Source of the DNA: Nitrospirota bacterium
GTDB taxonomy: Bacteria > Nitrospirota > UBA9217
Length of the DNA stretch: 50,209 nucleotides
Direction of reading: 5' to 3'
Assembly (NCBI GenBank): GCA_963790205.1
Contig: CAWBNQ010000012.1
Location: 1 to 50,209 of the forward strand
In this document: positions 1-50,209 of the stretch, one piece after another
How positions within the stretch are numbered: position 1 is the first letter of the stretch
Layout of the letters: every line of letters starts with the position of its first letter
Notes under the pieces: model-generated
Database searches by the model: none
What the model was told of the DNA's origin: nothing
Seen by the model: only the letters and a program-made list of their open reading frames with translations
Made by a program: the position numbers and the translations under genes

Positions 1-433
1 CTACATTGTGAAGAACCGTACCGACGGGAATCGCGCTGATGGGTAACGCATTGCCCGGCTTGATATCCGCGGCCGGACCGGACACGATGCCGTCGCCGAC
101 GTTGAGGCCCACCGGAGCGATGATGTATCGTTTCTCGCCGTCGGCGTAATTCAGAAGCGCAATCCTCGACGAGCGGTTCGGATCATACTCGATATGTGCT
201 ACCGTTGCCGGAATGCCGGACTTGTCGCGTTTGAAATCGATGATCCGGTATTTCTTCTTATGCCAACCGCCCCGGTACCGCACCGTTATCTTGCCGCGGT
301 TGTTCCGGCCGCCGCTCTGGGTAAGTTTCTTGACCAGAGATTTTTCCGGCGTGCTTCGGGTCACTTCCTCGAATGTTGACGTGGTCTGGAAACGCCTTCC
401 AGGGGATGTTGGATTATAGGTCTTTACCGGCAT
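1..433 (-). CDS. rplB: 50S ribosomal protein L2, 5' part (runs off window edge)
   Basis: ATG at 433 directly after the rplW stop; reads [14 protein letters not shown]...[29 protein letters not shown]...[14 protein letters not shown]10 operon order. Confidence 0.95.
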
Positions 434-727
434 TTAAGCACCCTCGAATATGTCAATCTTCTCACCAGGCTTGAGCGTAACATAGGCTTTCTTCCAGTCC
501 GACGTGCGGCCAAGCCGCTGGCCCATGCGCTTCTTTTTACCCGCGCTTTTCACTGTTGTAACATCGGCCACCTTCACCTTGAAGATGCCCTCGATCGCCT
601 TCCGGACCTGCACCTTGTTCGCGTCGGTCCTTACTTCGAAGGTCAGAACGTTGTTTTTTTCCTTAAGGCGAGTGCCTTTTTCGGTTATCCGCGGCACCCG
701 TATGACGTCATAGAAATCCATGCTCAT
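434..727 (-). CDS. rplW: 50S ribosomal protein L23
   Basis: ITEK...ANKVQVRKAIE...WKKAYVTL motifs; operon position. Confidence 0.97.
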   Translation of the reverse strand: MSMDFYDVIRVPRITEKGTRLKEKNNVLTFEVRTDANKVQVRKAIEGIFKVKVADVTTVKSAGKKKRMGQRLGRTSDWKKAYVTLKPGEKIDIFEGA

Positions 728-1347
728 TTCCCGTATACCTCCTGCATGACAGTCAGGGCATCCTGGGTCGTAAGGAGGTACCGGTACTTGAGCACATCAT
801 AGACATTGATGTTGCCCATTCTCAGCACTTTTACCGACGGGATGTTCCTGGCAGCCAGGGTCAGGTTTTTGTTCTCGTCCTTAATGAGCACGAGAGCGTT
901 TTCCTGCACACCGAGGGTCTCGAGCAAAGCAGACATCAATTTAGTCTTGGGCTCCGCCAGATTGAGGGTGTCAATTACGATCAGTTTATTCTCAGCGACT
1001 TTTGATGCAATTGCGTCGACCAATGCCGCCCGCTTCGCCTTCTTCGGAAGCGAGTATGAGTAATCCCTCGGCATAGGACCGAAGCAGGTACCGCCGTGCC
1101 GCCAGAGCGGAGAACGAGTGCTTCCCGCGCGCGCGCGACCGGTGCCTTTCTGCTTCCACGGCTTTTTCCCGCCGCCGCTTACGAGCGCCTTGTTCTTTGT
1201 CGAGGCCGTCCCGGCCCTCTTGTTCGCGAGATGGTTCACCACGGCGGAGTGGAGGAGGTGAGTGCGTACTTCCGAGGTAAACGCGCCCGCAAGCTCCACA
1301 TCCTTTACTTTCTTATTGTTTTGATCAACCATTACGACTGATGGCAT
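724..1347 (-). CDS. rplD: 50S ribosomal protein L4
   Basis: GGGKKPWKQKGTGRARAGSTRSPLWRHGG signature. Confidence 0.98.
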   Translation of the reverse strand: MPSVVMVDQNNKKVKDVELAGAFTSEVRTHLLHSAVVNHLANKRAGTASTKNKALVSGGGKKPWKQKGTGRARAGSTRSPLWRHGGTCFGPMPRDYSYSLPKKAKRAALVDAIASKVAENKLIVIDTLNLAEPKTKLMSALLETLGVQENALVLIKDENKNLTLAARNIPSVKVLRMGNINVYDVLKYRYLLTTQDALTVMQEVYGK

Positions 1348-1368
1348 TTCAATAACCCTCTATTCCTC

Positions 1369-1983
1369 TTAATCAGCCTTATAGATAAGGAGCAGGCCAT
1401 TATCACCGCCCGGCACAGCCCCGCGGACGAACAATAAATTCTGATCAGGCCGTACGTCTACAATCTCCAAATTTTTTATCGTCTTATTGTCCATTCCCAT
1501 GTGTCCCGGCAGCTTCTTGCCGGGCCATACACGCGACGGATACGCGCTGGCGCCGATGGAGCCCGGCGCCCGGTTGAACATGGAGCCGTGACCGCCTGGA
1601 CCGCCGGAAAACTTGTGCCGTTTCATAACGCCCGCAAAACCTTTGCCTTTGCTGACGCCGCTCACTTCGACAAGTTCACCTTTTTTAAAGATGTCGACGG
1701 TAACAACCTGCCCTTGTTCGAATTCACCCGTACGAAATTCTCGCAGAAAACGATGCGGTTGCACGCTCGCCTTCTTAAAGTGGCCTGCAATGGCTTTCGT
1801 TATGCGGCCTTGTTTTTTCTCTTCTTCAAAGGCCAATTGCGCAGACTCGTAGCCGTCTTTTTCCGCAGTCTTCTTTTGAACCACCGTGCAGGGACCTGCC
1901 TGGATCACCGTCACCGGGATCAGTTCCCCGCCGCTGAAGTGCTGGCTCATGCCTATTTTTTTACCGATAATCCCCTTGCTCAT
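1369..1983 (-). CDS. rplC: 50S ribosomal protein L3
   Basis: GKKIGMSQ, SKGKGFAGVMKRH, GAVPG motifs; start set at ATG 1983 (MSKGIIG). Confidence 0.97.
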   Translation of the reverse strand: MSKGIIGKKIGMSQHFSGGELIPVTVIQAGPCTVVQKKTAEKDGYESAQLAFEEEKKQGRITKAIAGHFKKASVQPHRFLREFRTGEFEQGQVVTVDIFKKGELVEVSGVSKGKGFAGVMKRHKFSGGPGGHGSMFNRAPGSIGASAYPSRVWPGKKLPGHMGMDNKTIKNLEIVDVRPDQNLLFVRGAVPGGDNGLLLIYKAD

Positions 1984-2061
1984 TTCATATCCCCTCACCC
2001 GCGATCCGGATGCGCTTCGTGCATTGTCCTGCATCTGAGGCAGCGGTTGGTTTCAAGACGA

Positions 2062-2367
2062 CTACAGCTTAATCTCCACATCAACGCCTGCAGCAAGATC
2101 GAGCTTCATCAGCGCGTCCACGGTCTGCGGCGTAGGGTCCAGGATATCCATCAGGCGCTTATGCGTCCTGATTTCAAACTGTTCCCGTGACTTCTTGTCA
2201 ACATGGGGAGAGCGAAGCACTGTCCAGCGGTTTATCCTGGTCGGCAGCGGAATCGGACCGGACACCTTGGCACCGGTCCTCTTGGCTGTATCCATGATCT
2301 CTAAAGCCGACTGGTCGAGCAGTCTGTGGTCGTATCCCTTTAATCGTATTCTGATCTTCTGTGTCAC
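2062..2367 (-). CDS. rpsJ: 30S ribosomal protein S10
   Basis: [28 protein letters not shown]. Confidence 0.98.
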
Positions 2368-2405
2368 TGACGTTCCCTTCTTCTGTCGCTCGTATCGATA
2401 GTTAC

Positions 2406-3605
2406 TTATTCAATAACTTCCGTGATAACTCCTGCTCCCACGGTCCGGCCGCCCTCGCGGATGGCGAAGCGCAGGCCCTTGTCCATGGCGATCGGCGTGA
2501 TGAGCTCAACGCTGCAGGTCATGTTGTCGCCCGGCATCACCATCTCGACGCCTTCTGCAAGCGTCACCACTCCCGTCACGTCCGTGGTGCGGAAGTAGAA
2601 CTGGGGACGGTAGCCTTTGAAGAACGGCGTGTGCCGGCCGCCTTCTTCCTTCGTCAGTACGTACGCCTCGGCCTTGAACTTGGTGTGGGGGGTGATGCTG
2701 CCCGGCTTGGCCAGGACCATGCCACGCTCCACCTCTTCCTTCTTGACGCCCCGGAGCAGGACGCCGACGTTGTCTCCGGCCTCGCCTTGGTCCAGAAGCT
2801 TCCGAAACATCTCAACACCCGTGACTACCGTCTTCTGCGTGGGCTTGATCCCCACGATCTCGATTTCATCGCCCACCTTCACGATGCCGCGCTCGATCCT
2901 GCCGGTCACCACGGTGCCGCGGCCGGCAATGGAGAACACGTCTTCGAGCGGCATGAGATAGGGCTTGTCAATGTCGCGCTTGGGCTGGGGAATATAGCTG
3001 TCTACGGCTGCCATGAGCTCCAGGATACTCTTGTACTCAGGCGCGTTGACGTCCTTGCTCTCGCTCTGGAGTGCCTTTAAGGCGCTCCCCTTGATGATCG
3101 GGGTCTTGTCCCCGGGGAATTGGTACTTGGACAGAAGCTCGCGGATCTCGAGCTCGACGAGCTCGATCAACTCGGGGTCGTCCACCATGTCCACCTTGTT
3201 CATGTAGACGACGATATAGGGCACGCCGACCTGACGGGCCAGCAGGATGTGTTCCCGGGTCTGGGGCATCGGGCCGTCCGCGGCCGAGACCACCAGAATC
3301 GCGCCGTCCATCTGGGCGGCCCCGGTGATCATGTTCTTGACGTAGTCGGCATGGCCGGGGCAGTCGACGTGGGCGTAGTGACGGTTGTCCGTCTGGTACT
3401 CCACGTGCGCCGTGGCGATCGTGATGCCGCGCTCCCGCTCTTCCGGGGCCTTGTCGATCTGGTCGTAGGCCACGAAACTCGCGAAATTCTTAAACGACAG
3501 CACCTTCGTGATGGCCGCCGTCAAGGTCGTCTTGCCGTGGTCCACGTGGCCGATGGTGCCCACGTTCACATGAGGTTTTGTCCTCTCAAATTTTGCCTTT
3601 GCCAT
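2406..3605 (-). CDS. tuf: Elongation factor Tu (str operon copy)
   Basis: [28 protein letters not shown]; 399 aa. Confidence 0.99.
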
Positions 3606-3658
3606 GCTGTCCGCCTCCTGTCGGGAAGTGAAACCCTAAATTAATAGTGAAATTATGA

Positions 3659-5749
3659 TTACTTCTTAACTGTCTCGCCTTTAACTTTGGCGATGATCTG
3701 CTCTGATATCGTTTTTGGCACTTCTTCGTAATGTGCAAACTGCATCGTATAAGTCGCCCTGCCCTGGGTCTTAGACCTGATATCAGTCGCGTAACCGAAC
3801 ATTTCCGAAAGCGGAACCTGCGCCGCAATGACTCTTCCGGCACCTCTCATATTCATGCTCTGCACGCGTCCGCGGCGGGAATTCAGATCGCCGATAATAT
3901 CTCCCATATACTCCTCGGCGCAGACAACCTCGACCGCCATGATCGGTTCGAGCAGCACCGGATTGGCTTTATTCGCACCTTCTTTGAAAGCCATAGATCC
4001 GGCGATCTTAAATGCCATTTCCGATGAGTCGACATCGTGATAAGACCCGTCAATAAGGGTTGCCTTCATATCAACAACGGGATAGCCGGCAATCACACCG
4101 TTCTCCATAGCCTCAATGATGCCCTTCTCGATCGGCGCAACATATTCCTTGGGAACCGAACCGCCGACGGTCTTATTCACAAACTCAAATCCCTTACCCG
4201 GCTCCTGCGGTTCGAGTTCGAGCACCGCGTGCCCGTACTGGCCCCGACCGCCGGTCTGGCGAATATATTTACCTTCTGCAGTAACTTTTTTCTTGATCGT
4301 TTCCCGATACGCCACCTGGGGCTTGCCTACGTTCGCATCAACTTTGAACTCACGCAAAAGACGGTCGACGATGATTTCCAGATGAAGCTCACCCATACCC
4401 GAGATGATGACCTGCCCGGTCTCCTGATCAGTCATCACGCGGAAGGACGGGTCTTCCTGCATGAGCTTCTGAAGCGAGAAACCCAGTTTTTCCTGGTCTG
4501 CCTTGGTCTTAGGCTCAATGGCCACGGAAATCACCGGCTCCGGAAAAATCATGGCCTCCAGGATGACCGGCTTGCTTTCATCACAGAGCGTATGCCCGGT
4601 GAGCGTGCTTTTGAGTCCCACAGCCGCGCAGATATCGCCGGAATAGATCTGTTCTATCTCTTCACGCTTGTTCGCGTGCATTTTGAGCAGCCTGCCGACG
4701 CGCTCCCTGGTCCCCTTGGTAGAATTGTATACATACGACCCGGATGTCAGCGTCCCGGAATAGACCCGGATGAACGTGAGCTGCCCCACGAATGGATCAG
4801 TCATGATCTTGAACGCAATGCCTGCAAAAGGCTCGCTGTCAGAGGCCGTGCGAACTACTTCCTCGCCCTTAGGGCCAATGCCTCTGACCGGAGGGATGTC
4901 CAGAGGAGACGGGAGGTAGTCCACCACTGCATCGAGGAGAAGCTGAACGCCCTTATTCTTGAATGCAGACCCGCAAATGACCGGGAAAATGCTCATGGCG
5001 ATCGTACCTTTGCGAATCGCGGCCATGATCTCAGCCTCCGTCGGCGTATCTCCGTTCAGGAATTTCTCCATCACGGTGTCGTCAGCGTCGGCAACCTTCT
5101 CAATCATCTTCTCCCGGTACTCTTTTGCTTTGGGAAGGAGATCGGCAGGGATGTCTTCAATGACATATTTTGCACCAAGTGTTTCGTCGTCGAACAGGAC
5201 AGCCTTCATCTTCACGAGATCAATGCAACCGCGGAATTTATCTTCAGCGCCAATAGGAAGCTGGATCGGCACCGCGTTCGCACCAAGCCGGTCGACCATC
5301 GACTGCACGCTCATGTAAAAGTCCGCACCGATGCGATCCATCTTATTCATGAAAGCGATGCGCGGGACTTGATACTTGTCAGCCTGACGCCAAACAGTCT
5401 CGGACTGAGGTTCCACTCCGCTCACCGAATCAAAGGCCGCGACCGCGCCATCGAGCACGCGGAGCGAGCGCTCCACCTCAATGGTAAAGTCCACGTGGCC
5501 GGGCGTGTCGATGATATTGATACGTTTGTCCCGCCAGAAGCAGGTCGTTGCGGCCGAGGTGATAGTGATACCGCGCTCCTGCTCCTGCACCATCCAGTCC
5601 ATGACGGCAGTACCGTCATGCACTTCGCCGATCTTATAGGAAACACCGGTATAGTAAAGGATGCGCTCCGTCGTCGTTGTTTTACCGGCGTCGATATGAG
5701 CCATGATACCGATGTTACGTGTATTTTCGAGTGAATACTGCCTTGCCAA
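3659..5749 (-). CDS. fusA: Elongation factor G
   Basis: [31 protein letters not shown]; 696 aa. Confidence 0.99.
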
Positions 5750-5775
5750 AACTGCCTCCGTCTTAGATAAGCACC

Positions 5776-6246
5776 CTACCAGCGATAATGAGCGAATGCC
5801 TTATTGGCATCTGCCATACGGTGAATGTCTTCTTTCTTCTTCACGGCTGCGCCGGTGTTGTTCGATGCATCAAGAATTTCACCAGCAAGCTTTTCGACCA
5901 TGGATTTTTCAGGCCGTTGAGAGGCATAGAGCCTGAGCCAGCGGTACGCTAACGACAGCCTGCGCGGCTGCTTAACCTCGATCGGAACCTGGTACGAGGC
6001 GCCACCCACCCTGCGCGACTTCACCTCGAGCGTTGGCTTCAGATTGTCTATTGCCTTTTTAAAAATAGCAATCGGGTCGCCATTGGTCTTCTGCTGAATT
6101 CGATCGAGCGCCTTGTAGCAAATGGCCTCAGCCGTGCTCTTCTTGCCCTTGCGCATGAGCACGTTTACGAACTTAGCGAGCATTTTGCTGTTATATTTTG
6201 GATCCGGTAATGCTTCTCTTTTTACAACAACGCTTTTTCTCGGCAT
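5776..6246 (-). CDS. rpsG: 30S ribosomal protein S7
   Basis: [28 protein letters not shown]. Confidence 0.99.
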
Positions 6247-6304
6247 AGTGTTCCGTCAAATCTGTTGCCCCGTGAGGCACCGGTTTGACCCTGCTCCTTA
6301 GCTA

Positions 6305-6676
6305 TTATTTAGGCCTTTTTGCGCCGTACTTAGAGCGACCTTGCTTACGATTTGCAACCCCAACGGTATCGAGCGTCCCTCTCACAATATGATAACGAAC
6401 GCCCGGCAAATCCTTCACCCTCCCGCCGCGGATGAGCACGATAGAGTGTTCCTGCAGATTGTGCCCCACCCCGGGAATGTAGGTAGTAACTTCCATACCG
6501 TTCGTGAGCCTCACCCTAGCCACCTTCCGGAGGGCCGAGTTCGGCTTCTTCGGCGTCGTGGTATACACTCTGATGCAAACCCCCCTCTTCTGAGGGCAAC
6601 TTCTGAGTGCAGGGCTCTTGGTCTTCGTAGCAGCCAGTGACCTGCCTTTTCTTACCAGTTGACTAATTGTTGGCAC
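6305..6676 (-). CDS. rpsL: 30S ribosomal protein S12
   Basis: [28 protein letters not shown]. Confidence 0.99.
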
Positions 6677-6740
6677 GTTAATTACTCCTTAAAAACAGAA
6701 ACATAGCAAAGTTTCAATAACATTGAGTCAAAACCCGGTG

Positions 6741-6769
6741 ATTATATCGGTAAATGAGCTTCTTGTCAA
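6741..6769 (-). promoter_or_regulatory. sigma70 promoter of the str operon
   Basis: Exact TTGACA-17 nt-TATAAT on the minus strand with an AT-rich upstream tract. Confidence 0.85.
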
Positions 6770-6849
6770 GATTTTTTTTATTTCCTTTAAATTAATAACT
6801 AATGGCCGAACGCACAGAGCGGCGTCCTCATAGCGCTCGGCCGTATCCT

Positions 6850-10986
<4,137 letters not shown>

Positions 10987-11003
10987 AGTGGACCTCCAAT
11001 AAA

Positions 11004-11076
11004 GCCGTAAGGCGGAAGGCGTGAGAGCAGGAGGGGATTATCATTTTCCCTTCCCCCTTACGCCTAACCCCTTCCG
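11004..11076. repeat. Degenerate 7-mer inverted arrays between rpoB and rpoC
   Basis: gtaaggc/ggaaggc/gtgagag ... cccttac/gcctaac/ccctt. Confidence 0.5.
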
Positions 11077-11089
11077 GGCTTTCAATCAT

Positions 11090-14000
11090 CTATCTTGCTG
11101 ACGAAATCTTTTCTAGTCCTATCACCCGTTCTTTTTCATTCTTACGCTCGATGAGTTCAACATCAAGGCACAGGCTCTGGAGTTCCTTGATAAGCACATA
11201 GAAGGATTCGGGCAGGCCGGGCTCGAGTGTATTTTCACCTTTCACGATCGCCTCGTAGATCTTTGCCCTTCCGGACACGTCGTCCGACTTGACCGTGAGG
11301 AATTCCTGGAGACAGTACGCCGCGCCGTAGGCCTGGAGCGCCCAGACCTCCATCTCGCCGAGGCGCTGGCCGCCGAACTGGGCTTTACCGCCGAGCGGCT
11401 GCTGCGTCACGAGAGAATAGGGGCCGATGGAACGCGCATGCAGCTTGTCATCGACCAAATGGTGCAGCTTCAGCATATACATGTAACCGACGGTCACCGG
11501 CTTGTCGAAGGGCTCGCCCGTACGTCCGTCGTGAAGTATTGACTGACCAGTCAGGGGGAGCTTGGCCTCCTTCAAGAGCGAGCGGATCCGCTCCTCCGAG
11601 GCGCCATCGAACACCGGCGTTGCCACGTGCAGACCCAGAGCCTTCGCGGCCCAGCCCAGATGCGTCTCAAGAATCTGTCCCACGTTCATACGGGAAGGCA
11701 CGCCGAGCGGGTTCAGAACAATCTCAACGGGTGTGCCGTCGGGAAGATATGGCATGTCCTCTTCCGGCACGATCTTTGATACAACGCCCTTGTTTCCGTG
11801 CCGACCCGCCATCTTGTCGCCGACGGAGAGCTTTCGCTTCATGGCTACATAGGCCTTTACGAGCTTGACCACCCCGGGAGGCAGATCGTCTCCCCGTTTC
11901 AGCCTACCGATCTTCTCATCGTAGATAGCCTCAAGGATGCCGAGTTGGTTCTCGGAACTATCGAGGATTTCCTGGAGCTTGGCCGGGTAGTCTTCCGACT
12001 CAACCTTGATCTTGGCATAATCCTTTTCCGGCAGCTTATCGAGCACCTCGGCAGTAATCTTCTTGCCCTTGGCCAACTCGGTCTTCCCGGTCCTGGAGTT
12101 TACGATTTTATCAGCGGCCGTCTTGCCGATCAAAAGTCTCCTGATACGCTTGTACCGGTCTTCTTTTTCGGCGCGGACCTCCTCCGAGTACTCCTTTTGG
12201 AGCCGCGCGATCTCTTCACTCTCCTGGGTCTTGAGACGTTCGTTCTTGTCCTCGCCTTTGCGCGAAAACACCTTGACATCGATCACCGTGCCTTCGATGC
12301 CCGGAGGCGCATAAAGCGAAGCATCTCGCACGTCACCGGCCTTTTCGCCGAAAATAGCGCGGAGGAGCTTTTCCTCCGGGGTAAGCTGCGTCTCGCCTTT
12401 GGGTGTCACCTTGCCGATAAGGATATCGCCGGGCATGACCTCGGCGCCGATACGGATAATCCCGTTCTCGTCGAGGTTCCGGAGCGTTTCTTCGCCAAGG
12501 TTCGGAATGTCGCGGGTAATCTCTTCCTTGCCAAGTTTGGTGTCACGGGCCTCGATCTCGAACTCCTCGATATGGATAGAGGTGTAGCGGTCCTCTTTCA
12601 CGAGTTTTTCGCTGATAATGATCGCATCTTCATAATTGTAGCCGCTCCAGGGCATGAAGGCCACGAGCACGTTCTGGCCGAGCGCGAGTTCACCGAGGTC
12701 CGTGGCCGGCCCGTCAGCGATCACCTGGCCTTTTTTAACTTTGTCGCCCGCACGCACAATCGGCTTCTGGTTCATGCAGGTGTTCTGGTTGGAGCGATAG
12801 AACTTGGTGAGCGGATAGGTGTCAACAACCGTCCGGCCCTTGGCGTCTTCACCTTTAATCACAATGCGAGTGGAATCCACCCCTTCGACGATACCGTCAC
12901 GCTTGACCGATACAATCGCGCCGGAGTCTCGGGCCGCGACCCGCTCCATACCGGTGCCGACTACGGGCGCCTGGGGCCTCAAGAGCGGCACAGCCTGGCG
13001 CTGCATGTTCGATCCCATGAGTGCGCGGTTTGCGTCGTCGTTTTCGAGGAATGGGATAAGGGCTGCCGAAACCGATACGATCTGCTTCGGCGAAACATCC
13101 ATATATTGTACTTCCTCGGCGGAGACCAGCTTGAACTCGCCGCCTACACGCGCCGACACGCTGTCCACGGCAATCTTACCGCGGCTGTCCACGGGTGTGT
13201 TCGCCTGGGCGATCACATAATTTTCTCCGTCCACTGCCGAAAGATACTCAATCGCGTCCGTCACCTTACTAGCCTTGACTTCCCGGTAGGGGGCCTCAAT
13301 AAAGCCGTAGTCATTGACGCGGGCATAGGTGGCCAGCGAGACGATGAGACCGATGTTCGGGCCTTCCGGCGTCTCGATCGGGCAGATCCTGCCGTAATGG
13401 GTGGTATGCACGTCGCGCACCTCGAACCCCGCTCGCTCGCGCGTGAGGCCGCCGGGACCGAGGGCCGATAACCTGCGTTTGTGCGTTATCTCCGCCAAAG
13501 GGTTTGTCTGGTCCATAAACTGCGAGAGCTGGCTCGACCCGAAAAACTCCTTGATGGCTGCGATCACCGGCTTGGGGTTGATGATGTCATGCGGCATGAG
13601 CGTGTCCACGTCCTGAAGGCTCATGCGCTCCTTAATGGCGCGTTCCATACGTGCAAGACCGATGCGGATCTGATTTTCGAGGAGCTCACCCACAGACCGC
13701 ACGCGACGGTTGCCGAGATGATCGATATCGTCCACCTCGCCTTTACCGGTTCGCAAATTGACGAGGTAGCGGATCACCTCGACCACATCCTGGGCGGTAA
13801 GCGTGGTTTTATCGATCGGAATGTCTAATTTCAATTTTTTGTTCAGCTTCAGCCTGCCGACGTTCGAAAGATCATAACGCTTGGAGTTGAAGAACATGCC
13901 GGAGAAGAGGTTCCGCGCCATCTCGACCGTCGGCGGCTCGCCGGGACGCATCTTGCGGTAGATCTCGAGGAGCGCCTCGTCGGAGGACTGCACTTTGTCC

Positions 14001-15082
14001 GCGAGGAGCGTGTCGCGTATCGCCGCAATCACATGGATGCCGTCCATGTAGATCACTTCAATCTTCTCGATCTTGGTGGTGACGATCCTGGCCAGGAAAG
14101 CATCGGTAATTTTTTCGTTCGCGGGCAGGAGCACCTCACCCGTCTCCGGGTCGATAACGTCACGAAGGACGATACGATCGATGAGTTCCTCGCGGGCAAT
14201 AGGGACCTCTGTGATGCCGGCAGCTTCCATCTTCTTGATGGCCATGCGGGTGATCTTGGCGCCCTCTTTCACGATCACTTCGCGCGTCGTCTTGTCCGTG
14301 AGCGTGATCGGCGCCTTGAGGCCGGTGAGCACGTCGGCAAGAACACCACGCGTGAAGCTATCCTTCTTGATCTTTATGTCTTCAATAGGATAGTACATGC
14401 GGAGAAGGTCTTCATTCGAATACCCGAATGATTTGAGCAGGATGGTTGCGGGTATCTTTCGCCGACGGTCTATCCTGACATATACGATATCCTTGACGTC
14501 GAATTCGAAGTCGAGCCAGGAACCGCGGTAGGGGATGATCCTGGCTGAATAAAGGATCTTGCCGCTCGCATGGGTTTTTCCTTTGTCATGAGTAAAGAAC
14601 GCGCCCGGAGACCGGTGGAGCTGGCTCACTACCACACGCTCGGTACCGTTTACGATGAACGTGCCTGTTTCCGTCATGAGAGGAAGATCGCCGACGTACA
14701 CCTCCTGCTCCTTGATGTCCTTTACTCTCTTCGTCGCGGTCTGTTCGTCCTTTTCAAAGAATACGAGGCGCGTTTTGATCTTAAGCGGCGCGGCATAGGT
14801 AGCTCCGCGCTGCAGGCACTCCCAGATGCTGTACTTCGGGTCGCCGAGGGAGAAGCCGAGATAATCCACCATTGCAGTCTCGTTGAAATCGTATATGGGG
14901 AATACGCTTTTGAACGCTGCCTGGAGTCCCATATCCTTTCGTTTGTCCGAAGCAATATCCTTCTGGAGAAAGAAATCATAAGACCTTTTTTGTATCTCGA
15001 TAAGATCGGGAATCTCCAGGATTGTCGGAATCCTTGAATAATCCTTCCTTACGCGGGTCAGTTCTCTTTTTTCTTTAGACAT
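11090..15082 (-). CDS. rpoB: RNA polymerase beta subunit
   Basis: [51 protein letters not shown]; 1330 aa. Confidence 0.99.
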
Positions 15083-15105
15083 AGGTACTCCCTTTAAGAA
15101 GCATT

Positions 15106-15217
15106 AATTGCAAATTGTAAAGTGCAAAGTGCAAAAAACAAGTCGGATTAAGAAGATAAACTCAAAGTCAGTGCTTTTAATTTTACCATTTGCGTTATTC
15201 ATTTTGCAATTTTCAAT
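15106..15217. repeat. 7-mer inverted arrays upstream of rpoB
   Basis: aattgca/aattgta/aagtgca/aagtgca ... attttac/catttgc/.../attttgc/aattttc. Confidence 0.6.
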
Positions 15218-15266
15218 ACTGTTGAGCCGTTCCTAAATGGCGAAATAATGCACTATCCATAAACGC

Positions 15267-15311
15267 AAAAAGTCCTCTGCCCTCCGGACGACTGCCGGAG
15301 GGCAAGGACTT
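15267..15311 (-). terminator. Intrinsic terminator/attenuator between rplL and rpoB
   Basis: Minus strand AAGTCCTTGCCCTCCGG-cagtcgt-CCGGAGGGCAGAGGACTTTTT: long GC stem plus U tract at the position of the known rplL-rpoB attenuator. Confidence 0.8.
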
Positions 15312-15336
15312 GGCAAATGAAGCTGTGATTGCGATC

Positions 15337-15711
15337 TTACTTTACCTCGACGGTTGCGCCTGCTTCGGCAAGCTTCTTCTTCATGGTCTCCGCGTCTTCT
15401 TTGGAAACACCGGTCTTCACCGGCTTGGGAGCGCCTTCCACCAGGTCCTTTGCTTCCTTGAGGCCAAGGCCCGTAAGCTCACGCACTACTTTAATCACGT
15501 TAATTTTTTGGGCGCCGGCGCTCGCGAGGATCACGTCAAAAGCGGTTTTCTCTTCCACCGCTGTTGCACCACCCCCTGCGCCAGCGGCTGCAACTGCCAC
15601 GGGCGCTGCTGCGGACACGCCCCACTTCTCTTCGAGCATCTTGCTCAGCTCTGCTGCTTCAAGAACGGTCAAGCCGCTCAATTCATCAACTATTTTCGCC
15701 AAATCTGCCAT
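15337..15711 (-). CDS. rplL: 50S ribosomal protein L7/L12
   Basis: [24 protein letters not shown]. Confidence 0.99.
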
Positions 15712-15787
15712 GGGACAATTCCTCCTGAAATTTTTTCTGAACTTTTTTTTAAAATACGCGCCCGTTCTACGAGTGCGCTCTTACGAC

Positions 15788-16300
15788 TTAACCTTTATCT
15801 GCCTTCGCCTTCATGACCCTGGCGATCTGGCCGCCCGGCGCTGCGAGCACGACGGCGATCCTCGATGCCGGCGCCTGGAGAAGACCGACGATCTTCCCGC
15901 GGAGCACGTTCAGCGAGGGCAGGCTTGCCAGCGCTTTGATGTCCGCCTGTTTCAGCAGCTTTCCGTCGAGCACTCCGACCTTGAGTTCAAGCTTGGCCTG
16001 GGTCTTGCTGAAATCAAAGAGCACCCGGGACGGTGCGACCACGTCATCATACCCGAGTGCTATGCCCACGGGGCCGACGAAGTGATCCTTGAGCGGTTCG
16101 AGGCCGGTGCCTTCCGCCGCCTTGCGCGCCAGGGTGTTCTTCACCACGCGGTATTCAACCTGTGCCTTGCGCAGCTTGGAGCGGAGTTCGGTGATCTGCT
16201 CCACATTGATCCCGGAGTACCCGGTGATCACCGCGGTCTTTGCGCGTGCGAACTTTTCGTGGAGCTCATCAATTGCCTCTTTTTTCTCTTCTTTATTCAA
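15788..16300 (-). CDS. rplJ: 50S ribosomal protein L10
   Basis: YRVVKNTLARKA, LASLPS; TTG start at 16300 after AGGAGG. Confidence 0.96.
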   Translation of the reverse strand: MNKEEKKEAIDELHEKFARAKTAVITGYSGINVEQITELRSKLRKAQVEYRVVKNTLARKAAEGTGLEPLKDHFVGPVGIALGYDDVVAPSRVLFDFSKTQAKLELKVGVLDGKLLKQADIKALASLPSLNVLRGKIVGLLQAPASRIAVVLAAPGGQIARVMKAKADKG

Positions 16301-16390
16301 CGCTGTCCTCCTTTCTTCCAAGAGTTCCCGATGACCAGCCCGGGAATCTCGAAAGAAAGCAGCGGGTAAACGCTCTCGTCTTTCTCTGAC

Positions 16391-16472
16391 CCGGGTCTCG
16401 GCAGGCCCTGTGAGGGATTAAACAGGAAGAGCATTTACTATCGCATCCGCCTGTGCCTGCTGTCTCGGACCG
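16391..16472 (-). promoter_or_regulatory. L10 leader (ribosomal protein autoregulatory RNA)
   Basis: Minus strand CCGAGACAGCAGG...TTTAA...CCTGCCGAGA matches the L10-leader core; upstream of rplJ. Confidence 0.8.
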
Positions 16473-16509
16473 CACCCCTTTCTCAGGAGCCGACCTTTTT
16501 GTTTACTGC

Positions 16510-16572
16510 AAATACCAAATTCTCAATCCAACATCCTAACGTGTTAGGATATAGTGCTTCGATATTTGGATT
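16510..16572. repeat. Degenerate 7-mer inverted arrays with a central 18-bp palindrome
   Basis: aatacca/aattctc/aatccaa - ATCCTAAC gt GTTAGGAT - gtgcttc/gatattt/ggatttt. Confidence 0.5.
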
Positions 16573-16581
16573 TTTCTTTTA

Positions 16582-17283
16582 TTATCCTGCTATCTTTTCG
16601 ATCTGCGCGGGGTCCATTTTTACGCCCGGCCCCATGGTGGTGGAAACGGTCGCGCTCTTCAGATACTTCCCCTTGCTCGATGCCGGCTTCGCTTTCAAAA
16701 CGGACTCGAGCACTGCCTTGGCATTATCCACGAGCTTGTTCTCGTCAAAGGACGCCTTGCCCACCGGGACATGCACGATGCCCGCCTTCTCCACGCGGTA
16801 TTCGACCTTGCCTGCCCGTATGTCCTTGATGGCCTTGGCAAGGTCAAAGGTAACCGTGCCGGTTTTCGGGTTCGGCATCAATCCGCGGGGACCAAGCACC
16901 TTGCCCAATCTGCCGACGAGACCCATGATATCCGGGGTCGCAACGACCGTATCGAAATCGGTCCAACCTTCTTTCGTGATCTTATCAGCCAGGTCCTCGG
17001 CGCCCACATAATCAGCTCCCGCGTCCCTGGCTTCCTTGTCCTTTTCGCCTTTCGCAAAGACGAGGATCTTTACTTTTTTCCCGGTTCCGTGCGGAAGCAC
17101 TACCGTTCCCCGCACCATCTGGTCTGCCTGCTTGGGATCCACGCCAAGCTTTAAGGCGAGATCAACCGTCTCGTCAAACTTGGTCCTCGCCGTTTTCTTG
17201 GCGAGACCGATGGCCTCATCGACGCCGTACAGCTTCGTCCGATCCACCAGTGCCGCAACTGCTTTATATTTCTTCCCTGCCAT
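16582..17283 (-). CDS. rplA: 50S ribosomal protein L1
   Basis: [35 protein letters not shown]. Confidence 0.99.
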
Positions 17284-17295
17284 GGTTCCTCCTCA

Positions 17296-17326
17296 GCGGT
17301 GTTAGCGGCCGTTGTCGGCCTCCCGC
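17296..17326 (-). promoter_or_regulatory. L1-binding leader upstream of rplA
   Basis: GCGGGAG-GCCG-acaa-CGGC-CGCTAACACCGC helix/asymmetric loop right next to the rplA RBS, resembling L1 target sites. Confidence 0.65.
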
Positions 17327-17340
17327 ATTTAAAACACCCT

Positions 17341-17386
17341 CGAAATTTTAATTTCAAATACCTAAATTAGGATTTCGGATTTGAAA
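17341..17386. repeat. Short degenerate 7-mer inverted arrays between rplK and rplA
   Basis: aaatttt/aatttca/aatacct ... ggatttc/ggatttg. Confidence 0.4.
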
Positions 17387-17812
17387 CTAGTCTACGACTT
17401 CAAGCCCCATGCTCTTCGCCGAACCTTCGATCATGCGCATGGCGGATTCGACGCTTGCCGCATTGAGATCCGGAAGTTTCGTTTGCGCGATCTCCTTGAT
17501 CTGGGCGCGGGTCACCTTGCCGACCTTGTCCTTGTTCGGCACGCCGGAGCCCTTGACGATTCCCGCGGCTTTCTTGAGCAGCTCTGCCGCCGGCGGCGTC
17601 TTGGTGATAAACGTGAACGACCGGTCAGAGTAGACGGTAATGATGACGGGGATGATCGTCTCACCCAACTTCTGGGTCCTGGCGTTAAATGCTTTGCAGA
17701 ACTCCATGATGTTCACGCCGTGCTGGCCGAGCGCGGGGCCTACCGGCGGCGCCGGGTTGGCCTTTCCTGCAGGGACCTGAAGCTTGATTTTTGCCGTAAT
17801 CTCTTTTGCCAT
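17387..17812 (-). CDS. rplK: 50S ribosomal protein L11
   Basis: [26 protein letters not shown]. Confidence 0.99.
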
Positions 17813-17830
17813 TGATAAACTCCTACTTTA

Positions 17831-17865
17831 ATTTTGCATTTTGCATTCTGCAATCTGCATTTTAT
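17831..17865. repeat. Tandem 7-mer array x5
   Basis: ATTTTGC ATTTTGC ATTCTGC AATCTGC ATTTTAT. Confidence 0.75.
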
Positions 17866-18404
17866 TTTTCTTTTTCCCGTTCAACCTGCAGGAACTCCAA
17901 CTCCACCGGCGTTGACCGTCCGAAGATGCTCACCATCACCCGGAGCCTGCCGTGCGCTGGATTTACGTCTTCAACCGTGCCGATAAAACTGCTGAAGGGG
18001 CCGTCAATCACCCTGACCCGATCGCCTTTTTGGTACGCATGCTTGGGCTGAGCCTGGGCAACAGCGCCTTCTTCGGCCTGCTTAAGGATATTTTTTACTT
18101 CCTCGTCGCTCAGCGGCGTCGGGTTCGTACTGCCTCCGACGAACCCGGTTACTTTGGGCGTATCCTTGATCGTATGCCAGGTATTATCGTCCATCTCCAT
18201 CTCGACGAGAATATAGCCGGGGAAAAACTTCCGCTGCGACTTCCGTTTTTTCCCCGCCTTGATGGACAAGACCTCTTCGGTGGGGACAAGGACCTGACCT
18301 ATCTTATCCTTCAGCCCCAGTTTGGAGACCGTCTCAAGAATGCTGAGCTTGACCTTGTTCTCAAATCCCGCGTACGTATGAACCACATACCAGTTCATGG
18401 GCAT
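17862..18404 (-). CDS. nusG: Transcription factor NusG
   Basis: WYVVHTYAGFENKV, FFPGYILVEM, KOW GDRVRVIDGPF. Confidence 0.98.
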   Translation of the reverse strand: MPMNWYVVHTYAGFENKVKLSILETVSKLGLKDKIGQVLVPTEEVLSIKAGKKRKSQRKFFPGYILVEMEMDDNTWHTIKDTPKVTGFVGGSTNPTPLSDEEVKNILKQAEEGAVAQAQPKHAYQKGDRVRVIDGPFSSFIGTVEDVNPAHGRLRVMVSIFGRSTPVELEFLQVEREKEK

Positions 18405-18411
18405 AATTTCT

Positions 18412-18597
18412 CTATTTAAAGGCAAGGGTCATCAACCTTCCCAACCCCAAATCTACCAGGCCCAGAAAAAAGGCGCATATAAGCACGGTGATGATCACCA
18501 CCCAGGTAGAACCTATGACCTCCTTTTTCGTCGGAAACACAACCTTTTTGAGTTCCAGCTTTACTTCCTGAAAAAACTCCACGATCTTTTTGAACAT
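18412..18597 (-). CDS. secE: Preprotein translocase SecE
   Basis: FFQEVKLELKKVVFP plus one TM helix; ATG at 18597. Confidence 0.95.
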   Translation of the reverse strand: MFKKIVEFFQEVKLELKKVVFPTKKEVIGSTWVVIITVLICAFFLGLVDLGLGRLMTLAFK

Positions 18598-18632
18598 TCG
18601 ACAAACCTCTCTCTGCACAATTGAGGGATAAA

Positions 18633-18708
18633 TGGCAGGCCAGGAGGGACTCGAACCCCCAGCAGCCGGATTTGGAGTCCGGAGCTCTACCATTAGAGCT
18701 ACTGGCCT
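18633..18708 (-). tRNA. tRNA-Trp(CCA)
   Basis: 76 nt cloverleaf, anticodon loop CTCCAAA, GTTCGAG T-arm, encoded CCA. Confidence 0.97.
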
Positions 18709-18753
18709 GTGTCCTGTACCCTACCCCGCAGCGTCCCCGTGTGTGTTGTCCGG

Positions 18754-18906
18754 TTACGCTTTGGTCTCTTTGTGCACCGTGTGTTTACGACAGAACCGGC
18801 AATACTTATCAAGGTTCAGCTTATCGGGCGTGTTCCTCTTATTCTTGGTCGTTGAATAGTTTTTTCGCTTGCATTCTCCGCAAGCGAGCAGTACGATTTC
18901 CCGCAT
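18754..18906 (-). CDS. rpmG: 50S ribosomal protein L33 (Zn-ribbon type), absent from ORF track
   Basis: [50 protein letters not shown], 50 aa, two CxxC. Confidence 0.96.
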
Positions 18907-18931
18907 TGGTTATAGCCTCACTCTTTATTTT

Positions 18932-18978
18932 ATTTCGGAATGCGGATTGCGGAATTAAAAAACCGCAATCTGAAATCC
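18932..18978. repeat. 7-mer inverted arrays (GATTGCG/ATCCGCA family)
   Basis: atttcgg/aatgcgg/attgcgg ... aaccgca/atctgaa/atcc. Confidence 0.7.
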
Positions 18979-18987
18979 TCTAATTAC

Positions 18988-20187
<1,200 letters not shown>

Positions 20188-20246
20188 GCTGTCCGCCTCC
20201 TGTAGGAAGTGAAGGGTTTTTACTGCCTGATTCTGCCTGTTTGTAC

Positions 20247-20322
20247 TGGAGCCCATGAGCGGGATTGAACCGCTGACCTCATCCTTACCAAGGATGTGCT
20301 CTACCAACTGAGCTACATGGGC
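20247..20322 (-). tRNA. tRNA-Thr(GGT)
   Basis: 76 nt cloverleaf, anticodon loop TTGGTAA, CCA end. Confidence 0.97.
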
Positions 20323-20337
20323 GGTCTTAAAAAAATA

Positions 20338-20414
20338 TGGAGCGGGAAACGGGATTCGAACCCGCGACCCCAAGCTTGGAAGGCTTGCGCTCTAGCCAGC
20401 TGAGCTATTCCCGC
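20338..20414 (-). tRNA. tRNA-Gly(TCC)
   Basis: 77 nt cloverleaf, anticodon loop CTTCCAA, CCA end. Confidence 0.97.
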
Positions 20415-20419
20415 ATTTT

Positions 20420-20483
20420 ATTTCGGATTTCGGATGCAGATTTCAGATTTTAAAATCCGCATTCCGCGATCTTCAATCCACAT
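20420..20483. repeat. 7-mer inverted arrays in the tRNA-Tyr/tRNA-Gly spacer
   Basis: atttcgg/atttcgg/atgcag/atttcag ... atccgca/ttccgcg/atcttca/atccaca. Confidence 0.7.
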
Positions 20484-20493
20484 TAACTTAAAG

Positions 20494-20579
20494 TGGTGGG
20501 GAGGGGAGGTTTCGAACCTCCGTAGGCTGACGCCGACAGATTTACAGTCTGTTCCCTTTGGCCACTCGGGCACCTCCCC
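20494..20579 (-). tRNA. tRNA-Tyr(GTA)
   Basis: 86 nt with long variable arm, anticodon loop CTGTAAA, CCA end. Confidence 0.97.
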
Positions 20580-20693
20580 GAAAACAGAGCACCTTTTACA
20601 AACATTACAGTATAGGGTCCAGCATAGCTGTTTATCAGCTTTGCTTTATCGAAAACAACGAACGAATTGGGTACGTTATTTGGGTACGTAAAG

Positions 20694-20769
20694 TGGAGCC
20701 ACCGGAGGGACTCGAACCCACGACAGGCTGATTACAAATCAGCTACTCTACCAACTGAGTTACGGTGGC
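20694..20769 (-). tRNA. tRNA-Thr(TGT)
   Basis: 76 nt cloverleaf, anticodon loop TTTGTAA, CCA end. Confidence 0.97.
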
Positions 20770-20837
20770 GAAACCCTCTGAGGCACACCGCGCCCCCGCA
20801 CCGCGCGGAATAACTTAATTCCGCCCAAAGAATAAAT

Positions 20838-20867
20838 ATTATAATAGATTGCGGTTAATTTTGTCAA
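20838..20867 (-). promoter_or_regulatory. sigma70 promoter of the tRNA-tuf operon
   Basis: TTGACA-18 nt-TATAAT on the minus strand. Confidence 0.7.
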
Positions 20868-20982
20868 GGGAAAAGATTCGAGGAGGGCCACTGTTTAAAA
20901 AGACCGTCTTATATGCAACAGACCGCTGGTTACTGAAAACGCCAATAAGGCCGACATCAGGACCTTTGGCAGAAAAACATAC

Positions 20983-21741
20983 TTAAGACTGATTTTCTTT
21001 CCGCTGCCGGAGCACCTCATAAAGCAGTACACCTGCGGCAACGGATACGTTCAAGGAACTGATCTTCCCCATGAGCGGCAGGGAGAGGGTATAATCGCAG
21101 TGTTCCCTGACCAGTCTGCGAACGCCCTTATCCTCCCCTCCGAGCACGAGCGCAGTGGGACGAACAAAGTCCGCGTCCCAGTACTGCATGTCTCCTCCAG
21201 CCTCGGCGGCAGCCACCCATATCCCTGTTTTTTTCAGTTCCTCGATCGTATTCACGATATTAACAACCTTGACCACCGGCACATACTCCAAAGCGCCGGC
21301 TGCCGCCTTTGCGACGGTATCGGTGAGGCCCACGGCCCTTCGTTCGGGGATGATCACTCCATGAACGCCTGCTGCCTCGGCGGTACGCAGGATGGCCCCT
21401 AAGTTGCGCGGGTCCTCCACCCCGTCCAGGACCAGATAAAGCGGCAACTGCCCCCGCTGAGAGGGCATCTGCAGGATATCGTCGAGCGTGGCATATTCCC
21501 GCGCGGCGGCAAGCGCAATAACGCCCTGATGCACGGCATGGGCCGCCTCGCGGTTCAAAGCGTCCCGGGTCGTCATCCTGATCTCTGTCCCGGCGTTCTT
21601 GGCAAGCCGGATGATCTCGGAAATGCCGCGGTCCGCTTTCCTTTGCTCCGCGATCAATAGCCGCTGGATGGGCCTGCCGGATTTGAGCGCTTCGATCACG
21701 GGATTGATGCCGAATATTCTATCTTTATGCATTCCAGTCAC
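20983..21741 (-). CDS. rlmB: 23S rRNA Gm2251 2'-O-methyltransferase (SPOUT)
   Basis: DPRNLGAILRTA, GGEDKG, SLNVSVAAG; follows cysS. Confidence 0.93.
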   Translation of the reverse strand: MTGMHKDRIFGINPVIEALKSGRPIQRLLIAEQRKADRGISEIIRLAKNAGTEIRMTTRDALNREAAHAVHQGVIALAAAREYATLDDILQMPSQRGQLPLYLVLDGVEDPRNLGAILRTAEAAGVHGVIIPERRAVGLTDTVAKAAAGALEYVPVVKVVNIVNTIEELKKTGIWVAAAEAGGDMQYWDADFVRPTALVLGGEDKGVRRLVREHCDYTLSLPLMGKISSLNVSVAAGVLLYEVLRQRKENQS

Positions 21742-21765
21742 CGGGGAATACAGCGGGAAGATTTA

Positions 21766-21876
21766 ACCACGGATGGACACTGATGGACACTGATAAATAC
21801 GGCGAACAAGCGTGTATGACAGACAAAAAGACCGTTCATTATTTACATCCGTGTTAATCCGTGAAAATCCGTGGCC
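21766..21876. repeat. 10-mer inverted arrays between cysS and rlmB
   Basis: ccacggatgg/acactgatgg/acactgataa ... atccgtgtta/atccgtgaaa/atccgtggcc. Confidence 0.8.
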
Positions 21877-21888
21877 GACAACGTTCAA

Positions 21889-23364
21889 TCACTTCGGCTT
21901 CCAGACCGTGCCGTCAGCCCGGTCATACAGGGTTACGCCGGCATCATCGAGGATCTTCCGGACCCGGTCGGCCTCGGCCCAGTCCTTGCGCGCCCGCGCC
22001 TCATTGCGCAAATGAATAAGCTCCTCGATCCTTTCGACCGGCAGGGTTACCCTATTATCAGCCAGTCTGCCTTCTTTGAACCATTCCTCCGGATCGCGGG
22101 TAAACAGCCCCAGGGTCCGGCCTACATTATCAAAGGATTTTGCAGCAGCAGACAGGATAAGGCAGGCGGCGTCTTCACGCTTCTGATCCACCTCGGCAAG
22201 GAACTTGTTCACGTCGCGCACGACGTCATAAATGAGCCCTATAGCGAAAGCTGTATTGAAATCGTCGTCCATGGCATCTTCGAAGGCTTTTGGCAGATTC
22301 AGTGTCTTCTCATAAAGGGGCCGGTCAACGGATTCGATGACCTCTTCAGGTTTGACCGCAGGCAACTTCTTACCGACAAGGAACTTCAATATCCCTTCCT
22401 TCATGGTATAAAAACGGTCAAGTCCGGCCCGTGAGTCCTTGAGGTTCATATCGGAGAAATCAATGGGGCTGCGGTAATGCGTGGAAAGAAGAAAGAACCG
22501 GACCACTTCCGCGGAATACTGGTCGAGTATTTCACGGATGGTGAAGAAGTTGCCGAGGGACTTGGACATCTTCTCCTGGTTGATGTTCACGAACCCGTTG
22601 TGGATCCAGTAGTTCACGAACTTCTTGCCCGAAAAGGCCTCGCTCTGGGCGATCTCGTTCTCATGGTGCGGGAAAATAAGGTCCTTGCCCCCGGCGTGGA
22701 TATCGAAGGTCTCTCCCAGGTGTTTGAACCCCATGGCAGTGCATTCGATATGCCAGCCGGGCCTGCCCGGCCCCCAGGGGCTGTCCCATGCCGGCTCTCC
22801 CGGTTTGGACGCTTTCCACAGGGCGAAGTCGAGGGGGTCGGCCTTGCGCTCGTCCACTTCGACGCGCGCGCCCGCCTTGAGGTCCTCGAGGTTCCGCTTC
22901 CCGAGCTTGCCGTAGTCCTTGAAACTGGCCACGCGAAAGTACACATCGCCCTCTATGATGTAGGCGTGTCCCTTTTCGACAAGGCCTTTAATGACCTCGA
23001 TCATCTCCCTGATGTGCTCCGTGGCCTTTGGCTCCACATCCGCCCTGCCCACGCCCAGCCGCTTCATGTCCTCCTGGTAGGCTTCGATATACTTATGCGC
23101 AAGCTCCGCGGCGGTCATTCCTTCTTCTCTGGCGCGGTTGATGATCTTGTCGTCCACGTCCGTAAAGTTGCGGACGTACTTCACGTCGAATCCCCTGCGC
23201 CTGAAGTACCGCTGGATCAGGTCGAAGACCACGGCGCCTCGCGCATGCCCCAGGTGGGAATAATCGTATACGGTCACCCCGCAGGCATACATGGATACCT
23301 TGCCGGCATGGATGGGCACAAACTCTTCTTTTTTCCCGGTGAGCGTGTTGTAGAGTTTAATCAT
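21889..23364 (-). CDS. cysS: Cysteine--tRNA ligase
   Basis: CGVTVYD, HLGH, GRPGWHIEC, KMSKS; start set at ATG 23364 (MIKLYNTLT). Confidence 0.98.
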   Translation of the reverse strand: MIKLYNTLTGKKEEFVPIHAGKVSMYACGVTVYDYSHLGHARGAVVFDLIQRYFRRRGFDVKYVRNFTDVDDKIINRAREEGMTAAELAHKYIEAYQEDMKRLGVGRADVEPKATEHIREMIEVIKGLVEKGHAYIIEGDVYFRVASFKDYGKLGKRNLEDLKAGARVEVDERKADPLDFALWKASKPGEPAWDSPWGPGRPGWHIECTAMGFKHLGETFDIHAGGKDLIFPHHENEIAQSEAFSGKKFVNYWIHNGFVNINQEKMSKSLGNFFTIREILDQYSAEVVRFFLLSTHYRSPIDFSDMNLKDSRAGLDRFYTMKEGILKFLVGKKLPAVKPEEVIESVDRPLYEKTLNLPKAFEDAMDDDFNTAFAIGLIYDVVRDVNKFLAEVDQKREDAACLILSAAAKSFDNVGRTLGLFTRDPEEWFKEGRLADNRVTLPVERIEELIHLRNEARARKDWAEADRVRKILDDAGVTLYDRADGTVWKPK

Positions 23365-23459
23365 AGACGAAGCAGCCTCATGTAAAGTATACAATATTTT
23401 GATACACTGTAATTAACAGTGGATAATATAAAGAAGTGATAAATAAAGCGAGAGCTAGA

Positions 23460-23488
23460 ATATTATAGATTGCCGTAAAGTTTGTCAA
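23460..23488 (-). promoter_or_regulatory. Probable sigma70 promoter for cysS
   Basis: TTGACA then TATAAT at 15 nt or TAATAT at 17 nt spacing. Confidence 0.5.
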
Positions 23489-23517
23489 GAATTTTCAAAG
23501 CATGCCGGAGGCCAACG

Positions 23518-24024
23518 ATGCCCGCCAAACCGCTGCGATTCGTCGTCCATGAGCACAGAGCAACGCGGCTGCACTACGACTTCCGCCTGGAGATAGGCGG
23601 CGTGCTCAAGTCCTGGGCCGTGCCCAAAGGTCCGTCCCTGAACCCTGCCGACAAACGGCTCGCGATCAGGGTGCCTGACCACGTGCTTGAATATATCGAC
23701 TTCGAAGGCATTATTCCCGAAGGCAGTTACGGCGCGGGACCCGTGGTTGTCTGGGACGCCGGCGAATTCATCCCTCTTGACACCGAAGATCCGTCCGCAA
23801 CGCTTGAAGAAGGCAGGCTCAGTTTCGAGCTCAAGGGGAAAAAACTGAAGGGAAGTTTCGCGCTCGCCCGGATGAAGGGCCTCCCCCGGAGCACGGGCAA
23901 GGAGTGGCTGCTCATGAAAAAGAAAGACGCATACGCCAAGCCGGACTTTACGCTCAAGACCGAGTTGACGCCGGCGCGGCTCAAGAAGTTGAAAGAACGT
24001 GTGCCGCCTTGCGAGACCGAATGA
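23518..24024 (+). CDS. Stand-alone LigD 3'-phosphoesterase domain protein
   Basis: FVVHEHRATRLHYDFRLE, LKSWAVPKGPS, DH..EY..FEG.IP..YGAG.V..WD; ATG 23518 after GGAGG. Confidence 0.9.
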   Translation: MPAKPLRFVVHEHRATRLHYDFRLEIGGVLKSWAVPKGPSLNPADKRLAIRVPDHVLEYIDFEGIIPEGSYGAGPVVVWDAGEFIPLDTEDPSATLEEGRLSFELKGKKLKGSFALARMKGLPRSTGKEWLLMKKKDAYAKPDFTLKTELTPARLKKLKERVPPCETE

Positions 24025-24058
24025 CCTCAAGACCGGAAAATAAGGAATAGAAGCGCGT

Positions 24059-24265
24059 CTATTTTCGCTCCCGTTTCCTGCGCTCAGTGACGGTCTCTCC
24101 GCCGATGCCCCAGTTATCGGTCTCGACTTCTTCAATGACCACGCAGGTGGTTTGAGGGTTCTTCCCCAGAACATCCTGAAGCATCCTGGTCACTCCCTGG
24201 ATAAGCTGCTTCTTCTGCTCGGCAGTCGCGCCTTCTTTCGTGATCTTGATATTCACGTAGGGCAT
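24059..24265 (-). CDS. 4-oxalocrotonate tautomerase family protein
   Basis: M-P start (catalytic Pro1), EQKKQLI, VVIEEV...NWGIGG; strong RBS. Confidence 0.9.
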   Translation of the reverse strand: MPYVNIKITKEGATAEQKKQLIQGVTRMLQDVLGKNPQTTCVVIEEVETDNWGIGGETVTERRKRERK

Positions 24266-24333
24266 GATGTTCACCTCCTGTCACGATTCGTGCATCCTGC
24301 ATCATGCATCGACTTGTATCTCGGCAACTCAGT

Positions 24334-24882
24334 TTAATCGCGCAGCCGCAGCAGCCGCCCGCAGGAAGAGCAGCGGTAGCAGTATGCCCTGCCCAGAAGC
24401 CCCATGAATATATAGTTCGGTTGTCCGCAAGCGCATTGGGAGCGCAGCATCGCGATCCGGTAGTTCATGCGCATCACGAGCGGCTGGATAAAGGCTGCTG
24501 AGAGCGCCAGGATCGCGAACGCGCTGTACCCCCACCAGCCAAACTGCACGCCGACAAAGAGCAGGGCCGCGAACATGAACGGAACGATGATGAGGCCGGC
24601 GATAAAGGCCTTTATTATTTTTCCGTTTTGCTCCGGGATGGCAACGTCCTTGAACAGATCGACAAGCTTTCTCCCCGCCTCCTCGGTCAGCCTGCGGCCG
24701 CATTTCGGGCAGGCGAGCTTTGCATAGATGGTCGGATGCCCGCTGACATTCACGGTCAGATCCGGCGACCAGCCTTCGTAACGGGGTTGCCCGCTCTGCC
24801 CGCACTGAGTGCAGGACAGCTCAACGTTCCATCCGTGCGTGTTCCTGACAACACTGTTGTATTTATTGAGGAGAGAACTCAC
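24334..24882 (-). CDS. Hypothetical membrane protein with Cys pairs (Zn-ribbon-like)
   Basis: CTQC, CPKC, two TM segments, CAC, CYRCSSC. Confidence 0.65.
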   Translation of the reverse strand: MSSLLNKYNSVVRNTHGWNVELSCTQCGQSGQPRYEGWSPDLTVNVSGHPTIYAKLACPKCGRRLTEEAGRKLVDLFKDVAIPEQNGKIIKAFIAGLIIVPFMFAALLFVGVQFGWWGYSAFAILALSAAFIQPLVMRMNYRIAMLRSQCACGQPNYIFMGLLGRAYCYRCSSCGRLLRLRD

Positions 24883-24894
24883 GTTTTACCATCC

Positions 24895-25090
24895 TAATCC
24901 GGACAAGCCGGAACTAAAAGAGAAAACCTAAAAGGCGTCTCTCGCAAAGGCGCAAAGGGCGCAAAGGAAAGCCCAATTCTTGGTTTTAAGAAAAACCCAA
25001 GGCTTTGCCTTCTTGTTTCACAATGCTTCTCTTGGCGTCCTTTGTTTATGGCCGCGCTTACGCAAGTGCAGGCTACGCCTTTGCGAGAAA
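24895..25090. repeat. CGCAAAG-type 8/9-mer inverted arrays, right arm interrupted by a 31-bp hairpin
   Basis: ctcgcaaagg/cgcaaaggg/cgcaaagg ... cttggcgtcctttg[insert]cgcctttgcgaga; preceded by the small hairpin tccgg-acaag-ccgga. Confidence 0.75.
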
Positions 25091-25162
25091 ATTTCCCGCT
25101 TTTTTGTTTTTCATTTGGTTGGGACATTGGCGATCTTTTGTCAATGCTATAGGCGCAAGCGC

Positions 25163-25774
25163 CTAAATCGGCAGCCTGATCTTATATCGCAACGCCAGCA
25201 TCCGCAGAACGAAGGTAACCGCTATGCATGCGATGGCCGCCATGACATCACTGCCGGATGTTCTTTCAACCAGGAGATACGCCCAGGCCCCGATGAACGC
25301 GCAGGTGGCATACAGCTCCGTTCTCTGAAAAACATAAGGGATCTCGTTGCAGACGATGTCTCGCATCACGCCGCCGAACACACCCGTCGTGACGCCGAGG
25401 AGAGACGAAATAAACAGGGAGCAGCCCATCCGGTCGGCAAGCGATGCGCCCGAGGCGCTGAAGGACCCGAGACCCAGCGCATCGAGAGCCAGCACGATGT
25501 TCACCAGACTCTTTTTTTCGAAGATCTCCTGGCGCACCAGGCTTGACGCAATCGACAGGGCCAGAAGCAGGACGGCATATTCATAGTGCTCTATCCAGAA
25601 CAGGGGGTGGCGGTTCAGGATGATATCGCGCAGCGAACCTCCGCCGAGGGCTGTGACCATGCCCAGGGAATAGACGCCGATGAGGTCCATCCCTTTCTTC
25701 CGGGCGGCGTAAAACCCCGTCAGCGCGAAAGCGATGATGCCCAGGACTTCGATGGTTTTAATAAGGGTGTTCAT
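25163..25774 (-). CDS. Trimeric intracellular cation channel family (UPF0126) membrane protein
   Basis: Duplicated motif TALGGGSLRDI / TGVFGGVMRDI; FALTG, DALGLG. Confidence 0.9.
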   Translation of the reverse strand: MNTLIKTIEVLGIIAFALTGFYAARKKGMDLIGVYSLGMVTALGGGSLRDIILNRHPLFWIEHYEYAVLLLALSIASSLVRQEIFEKKSLVNIVLALDALGLGSFSASGASLADRMGCSLFISSLLGVTTGVFGGVMRDIVCNEIPYVFQRTELYATCAFIGAWAYLLVERTSGSDVMAAIACIAVTFVLRMLALRYKIRLPI

Positions 25775-26244
25775 CAGATGATGTCGCTTCGCTCGTTAAA
25801 TTCCTCGGGGTTTATTTTAAGGTCCAGTATCTGCCACTGGCCGTCATGTTTAATAAGAGATATCTGCATGCCCGCCGATCCTGTTTCGAAATCCGCGCTC
25901 GCGGTGTAATCAGCGGTAATCTCATAGCCGTACTGGAGGGAAAGCGTTATGTGCGCATCGCCGGTCGAACCTTTATACACTACCAGCTTTCCCAGCTGCC
26001 GAAGCGCACGTAAATCCTGTTCCATCTCATCGTAATCCGCTTCATCATTAAACTCCGGACTCGCGCGCTTCTCAATCTCACCGACGTCCCACGTCGAAAC
26101 AATTGCAGGAAGAGCATCATCAACAAACGCCTTGCTCTCCTTGTCCAGCCGGTTTCCTATAACGGTTAACGATCCGAAACCGGCTATAAGGACAACCATA
26201 AGCGCCAAGAAGATATAACCCAGGATCATGATCGCTTTTTTCAC
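25774..26244 (-). CDS. Hypothetical protein with an N-terminal membrane anchor
   Basis: GTG start after AGGAG; hydrophobic N-terminus; stop overlaps the next start. Confidence 0.7.
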   Translation of the reverse strand: MKKAIMILGYIFLALMVVLIAGFGSLTVIGNRLDKESKAFVDDALPAIVSTWDVGEIEKRASPEFNDEADYDEMEQDLRALRQLGKLVVYKGSTGDAHITLSLQYGYEITADYTASADFETGSAGMQISLIKHDGQWQILDLKINPEEFNERSDII

Positions 26245-26427
26245 TGGTGTTCAGTCTCCTGAAGAATCGACAAGCGCATTTCCGGTCCTTACCCGCCATC
26301 TTATCATTATCCCGTGAACTATGCCTTGCTTCGCCGATCCAGCCAATAGCTCGCGCCGGTCAGCACGACCCGCCGGAAATCAAGTAGCCGATCAGACAGT
26401 ACAGTGCTCCTGTGAACTATGCTTATC

Positions 26428-28341
26428 TTAGTTCGTCAACAGCCGCAGCGCGCTCCCCGGCTCATGCATGGCCGCGGCCCTTGCCTCTTTCCACCTTCGC
26501 CTGAGCTTCTTCACATTCTCGCCCCTCGTCTCGCGCGTCTTGAGCTTCCTATCAATTATATCAAGTTGAGCGAGGGATCTACGGATGTCCGTCTCCAGCT
26601 TGCGATACTTCGCCGGATCGGACTTCGGAATCGAGAAGTCGCCGCTCGTTTTCCAGATGTCGCCCAGCTTCATCCACGCCGCAAAGTTTTCGATCTTTCC
26701 GCCTTCCACGATCTTGATCTTGGACGTAGCTTTTATATCCGTGACGCGAAGGCCGTTTCTGTCCGCTACGACCTTCTGACTCCCATCAAACGGTTCAGCG
26801 CCCTGGTTATCGAAATAATGCCACGTCACCCGGCTGACCTGCTCCTTTGCCTTATGGCAGCTCCCGCAGGTACGCGATTTCCCGAGCGGGTGCGCAACCT
26901 GCTCGACTTGAAGCCATGCAAGGTAGTTGTTGTTCCCGCCGGGGAAGTTAAACGTCCCGAGCTGGACATAGGCATCGTGCGTCTCGCCCTTGGGCCAGCG
27001 GAAGACAAACCCCGGCTTCGGCAGCACGGTCTCCTTGATCCCGCCCGCGCTGTTCGGCCAAATCTTCACCGGCATCCATCTGCCGTTCTGATCTTTGATC
27101 AGGATCGGCGGCCCCTGCGGGCCGTAATAGAGTGAATATTTCTTGAAGGGGTTCGGCTTGGACTCGATCAGGCCCGGCCCCCAGGAGGTCATCTCATAAC
27201 CGCCCAGGATCTTCACGTGGCAGGCCGCGCAGGCAAGGTTCTTGTGAACGCTTTTTGCCATCGCCTCTTCGACTTCGATATGGCAGTCCTGGCACGTGGC
27301 CTTTCTTTCCAGGTGCCCCATGCCTCCGATAGCTTCATGGCAATCCACGCATTCGATTTTTTTTGCAACATGTACGTCTTCGGGCAGACCAGGCGGCTCG
27401 GAGAAGTCTTTCCCGAGATAGCTGTCGCCCCGCCTCCGCTCCATGGTGCCTGAGTGGCAGACGAACGTGCTCCGTCCGCCGCCGGAACAGTTTGCCGAAG
27501 GAGGCGTTCGGCTGAAGGCGTGCACGCCCTTCTCGCGCGTGGGTGCGTAGTGGCAGTCGAGACAGCCGGCGTGGCATATGTTGCAGGCCTTCTGCTTGGC
27601 AACCGCCTGTGCGCGCGTAAGAGGCAGATTGATCTGCTCTATGATCTTTTGTGTATTTTCGAAGGAGAACTTGTCGCCTTCCGCCCTGCCGACCGGCTGG
27701 GTGTCCGCAAAGGACGGCCCTCAATTATTCGGGCCGTGGATGTCTGTCCAGGTCCGCATGGAGCGCTGCCTGAAGTTCGCGCCCATGACGCTGGTGGCGA
27801 ACTGCTTCACCTCTTCAGGATGGCAGCTTGGTTTGCCGCAGGTCTTTTGGGCCAGGGCGGGATCGTACCCGAGGGTAACGGGACTCCGGTCCTGCCACAG
27901 GAGCGTGCCTACTTCATAGTCCAAGGAACCGTCCGGAAGACGAGGCAGCATGTTCCGCTGGCGGTCGTCGCCCGAGGGAAGGAGCTGCTTTACATGATTC
28001 TTCCGGGATATGATATCGAAGTTGTTGTCCAAAACAATCAGTTTGAGCATGCCCTTGTGGGCCTTGGCGGGGTCGCTGGAAAGGCCGTTGCCGAGGTGAC
28101 AGTCGCGGCACTCGGTGTTCGGATGGCGCGCTTCCTTCTGGACCTGCTCCCGGGTCATCGTGAATTCGGGATAACCGAGGCCGGTCATCTTTACTTTGTC
28201 CGCATGGCAGGCCACGCATTTATCGCTCGATTGATACCCGCTGTACAAGAAGGCAAAAATAATCACCAGGACGAGTTGGACAAGAAGAATTGCCATGCCC
28301 GTTCTATTGCCGAAGAATTTCCAGAGTTTGCCGATAGCCAT
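26428..28341 (-). CDS. Membrane-anchored multiheme cytochrome c with an in-frame TGA at codon 207 (candidate selenocysteine), 637 aa
   Basis: ORFs 27721-28341 and 26428-27525 share a frame; the 65 codons between are stop-free and contain CNICH and CLDCH; 8 CxxCH in total plus CX4CH and CX9CH; N-terminal TM helix. Confidence 0.8.
27684..27701 (-). promoter_or_regulatory. Candidate bacterial SECIS hairpin
   Basis: CCC-A-GCC-GGUC-GGC-A-GGG, with the loop 27-30 nt after the UGA and beginning with GG, like the GGUC core of the E. coli fdhF SECIS loop. Confidence 0.55.
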
Positions 28342-28349
28342 AGTTTATC

Positions 28350-28473
28350 CAAGCACCAAATCTCAAGCACCAAATCGCAAATAAATCTCAAGGGCCACTA
28401 TGCAAACAAGACGGTTATTTGGTCATTGTGTTTTGGAATTTATTTGGGATTTGTTTACTGGGATTTGAAATTT
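28350..28473. repeat. 7/14-mer inverted arrays between radA and the cytochrome
   Basis: aagcaccaaatctc/aagcaccaaatcgc/aaataaatctc ... ttggaatttatttgggatttg...ggatttgaaattt. Confidence 0.75.
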
Positions 28474-28476
28474 GCC

Positions 28477-29847
28477 CTAAAACAGTCTCTCCATCGCCTC
28501 TTCGACCGTGCGCACGCCCATGAGCTCCATCTTCTTGAGCGAAGCGGACTTTTCCATTTTCTCCACGTTGAGCGCCGGCAGGATGCAGCGCGTAAAACCG
28601 AGCTTTGCCGCGTCCTTGAGCCTGGACTCCGCCTGGCTGATGGCGCGCACTTCTCCGGCGAGGCCCACTTCGCCCATGACCACGGTCTGGGCATGGATCG
28701 GTTTCTCGCGGAAGCTCGAAGCCACGGCCGCGATCACGCCGAGGTCAATGGCCGGCTCGTCGATCTTCAGGCCCCCGACAATATTTACGAACACGTCCAT
28801 GCCCATGAGGTGCATGCCCACGCGTTTTTCGAGGACTGCCAGCAGGAGCGAGACCCGGTTAAAGTCCACGCCGATGCAGGTCCTGCGCGGCATGGTGAGC
28901 TTGGACGGCGCCACGAGCGCCTGGAGCTCGGCCAGGATCGGCCGTGTGCCTTCGAGGGATGAAACCACGACCGAGCCCGTGGCGTCCGCCGGCCGCTCGG
29001 CGAGGAAGATCTCCGAAGGGTTGGCGACCTCGGCGAGGCCGCTTTCCTTCATCTCGAACACGCCGATCTCGTTCGTGGAGCCGAAGCGGTTCTTGACCGC
29101 CCGCAGGATGCGGAAGGAATGTCCCTTGTCGCCTTCGAAATAGAGGACCGTGTCCACGATGTGCTCGAGCACGCGCGGCCCGGCGATGGCGCCGTCCTTG
29201 GTCACGTGGCCGATGAGGAACGTCGGGATGCCCGTGCGCTTGGCGTGCAGCATGAGCCTTCCGGACACCTCGCGCACCTGTCCCACGCTGCCCGGCGCGG
29301 ACGGCAGCTCCGAGGTGAAGACGGTCTGGACGGAATCGACGACCAGGACCTGCGGCTGGAGCCCGTCGGCCGCGTGAATGATCTCTTCGAGCTGCGTCTC
29401 GGCAAGCACGTAGAGGTTGTCGGTCTTGACGCCCAGGCGTGTCGCGCGCATCTTGATCTGGGCAGGAGACTCCTCGCCTGAGACATAGAGCGCCTTGCCC
29501 CGAAGCTCCGACACCTGCCGGAGCATCTGGAGCACGAGCGTGGACTTGCCGATGCCGGGGTCGCCGCCGATCAGGACCACGGAACCGGCGACGATGCCGC
29601 CGCCCAGGACCCGGTCGAGCTCTCCGATCTTCGTGACGAAACGGTCCTCGTCCCGCGCCTGGATGTCGCCCAGGAGGAGCGGCTCAGCGCCGTCACGGCG
29701 TTTTGAGCTCCCGACGTCCTTCTGCTTCTCGACCCGCTCCTCGACCATGGTGTTCCACTGGCCGCAGTCGGGGCATTTGCCCATCCACCGCGGCGACTGG
29801 GTGCCGCAGGACTGGCATACATAGACGGTTTTGGCTTTGGATTTCAC
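28477..29847 (-). CDS. radA: DNA repair protein RadA/Sms
   Basis: C4 zinc finger, GDPGIGKST Walker A, KNRFG motif. Confidence 0.98.
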   Translation of the reverse strand: MKSKAKTVYVCQSCGTQSPRWMGKCPDCGQWNTMVEERVEKQKDVGSSKRRDGAEPLLLGDIQARDEDRFVTKIGELDRVLGGGIVAGSVVLIGGDPGIGKSTLVLQMLRQVSELRGKALYVSGEESPAQIKMRATRLGVKTDNLYVLAETQLEEIIHAADGLQPQVLVVDSVQTVFTSELPSAPGSVGQVREVSGRLMLHAKRTGIPTFLIGHVTKDGAIAGPRVLEHIVDTVLYFEGDKGHSFRILRAVKNRFGSTNEIGVFEMKESGLAEVANPSEIFLAERPADATGSVVVSSLEGTRPILAELQALVAPSKLTMPRRTCIGVDFNRVSLLLAVLEKRVGMHLMGMDVFVNIVGGLKIDEPAIDLGVIAAVASSFREKPIHAQTVVMGEVGLAGEVRAISQAESRLKDAAKLGFTRCILPALNVEKMEKSASLKKMELMGVRTVEEAMERLF

Positions 29848-29856
29848 AGTGAAAGT

Positions 29857-29885
29857 ATTCTATTGGTTCGGTCCCGGAATGTCAA
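29857..29885 (-). promoter_or_regulatory. sigma70 promoter of radA
   Basis: TTGACA-17 nt-TAGAAT, ending 9 nt before the GTG start. Confidence 0.7.
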
Positions 29886-29984
29886 ACGCAAAATCTCCGG
29901 CAAGGGGGGTCTTACCGTTGAGAAGACAGTACGTGAAGGATGTTGAAAGAAGACTACTCACCGCGGACAGCCGGCTGTCTTTCT

Positions 29985-30815
29985 TTATAATCTCGCCATC
30001 GGTTCGGACAGCAGGCCGCTGAGGGTGAGGAGATAATATCCTTCGGCATCGCGGGTCCGCAAAAAAGAAATCAGCGCCGATTGCTCGTGCGCCAGCCGCT
30101 CCGACGGTTTCAGCTTTATCGCAAGGTTGATCGTGCCCCGTTCCCGGAGCACCAGGTCCCCGGTCGCGCGGACCGTGAGGTCCTTGCCGTCGAGCTCCAG
30201 CTTCTTCACGGTCAACCGGTCTCCCTTCAACTCGGCCTCGAGCCAGCCCTTTTCAAAATCCAGGTCGGGGATGGGAAATCCCTTGACCGTGAGCTCGCGC
30301 GAGGCCAGGTCCTTGAGCCAGAGCCTGCCCTTTCCCGAGTCCCCGTCCATCTCGAAATTTCCGCCCAGTTTTCCCGAGAGATGGAATCCGAGATCCTTCA
30401 GCAGGGGGTAGGAAGCGATGTCCAGTCCGTCGGCATCGAGCAGCAGGTACTGCCGTCCCGGCCCCTGGCTGGCCTTGACCAAAAGCTCCCCGCCGTACGC
30501 TTCGGCCTTCAGGTTGAGCGAAAGAGCTCCGCGGAGCAGGCTGAAGAGCGAGACCGTGGTCTTTACCGACTTGCTTTCGAACAGGACCCTGCCTTTGGTA
30601 TCGGACACGACGACGTCGGCAAGCACAAAACGGTTGAAGAACCGCGGAGAGATGCGCGCGACAGACAGTTCCAGGGGCGTGCGCAGATGAAATTCCGACT
30701 CCAGCTTCGACTTGATCCGGTCAAAGGGAAAGAGCAACAGAAGGAAGAGCAGAAATACAGCGGCAAAATACGCGGCGAACGACAGCCTTCTGAGGAGCGT
30801 TTTTCTCTCGATCAT
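29985..30815 (-). CDS. gspN: Type II secretion protein N
   Basis: N-terminal TM ending in LFPFDRI, beta-rich body; last gene of the T2SS operon. Confidence 0.75.
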   Translation of the reverse strand: MIERKTLLRRLSFAAYFAAVFLLFLLLLFPFDRIKSKLESEFHLRTPLELSVARISPRFFNRFVLADVVVSDTKGRVLFESKSVKTTVSLFSLLRGALSLNLKAEAYGGELLVKASQGPGRQYLLLDADGLDIASYPLLKDLGFHLSGKLGGNFEMDGDSGKGRLWLKDLASRELTVKGFPIPDLDFEKGWLEAELKGDRLTVKKLELDGKDLTVRATGDLVLRERGTINLAIKLKPSERLAHEQSALISFLRTRDAEGYYLLTLSGLLSEPMARL

Positions 30816-30818
30816 GGC

Positions 30819-31319
30819 CTACCCCGCGCTCGATACCAGGATGGTGGAGTTCAAAAGCTTCGGGTTGTCGAAGCGGGGCTTGAAGTACAGCTTTCTGATA
30901 CGGAGCGTGGCCTTCTCGAGCTGGTTCACGTAGTTCACGATGTCGTAGAGCGTGACGTTCTCAAGCCTGATCTCGACGATGCTCTCTTTGAAATTCTCGG
31001 TCTGAACGCCCGCCTGCGGCTTGAGCGACACGATCTTGCCGCCCAGGTTCGCCCGTTTCGTTATGTTCTCGATCTCCGTGAGGAGCGGACCGCGTTTCGC
31101 CGCCGAGGCCTGCACCTGCTGAAGCCGCTGCTGCATCTCGAGATACTGGTCCTTGAGCACGCGCATCTCGGCCAGGTCCCGCTCCTTCTTCGGGATCAGG
31201 TCCCGTTTGCGGGAGAGGTCCGCGGAAAGCGGCGCGATGACGAAGGCATAGAGCAGGATCGCTGCGGCGGCGATCCCGCCGAAAATAAGCGTCCTTTTAT
31301 CTCGTTCTTCAAGCTTCAA
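30819..31319 (-). CDS. gspM: Type II secretion protein M
   Basis: LEERDKR-TM-coiled coil architecture; TTG start at 31319 after GAGGTG. Confidence 0.8.
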   Translation of the reverse strand: MKLEERDKRTLIFGGIAAAAILLYAFVIAPLSADLSRKRDLIPKKERDLAEMRVLKDQYLEMQQRLQQVQASAAKRGPLLTEIENITKRANLGGKIVSLKPQAGVQTENFKESIVEIRLENVTLYDIVNYVNQLEKATLRIRKLYFKPRFDNPKLLNSTILVSSAG

Positions 31320-31352
31320 AAAAAACACCTCATTGAAATCATGACACAATGA

Positions 31353-31413
31353 TTGAGGTTAAGGCTGAGGCTCAGCAGCCCTCAACCTGAGCCTGGAACC
31401 TTAACCTTGCCTC
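31353..31413. repeat. 6-mer inverted arrays between gspL and gspM
   Basis: ttgagg/ttaagg/ctgagg ... ctcaac/ctgagc/.../cttaac. Confidence 0.7.
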
Positions 31414-32749
31414 ACGCCGCCTGCTTCAGCTTGATGTCGAGCCGGAACTTCACCTTGTTGTCCGCGCCCATCCGCGTGTCCAGGACAGTGACCTCGCTGA
31501 ACAGCTCGGACTTCAGGAGCTCGGCCTTGATCTTGTCCACGGATTCGAAGGAGGCCGCCTCGCCCTGGAGTTTCAGCCGGTCTCCTTCAAGGTTGAACTC
31601 CTGAAATGCGACCCGTACTTCTTTCGGGATGCCGTCGGTCACCGCCTTCATCACATCGAGGGCCGACGTCCCCGTGCCGAGCACGCCGTACTTTTTTCGC
31701 GCCTCGTCGAGGCTGCTTTTCAGCATCCTCACGGGATCGGCGGCCGTTTTCGCGTCGGGAACGGCCTGATGGTAGATGGCGCGGATCTCCTGGTCCAGCT
31801 TGCCGTAAGAAGTCTCCACCAGGTAGTACTTGACGCCCAGGTTCGCAACAAAAAGGACGGCTGCGGCCGCTCCGGCGATGAGGAGCGTTCGTTTTCTGCG
31901 GTGCGCGCCTTCGTCCGCCAGGCGGTAGGAAAACTCCCCTTTGCGGAAATTTACCTGCTCCGACAATGCAAGCCCAAGGCTCACGGGGTCAACGGCCTTC
32001 TTGCCGCCCAGTTCGGGGGCAATTTGTTCGACCGTGATTCCGAGGGCGGCCAGCTCGCCCTGCGCGCCGTCGTCCGCACACAGCAGGGATGCCTTTTCAA
32101 CCCGTTCCTTCTGCTCTGTCTCCAGCGACTGAACGGTGTGGCGCAAGCCAGCGGTCGGCCCCAGGCCGGAAAAGCTCCTGAGGGCCTTGACGGCGCCGTT
32201 GCTCCTCAAACAGAGGTCCCTGCCGCAGGTCAAGAGCGTGCACCCTTCAGACTTCATCATCTCCGAGAGGGAATAAAGCCCTACGTAGGAGGGAACGATG
32301 AATTGCGGGTCTATGCCGGCCGAAGCGAGAAGGTCGAGATGCTGCTTCAGGACCGCTTTCGGCAGCATGAGAGCGAGCACCTCGGCCTCTTTCGAAGCCC
32401 CGGCGCCTTTGGCGCCTTGTCCTCCATCGAGGAGCAGATGGTCGATCACGATATCATCGAGCGGAAAAGGCAGGCCGTCTTCGAGCTCGAAGGGCAGCGC
32501 CTTTTCCACGCGTTTGCGGTCTGCAAAGGGAAAGGACACCAGGCGCTGGCTGAACAGGTGGCCGGGAATTGACGAGACGATCCTGGCGCCGGTCCAGTCC
32601 CGCGCTTTGTCCTTCACTATTTCCACGAGTTCGGCGTCGGTTGCAAAGGGCTGGCTGAAAGAGCCCGTCAGTTCATTCTGGCGGTACCCTTTCTGCACGA
32701 TCGACGCGGCAACGAGGCCCTTTTCTATTTTAAGACCGACGATTTTCAC
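31412..32749 (-). CDS. gspL: Type II secretion protein L
   Basis: Actin-like cytoplasmic domain (ALPFELED), one TM, PilN-like C-terminus; operon order. Confidence 0.85.
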   Translation of the reverse strand: MKIVGLKIEKGLVAASIVQKGYRQNELTGSFSQPFATDAELVEIVKDKARDWTGARIVSSIPGHLFSQRLVSFPFADRKRVEKALPFELEDGLPFPLDDIVIDHLLLDGGQGAKGAGASKEAEVLALMLPKAVLKQHLDLLASAGIDPQFIVPSYVGLYSLSEMMKSEGCTLLTCGRDLCLRSNGAVKALRSFSGLGPTAGLRHTVQSLETEQKERVEKASLLCADDGAQGELAALGITVEQIAPELGGKKAVDPVSLGLALSEQVNFRKGEFSYRLADEGAHRRKRTLLIAGAAAAVLFVANLGVKYYLVETSYGKLDQEIRAIYHQAVPDAKTAADPVRMLKSSLDEARKKYGVLGTGTSALDVMKAVTDGIPKEVRVAFQEFNLEGDRLKLQGEAASFESVDKIKAELLKSELFSEVTVLDTRMGADNKVKFRLDIKLKQAA

Positions 32750-33546
32750 AACTCTCTCCAGTAGAGGGGTGTCGTGCTGCCCCTCTGGATAATGGCTTGA
32801 ACCGTTCTGGTATAGCCGCCGACCGTGGCGTCAGAGTAGATCTTGTACGTATTGCTCGTAACGTCCAGATAACTGGCAACCAGCGGCTCCATGCCGGGCA
32901 TGTTCGTGATCTCCGACGTTGAGGTGAACGGCTGGTCATTTCTTCTGTTGATGATCAGACCCACGACGCTGTCATCCTTCCCCAGGCTCCTGCAGAGGCT
33001 CTGAAGCACTTCACGAGATGCGGTGTTGATATTGATCTTCGCCACCGGCGCAACCGTCAAGAAGTCCTTTACCTTGAGGTAATCCTCGTCGCTCATGACC
33101 TGATGCAGCTCGGAGAGGAGATAAAAGGATTTTTTTTCGACGATCCTGTTATCCAGCACATCCTGGCTGATCCCCTTGATATCGAAAAGCTGCTGAAGAC
33201 GTTTATAAGCGTCATTACCCTGTACCACAAGCGGAATTGATATCTTGCCCTGCTCGTCTTCCCATGCAATCCGGACCTGCGTGTCTCCCTCGCTCAGGAA
33301 CGGCGGGGCGACCCACTCATGCTGCGGGACGTTCTTGGTCAGCGTGTCCAGGTACTTCATAGAAGCATAGACCCCGGCGCGCGCCAGAAAGTAGGCGCGC
33401 TGGCTGTCGCGGAAGTTGATTGCGCTGTTCAGGCTGATGCGCGTGGCATAGGCAAACTCGAAAATAAGCGCGATCAAAAGCGCCGTCACCAGGAGCACGA
33501 TCAGGAGCGCAATGCCGCGGTTGTTTTTCCACGATCCCGTCTTCAT
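32746..33546 (-). CDS. gspK: Minor pseudopilin K
   Basis: RG|IALLIVL without Glu+5, DEQGKI, ININTAS. Confidence 0.9.
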   Translation of the reverse strand: MKTGSWKNNRGIALLIVLLVTALLIALIFEFAYATRISLNSAINFRDSQRAYFLARAGVYASMKYLDTLTKNVPQHEWVAPPFLSEGDTQVRIAWEDEQGKISIPLVVQGNDAYKRLQQLFDIKGISQDVLDNRIVEKKSFYLLSELHQVMSDEDYLKVKDFLTVAPVAKININTASREVLQSLCRSLGKDDSVVGLIINRRNDQPFTSTSEITNMPGMEPLVASYLDVTSNTYKIYSDATVGGYTRTVQAIIQRGSTTPLYWREL

Positions 33547-33569
33547 ACTGTTTATCACGTGCTACGCAC

Positions 33570-34397
33570 TCACTGTCTCGATACGTCCGCCTCCGTAACG
33601 TAGACCTTGCCGGTATCGAGGGTAAGCGCCAGTTCCACGGCCTTCGGCAAACCCCCGAGCGTCCGGGTGTCCCATTCGTCCACCCATGTCGTCCCGTTGT
33701 AATACCGGAACTGCAGTCCCGCAACGCGGTCGGTGATCTCGTACTCCTCGCCGCCTTCGAGCGGCGGCACGTCCGGGCTCAGTTCCCGCTTCTCCCTGCG
33801 ATAGAGTGAATACCCGCTGCCGTCCGGCTTCTCCTTGAAGAAGTAGCCCACCTCCAGAAGCTCGGTTTGTTGTGTGCCCGGGGTCCGCCAATTCGTGAGC
33901 GTCGTCAGGGAAAGACTGTCGTGCCTCACTTTATCTTCTCCCTCCCCGGCCTCCGCCTTCTTGCCGTACAAGATGGTCAGATTGACATTCGCATTCGTGT
34001 TCGGATTAACCGGATTCATGTTCGGGTTGTAATAGGCATTGGCCAGATCGTCCGTAAGCTTCGAAAACAGCGTACGGGCCAGATCGGTTTCGTCCCTCGC
34101 GGCCTCCGCCTGTTTAATATTGCGTCCCGCCGTGGAAAAGCTTCCATAGATCACGCTCATGATCACCACGAGGATCGCCATGGCCAGGAGCACTTCGATA
34201 AGGGTGAACCCGCTCCCCTTGCGGATTTCAGATTTCGGATTTCGGATTTTTGTCCTTTTGTTTTGCATCCCGCAATCCGCATTCCGTTTACATCCGCGCT
34301 CATGAGCCTGCACCCGGTGCAATGAGTGCTCGCCGCGAATACAGGGTGTGCATAGCGCGAGTGCAGGGTGCAAGCCGCAATGAATAACGCTACTCAT
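33570..34397 (-). CDS. gspJ: Minor pseudopilin J with a repeat-derived leader (alternative start ATG 34268)
   Basis: G|FTLIEVLLA, LYRRE, LQFRYY, LPKAVEL. Confidence 0.88.
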   Translation of the reverse strand: MSSVIHCGLHPALALCTPCIRGEHSLHRVQAHERGCKRNADCGMQNKRTKIRNPKSEIRKGSGFTLIEVLLAMAILVVIMSVIYGSFSTAGRNIKQAEAARDETDLARTLFSKLTDDLANAYYNPNMNPVNPNTNANVNLTILYGKKAEAGEGEDKVRHDSLSLTTLTNWRTPGTQQTELLEVGYFFKEKPDGSGYSLYRREKRELSPDVPPLEGGEEYEITDRVAGLQFRYYNGTTWVDEWDTRTLGGLPKAVELALTLDTGKVYVTEADVSRQ

Positions 34398-34845
34398 AGC
34401 TCTCCAGCTCGACCGTCTCCTGCCGCGTACCCTCTTTCCAGAGCACGGCCACGCGCACCTCCATGATCTTTACCCCCCCAGCCCCTTCGAGCTGCATGGG
34501 TGAGATCGTTTTCTTCCAGGTATAGTCCTTGAACTCGGCTTCCTCAAACGCGCCTTCGTCCTCTTTCTGAACGAGCGCTCCTGTTCCCGCGGTTACCAGC
34601 GTTTCGGTCATCAGGCGCTTCGCCAGGAGTGTGGCCGTGGTGATGTGCTCCGAGAGCATCACGTCCTTTGTGCTCCTGTTCTTCAGTCCCAGGAGCGACA
34701 CGAGCACCAAGGCCAGGATGGCCACAGCGACCATCACTTCGAGGAGAGTGAAACCCGCTTCATCGCGGACTGCAGATTGCGGATTGCGGATTTTTGCTTT
34801 TTCATTCAATCCGAAATCCGAAATCCGAAATCCGCAATGCTTCAT
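34390..34845 (-). CDS. gspI: Minor pseudopilin I with a repeat-derived leader
   Basis: G|FTLLEVMVA; ATG overlaps the gspH TGA, RBS GGAGGAG. Confidence 0.88.
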   Translation of the reverse strand: MKHCGFRISDFGLNEKAKIRNPQSAVRDEAGFTLLEVMVAVAILALVLVSLLGLKNRSTKDVMLSEHITTATLLAKRLMTETLVTAGTGALVQKEDEGAFEEAEFKDYTWKKTISPMQLEGAGGVKIMEVRVAVLWKEGTRQETVELESYE

Positions 34846-35426
34846 TTCTCCTCCACATAGCCGTCGCGGAGTTCGGTGGTCCCCATCAACGAATTCACGA
34901 TCAGAGTAAAATCCCGTTCCTCGCCGTCGCGAAGATGGATAAGCGCATGCTCGACCCACCCGTCGGGTGTGAATCGAATATACGGGTCATCGGGATGGCC
35001 GGCGACCGCGATGTCGCGGAACGTCGTCTGGCCTGACAAGCTTCCTTCGCCCCCGATAACCGATGTGGCGCGTTTGAACTCCACCGTGTTATCGGATGTG
35101 ACAAATGGGGCCTCTGCCCAGTATTGCCCGGCCTGAACATCGAACCGCAAACGGAACTCGGTCTTCTTTGCCTGGGACTCGTCCCGCAGGAAGCGGATCA
35201 TGCCCGTCAAGTGCCGGGCGCTCCGCTTCAGGTTCGCGTTGCCGATATCGGCGAACCGCGGCGCGACCAGCGCGATCATGACGCCCAGGATGGCGATGAC
35301 CACCGCGAGTTCGATGAGGGTAAAACCGTTCGATTGCGGATTGCGGATTGCCGAATCCGGATGTTCGCCTTCTCTTTCAATCCGAAATCCGAAATCCGAG
35401 GTCCGAAATTGTGATCCATTCCGCAT
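34842..35426 (-). CDS. gspH: Minor pseudopilin H with a repeat-derived leader
   Basis: G|FTLIELAVV, IRFTPDG; ATG directly after the gspG TAA. Confidence 0.88.
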   Translation of the reverse strand: MRNGSQFRTSDFGFRIEREGEHPDSAIRNPQSNGFTLIELAVVIAILGVMIALVAPRFADIGNANLKRSARHLTGMIRFLRDESQAKKTEFRLRFDVQAGQYWAEAPFVTSDNTVEFKRATSVIGGEGSLSGQTTFRDIAVAGHPDDPYIRFTPDGWVEHALIHLRDGEERDFTLIVNSLMGTTELRDGYVEEK

Positions 35427-35867
35427 TTACTGCATCTTCCAGCTTTCAATGTCCGCGTTATTGCCCTCGCCGCCGGGCTCATTGTCCGCGCCGTAGGAAA
35501 TGATGTCATACTCCCTGCCCTCGTTCCCGGGCGAGAGATAGACGAAATCCTTGCCCCAGGGGTCCTTCGGGATGCGCGCCGGCTTGAGGTACCCGCCCTC
35601 ACGCCACTTGTCGGGGATGCGGCCGGTCTCCGGCTTTTTGATCAACGCGTCGAGTCCCTGGTCCGTGGTCGGGTAGAAACCGTTATCGAGCTTGAAAGCG
35701 TCCAACGCGTCCTCAAGCGATCGGATCTGCACCTTTGTCGCCTCGACCTTTGCTTTTTCCTCCTGGCCCAGGATCCTGGGCAACACGATGCCTGCGAGCA
35801 GGCCGAGGATAATGACCACGACCATGATCTCGATGAGGGTAAAACCTTTCTGATTGCTTCTTTTCAT
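35427..35867 (-). CDS. gspG: Major pseudopilin G
   Basis: G|FTLIEIMVV, LDNGFYPTTDQGL, PKDPWG, SYGAD.EPGGEG. Confidence 0.97.
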   Translation of the reverse strand: MKRSNQKGFTLIEIMVVVIILGLLAGIVLPRILGQEEKAKVEATKVQIRSLEDALDAFKLDNGFYPTTDQGLDALIKKPETGRIPDKWREGGYLKPARIPKDPWGKDFVYLSPGNEGREYDIISYGADNEPGGEGNNADIESWKMQ

Positions 35868-35902
35868 AGTTACTCCTTTATGCTGATTTCCAAAGGGGGT
35901 TT

Positions 35903-35930
35903 TTCTTACTTCTTACTCCTTACTTTTCAT
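35903..35930. repeat. Tandem 7-mer array x4
   Basis: ttcttac ttcttac tccttac ttttcat. Confidence 0.6.
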
Positions 35931-35941
35931 TCGTGACGGCC

Positions 35942-37159
35942 TCACCTCACCCCCGTGCTCATCTGGAGGATCGGCAGCAGGATGGCGACGACGATGAAGC
36001 CGACGACCAGCCCCATGACCAGGATGATCACGGGTTCGAGCAGCGACATAAGCGCCGTGATGCGGGTCTCTACGGTGCGGTCAAAAGAGTCGGATATCTT
36101 GAGCAGCATCTTCTCGAGCTCGCCGCTCTTCTCGCCCACGGCCACCATCTGGACGACCACGGGCGGGAACAGGCCGCTCCTTCGGAGCGGATCGGCGATC
36201 GGTTCGCCCTCGCGCACGTTCTCGCGCGCCTTCTGTATGGCGTCGGCGAGCACGGTGTTCCCGACGACGCTCCTCACGATATCGAGCGCCGTAAGCGTCG
36301 GCACGCCGCTTTGCAGGAGCGTGCCGAGCGTCCTCGTGAAGCGCGATATGGCGATCATCCTGATGAGGCCCCCGAACACCGGCAGCCGCAGCAGCCGCGC
36401 GTCGAGCCAGGCCTTGCCCGCGGCCGTCGAAAAGTACCTTCTCAGATAGTAAACGATACCGGCCAGCGCGATCAGGATCGCCCACCAGAGGGTCGAGAGG
36501 AATTTTACCACCCACAGCAACGCAAGGGTGATGAAAGGGAGCTGCTGTTTCATGTCCTCGAACATGCCGACGACGCGCGGCATCACGAAGGCAAAGAGAA
36601 AGAAAAGCACGCCGACGCCGATCACCGTCATGAGCGCCGGGTACGCCAGGGCCGCCGCGAACCTGCCGCGGAACCGCACCTGCTCGTCGAGAAAATCAGC
36701 CAGCCGGCCGAGCGTGATCTCGAGCGTGCCGCTCGCCTCGCCCGCGGTGACCATGTTCATGTAAAGCTGCGAAAAGACCTTGGGGTTCGCCTTGAGCGCG
36801 TCCGCGAGCGAGGCGCCTTCGCGCACCGCGTCGCGCAACGACGAGAGCGCGGACTTGAGGGCCGGCGTCTCTTCCTGCTCCACAAGCACCGTGAGAGCGT
36901 CCATGAGCGGAAGGCCGGACGAGAGCAGCGTGGCAAGCTGGCGCGTAGCGTTCGCCAGGTCGCCGAGCCTCACCCTGCCGCTGGCAAGCCTGAACTCCCG
37001 CGACCCGCGCGCGCGCAGCCCGCCGCCCTCGCGGATTTCGAGCACAACGATCCCGTCTTTTTTCAGCTTTGCCCGGACCGCCTTCAGGCCCTCGCCATCC
37101 TGCACGCCGGAGACCTGCTTGCCCTGGCTGGTAACGCCTTTATATTCGTAGACAGGCAT
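35942..37159 (-). CDS. gspF: Type II secretion inner membrane platform protein F
   Basis: TRQLATLLSSGLPL, GEASGTL, GEKSGEL, LLEP. Confidence 0.97.
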   Translation of the reverse strand: MPVYEYKGVTSQGKQVSGVQDGEGLKAVRAKLKKDGIVVLEIREGGGLRARGSREFRLASGRVRLGDLANATRQLATLLSSGLPLMDALTVLVEQEETPALKSALSSLRDAVREGASLADALKANPKVFSQLYMNMVTAGEASGTLEITLGRLADFLDEQVRFRGRFAAALAYPALMTVIGVGVLFFLFAFVMPRVVGMFEDMKQQLPFITLALLWVVKFLSTLWWAILIALAGIVYYLRRYFSTAAGKAWLDARLLRLPVFGGLIRMIAISRFTRTLGTLLQSGVPTLTALDIVRSVVGNTVLADAIQKARENVREGEPIADPLRRSGLFPPVVVQMVAVGEKSGELEKMLLKISDSFDRTVETRITALMSLLEPVIILVMGLVVGFIVVAILLPILQMSTGVR

Positions 37160-37193
37160 AGTTCCTAAATGAAAAAACCACAGAGATGATGAA

Positions 37194-37247
37194 GCAGGCT
37201 GAGGTCGAGGTTAAGGTTTAGATTCCCTCAACCTCATCCTCAACCTT
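37194..37247. repeat. 6-mer inverted arrays between gspE and gspF
   Basis: gctgag/gtcgag/gttaag ... ctcaac/ctcatc/ctcaac; same family as 31353. Confidence 0.7.
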
Positions 37248-37262
37248 CGGTCTTAGATGCTC

Positions 37263-38948
37263 TTACACTTCCCTCTGCGTCACGCGCACGACCTCCTCGA
37301 CGGTGGTGATGCCCTGGAGTATTTTTTCCGCCCCGTCCTGGCGGAGCGTGCGCATGCCCCCCGCCACGGCCGCGGCCTTGATCGTGGACGCGTCGGTATT
37401 TTTCATGAGGAGCTGGCGGATCTCGTCATCCACCAGCAGGAGCTCGTAGATCGCCTTGCGGCCGAGATATCCCGTGTGGAAGCAGGTCTCGCAGCCCTTT
37501 GCCCGGTACACCGTCGTTCCCGCGGCCGCGGTCCTGGTCTCGAGTTCCGCGATCTCGGCCGGCGTGATCGGATAAGGCTCCCGGCACTCCGTGCAGAGCA
37601 CGCGCACAAGCCGCTGCGCCAGGATCGCCATCACGGACGAGGAGATCAAAAAGGGCTCGATCTTCATGTCGATCAATCGTGTCACGGCGCCGGCGGCGTC
37701 GTTCGTATGGAGCGTGGAGAACACGAGATGCCCGGTCAGGGCCGCCTGGATCGCGATCTCGGCGGTCTCGGAGTCGCGGATCTCGCCGACGAGGATCACG
37801 TCCGGGTCCTGCCGGAGCACGGAGCGCAGTCCCGCCGCGAAGGTGAGGTTGATCTTGGGGTTCACCTGGATCTGGCCGATGCCCTTGAGCTGGTACTCGA
37901 TCGGGTCTTCGATGGTGATGATGTTCTTGTCCGGCGAGTTGATCTTCGAGAGCGCCGCGTAGAGCGTCGTGGTCTTGCCGCTCCCCGTCGGGCCGGTCAC
38001 GAGGATGATCCCGTGCGGCCGGGTGATGAGGTCGTTGAACCGGCCGAGGTTGTCGCCGGAGAACCCGATCTGTTCGAGGGGCAGGAGCGCGCTCTCCCGG
38101 TAGAGGAGCCGGAGCACGATGCGCTCGCCGAAGCCCGTGGGCACGATCGAAACGCGGATATCGACGTCCTTGCCGCCGATCTTGATGCGCATGCCGCCGT
38201 CCTGCGGGAGCCGTTTCTCGGCGATGTTCAGGCCGGACATGATCTTGACGCGCGAGGCGATGCAGGCCTGGTACCGCTTCTGGATGGTGAGGATGTTGTA
38301 GAGGATGCCGTCGATGCGGAACCGGGCGATCACGTCCTTCTCGAAGGGCTCGATGTGGATGTCGCTCGCGCGCTCGCGGATGGCCTGCGACAGGAGCGAG
38401 TTCACAAGCCGGATGATCGGGGCGTCGTCGGTGACTTCGAGCAGGTCGGTCGGTTCTTCGAGCTCGGCGGCAAGGAACGAGAGGTCGTCCTCTTCCATCT
38501 CCTGGACCGTGTCCTCGGCCTTGTTCATGTCCTCGCTGTGGAGGCGGTTGACGGTATCGAGGATCTTTTCGGATGACGCGAGGACGAGCGTGATATCGGC
38601 GCCGAAGAGCATACGCAGATCGTCGACGGTAGTAAGGATGAGCGGTTCGGACGTGGCGGCAAGGACCGTGCCGTTCTCCCGCCGGAGCGGGAGCACCATT
38701 GCTTTTTTTGCGTAGGTGATCGGCAGTTTGAGCGCCTGTTCCCGGTCGATATCGCCGAAGTCGGAACGATAGGCCAGGCCGAGCTGCGCGCCGAGGGCCT
38801 TGAGCACGTCCTCTTCGGTCACGAAGTTGAGCCGGGCCAGGAGCGTGCCGATGCGGCCCCCCCGTTTTTTCTGGAGCTCGAGCGCCTTTTTGAGCCTCTC
38901 CGGGGAAAGCCCTGACTCGATGAGTATCTCACCGATCAGGCGTCTCAC
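37263..38948 (-). CDS. gspE: Type II secretion ATPase E
   Basis: GPTGSGKTTT, LRQDPD.ILVGEIRD, TGHLVFSTLH, tetracysteine motif. Confidence 0.97.
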   Translation of the reverse strand: MRRLIGEILIESGLSPERLKKALELQKKRGGRIGTLLARLNFVTEEDVLKALGAQLGLAYRSDFGDIDREQALKLPITYAKKAMVLPLRRENGTVLAATSEPLILTTVDDLRMLFGADITLVLASSEKILDTVNRLHSEDMNKAEDTVQEMEEDDLSFLAAELEEPTDLLEVTDDAPIIRLVNSLLSQAIRERASDIHIEPFEKDVIARFRIDGILYNILTIQKRYQACIASRVKIMSGLNIAEKRLPQDGGMRIKIGGKDVDIRVSIVPTGFGERIVLRLLYRESALLPLEQIGFSGDNLGRFNDLITRPHGIILVTGPTGSGKTTTLYAALSKINSPDKNIITIEDPIEYQLKGIGQIQVNPKINLTFAAGLRSVLRQDPDVILVGEIRDSETAEIAIQAALTGHLVFSTLHTNDAAGAVTRLIDMKIEPFLISSSVMAILAQRLVRVLCTECREPYPITPAEIAELETRTAAAGTTVYRAKGCETCFHTGYLGRKAIYELLLVDDEIRQLLMKNTDASTIKAAAVAGGMRTLRQDGAEKILQGITTVEEVVRVTQREV

Positions 38949-40954
38949 CGCACGACCTCCCCGGGAGCAGGCTGCGCCGTGCCGGTGGGCGCGGACTGCA
39001 TGATGACAGCGCTCCCCGTGGGGGCCGTCTGCAACACAGAAGCAGGCTGCGCCGTACCGGTGGGCGCGGACTGCACGACTGCTGCGCTCCCTGTCGGTGC
39101 GGTCTGCAGCGCGGGAGCAGCCGCCCCCTCCGGCTCAACGGCGCCGGTCTTGTGCTCGGGCTCCTTCTGTTGGGACGGGGCCGGGGGCGTGGAAATGACC
39201 GGCTCCGCCCTCTTTTTTCTCGATGCGGTACTCCTTGCGGAATTCTTCGAGCGCGTCGCCCTTCTTTTTTGTAATTTCCGAAGCCTCGGTCTCGTTCTTG
39301 ATGATATAGGGGGTGATAAAGATCATAAGGTTCGTCTTCTCGATCTGGGTCGTCTTGAACTTGAAGAGCCAGCCCAGGATGCGGGATGTCTCCCAGGAAC
39401 GGCACCTTCGAGGTCTGAAGAAGTCACGTTGTCGCGGATAAGGCCGCCGATCACCATGGTCTGACCGTCCTTGACCACGACGGTGGTGTTCGCCGAACGC
39501 TTGCTCGTGCTGGGGCCCACGATGTTGGGGTTCAGCCCCGGTGTGACCGTAATGTCCGATATTTCCTGCTTGATCTGCAGCCGAACGTTGTCATCCGAGG
39601 TGATCTGGGGCGTGATCTGGAGTTTGATGCCCACGTCCTGCCGATCGACAGATGTGAGGATGGAGCTTCCGCCCGTGGCCGCGGACTGGCTCTGGCCCGT
39701 GATGAAGGGAATGTTCTCGCCCACCATGATCTCGGCCTTCTGGTTGTCCGTGGTCAGGATGTTCGGCGTCGAAAGCACGTTCACGTCGCCGTCGGTCTGG
39801 AGCGCGTGAAGCAACGCGCCGATGTTCAGGTACTCGACCCCCTTGAACGTAAAGGTGCCTTTCACCGCGCCCACATTCAAACCGGTCAGCGACGCCAGGC
39901 CTGCCGGTCCGTTCGCCACCGCGTTTCCGATGTTGCCGAAGTTCGTGCCCCCGATGGTTTTCATCTGGTTGCTGGTCTCGAGATTGTTGAGATTGGCCGC
40001 CTGGAACTCGAAACCGAGCTCGCGCTGCTTGGACAGGCTCATCTCGATGATCGCCGCTTCTACGTAGACCTGGCGCCGCCGGATATCGAGTTTCTGGATC
40101 ACGTCCTTGATGGTCTCGTAGTCGCCCGGCGAAGCGACGATGATGAGCGAGTTGGTGGCCTTGTCCGAGGTGATGGTGACCTGCCCCTCGAGGATCGTTG
40201 ACGGGCCGGCCGGCTGGGCCATGCCCCCCGCCGGCGGGACCGGCAGGCGTGACACGAGCGCCGACATCACCTTGGCGAAGTCCTCGGAGTTCGCGTTCTT
40301 GAGGTAATAGACGTTGATCTTGCCCTTGCCCTCGGGCGCGGGAATATCGAGCGCGCGGATGAGGCTTTCAATCTTTTTGATGTTATACACCGCATCGGTA
40401 ACGATAAGCGAGTTCGTGGCGGGATAGGCGATCAGGGAACCGTCCCTGCTCATGAGCGGCGTCAGCGTACGGACGATTTCATTGGGATTGACATACGTCA
40501 GCCGGACCAGCTTGGTCACGAAACCCTGGTCCTTGAACTCATCGTCCTTGAAAACCTTGAGACCGCTCTGCCGGGCGGTGGCGGCGGGAATGATCCGGAT
40601 GACCTTCCCGTCCTCAACCGCGGTAAAACCCTTGATCTCGAGCGCCGAGAGGAACACCTGATAGGCCTCGTCCGGCGTGATCTTCGTCGGGGTCATGAGC
40701 GTCACCTTTCCGACAACGCGCTCATCGAGAATGAAGTTCTTGCGGGTCAGTTCGCTCATCACCTTGACGAGGGCGGCGATGTCGATATTCGTAAAGTTCA
40801 AGGTGACGTAATCGTCACCGGCTCTTATTTTCTGAAGGTTGATCTGCCCGGAAGGAGTGCCGGAGGGGGCGGAAGCAAGGGGCGTTGGCTCTTCGGCATA
40901 CAGGACATGGGCGGTGACAAGCCCCAAAAGCAGCAGGGCCGCTGTTTTTTTCAC
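38945..40954 (-). CDS. gspD: Type II secretion secretin D (three +1 frameshifts as sequenced; about 668 aa corrected)
   Basis: GTG start after GGAGG; N0-N domains and secretin domain; removing one base at ~39415, ~39381 and 39213-39218 gives SKVPFLGDIPILGWLFK...LMIFITP...VVR* with the stop overlapping the gspE start. Confidence 0.9.
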
Positions 40955-41001
40955 TATGAGCCTCCGGGAAATGAATACGCCACAGGAACGCGAAGATAAT
41001 T

Positions 41002-41140
41002 CAAATTCTAAATCCGAAACTCGAAATACTAAACAATACCGGATAGCCAAATCCTGAATTTAAAACCTCTGTGTATATTATTGTTTAGAGTTTAGGGCTT
41101 CGTGCTTAGGATTTATTTACTCCTCCGTGTCTCTGTGGCT
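41002..41140. repeat. 7-mer inverted arrays plus a ctccgtgtctctgtgg unit between gspC and gspD
   Basis: aaattct/aaatccg/aaactcg/aaatact ... agtttag/ggcttcg/tgcttag/gattt. Confidence 0.7.
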
Positions 41141-41144
41141 GGAT

Positions 41145-41976
41145 TTAACGAATTTCGTAGTTCAGGGTCTGCTTCTGGCCGCCCCGGAGCAGGTCGATGG
41201 AGACGTTGTGCTCCTCTTTCAGGTTCTGGTACATCTGGAAGAACTTGGCCGGGTCGTCCACGTCCTGGGAGTTGACCTTCTGGATCACGTCGCCGTTCTG
41301 CAGCCCTATCTTTCTCATACAGGCTCCCGGGAACGATCTCGCTGATGCGGAAGCCGACGGTCTTCCCCTGTTCCATGTACGGCAGCGCCCGCGCCTGGGT
41401 CAGGAGCTGGTTGATGTTCTCGGTGCCCGCCGAGACCTCGCGCTGGTCAACCAGGAATTTGCCGTCCCCGAGGCTCCTCACCCCCGCGCCGGTTCTCGCT
41501 ACGCTCACGATCTTTGTCTCGTCAACAACCTCGAGTTCCGCTGTTCCGCCGTCGGCCCGCCGGAGCGTGATGCGGTCGCGCCGCACCTTGACGAGCTGCG
41601 ATCCGTCAGGAAGCTTCTCGTGCAGACGGTAGAACACCTGCCCGGTCGTGTCCTCGAGCACGGCGCCCGAGAAAACGCCGCCTTCGACGGTGCCGATGAG
41701 CTTGTATACCGAAGTTTCGGCCGCCGGAGCGCTGGACGGTCCTTTGCCGTCGCCGAACAGGCCGCGCTCCAGGACCGAGGCATAATCGCTGAGCTCGCGC
41801 CGGGGCTCAATGGCGGTCAGGTCGCGTTCGAGCGGCGTGGTGAACCGCGGCGCCGCGTCCAGACTGCGTCCGATCAGGGCATCCGCCGTATCGGCCAGAA
41901 AATAGGCGGACACGGTAAGAAGCGCCACAAGGACAAGCGTATAGGCTTTTCTGTTTTCCTTCATAAATGAGACCAT
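41145..41976 (-). CDS. gspC: Type II secretion protein C with a PDZ domain (one +1 frameshift at 41311-41313; about 276 aa corrected)
   Basis: TM, HR domain (LIGTVEG), then after correction YEKIGLQNGDVIQKVN...LLRGGQKQTLNYEIR*. Confidence 0.88.
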
Positions 41977-42012
41977 AGTGCGGGCCGGTAACTCTCACAA
42001 CCCGCCTTTTAT

Positions 42013-42041
42013 AATATACTCTCTATGATATTCCTTGTCAA
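42013..42041 (-). promoter_or_regulatory. sigma70 promoter of the T2SS operon
   Basis: TTGACA-17 nt-TATATT. Confidence 0.7.
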
Positions 42042-42180
42042 TTACTGACTGCCGTGCCCATGAATAACGATCAGCGGGCTTCGCCGCTCGCCGAACGGGC
42101 CGGACAGATGCCGGTCGCCTGCGCGGGACCGTGTCCCCGCCTCCTGCCTTGAAAATATCGGTCCGGAGCATCGCAGAGGC

Positions 42181-42213
42181 AAAAAAAAGAAGGCGGGATT
42201 TCTCCCGCCTTCT
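42181..42213 (-). terminator. Intrinsic terminator after the Gly-rich lipoprotein
   Basis: AGAAGGCGGGA-gaaa-TCCCGCCTTCT followed by a T run. Confidence 0.9.
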
Positions 42214-42245
42214 GAATTGAGATTGTTTTTTATTTGCTTTCAGCG

Positions 42246-44639
42246 CTACTTTTTCTGCACCCAATCGATCCAGATCTGGCCATTGGTCCCGACAGCGCCG
42301 GCGCCGGCGCCCTTAGCCACGCTGAGGGTCCCGCTGTTCGAGGTGCCGCCCGACTCGCTCATGATGTCGATGCCTCCTCCGTTGCCGTTCAAGGTAGAAC
42401 CGGCGCCGCCATTACAAATGATGGGCCCGGTGTTCGTCACCTTGCCGCCCGCGTCGAGCTGGACCCACTCGCCGAAGGGCGTGCTGCCCCACGATGAACC
42501 GTTGCCGCCAGTGGCGCCGCTTCCACCGGTGGTATTGATCTGGCCGGAATTGACGATATTCAGGCTCGCGTAGAGCCAGACGCCTCCAGACGCCCCGGTG
42601 CCGCCCGTAGCGCCGACCCCGTTGCCGCCCTTAGCGAAAATAGAGCCGGAGTTCGTGAAACCGTCATGGCCATAGAGGTATATCTCGCCTGCATTGCCGC
42701 CGTTACCCGCGGCGCCATTGCCGCCTGAGGAGTCGAGAACACCGGCGTTGGTCACGGTCGAAATGGCGTTCGTGCCGGTACCATAATAAGAAGCACTGGT
42801 ATACCACTCGAACCCGTAGTTGCCTCCGCCGCCCGCGCCGTTCGAGTCGCCGCCCTTGGCGATAATCTTTATCTGATTAAAGATGGGGCCCGGAGGTGCC
42901 GGCGTATAGCCATACCCGGAATAATCATTGTAGGTATAGATTTCGCTGCTCCATGATCCATTGCCATATGGCGCGCCGCCTGTAGTGGTTCCAAATCCGC
43001 CCGACAGGTTCGCGGACGCGTATCCGAGGAGCTGGATGCCCGTGTTGGATGCAGCGTCGCTGGATTCGGTCTGGTAGACATAGAAGGGCCCTGCAGCCCC
43101 GCCTGTGCCGCTGACGCTCGAGCCGCCGTTCAGGTAAATATTGCCCGAGACCTGGATCGGCCGAACAGGCAGGTACTCGCCGTATCCATAATCATAGGGG
43201 ACATAGTTTTCGAGGTATAACTCCCCGCCGCTAGTGCCGGCGTTGGAGCCCATTGAGTCTCCGCCGTTGGCCGAGAGCTTGCCGCTGGTCTTGATCGCGC
43301 CGTAGGCGTACATATAGATGTTCGACGGGCCTCCGCCAGAGCCGCTGACCGTGGCGCTGCCCGAGTCAACCGTGATGGGACCGGAATTGACGATGTCGCC
43401 GACATACCCGTTGGCCCCGGCATAGAGATAAACATAGCCGCCGTAGCCGCCGCCAGTGGTGCCGTTCCCGCCTGCCTGGGAAAGAGCCCCGGAATTAAAG
43501 ATGCTGCCGTATTCCGAATAAATGTTAATATCCCAGTAGCCGTTGCCGCCGGTGCCGTTTACGCCCTTGCCCCCGTTCGCAGAAATGGGCCCGGTATTGA
43601 ATACATCGGAGTAGACATAGATATAGGCTTCAGCCGGCTCGCCTCCGACGCTGCCATTCCCGCCGTTGGAGATAATTTTTCCTGTATTGACGAACACACC
43701 GCCGCCGGGCGAACTGGGGCCTGTTCCACCATTAACATAAATTTCTGTATATTGATAACCATTGTACGAAAGCACGCCGGCATAGCCGCCGACCGTGGTC
43801 GAGGAGGCGGTCTGGTCGAAACCGTTGCCGCCTGAGTTGTCCATGGTCCCCTGGTTTATAAAGTAATTGTTGGCAGAGATGTAAATCTCCCCGCCGTCGC
43901 CGCCGCGCTGGCCCCCTGATGTGCCGTTAAGGCCTTTGGTTATGATCGAGCCGGTCGATGAGATCATGACCTGCTGCGCTTCGATATAAAGGGCGCCCAT
44001 GTCGCGGGTAGTGCCGGTCGCGCCGTGACGGGCATCCGCGGTGCCGCCGCCGGTGGTCAAATCAGCCGTTTTCAAGGTGCCTGCGACCATAACATCGTTC
44101 GCGAAGACCAAATCGGCCTCATCATAAACGGTGTTTGAGTCCGAATCGGTATTGAGGCCCACGGTAAGGGTGGCGCCTGCGTTCACCTTCAGGCTTGTGC
44201 ATTCTTTTGCAGGATCCGTGACGCTCCCTGTGCCAGTGCCCTTGAACAGGTTGCCATAAGTTCCGACCACGTACAGCACCCCGGCACCCGGGTCGCTGGC
44301 CTGCCTGGAGACTACGATATTCCCCGACACGGTGCACGCGTTCGTGCCCGGATCAAATGTGGGATTGTAGCTCGGCACGGTAAATCCCGTTGCTGCTGTC
44401 CCGGCATTCATGAGCTTGACGCCCTGCTGCTGGTACGTTTCCATGTACCAATAGCCGCCATAGCCGCCCGTGGCGCCCTTGCCGCCCATCATATTGATCG
44501 TCCAGGCCCCCGACGAACCCGCTGTTTCGACGGTCGCGCCTGCCGCCGGGTTGCTGCCGCTGCTGCTGCCGCAGGCGGTGAGCAGACCCGCTGACAGCAA
44601 AACCACTACCAACAAACCGAGATACTTCTTCATGTTCAT
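42246..44639 (-). CDS. Large Gly/Asn/Ser/Tyr-rich repeat lipoprotein, 797 aa
   Basis: Signal peptide II with lipobox LTA|C; about 12 repeats of xNxGxIxxxGGxG; RBS AGGAGG; own terminator. Confidence 0.85.
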   Translation of the reverse strand: MNMKKYLGLLVVVLLSAGLLTACGSSSGSNPAAGATVETAGSSGAWTINMMGGKGATGGYGGYWYMETYQQQGVKLMNAGTAATGFTVPSYNPTFDPGTNACTVSGNIVVSRQASDPGAGVLYVVGTYGNLFKGTGTGSVTDPAKECTSLKVNAGATLTVGLNTDSDSNTVYDEADLVFANDVMVAGTLKTADLTTGGGTADARHGATGTTRDMGALYIEAQQVMISSTGSIITKGLNGTSGGQRGGDGGEIYISANNYFINQGTMDNSGGNGFDQTASSTTVGGYAGVLSYNGYQYTEIYVNGGTGPSSPGGGVFVNTGKIISNGGNGSVGGEPAEAYIYVYSDVFNTGPISANGGKGVNGTGGNGYWDINIYSEYGSIFNSGALSQAGGNGTTGGGYGGYVYLYAGANGYVGDIVNSGPITVDSGSATVSGSGGGPSNIYMYAYGAIKTSGKLSANGGDSMGSNAGTSGGELYLENYVPYDYGYGEYLPVRPIQVSGNIYLNGGSSVSGTGGAAGPFYVYQTESSDAASNTGIQLLGYASANLSGGFGTTTGGAPYGNGSWSSEIYTYNDYSGYGYTPAPPGPIFNQIKIIAKGGDSNGAGGGGNYGFEWYTSASYYGTGTNAISTVTNAGVLDSSGGNGAAGNGGNAGEIYLYGHDGFTNSGSIFAKGGNGVGATGGTGASGGVWLYASLNIVNSGQINTTGGSGATGGNGSSWGSTPFGEWVQLDAGGKVTNTGPIICNGGAGSTLNGNGGGIDIMSESGGTSNSGTLSVAKGAGAGAVGTNGQIWIDWVQKK

Positions 44640-45005
44640 GGCTTTCCCTCCTTTTTATTTTACTACGTGATGGATTTGCGCTTTAACAAGCGCGTTAGTT
44701 CGCCAACGGCTGCAAAAACATAATATGTGGATCGGACGCGCTTGAGGCGTCGTGAAGAAATTGAAAGGTTTTAGACAAGACATTTTCAGTATAGCTGACA
44801 TTTTTAAGTTTGGCAATTCTCGCGGAATATTCTTGGATAACAATGTAAGGCTTGGTAAATATTAAATAAAAGCATGTTGTTAAATAGATGCGGCAGGTTG
44901 TTATCGATAATGCTTGAAGCATTCAGGACAGGAAAAGAGTAGAAGGCGAACGGGGCATTTTAAAAGAATTGCAGACCCGGAATTGCATTTTCAGCGGCCG
45001 GATCC

Positions 45006-45674
45006 CTACCGCTGATGTTGCGGCTGTTGTTGCGGCGGCTGTTGTTGCGGCGGCTGTTGTTGCGGCTGTCCATGCGGGCGCTGCCCGTGCTGTGCCTGGT
45101 CCGCGCCCGACGCGGATCGGTTCGGCCCGGGGCCGGAATTCTGCCCGTCGGATCCGTCACCCTGATCGAAAGCTCCCCCGCCGGGGGGTGGATTGTGGCG
45201 GCGCGCCTTTGCCTCTTCCCGCGCAGCATCGATCGTCCCCGGCCCAAGGCCCCGCGGGCCCTGCCATGGCCGCTGCATGAAAGGAAGTTGCCGGGTTTCA
45301 GCGGCCGCCGATGGGGCAACCGGACTTGACAAGGGAGCGCCGGATGCCGAGGCGGCTTTCATATCGTGGATGATATACAATTCATAGCGTGTGCCGTCAG
45401 GCCGCCTGAGCACAATGCTGCCCCCTGAGACGGCGGTGATCTTCGAGCCGTCCGGCGCCGTATCATACAGGCGGTAAAACATCTGCTTCCCGGCGGCATC
45501 GATAAGCACGGCGCCGGAAAAATCCTTGCCCTCGATCGTCCCGATGAGACGGAAGGCCGGCGGCGCGATCGCTTCCTGAGCGACGGCCCTGAAGTCGGCC
45601 GGCGCCAAAGAAGTGAAAAGGCCAATGAGCACCAGTATCCAGGCTGTCTTGTTTTTTATCGAGGGGTAGTTCAT
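45006..45674 (-). CDS. GspC-like protein (TM + HR domain, no PDZ, Gln/Pro-rich tail)
   Basis: FRLIGTIEGKDFSGAVL...FYRLYDTAPDGSKI...IVLRRPDG aligns by eye with gspC YKLIGTVEGGVFSGAVL...FYRLHEKLPDGSQL...ITLRRADG. Confidence 0.75.
   Translation of the reverse strand: MNYPSIKNKTAWILVLIGLFTSLAPADFRAVAQEAIAPPAFRLIGTIEGKDFSGAVLIDAAGKQMFYRLYDTAPDGSKITAVSGGSIVLRRPDGTRYELYIIHDMKAASASGAPLSSPVAPSAAAETRQLPFMQRPWQGPRGLGPGTIDAAREEAKARRHNPPPGGGAFDQGDGSDGQNSGPGPNRSASGADQAQHGQRPHGQPQQQPPQQQPPQQQPQHQR
45016..45068. repeat. 15-bp coding tandem repeat (QQQPP)
   Basis: (ctgttgttgcggcgg)n. Confidence 0.8.
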
Positions 45675-45726
45675 CGGGACATAATTTCCGGAACTGTTGA
45701 AATTATACGTCCGGCTCTCTAAAACG

Positions 45727-46410
45727 TTAATTGCCGAAAAATCCGCGGTAGAAGTTCGCGGCCCGCGCCCGGTAGGGACCATAGATCCGGTTCGATTGGG
45801 CGTTGACGTCATTCAGGTCTATCCCTTTTTCATCCTTGAGCCAGTCGAATACGATTTTCGGCGTGACCTCGATATGGAACTGGAGCGCGTAGACGCGGTC
45901 CGAAAACCGGAACGCCTGGTTCGGGTAGAGTTCCGACGAGGCGAGTCGTACGGCGCCCGAAGGCAAGTCGAAGGTGTCCCCGTGCCACTGAAACACCTGG
46001 GCCACGCTCTTGCCGTCCAGCGCGAGCGAGGACATGAGCGGGTCTTTCATCCCCTCCGGGGTGATGGCCACCTCGTACCACCCGATCTCTTTCCGCCCCC
46101 CGGCGTAGACCCGGGCCCCGAGCGCATGCGCCACCATCTGGGCGCCCAGGCAGACGCCCAGGACGTGCTTGTTCGCCTTGACCGCCTGGTCGATGAGCCT
46201 TGCTTCGTTCTTGAGATAAGGATACCGGTCCATCTCATAAACCGCCATGGGCCCGCCCATGATGAGAAGGTGGGTGAAGGGACCCGGATCGGGCACGGCA
46301 TCGCCAATACTCAGGTCGCAGAGGGAAGAGGGTATTTTTTCGGCATGGAGATAATCAGCGATCGTGCCCGGACCTTCGGTAAAAACGTTTTTTATGATAA
46401 GAACCCGCAT
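45727..46410 (-). CDS. Class I glutamine amidotransferase-like protein
   Basis: MGGPM, GVCLGAQ nucleophile elbow, WHGD, QFHIE triad. Confidence 0.9.
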   Translation of the reverse strand: MRVLIIKNVFTEGPGTIADYLHAEKIPSSLCDLSIGDAVPDPGPFTHLLIMGGPMAVYEMDRYPYLKNEARLIDQAVKANKHVLGVCLGAQMVAHALGARVYAGGRKEIGWYEVAITPEGMKDPLMSSLALDGKSVAQVFQWHGDTFDLPSGAVRLASSELYPNQAFRFSDRVYALQFHIEVTPKIVFDWLKDEKGIDLNDVNAQSNRIYGPYRARAANFYRGFFGN

Positions 46411-46419
46411 GCCACGCCC

Positions 46420-46587
46420 CTATGGTTTCTTCGTAAAAAAGAGAAACGCCATCGTCGGCCGTTTGGAAGAGACCGCGGTAACGAACTGGATGCTTTCAAA
46501 AACATACCCTTTCTCCGTCCATTCGTTCAGGATCTTTTCGACCTCTTCGTCCGTCACCGTGCTCGTTTCGACGACTTTGTAATTCAT
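46420..46587 (-). CDS. Small DUF4177-like protein
   Basis: MNYKVVE...EKILNEWTEKGYVFES...AFLFF; 55 aa. Confidence 0.7.
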   Translation of the reverse strand: MNYKVVETSTVTDEEVEKILNEWTEKGYVFESIQFVTAVSSKRPTMAFLFFTKKP

Positions 46588-46593
46588 GAGCAT

Positions 46594-46683
46594 AGTATAA
46601 ACGAGAGAGAGCGTTTTTTCAATGGTGAACGCGCTCAGGCGGCGAACTTTCCTGTTGCCATTCAGAACGAGACAAACTATAAT
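46594..46683. promoter_or_regulatory. Back-to-back sigma70 promoters
   Basis: Minus: TTGAAA-17-TATACT (46594-46622); plus: TTGCCA-17-TATAAT (46655-46683). Confidence 0.7.
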
Positions 46684-46688
46684 CTGGC

Positions 46689-47877
46689 ATGCCGATAAAG
46701 AAAAAAGGCGCCATGACCGGCCTCGACCTGGTTGAGAAACACTGGCCAAAGGACCTCAAGAACAGCCGCGTCGGTCTTGTCGCCCACCCGGCGTCCATGG
46801 CCCGGACCTTCGAACACGCCGTCGACGTCTTCCGCTGGTCGAAGAAGTTCAAGCTCACGGCCCTGTTCGGCCCCCAGCACGGCATCTACGGCCAGACGCA
46901 GGACAACATGGTCGAGTGGGAAGGCTTTCACGACCCGGCCTCCGGGCTTCCCGTGTTCAGCCTTTACGGCAAGCAGCGCAAGCCGTCGCCCTCCATGCTC
47001 GATCACTGCGATGTCCTTGTCCTGGACCTGCAGGACGTCGGGAGCCGGTATTACACGTTCATCTGGACGCTGGACCGCTGCATGCACGCCTGTCAGGAGG
47101 CCGGAAAAACCGTCGTCGTGCTCGACCGGCCGAACCCGATCGGCGGCCATATGACCGAGGGTCCGGTCTTGCGGCCCGAGTTTGCCTCCTTCGTCGGCTT
47201 GCGGCCGCTGCCCGTGCGCCATGGCATGACCATCGGAGAGATAGGCCGCTACTTATGCGCCGCGTTCTATCCGGGCCTCGACTATCGCGTGATCGCCATG
47301 CAGGGCTGGAAGCGAACAGTATGGTTTGACCAGACCGGCCTGCCGTGGATCATTCCGTCGCCGAACATGCCGGCACTCGACACGGCGCTCGTGTATCCCG
47401 GCATGTGCCTGCTCGAAGGCACGAATATCTCGGAAGGCAGGGGAACAACAAGGCCGTTCGAGATCTTCGGCGCGCCCTTTATCCATGCCGGAGACCCTCG
47501 TAAAAGCGCTGAGCGATTTCAAGCTTCCCGGAGTCGTATTCCGTCCGCATTCATTCCAGCCCACGTTTCAGAAGCATGCCGGCAAGCTCTGCAACGGGGC
47601 ACAGATCCACGTCACGGACCGCGGGAAGTTCAGGCCCTTCAAGACCGGCGTTGCGATCTTGAAGGCGATCCACAACACGTGGCCGCGGGAATTCGCCTGG
47701 AAGCAGCCGCCTTACGAGTACGAAGAGATAAAGCTCCCGATCGACATCCTGGCGGGCACCGATCGCCTGCGAAAGGACATCGAGGCATGGAAGGACCTCA
47801 AAGAGATGGAGACGTGGTGGAAGGAAGAAACACGGGCGTTCGAGAAGATAAGGAAAAAATATTTAATCTATAAGTGA
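46689..47877 (+). CDS. DUF1343/NamZ-family exo-beta-N-acetylmuramidase (one +1 frameshift near 47490; about 395 aa corrected)
   Basis: LFGPQHG, DLQDVGSRYYTF, DRPNP, RHGMTIGE, PSPNMP, SEGRGTTRPFE; C-terminus continues in the shifted frame (FQPTFQKHAGKLC.G). Confidence 0.88.
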
Positions 47878-47887
47878 AAGGCAATTT

Positions 47888-47994
47888 TCTCGCAAAGACG
47901 CAAAGAGCGCAAAGAAAAGCATGTACGTCTTGAATTAAACCAATGTCCCTCTTTGTTTTTGTTGTTCTTGGCGAACTTTGCGTCTTTGCGAGAG
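47888..47994. repeat. CGCAAAG-type 8/9-mer inverted arrays
   Basis: ctcgcaaaga/cgcaaagag/cgcaaag ... cttggcgaa/ctttgcgt/ctttgcgaga; same family as 24941. Confidence 0.8.
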
Positions 47995-48056
47995 AAAAAA
48001 TGATTTAATTTTTAGCTTTATTTAAACGTTTCCCCTGCGTCCTCTGCAGCAAACAA

Positions 48057-50131
48057 ATGACAAAATTCCCAATCAACATATTTCTCCCCGCGGCAGGTCT
48101 CGGCGAACGCTTGAGGCCCGTCACGAACCACCTGCCCAAGCCGCTCCTGCCTGTTCTCGGAAGACCTTTGATCGAGATCATCCTCGAACGGCTTACCACC
48201 GTCTGTTCAGGAACGATCGGCATCAACCTGCACTACAAATCCGGGATGCTGCGGGACTGGGCCGCGAACTCGAACTATGGCGGACCGCATCCAATTCTTT
48301 CCCGAAGACCCCATTCTCGGCACGGGCGGCGCGCTCAGGAACGCCGAAGCGTTTTTGTCCTCCGGCCCCTTCATCGTCCATAACTCCGACATTCTCCTGG
48401 ATATCGACTTCTCCCGCTTGCTGGAAGAGCACCTTTCTTCCGGAAACATCGCCACCCTCGTCTGTCACCGTCTCCCCCACCTGAGCAACGTGGTCATCGA
48501 CAAGAACAACCAGGTGCTGGACGTGGAGAACCCCGGCGCCTCGAAGCCCGATCAGTCGACCATGGCCGATAAAACCGCCTACACGGGCATTGCCGTCTAT
48601 TCACCGGAGATCCTTGCCTTCCTTCCCCCGGGCGTGTCTCATGCCACCATAGCCTGGATCGCCGCGTCCAAAGCCGGGCACAAGGTGCGCGCCATGGACT
48701 TTACCGGATCATCCTGGAACGACGTGGGCACGCCGGCGACCTACGCGCGGGGGATCCTCGACGCCCTGAGAGAGAGCGGGGAAACCGTCTGGCTCTCCCC
48801 AAAAGCCCGGTGCAGCCGCATCGAGCTCGACGGCTATGCGGTCCTGGAGTCAAGGTGCGAGGTGCAAGAGGGCTCGCGCATCAGGAACTGTATCGTGATG
48901 CCCGGAGCTATCGTGTCCGGTAGCCACGAGAACCAGGTCCTCGGGCCGGACTACGCCGTCAGCCTTACGGAATCGGACATGCAGCCCTCGCTCCATGCCG
49001 CGGAAAAGAAGCGGGTCTCGCTTGCGGACCCGCTCTTTGCCGCCTTCTTCGGAATTTGCACTCCGAACTCCGAACTCCAAACTGGTTCGACTCATGCTCA
49101 CCATCATGAGCGACAGTCGAATGATCCGGACTCGCCACTCTGGTCTGACGCGATTCTCATCGGTCTCGGCGGCTCGGACCGCCGCTACTTCCGCGTGCGG
49201 AACGACGGCAAGACGGCGGTGCTGATGGAGTGCGGATCCGATGACCCCGATTATGAACGGCACCTGGTGTACACCCGGTTCTTCGCGGATCACAGCGTGC
49301 CCGTGCCCGGCCTCATCGCTGCCGAAGCCGGGACGAAACGCGCCCTCTTCAAAGACCTCGGGGACACGAGTCTCTACTCGTATATGAAACTCGCCCCATG
49401 ACCACGGCCACATCGAGGAAGTCTATTGCAGCGTGCTCGACATTCTGGTCAAGCTCCACACGAGCGTCACGGACCACGTCCGCGAATGTCCGCTGCTCCA
49501 GGCGAGGGTCTTTGATTATGATCATCTGCGGTGGGAGACCGGCTATTTCCTCGAACGGTTCGTGATCGGCCTTACGGGAATTCATGTTCAGAACAGGCAG
49601 GCAGTGGAAAAGGAGTTCCATCGTCTCGCGCAGCAGGTAGACGGCTTTCCCAAGGGCGTCATCCACCGCGACTTCCAGAGCCAGAACATCATGGTCCCGG
49701 CCAACAGCCTCCCGCGGGTCATCGACTTCCAGGGCGCGCGCATGGCACCGCCTGCCTATGACGTCGCCTCGATCCTCTGGGACCCATACCACAGGCTCGA
49801 TGACGGCGTTCGGGAGAGATTGCTTGAGTATTACATCGCTGAAATGAAAAAGCTGATCTCCCTCTCCCCCCAACGGGGAGAGGGCCGGGGTGAAGGTGGG
49901 CATCAGAGGACTTTCGATGAAAAACTGTTCCTCGACAGCCTCATTCCCTGCCGCCTCCAGCGCCACATGCAGGCGCTCGGCGCGTATGGATTTCTTTCAG
50001 CGGTCAAGGGCAAGAAATATTTCTTAAAGCACGTCCCGGAAGCGCTGCGGCTGTTGAAGGAAGAGATCGCTGTGAAGAAGAACGAGTATCCGGAGCTTTA
50101 CCGGCTGGTACAGGATTTATCTTCGCCGTAA
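48057..50131 (+). CDS. Probable fused nucleotidyltransferase (MurU-like) + APH-family sugar kinase (AmgK-like); two +1 frameshifts (~48280, ~49393); about 690 aa corrected
   Basis: AAGLGERLRP.T..LPKPL, GTGGAL, W.DVGT; then GGSDRRYFR, DLGD, IHRDFQSQNIM, IDFQGAR, QRHMQALGAY. Confidence 0.8.
49060..49140. repeat. In-frame 7-mer array with a nested REP-like hairpin
   Basis: actccga/actccga/actccaa then ttcgact..gctca-ccatca-tgagc..agtcgaa. Confidence 0.65.
49857..49900. repeat. In-frame REP-like palindrome
   Basis: CCCTCTCCCC-ccaac-GGGGAGAGGG followed by ccggggtgaagg. Confidence 0.75.
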
Positions 50132-50164
50132 CTATTTAGAGCTTGTATTTAAATGTCCTTTTTC

Positions 50165-50192
50165 GTTATGCCGGACTTGATCCGGCATCCAG
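50165..50192. repeat. REP-like palindrome downstream of the kinase
   Basis: gtt-ATGCCGGA-cttga-TCCGGCAT-ccag. Confidence 0.7.
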
Positions 50193-50209
50193 AGTTTCCT
50201 GAAAGAACT

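What the first reader, a model, noticed from the sequence alone, without database searches (positions are those of the whole stretch)
26428..28341. Candidate selenocysteine-containing multiheme cytochrome c hidden as two ORFs
Seen: the 206-aa and 365-aa ORFs are in one frame, separated only by TGA at 27721-27723. Read-through gives ...DIHGPNN-[UGA]-GPSFADTQ...KACNICHAGCLDCHY..., 65 stop-free codons with two more heme motifs, for a total of 637 aa, 8 CxxCH and an N-terminal TM anchor. Other genes here (rplD, gspF) end in TGA, so the code is not reassigned. Established: UGA plus an adjacent hairpin encodes Sec in bacteria; selenoprotein cytochromes are rare, with Geobacter ExtKL as a precedent, and homology to it is not shown here. 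Inference: Sec207 could be a heme ligand or a redox-active site in sulfur or selenium chemistry.
Basis: partly seen in the sequence, partly recalled or inferred. Interest (0 to 1): 0.9.

Follow-up and report, generated by a model that had tools for sequence, protein, structure and literature searches.

The report
Selenocysteine ten-heme cytochrome, tetrathionate-reductase-like fold
Two apparent cytochrome genes are one reading frame whose internal stop codon very likely encodes selenocysteine, giving a predicted membrane-anchored ten-heme protein of a family missing from the selenoprotein lists checked, which likely works on sulfur compounds in sulfate-reducer-type Nitrospirota bacteria.

Summary
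Observation confirmed. The frame (28341-26428, minus strand) gives 637 aa with one TGA, codon 207. Of 33 related loci covering the site, 30 keep TGA and 3 have Cys; all 79 full-length protein relatives have Cys. A GGUC-loop hairpin 26 nt downstream has frozen synonymous sites and is lost in Cys forms. The genome has selA, selB, selD and two tRNA-Sec. Sec decoding is about 97% likely.
The protein has ten heme motifs (8 CxxCH, CX4CH, CX9CH), and U207 is its only Cys/Sec outside them. It is not MccSep/ExtKL. Hemes 3-10 map onto octaheme tetrathionate reductase (OTR), the top fold hit, but it fails the OTR family cut-off and the genome has a separate true OTR.
A second Sec clade with a different, covarying hairpin sits among Cys forms; one Sec clade is rejected (AU p 1e-43). 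In 301 Nitrospirota genomes, 116 of 120 carriers have dsrA.
Likely role: periplasmic sulfur-sulfur redox enzyme with Sec at a heme (inferred, about 50%). The scan reported this family before in three findings on other genomes.

The parts
26428..28341 (-). Single gene, 637 aa, ten-heme c-type cytochrome with predicted Sec207
27721..27723 (-). In-frame TGA, codon 207 (HGPNN-U-GPSF), predicted selenocysteine
   Evidence: TGA in 30 of 33 loci, Cys in 3; Cys in 79 of 79 full-length proteins; invariant in alignments of 84 and 16 sequences
27684..27701 (-). SECIS-like hairpin, stem with one mismatch and a GGUC loop (loop 27694-27691, 26 nt after UGA)
   Evidence: codons 214, 216, 217, 218 identical in 28 of 28 TGA sequences; lost in Cys loci L020, L031, L035
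28246..28302 (-). N-terminal hydrophobic helix (residues 14-32), predicted membrane anchor or signal
   Evidence: helix 13-37 in the model
28096..28218 (-). N-terminal two-heme module (C42-H46, C78-H82; candidate distal ligands H73 [His/Met] and H95), absent from OTR
27820..27840 (-). Heme 3, non-canonical CX4CH (C168, C173, H174); CxxCH in distant members; aligns with OTR heme 1
27550..27585 (-). Hemes 4 and 5 (C253-H257, C260-H264), both in the segment skipped by the two-ORF reading; heme 4 aligns with the second OTR heme motif
27454..27489 (-). Heme 6, non-canonical CX9CH (C285, C295, H296), with invariant R290 inside and R303, R304 just after
27217..27351 (-). Hemes 7-9 (C331, C350, C371 motifs)
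26854..26868 (-). Heme 10 (C492-H496), with H484 aligned to the His before OTR heme 8
26428..26616 (-). C-terminal three-helix tail (residues about 576-636) with H626 (78 of 84)

Best explanation
This is one gene for a 637-residue ten-heme cytochrome c in which codon 207 is very likely read as selenocysteine, and the protein is predicted to be a membrane-anchored periplasmic enzyme of distant OTR-type fold that likely makes or breaks sulfur-sulfur bonds (polysulfide, tetrathionate or thiosulfate) with the Sec at a catalytic heme. Shown from sequence and tools: the frame, the TGA/Cys exchange, the conserved hairpin, the Sec machinery, ten heme motifs, and that U207 has no partner Cys. Inferred: SelB reads the hairpin and inserts Sec; the chain is exported and hemes are attached; the two N-terminal hemes and the OTR-like chain carry electrons between a membrane or periplasmic partner and heme 4; U207 caps that heme, as a ligand that can come off (as Cys does in TsdA) or as a nucleophile beside it; invariant R290, R303 and R304 hold an anionic substrate. 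Odds: Sec decoding about 0.97; U207 in a heme pocket about 0.7; sulfur substrate given that about 0.7.
Confidence: 0.5

Rival explanations
1. A selenoprotein, but a pure electron-transfer cytochrome in which Sec/Cys207 is a fixed heme ligand that tunes redox potential.
For: Stand-alone gene without substrate-specific neighbours; weak kinship to ExtM and ExtN, whose own activity is not established here; the ligand count can be closed by U207.
Against: About 64 residues per heme and a large beta domain sit near the catalytic side of the weight-per-heme divide described in PMC7096707 (passage); three invariant Arg suggest an anion site; a switch to Sec is usually linked to catalysis (general knowledge).
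Confidence: 0.18
2. A selenoenzyme for selenium or tellurium oxyanions (selenite reduction or detoxification), or for Se handling, rather than sulfur respiration.
For: MccSep also reduces selenite; Cys forms in some Geobacteraceae lie beside the ext operon, annotated for selenite/tellurite reduction.
Against: Near-core presence in dsrA-bearing lineages (54 of 64 genomes in the class) fits an energy pathway better than detoxification; only 7 of 80 distant loci are ext-linked.
Confidence: 0.12
3. A nitrite, hydroxylamine or NO reductase of the OTR/NrfA-like heme superfamily, with Sec/Cys modulating the site.
For: Shewanella OTR reduces nitrite and hydroxylamine (title of a cited paper seen in PMC8840924); a weak profile hit to an NrfA chain over residues 300-378 (E 4e-7); this lineage has nitrate-reduction genes (PMC11033732 passages).
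Against: No CxxCK motif; no invariant Lys in the heme 3-4 segment (K249 66 of 84); a thiolate or selenolate over the heme would block small anions, as argued for MccSep.
Confidence: 0.12
4. The TGA is a real stop (two genes, a shared pseudogene, or an assembly error), or is read as Trp or Cys.
For: Databases hold these genes as fragments of about 390-430 aa; G000 has at least one apparent frame break (dsrA).
Against: Only TGA, never TAA or TAG, at this codon in every locus examined; Cys in all intact relatives; two invariant heme motifs in the skipped segment; hairpin present only with TGA; no export signal on the second ORF; tRNA-Trp(CCA) is present and TGA ends normal genes.
Confidence: 0.03

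Closest known systems
Octaheme tetrathionate reductase, OTR (Shewanella, PDB 1sp3; NCBIfam TIGR04315), including its Sec-bearing members listed in PMC13188914 Table 1
   Same: Top structural hit in two searches; hemes 3-10 align in order with OTR hemes 1-8; Sec/Cys lies in the segment before the second OTR heme motif in both.
   Different: No TIGR04315 hit at E up to 0.1; extra N-terminal anchor and two-heme module; two non-canonical motifs; Met186 where OTR has His; no invariant Lys ligand; longer inter-heme segment; a true OTR gene exists elsewhere in G000 (593 bits).
MccSep / ExtKL polysulfide reductase (GSU2937-2936; NF040886; PMC13510729)
   Same: Exported multiheme cytochrome c split by an in-frame UGA, with SECIS, and with Sec and Cys forms; found in Nitrospirota and Desulfobacterota.
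   Different: No detectable homology (no NF040886 hit; profile scores -1.2 and -1.5 against two ExtKL proteins; hhalign 43-46%, background level). MccSep has five hemes, Sec after the last heme in an Ig-like domain, and a separate Cys239 on the iron; here ten hemes, Sec between hemes 3 and 4, no spare Cys.
ExtM and ExtN cytochromes of the Geobacter ext operon (NF040943, NF040967)
   Same: Longest profile matches among the 36 multiheme templates tried (ExtM 98.4%, 305 columns; ExtN 97.7%, 120 columns).
   Different: Scores of 16-26 bits against cut-offs of 800 and 200; ExtM has no Cys at the site aligned with 207; not known as selenoproteins.
TsdA thiosulfate dehydrogenase/tetrathionate reductase (PMC5146829)
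   Same: A single Cys that ligates the active heme and forms a covalent sulfur adduct is the mechanistic model proposed here.
   Different: Diheme protein; no TsdA family hit in Pfam or NCBIfam scans. A works-like comparison only.
Sec-ligated cytochrome P450, family M (preprint PMC11703216)
   Same: Natural Sec proposed as a heme iron ligand.
   Different: P450 fold, non-covalent heme; unrelated. It means Se-iron ligation as such is not without precedent.

Membership tests
Bacterial selenoprotein (SelB/SECIS-decoded UGA) | In-frame UGA conserved across genomes and aligned with Cys in homologues | tested here: met
   30 TGA and 3 Cys of 33 loci; 22 TGA and 55 Cys of 77 matches (two loci duplicated); Cys in 79 of 79 proteins
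Bacterial selenoprotein (SelB/SECIS-decoded UGA) | Hairpin just 3' of UGA with G at the start of the loop, under selection | tested here: met
   Frozen synonymous sites, 4 of 5 fourfold codons in 214-221 against 0 of 45 elsewhere; lost in Cys forms; covariation absent in clade 1, present in clade 2 (5 of 500 shuffles, 6 distinct rows)
Bacterial selenoprotein (SelB/SECIS-decoded UGA) | selA, selB, selC, selD in the genome | tested here: met
Bacterial selenoprotein (SelB/SECIS-decoded UGA) | Selenium found in the protein | not testable with these tools
   needs 75Se labelling or MS
MccSep/ExtKL (NF040886) | HMM score over the 250-bit cut-off | tested here: not met
   no hit at E up to 0.1; reverse test scores below zero
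MccSep/ExtKL (NF040886) | Five CxxCH hemes, Sec C-terminal to them, separate heme-ligating Cys | tested here: not met
   ten motifs, Sec between hemes 3 and 4, no spare Cys against PMC13510729
MccSep/ExtKL (NF040886) | Shared fold | tested here: inconclusive
   not among listed rows; whether its structures are in the libraries is unknown
OTR (TIGR04315) | HMM score over the 375-bit cut-off | tested here: not met
   no hit for the query; 15-18 bits for 3 of 15 distant relatives
OTR (TIGR04315) | Eight heme motifs in OTR order and an OTR-like fold | tested here: met
OTR (TIGR04315) | Lysine ligand on the catalytic heme (PMC13562315 passage) | tested here: inconclusive
   no invariant Lys between hemes 3 and 4; coordinates not available
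OTR (TIGR04315) | Sec/Cys at the NNFC/NNFU position | tested here: inconclusive
   same inter-heme segment, but hhalign does not align the two residues
ExtM / ExtN (NF040943, NF040967) | HMM score over cut-off | tested here: not met
   16.1 against 800 and 26.3 against 200 bits
His/Cys-heme sulfur enzymes (TsdA-like mechanism) | Cys or Sec coordinates the active heme iron and forms a covalent substrate adduct | not testable with these tools
   only indirect: lone Cys/Sec and ligand count

The most novel reading that the evidence does not exclude
Sec207 binds the iron of a c-type heme directly (His/Sec), making this a natural selenolate-ligated cytochrome c and the catalytic site of an unrecognised, near-core periplasmic sulfur enzyme of dsrAB-bearing Nitrospirota; selenium was gained from an ancestral cysteine twice, each time with its own SECIS hairpin written into the same coding positions.
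Probability: 0.3. Interest if true: 0.85.

Novelty: new variant of a known kind. Interest (0 to 1): 0.62.

Why it matters
The 2026 inventory of 119 prokaryotic selenoprotein families lists three heme-related ones (ExtKL, GSU2204, OTR family; PMC13188914 Table 1, read in full), and this family passes none of their models. It is present in 54 of 64 genomes of its class and in 120 of 301 Nitrospirota sampled, yet its Sec forms are stored as fragments, so a probable core redox enzyme of these subsurface sulfur-cycling bacteria is being missed. With no spare cysteine, it is a direct candidate for selenium bound to heme c iron, a different design from MccSep. Sec and Cys versions at 65-75% identity, and Cys forms in cultured Geobacteraceae, make the question of what selenium adds at a heme directly testable. 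Two separate Sec clades with different hairpins offer a case for studying gain of Sec.

Full report
OBSERVATION. The minus-strand frame 28341..26428 reads 637 codons with one TGA at codon 207. The 65 codons after it are open and contain two CxxCH motifs. There are eight CxxCH motifs plus C168-X4-CH and C285-X9-CH, and residue 207 is the only Cys/Sec outside these ten motifs. TGA is an ordinary stop in this genome.

RECODING. A scan of species genomes gave 37 loci, 36 of them labelled Nitrospirota. Of the 33 that cover codon 207, 30 have TGA, 2 TGC and 1 TGT. All 79 full-length proteins (580 aa or more) among the 120 listed homologues have Cys there, and the other listed hits are shorter, many being C-terminal fragments. 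The Cys is invariant out to about 30% identity. In 80 loci found with a distant alignment (Geobacteraceae, Hydrothermarchaeota and others), 79 of 81 matches have Cys and the 2 TGA matches are close relatives already seen. A hairpin with a GGUC loop starts its loop 26 nt after the UGA. Codons 214, 216, 217 and 218 are identical in 28 of 28 TGA sequences, whereas none of 45 fourfold codons elsewhere in residues 147-336 reaches 95% (three frameshifted loci left out). The hairpin is lost in the three Cys loci. Against this, it is too conserved to show covariation and the wider region is not unusually stable. G000 (98% complete) has SelA, SelB, SelD with its own TGA, and two Rfam tRNA-Sec. In the class, 54 of 64 genomes have the gene and 55 of 64 have SelA; 43 of the 46 best matches contain a TGA; G001 (96% complete) has the Cys form and no SelA match. 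One short contig piece from a public run spans the codon without difference.

SECOND SEC CLADE. Seven genomes of another family (L115, L135-L140; 46-50% identity to the query) have TGA at the same codon with a different hairpin, an eight-pair stem with a three-base loop, again starting with G at the same distance. It shows changes on both sides in 2 of 8 pairs (5 of 500 shuffles for the score; 6 distinct rows). Trees with the site masked place the two Sec groups on separate branches among Cys forms, with Cys reversions inside clade 1 (the 46 rows were chosen by me from 119). At least five changes are needed, and a single Sec clade is rejected (p-AU 1e-43; the group was named after the tree was seen). 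Two gains is the shortest reading; one old gain with many losses is not excluded.

MECHANISM. Shown: lone Cys/Sec, invariant R290, R303, R304, and nine conserved His/Met positions for ten hemes. From papers: His/Cys hemes are the catalytic sites of TsdA (PMC5146829, passages) and MccSep (PMC13510729; abstract, introduction, results, part of discussion and bioinformatics methods read); OTR's catalytic heme is Lys-ligated (PMC13562315, passage); OTR-family selenoproteins have NNFU before the second heme motif (PMC12013277 supplement passage). That the second OTR heme is the catalytic one is recalled, not checked. Inferred: U207 caps heme 4 and attacks a sulfur-sulfur bond, with the other hemes as the wire.

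CONTEXT. The gene stands alone between radA and a YadS-type membrane protein gene, and flanks differ between families. Among 301 Nitrospirota genomes, 116 of 120 carriers have dsrA, 47 dsrA genomes lack it, and 134 have neither; these are kin, so this is a pattern and not a test. The closest named relatives include a UBA9217 genome, a lineage reported to carry reductive-type dsrAB (PMC11033732, passages); assignment of G000 to it is inferred. Seven of 80 distant loci lie near ExtS/P/Q-like genes.

NOVELTY. Heme selenoproteins are known (MccSep, GSU2204, OTR family; Table 1 of PMC13188914), and a Sec-ligated P450 is reported in a preprint (PMC11703216, passages). This family passes none of the NCBIfam models and nine literature searches found no description, though three relevant sources could not be seen (see Tried and rejected). 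The scan had noted it in three findings on other genomes; those notes are not independent support. Added here: the second Sec clade with its own hairpin, the tree test, the lone-Sec argument and the dsrA pattern. Verdict: a real, probably undescribed selenoprotein family; new variant of a known kind; interest 0.62.

Noticed in passing
G000:C1:656899-656993 (L245:6902-6994) and G000:C8:121701-121799: Two different tRNA-Sec genes, both over the Rfam cut-off. The C1 copy sits between LysR-type regulator genes, beside a YedF-like gene and a formate-dehydrogenase-like cluster (names from sequence recall); the C8 copy is near selB and selA.
   Followed up: partly
P0145; L148:3565-7035: A 1152-aa natural fusion of a five-heme domain with weak ExtKL similarity (29.6 bits, Tyr at the position of MccSep's Sec) to a full Cys-form member of this family.
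   Followed up: partly
G000:C14:63709-64855: dsrA is split into two overlapping frames, probably an assembly indel; other dsrA genes in the class are mostly whole.
   Followed up: no
L183:6998-15719; G311, G312: In some Geobacteraceae the Cys form lies near a CoA-disulfide reductase-rhodanese fusion gene and the end of the ext (MccSep) operon.
   Followed up: partly
G000, whole genome: 40 open frames with three or more CxxCH motifs, including a true OTR at C3:1004697-1006373.
   Followed up: partly
L150, L174; G001, G021, G022, G026 and others: Several genomes carry two to four more distant Cys-only paralogues, sometimes in tandem.
   Followed up: no
window 28341-28480: The radA-cytochrome intergenic region is AT-rich with short direct repeats; no minus-strand promoter consensus was found.
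   Followed up: no
L091, L097, L100, L123: Cys relatives of the second Sec clade encode PPxEV after the site, whose codons already resemble that clade's hairpin arms; this could be a ready-made start for a SECIS or a remnant of one.
   Followed up: no
P0122, L154-L157: Archaeal (Hydrothermarchaeota) Cys members end in a CGP-type C-terminal anchor segment (motif name recalled).
   Followed up: no
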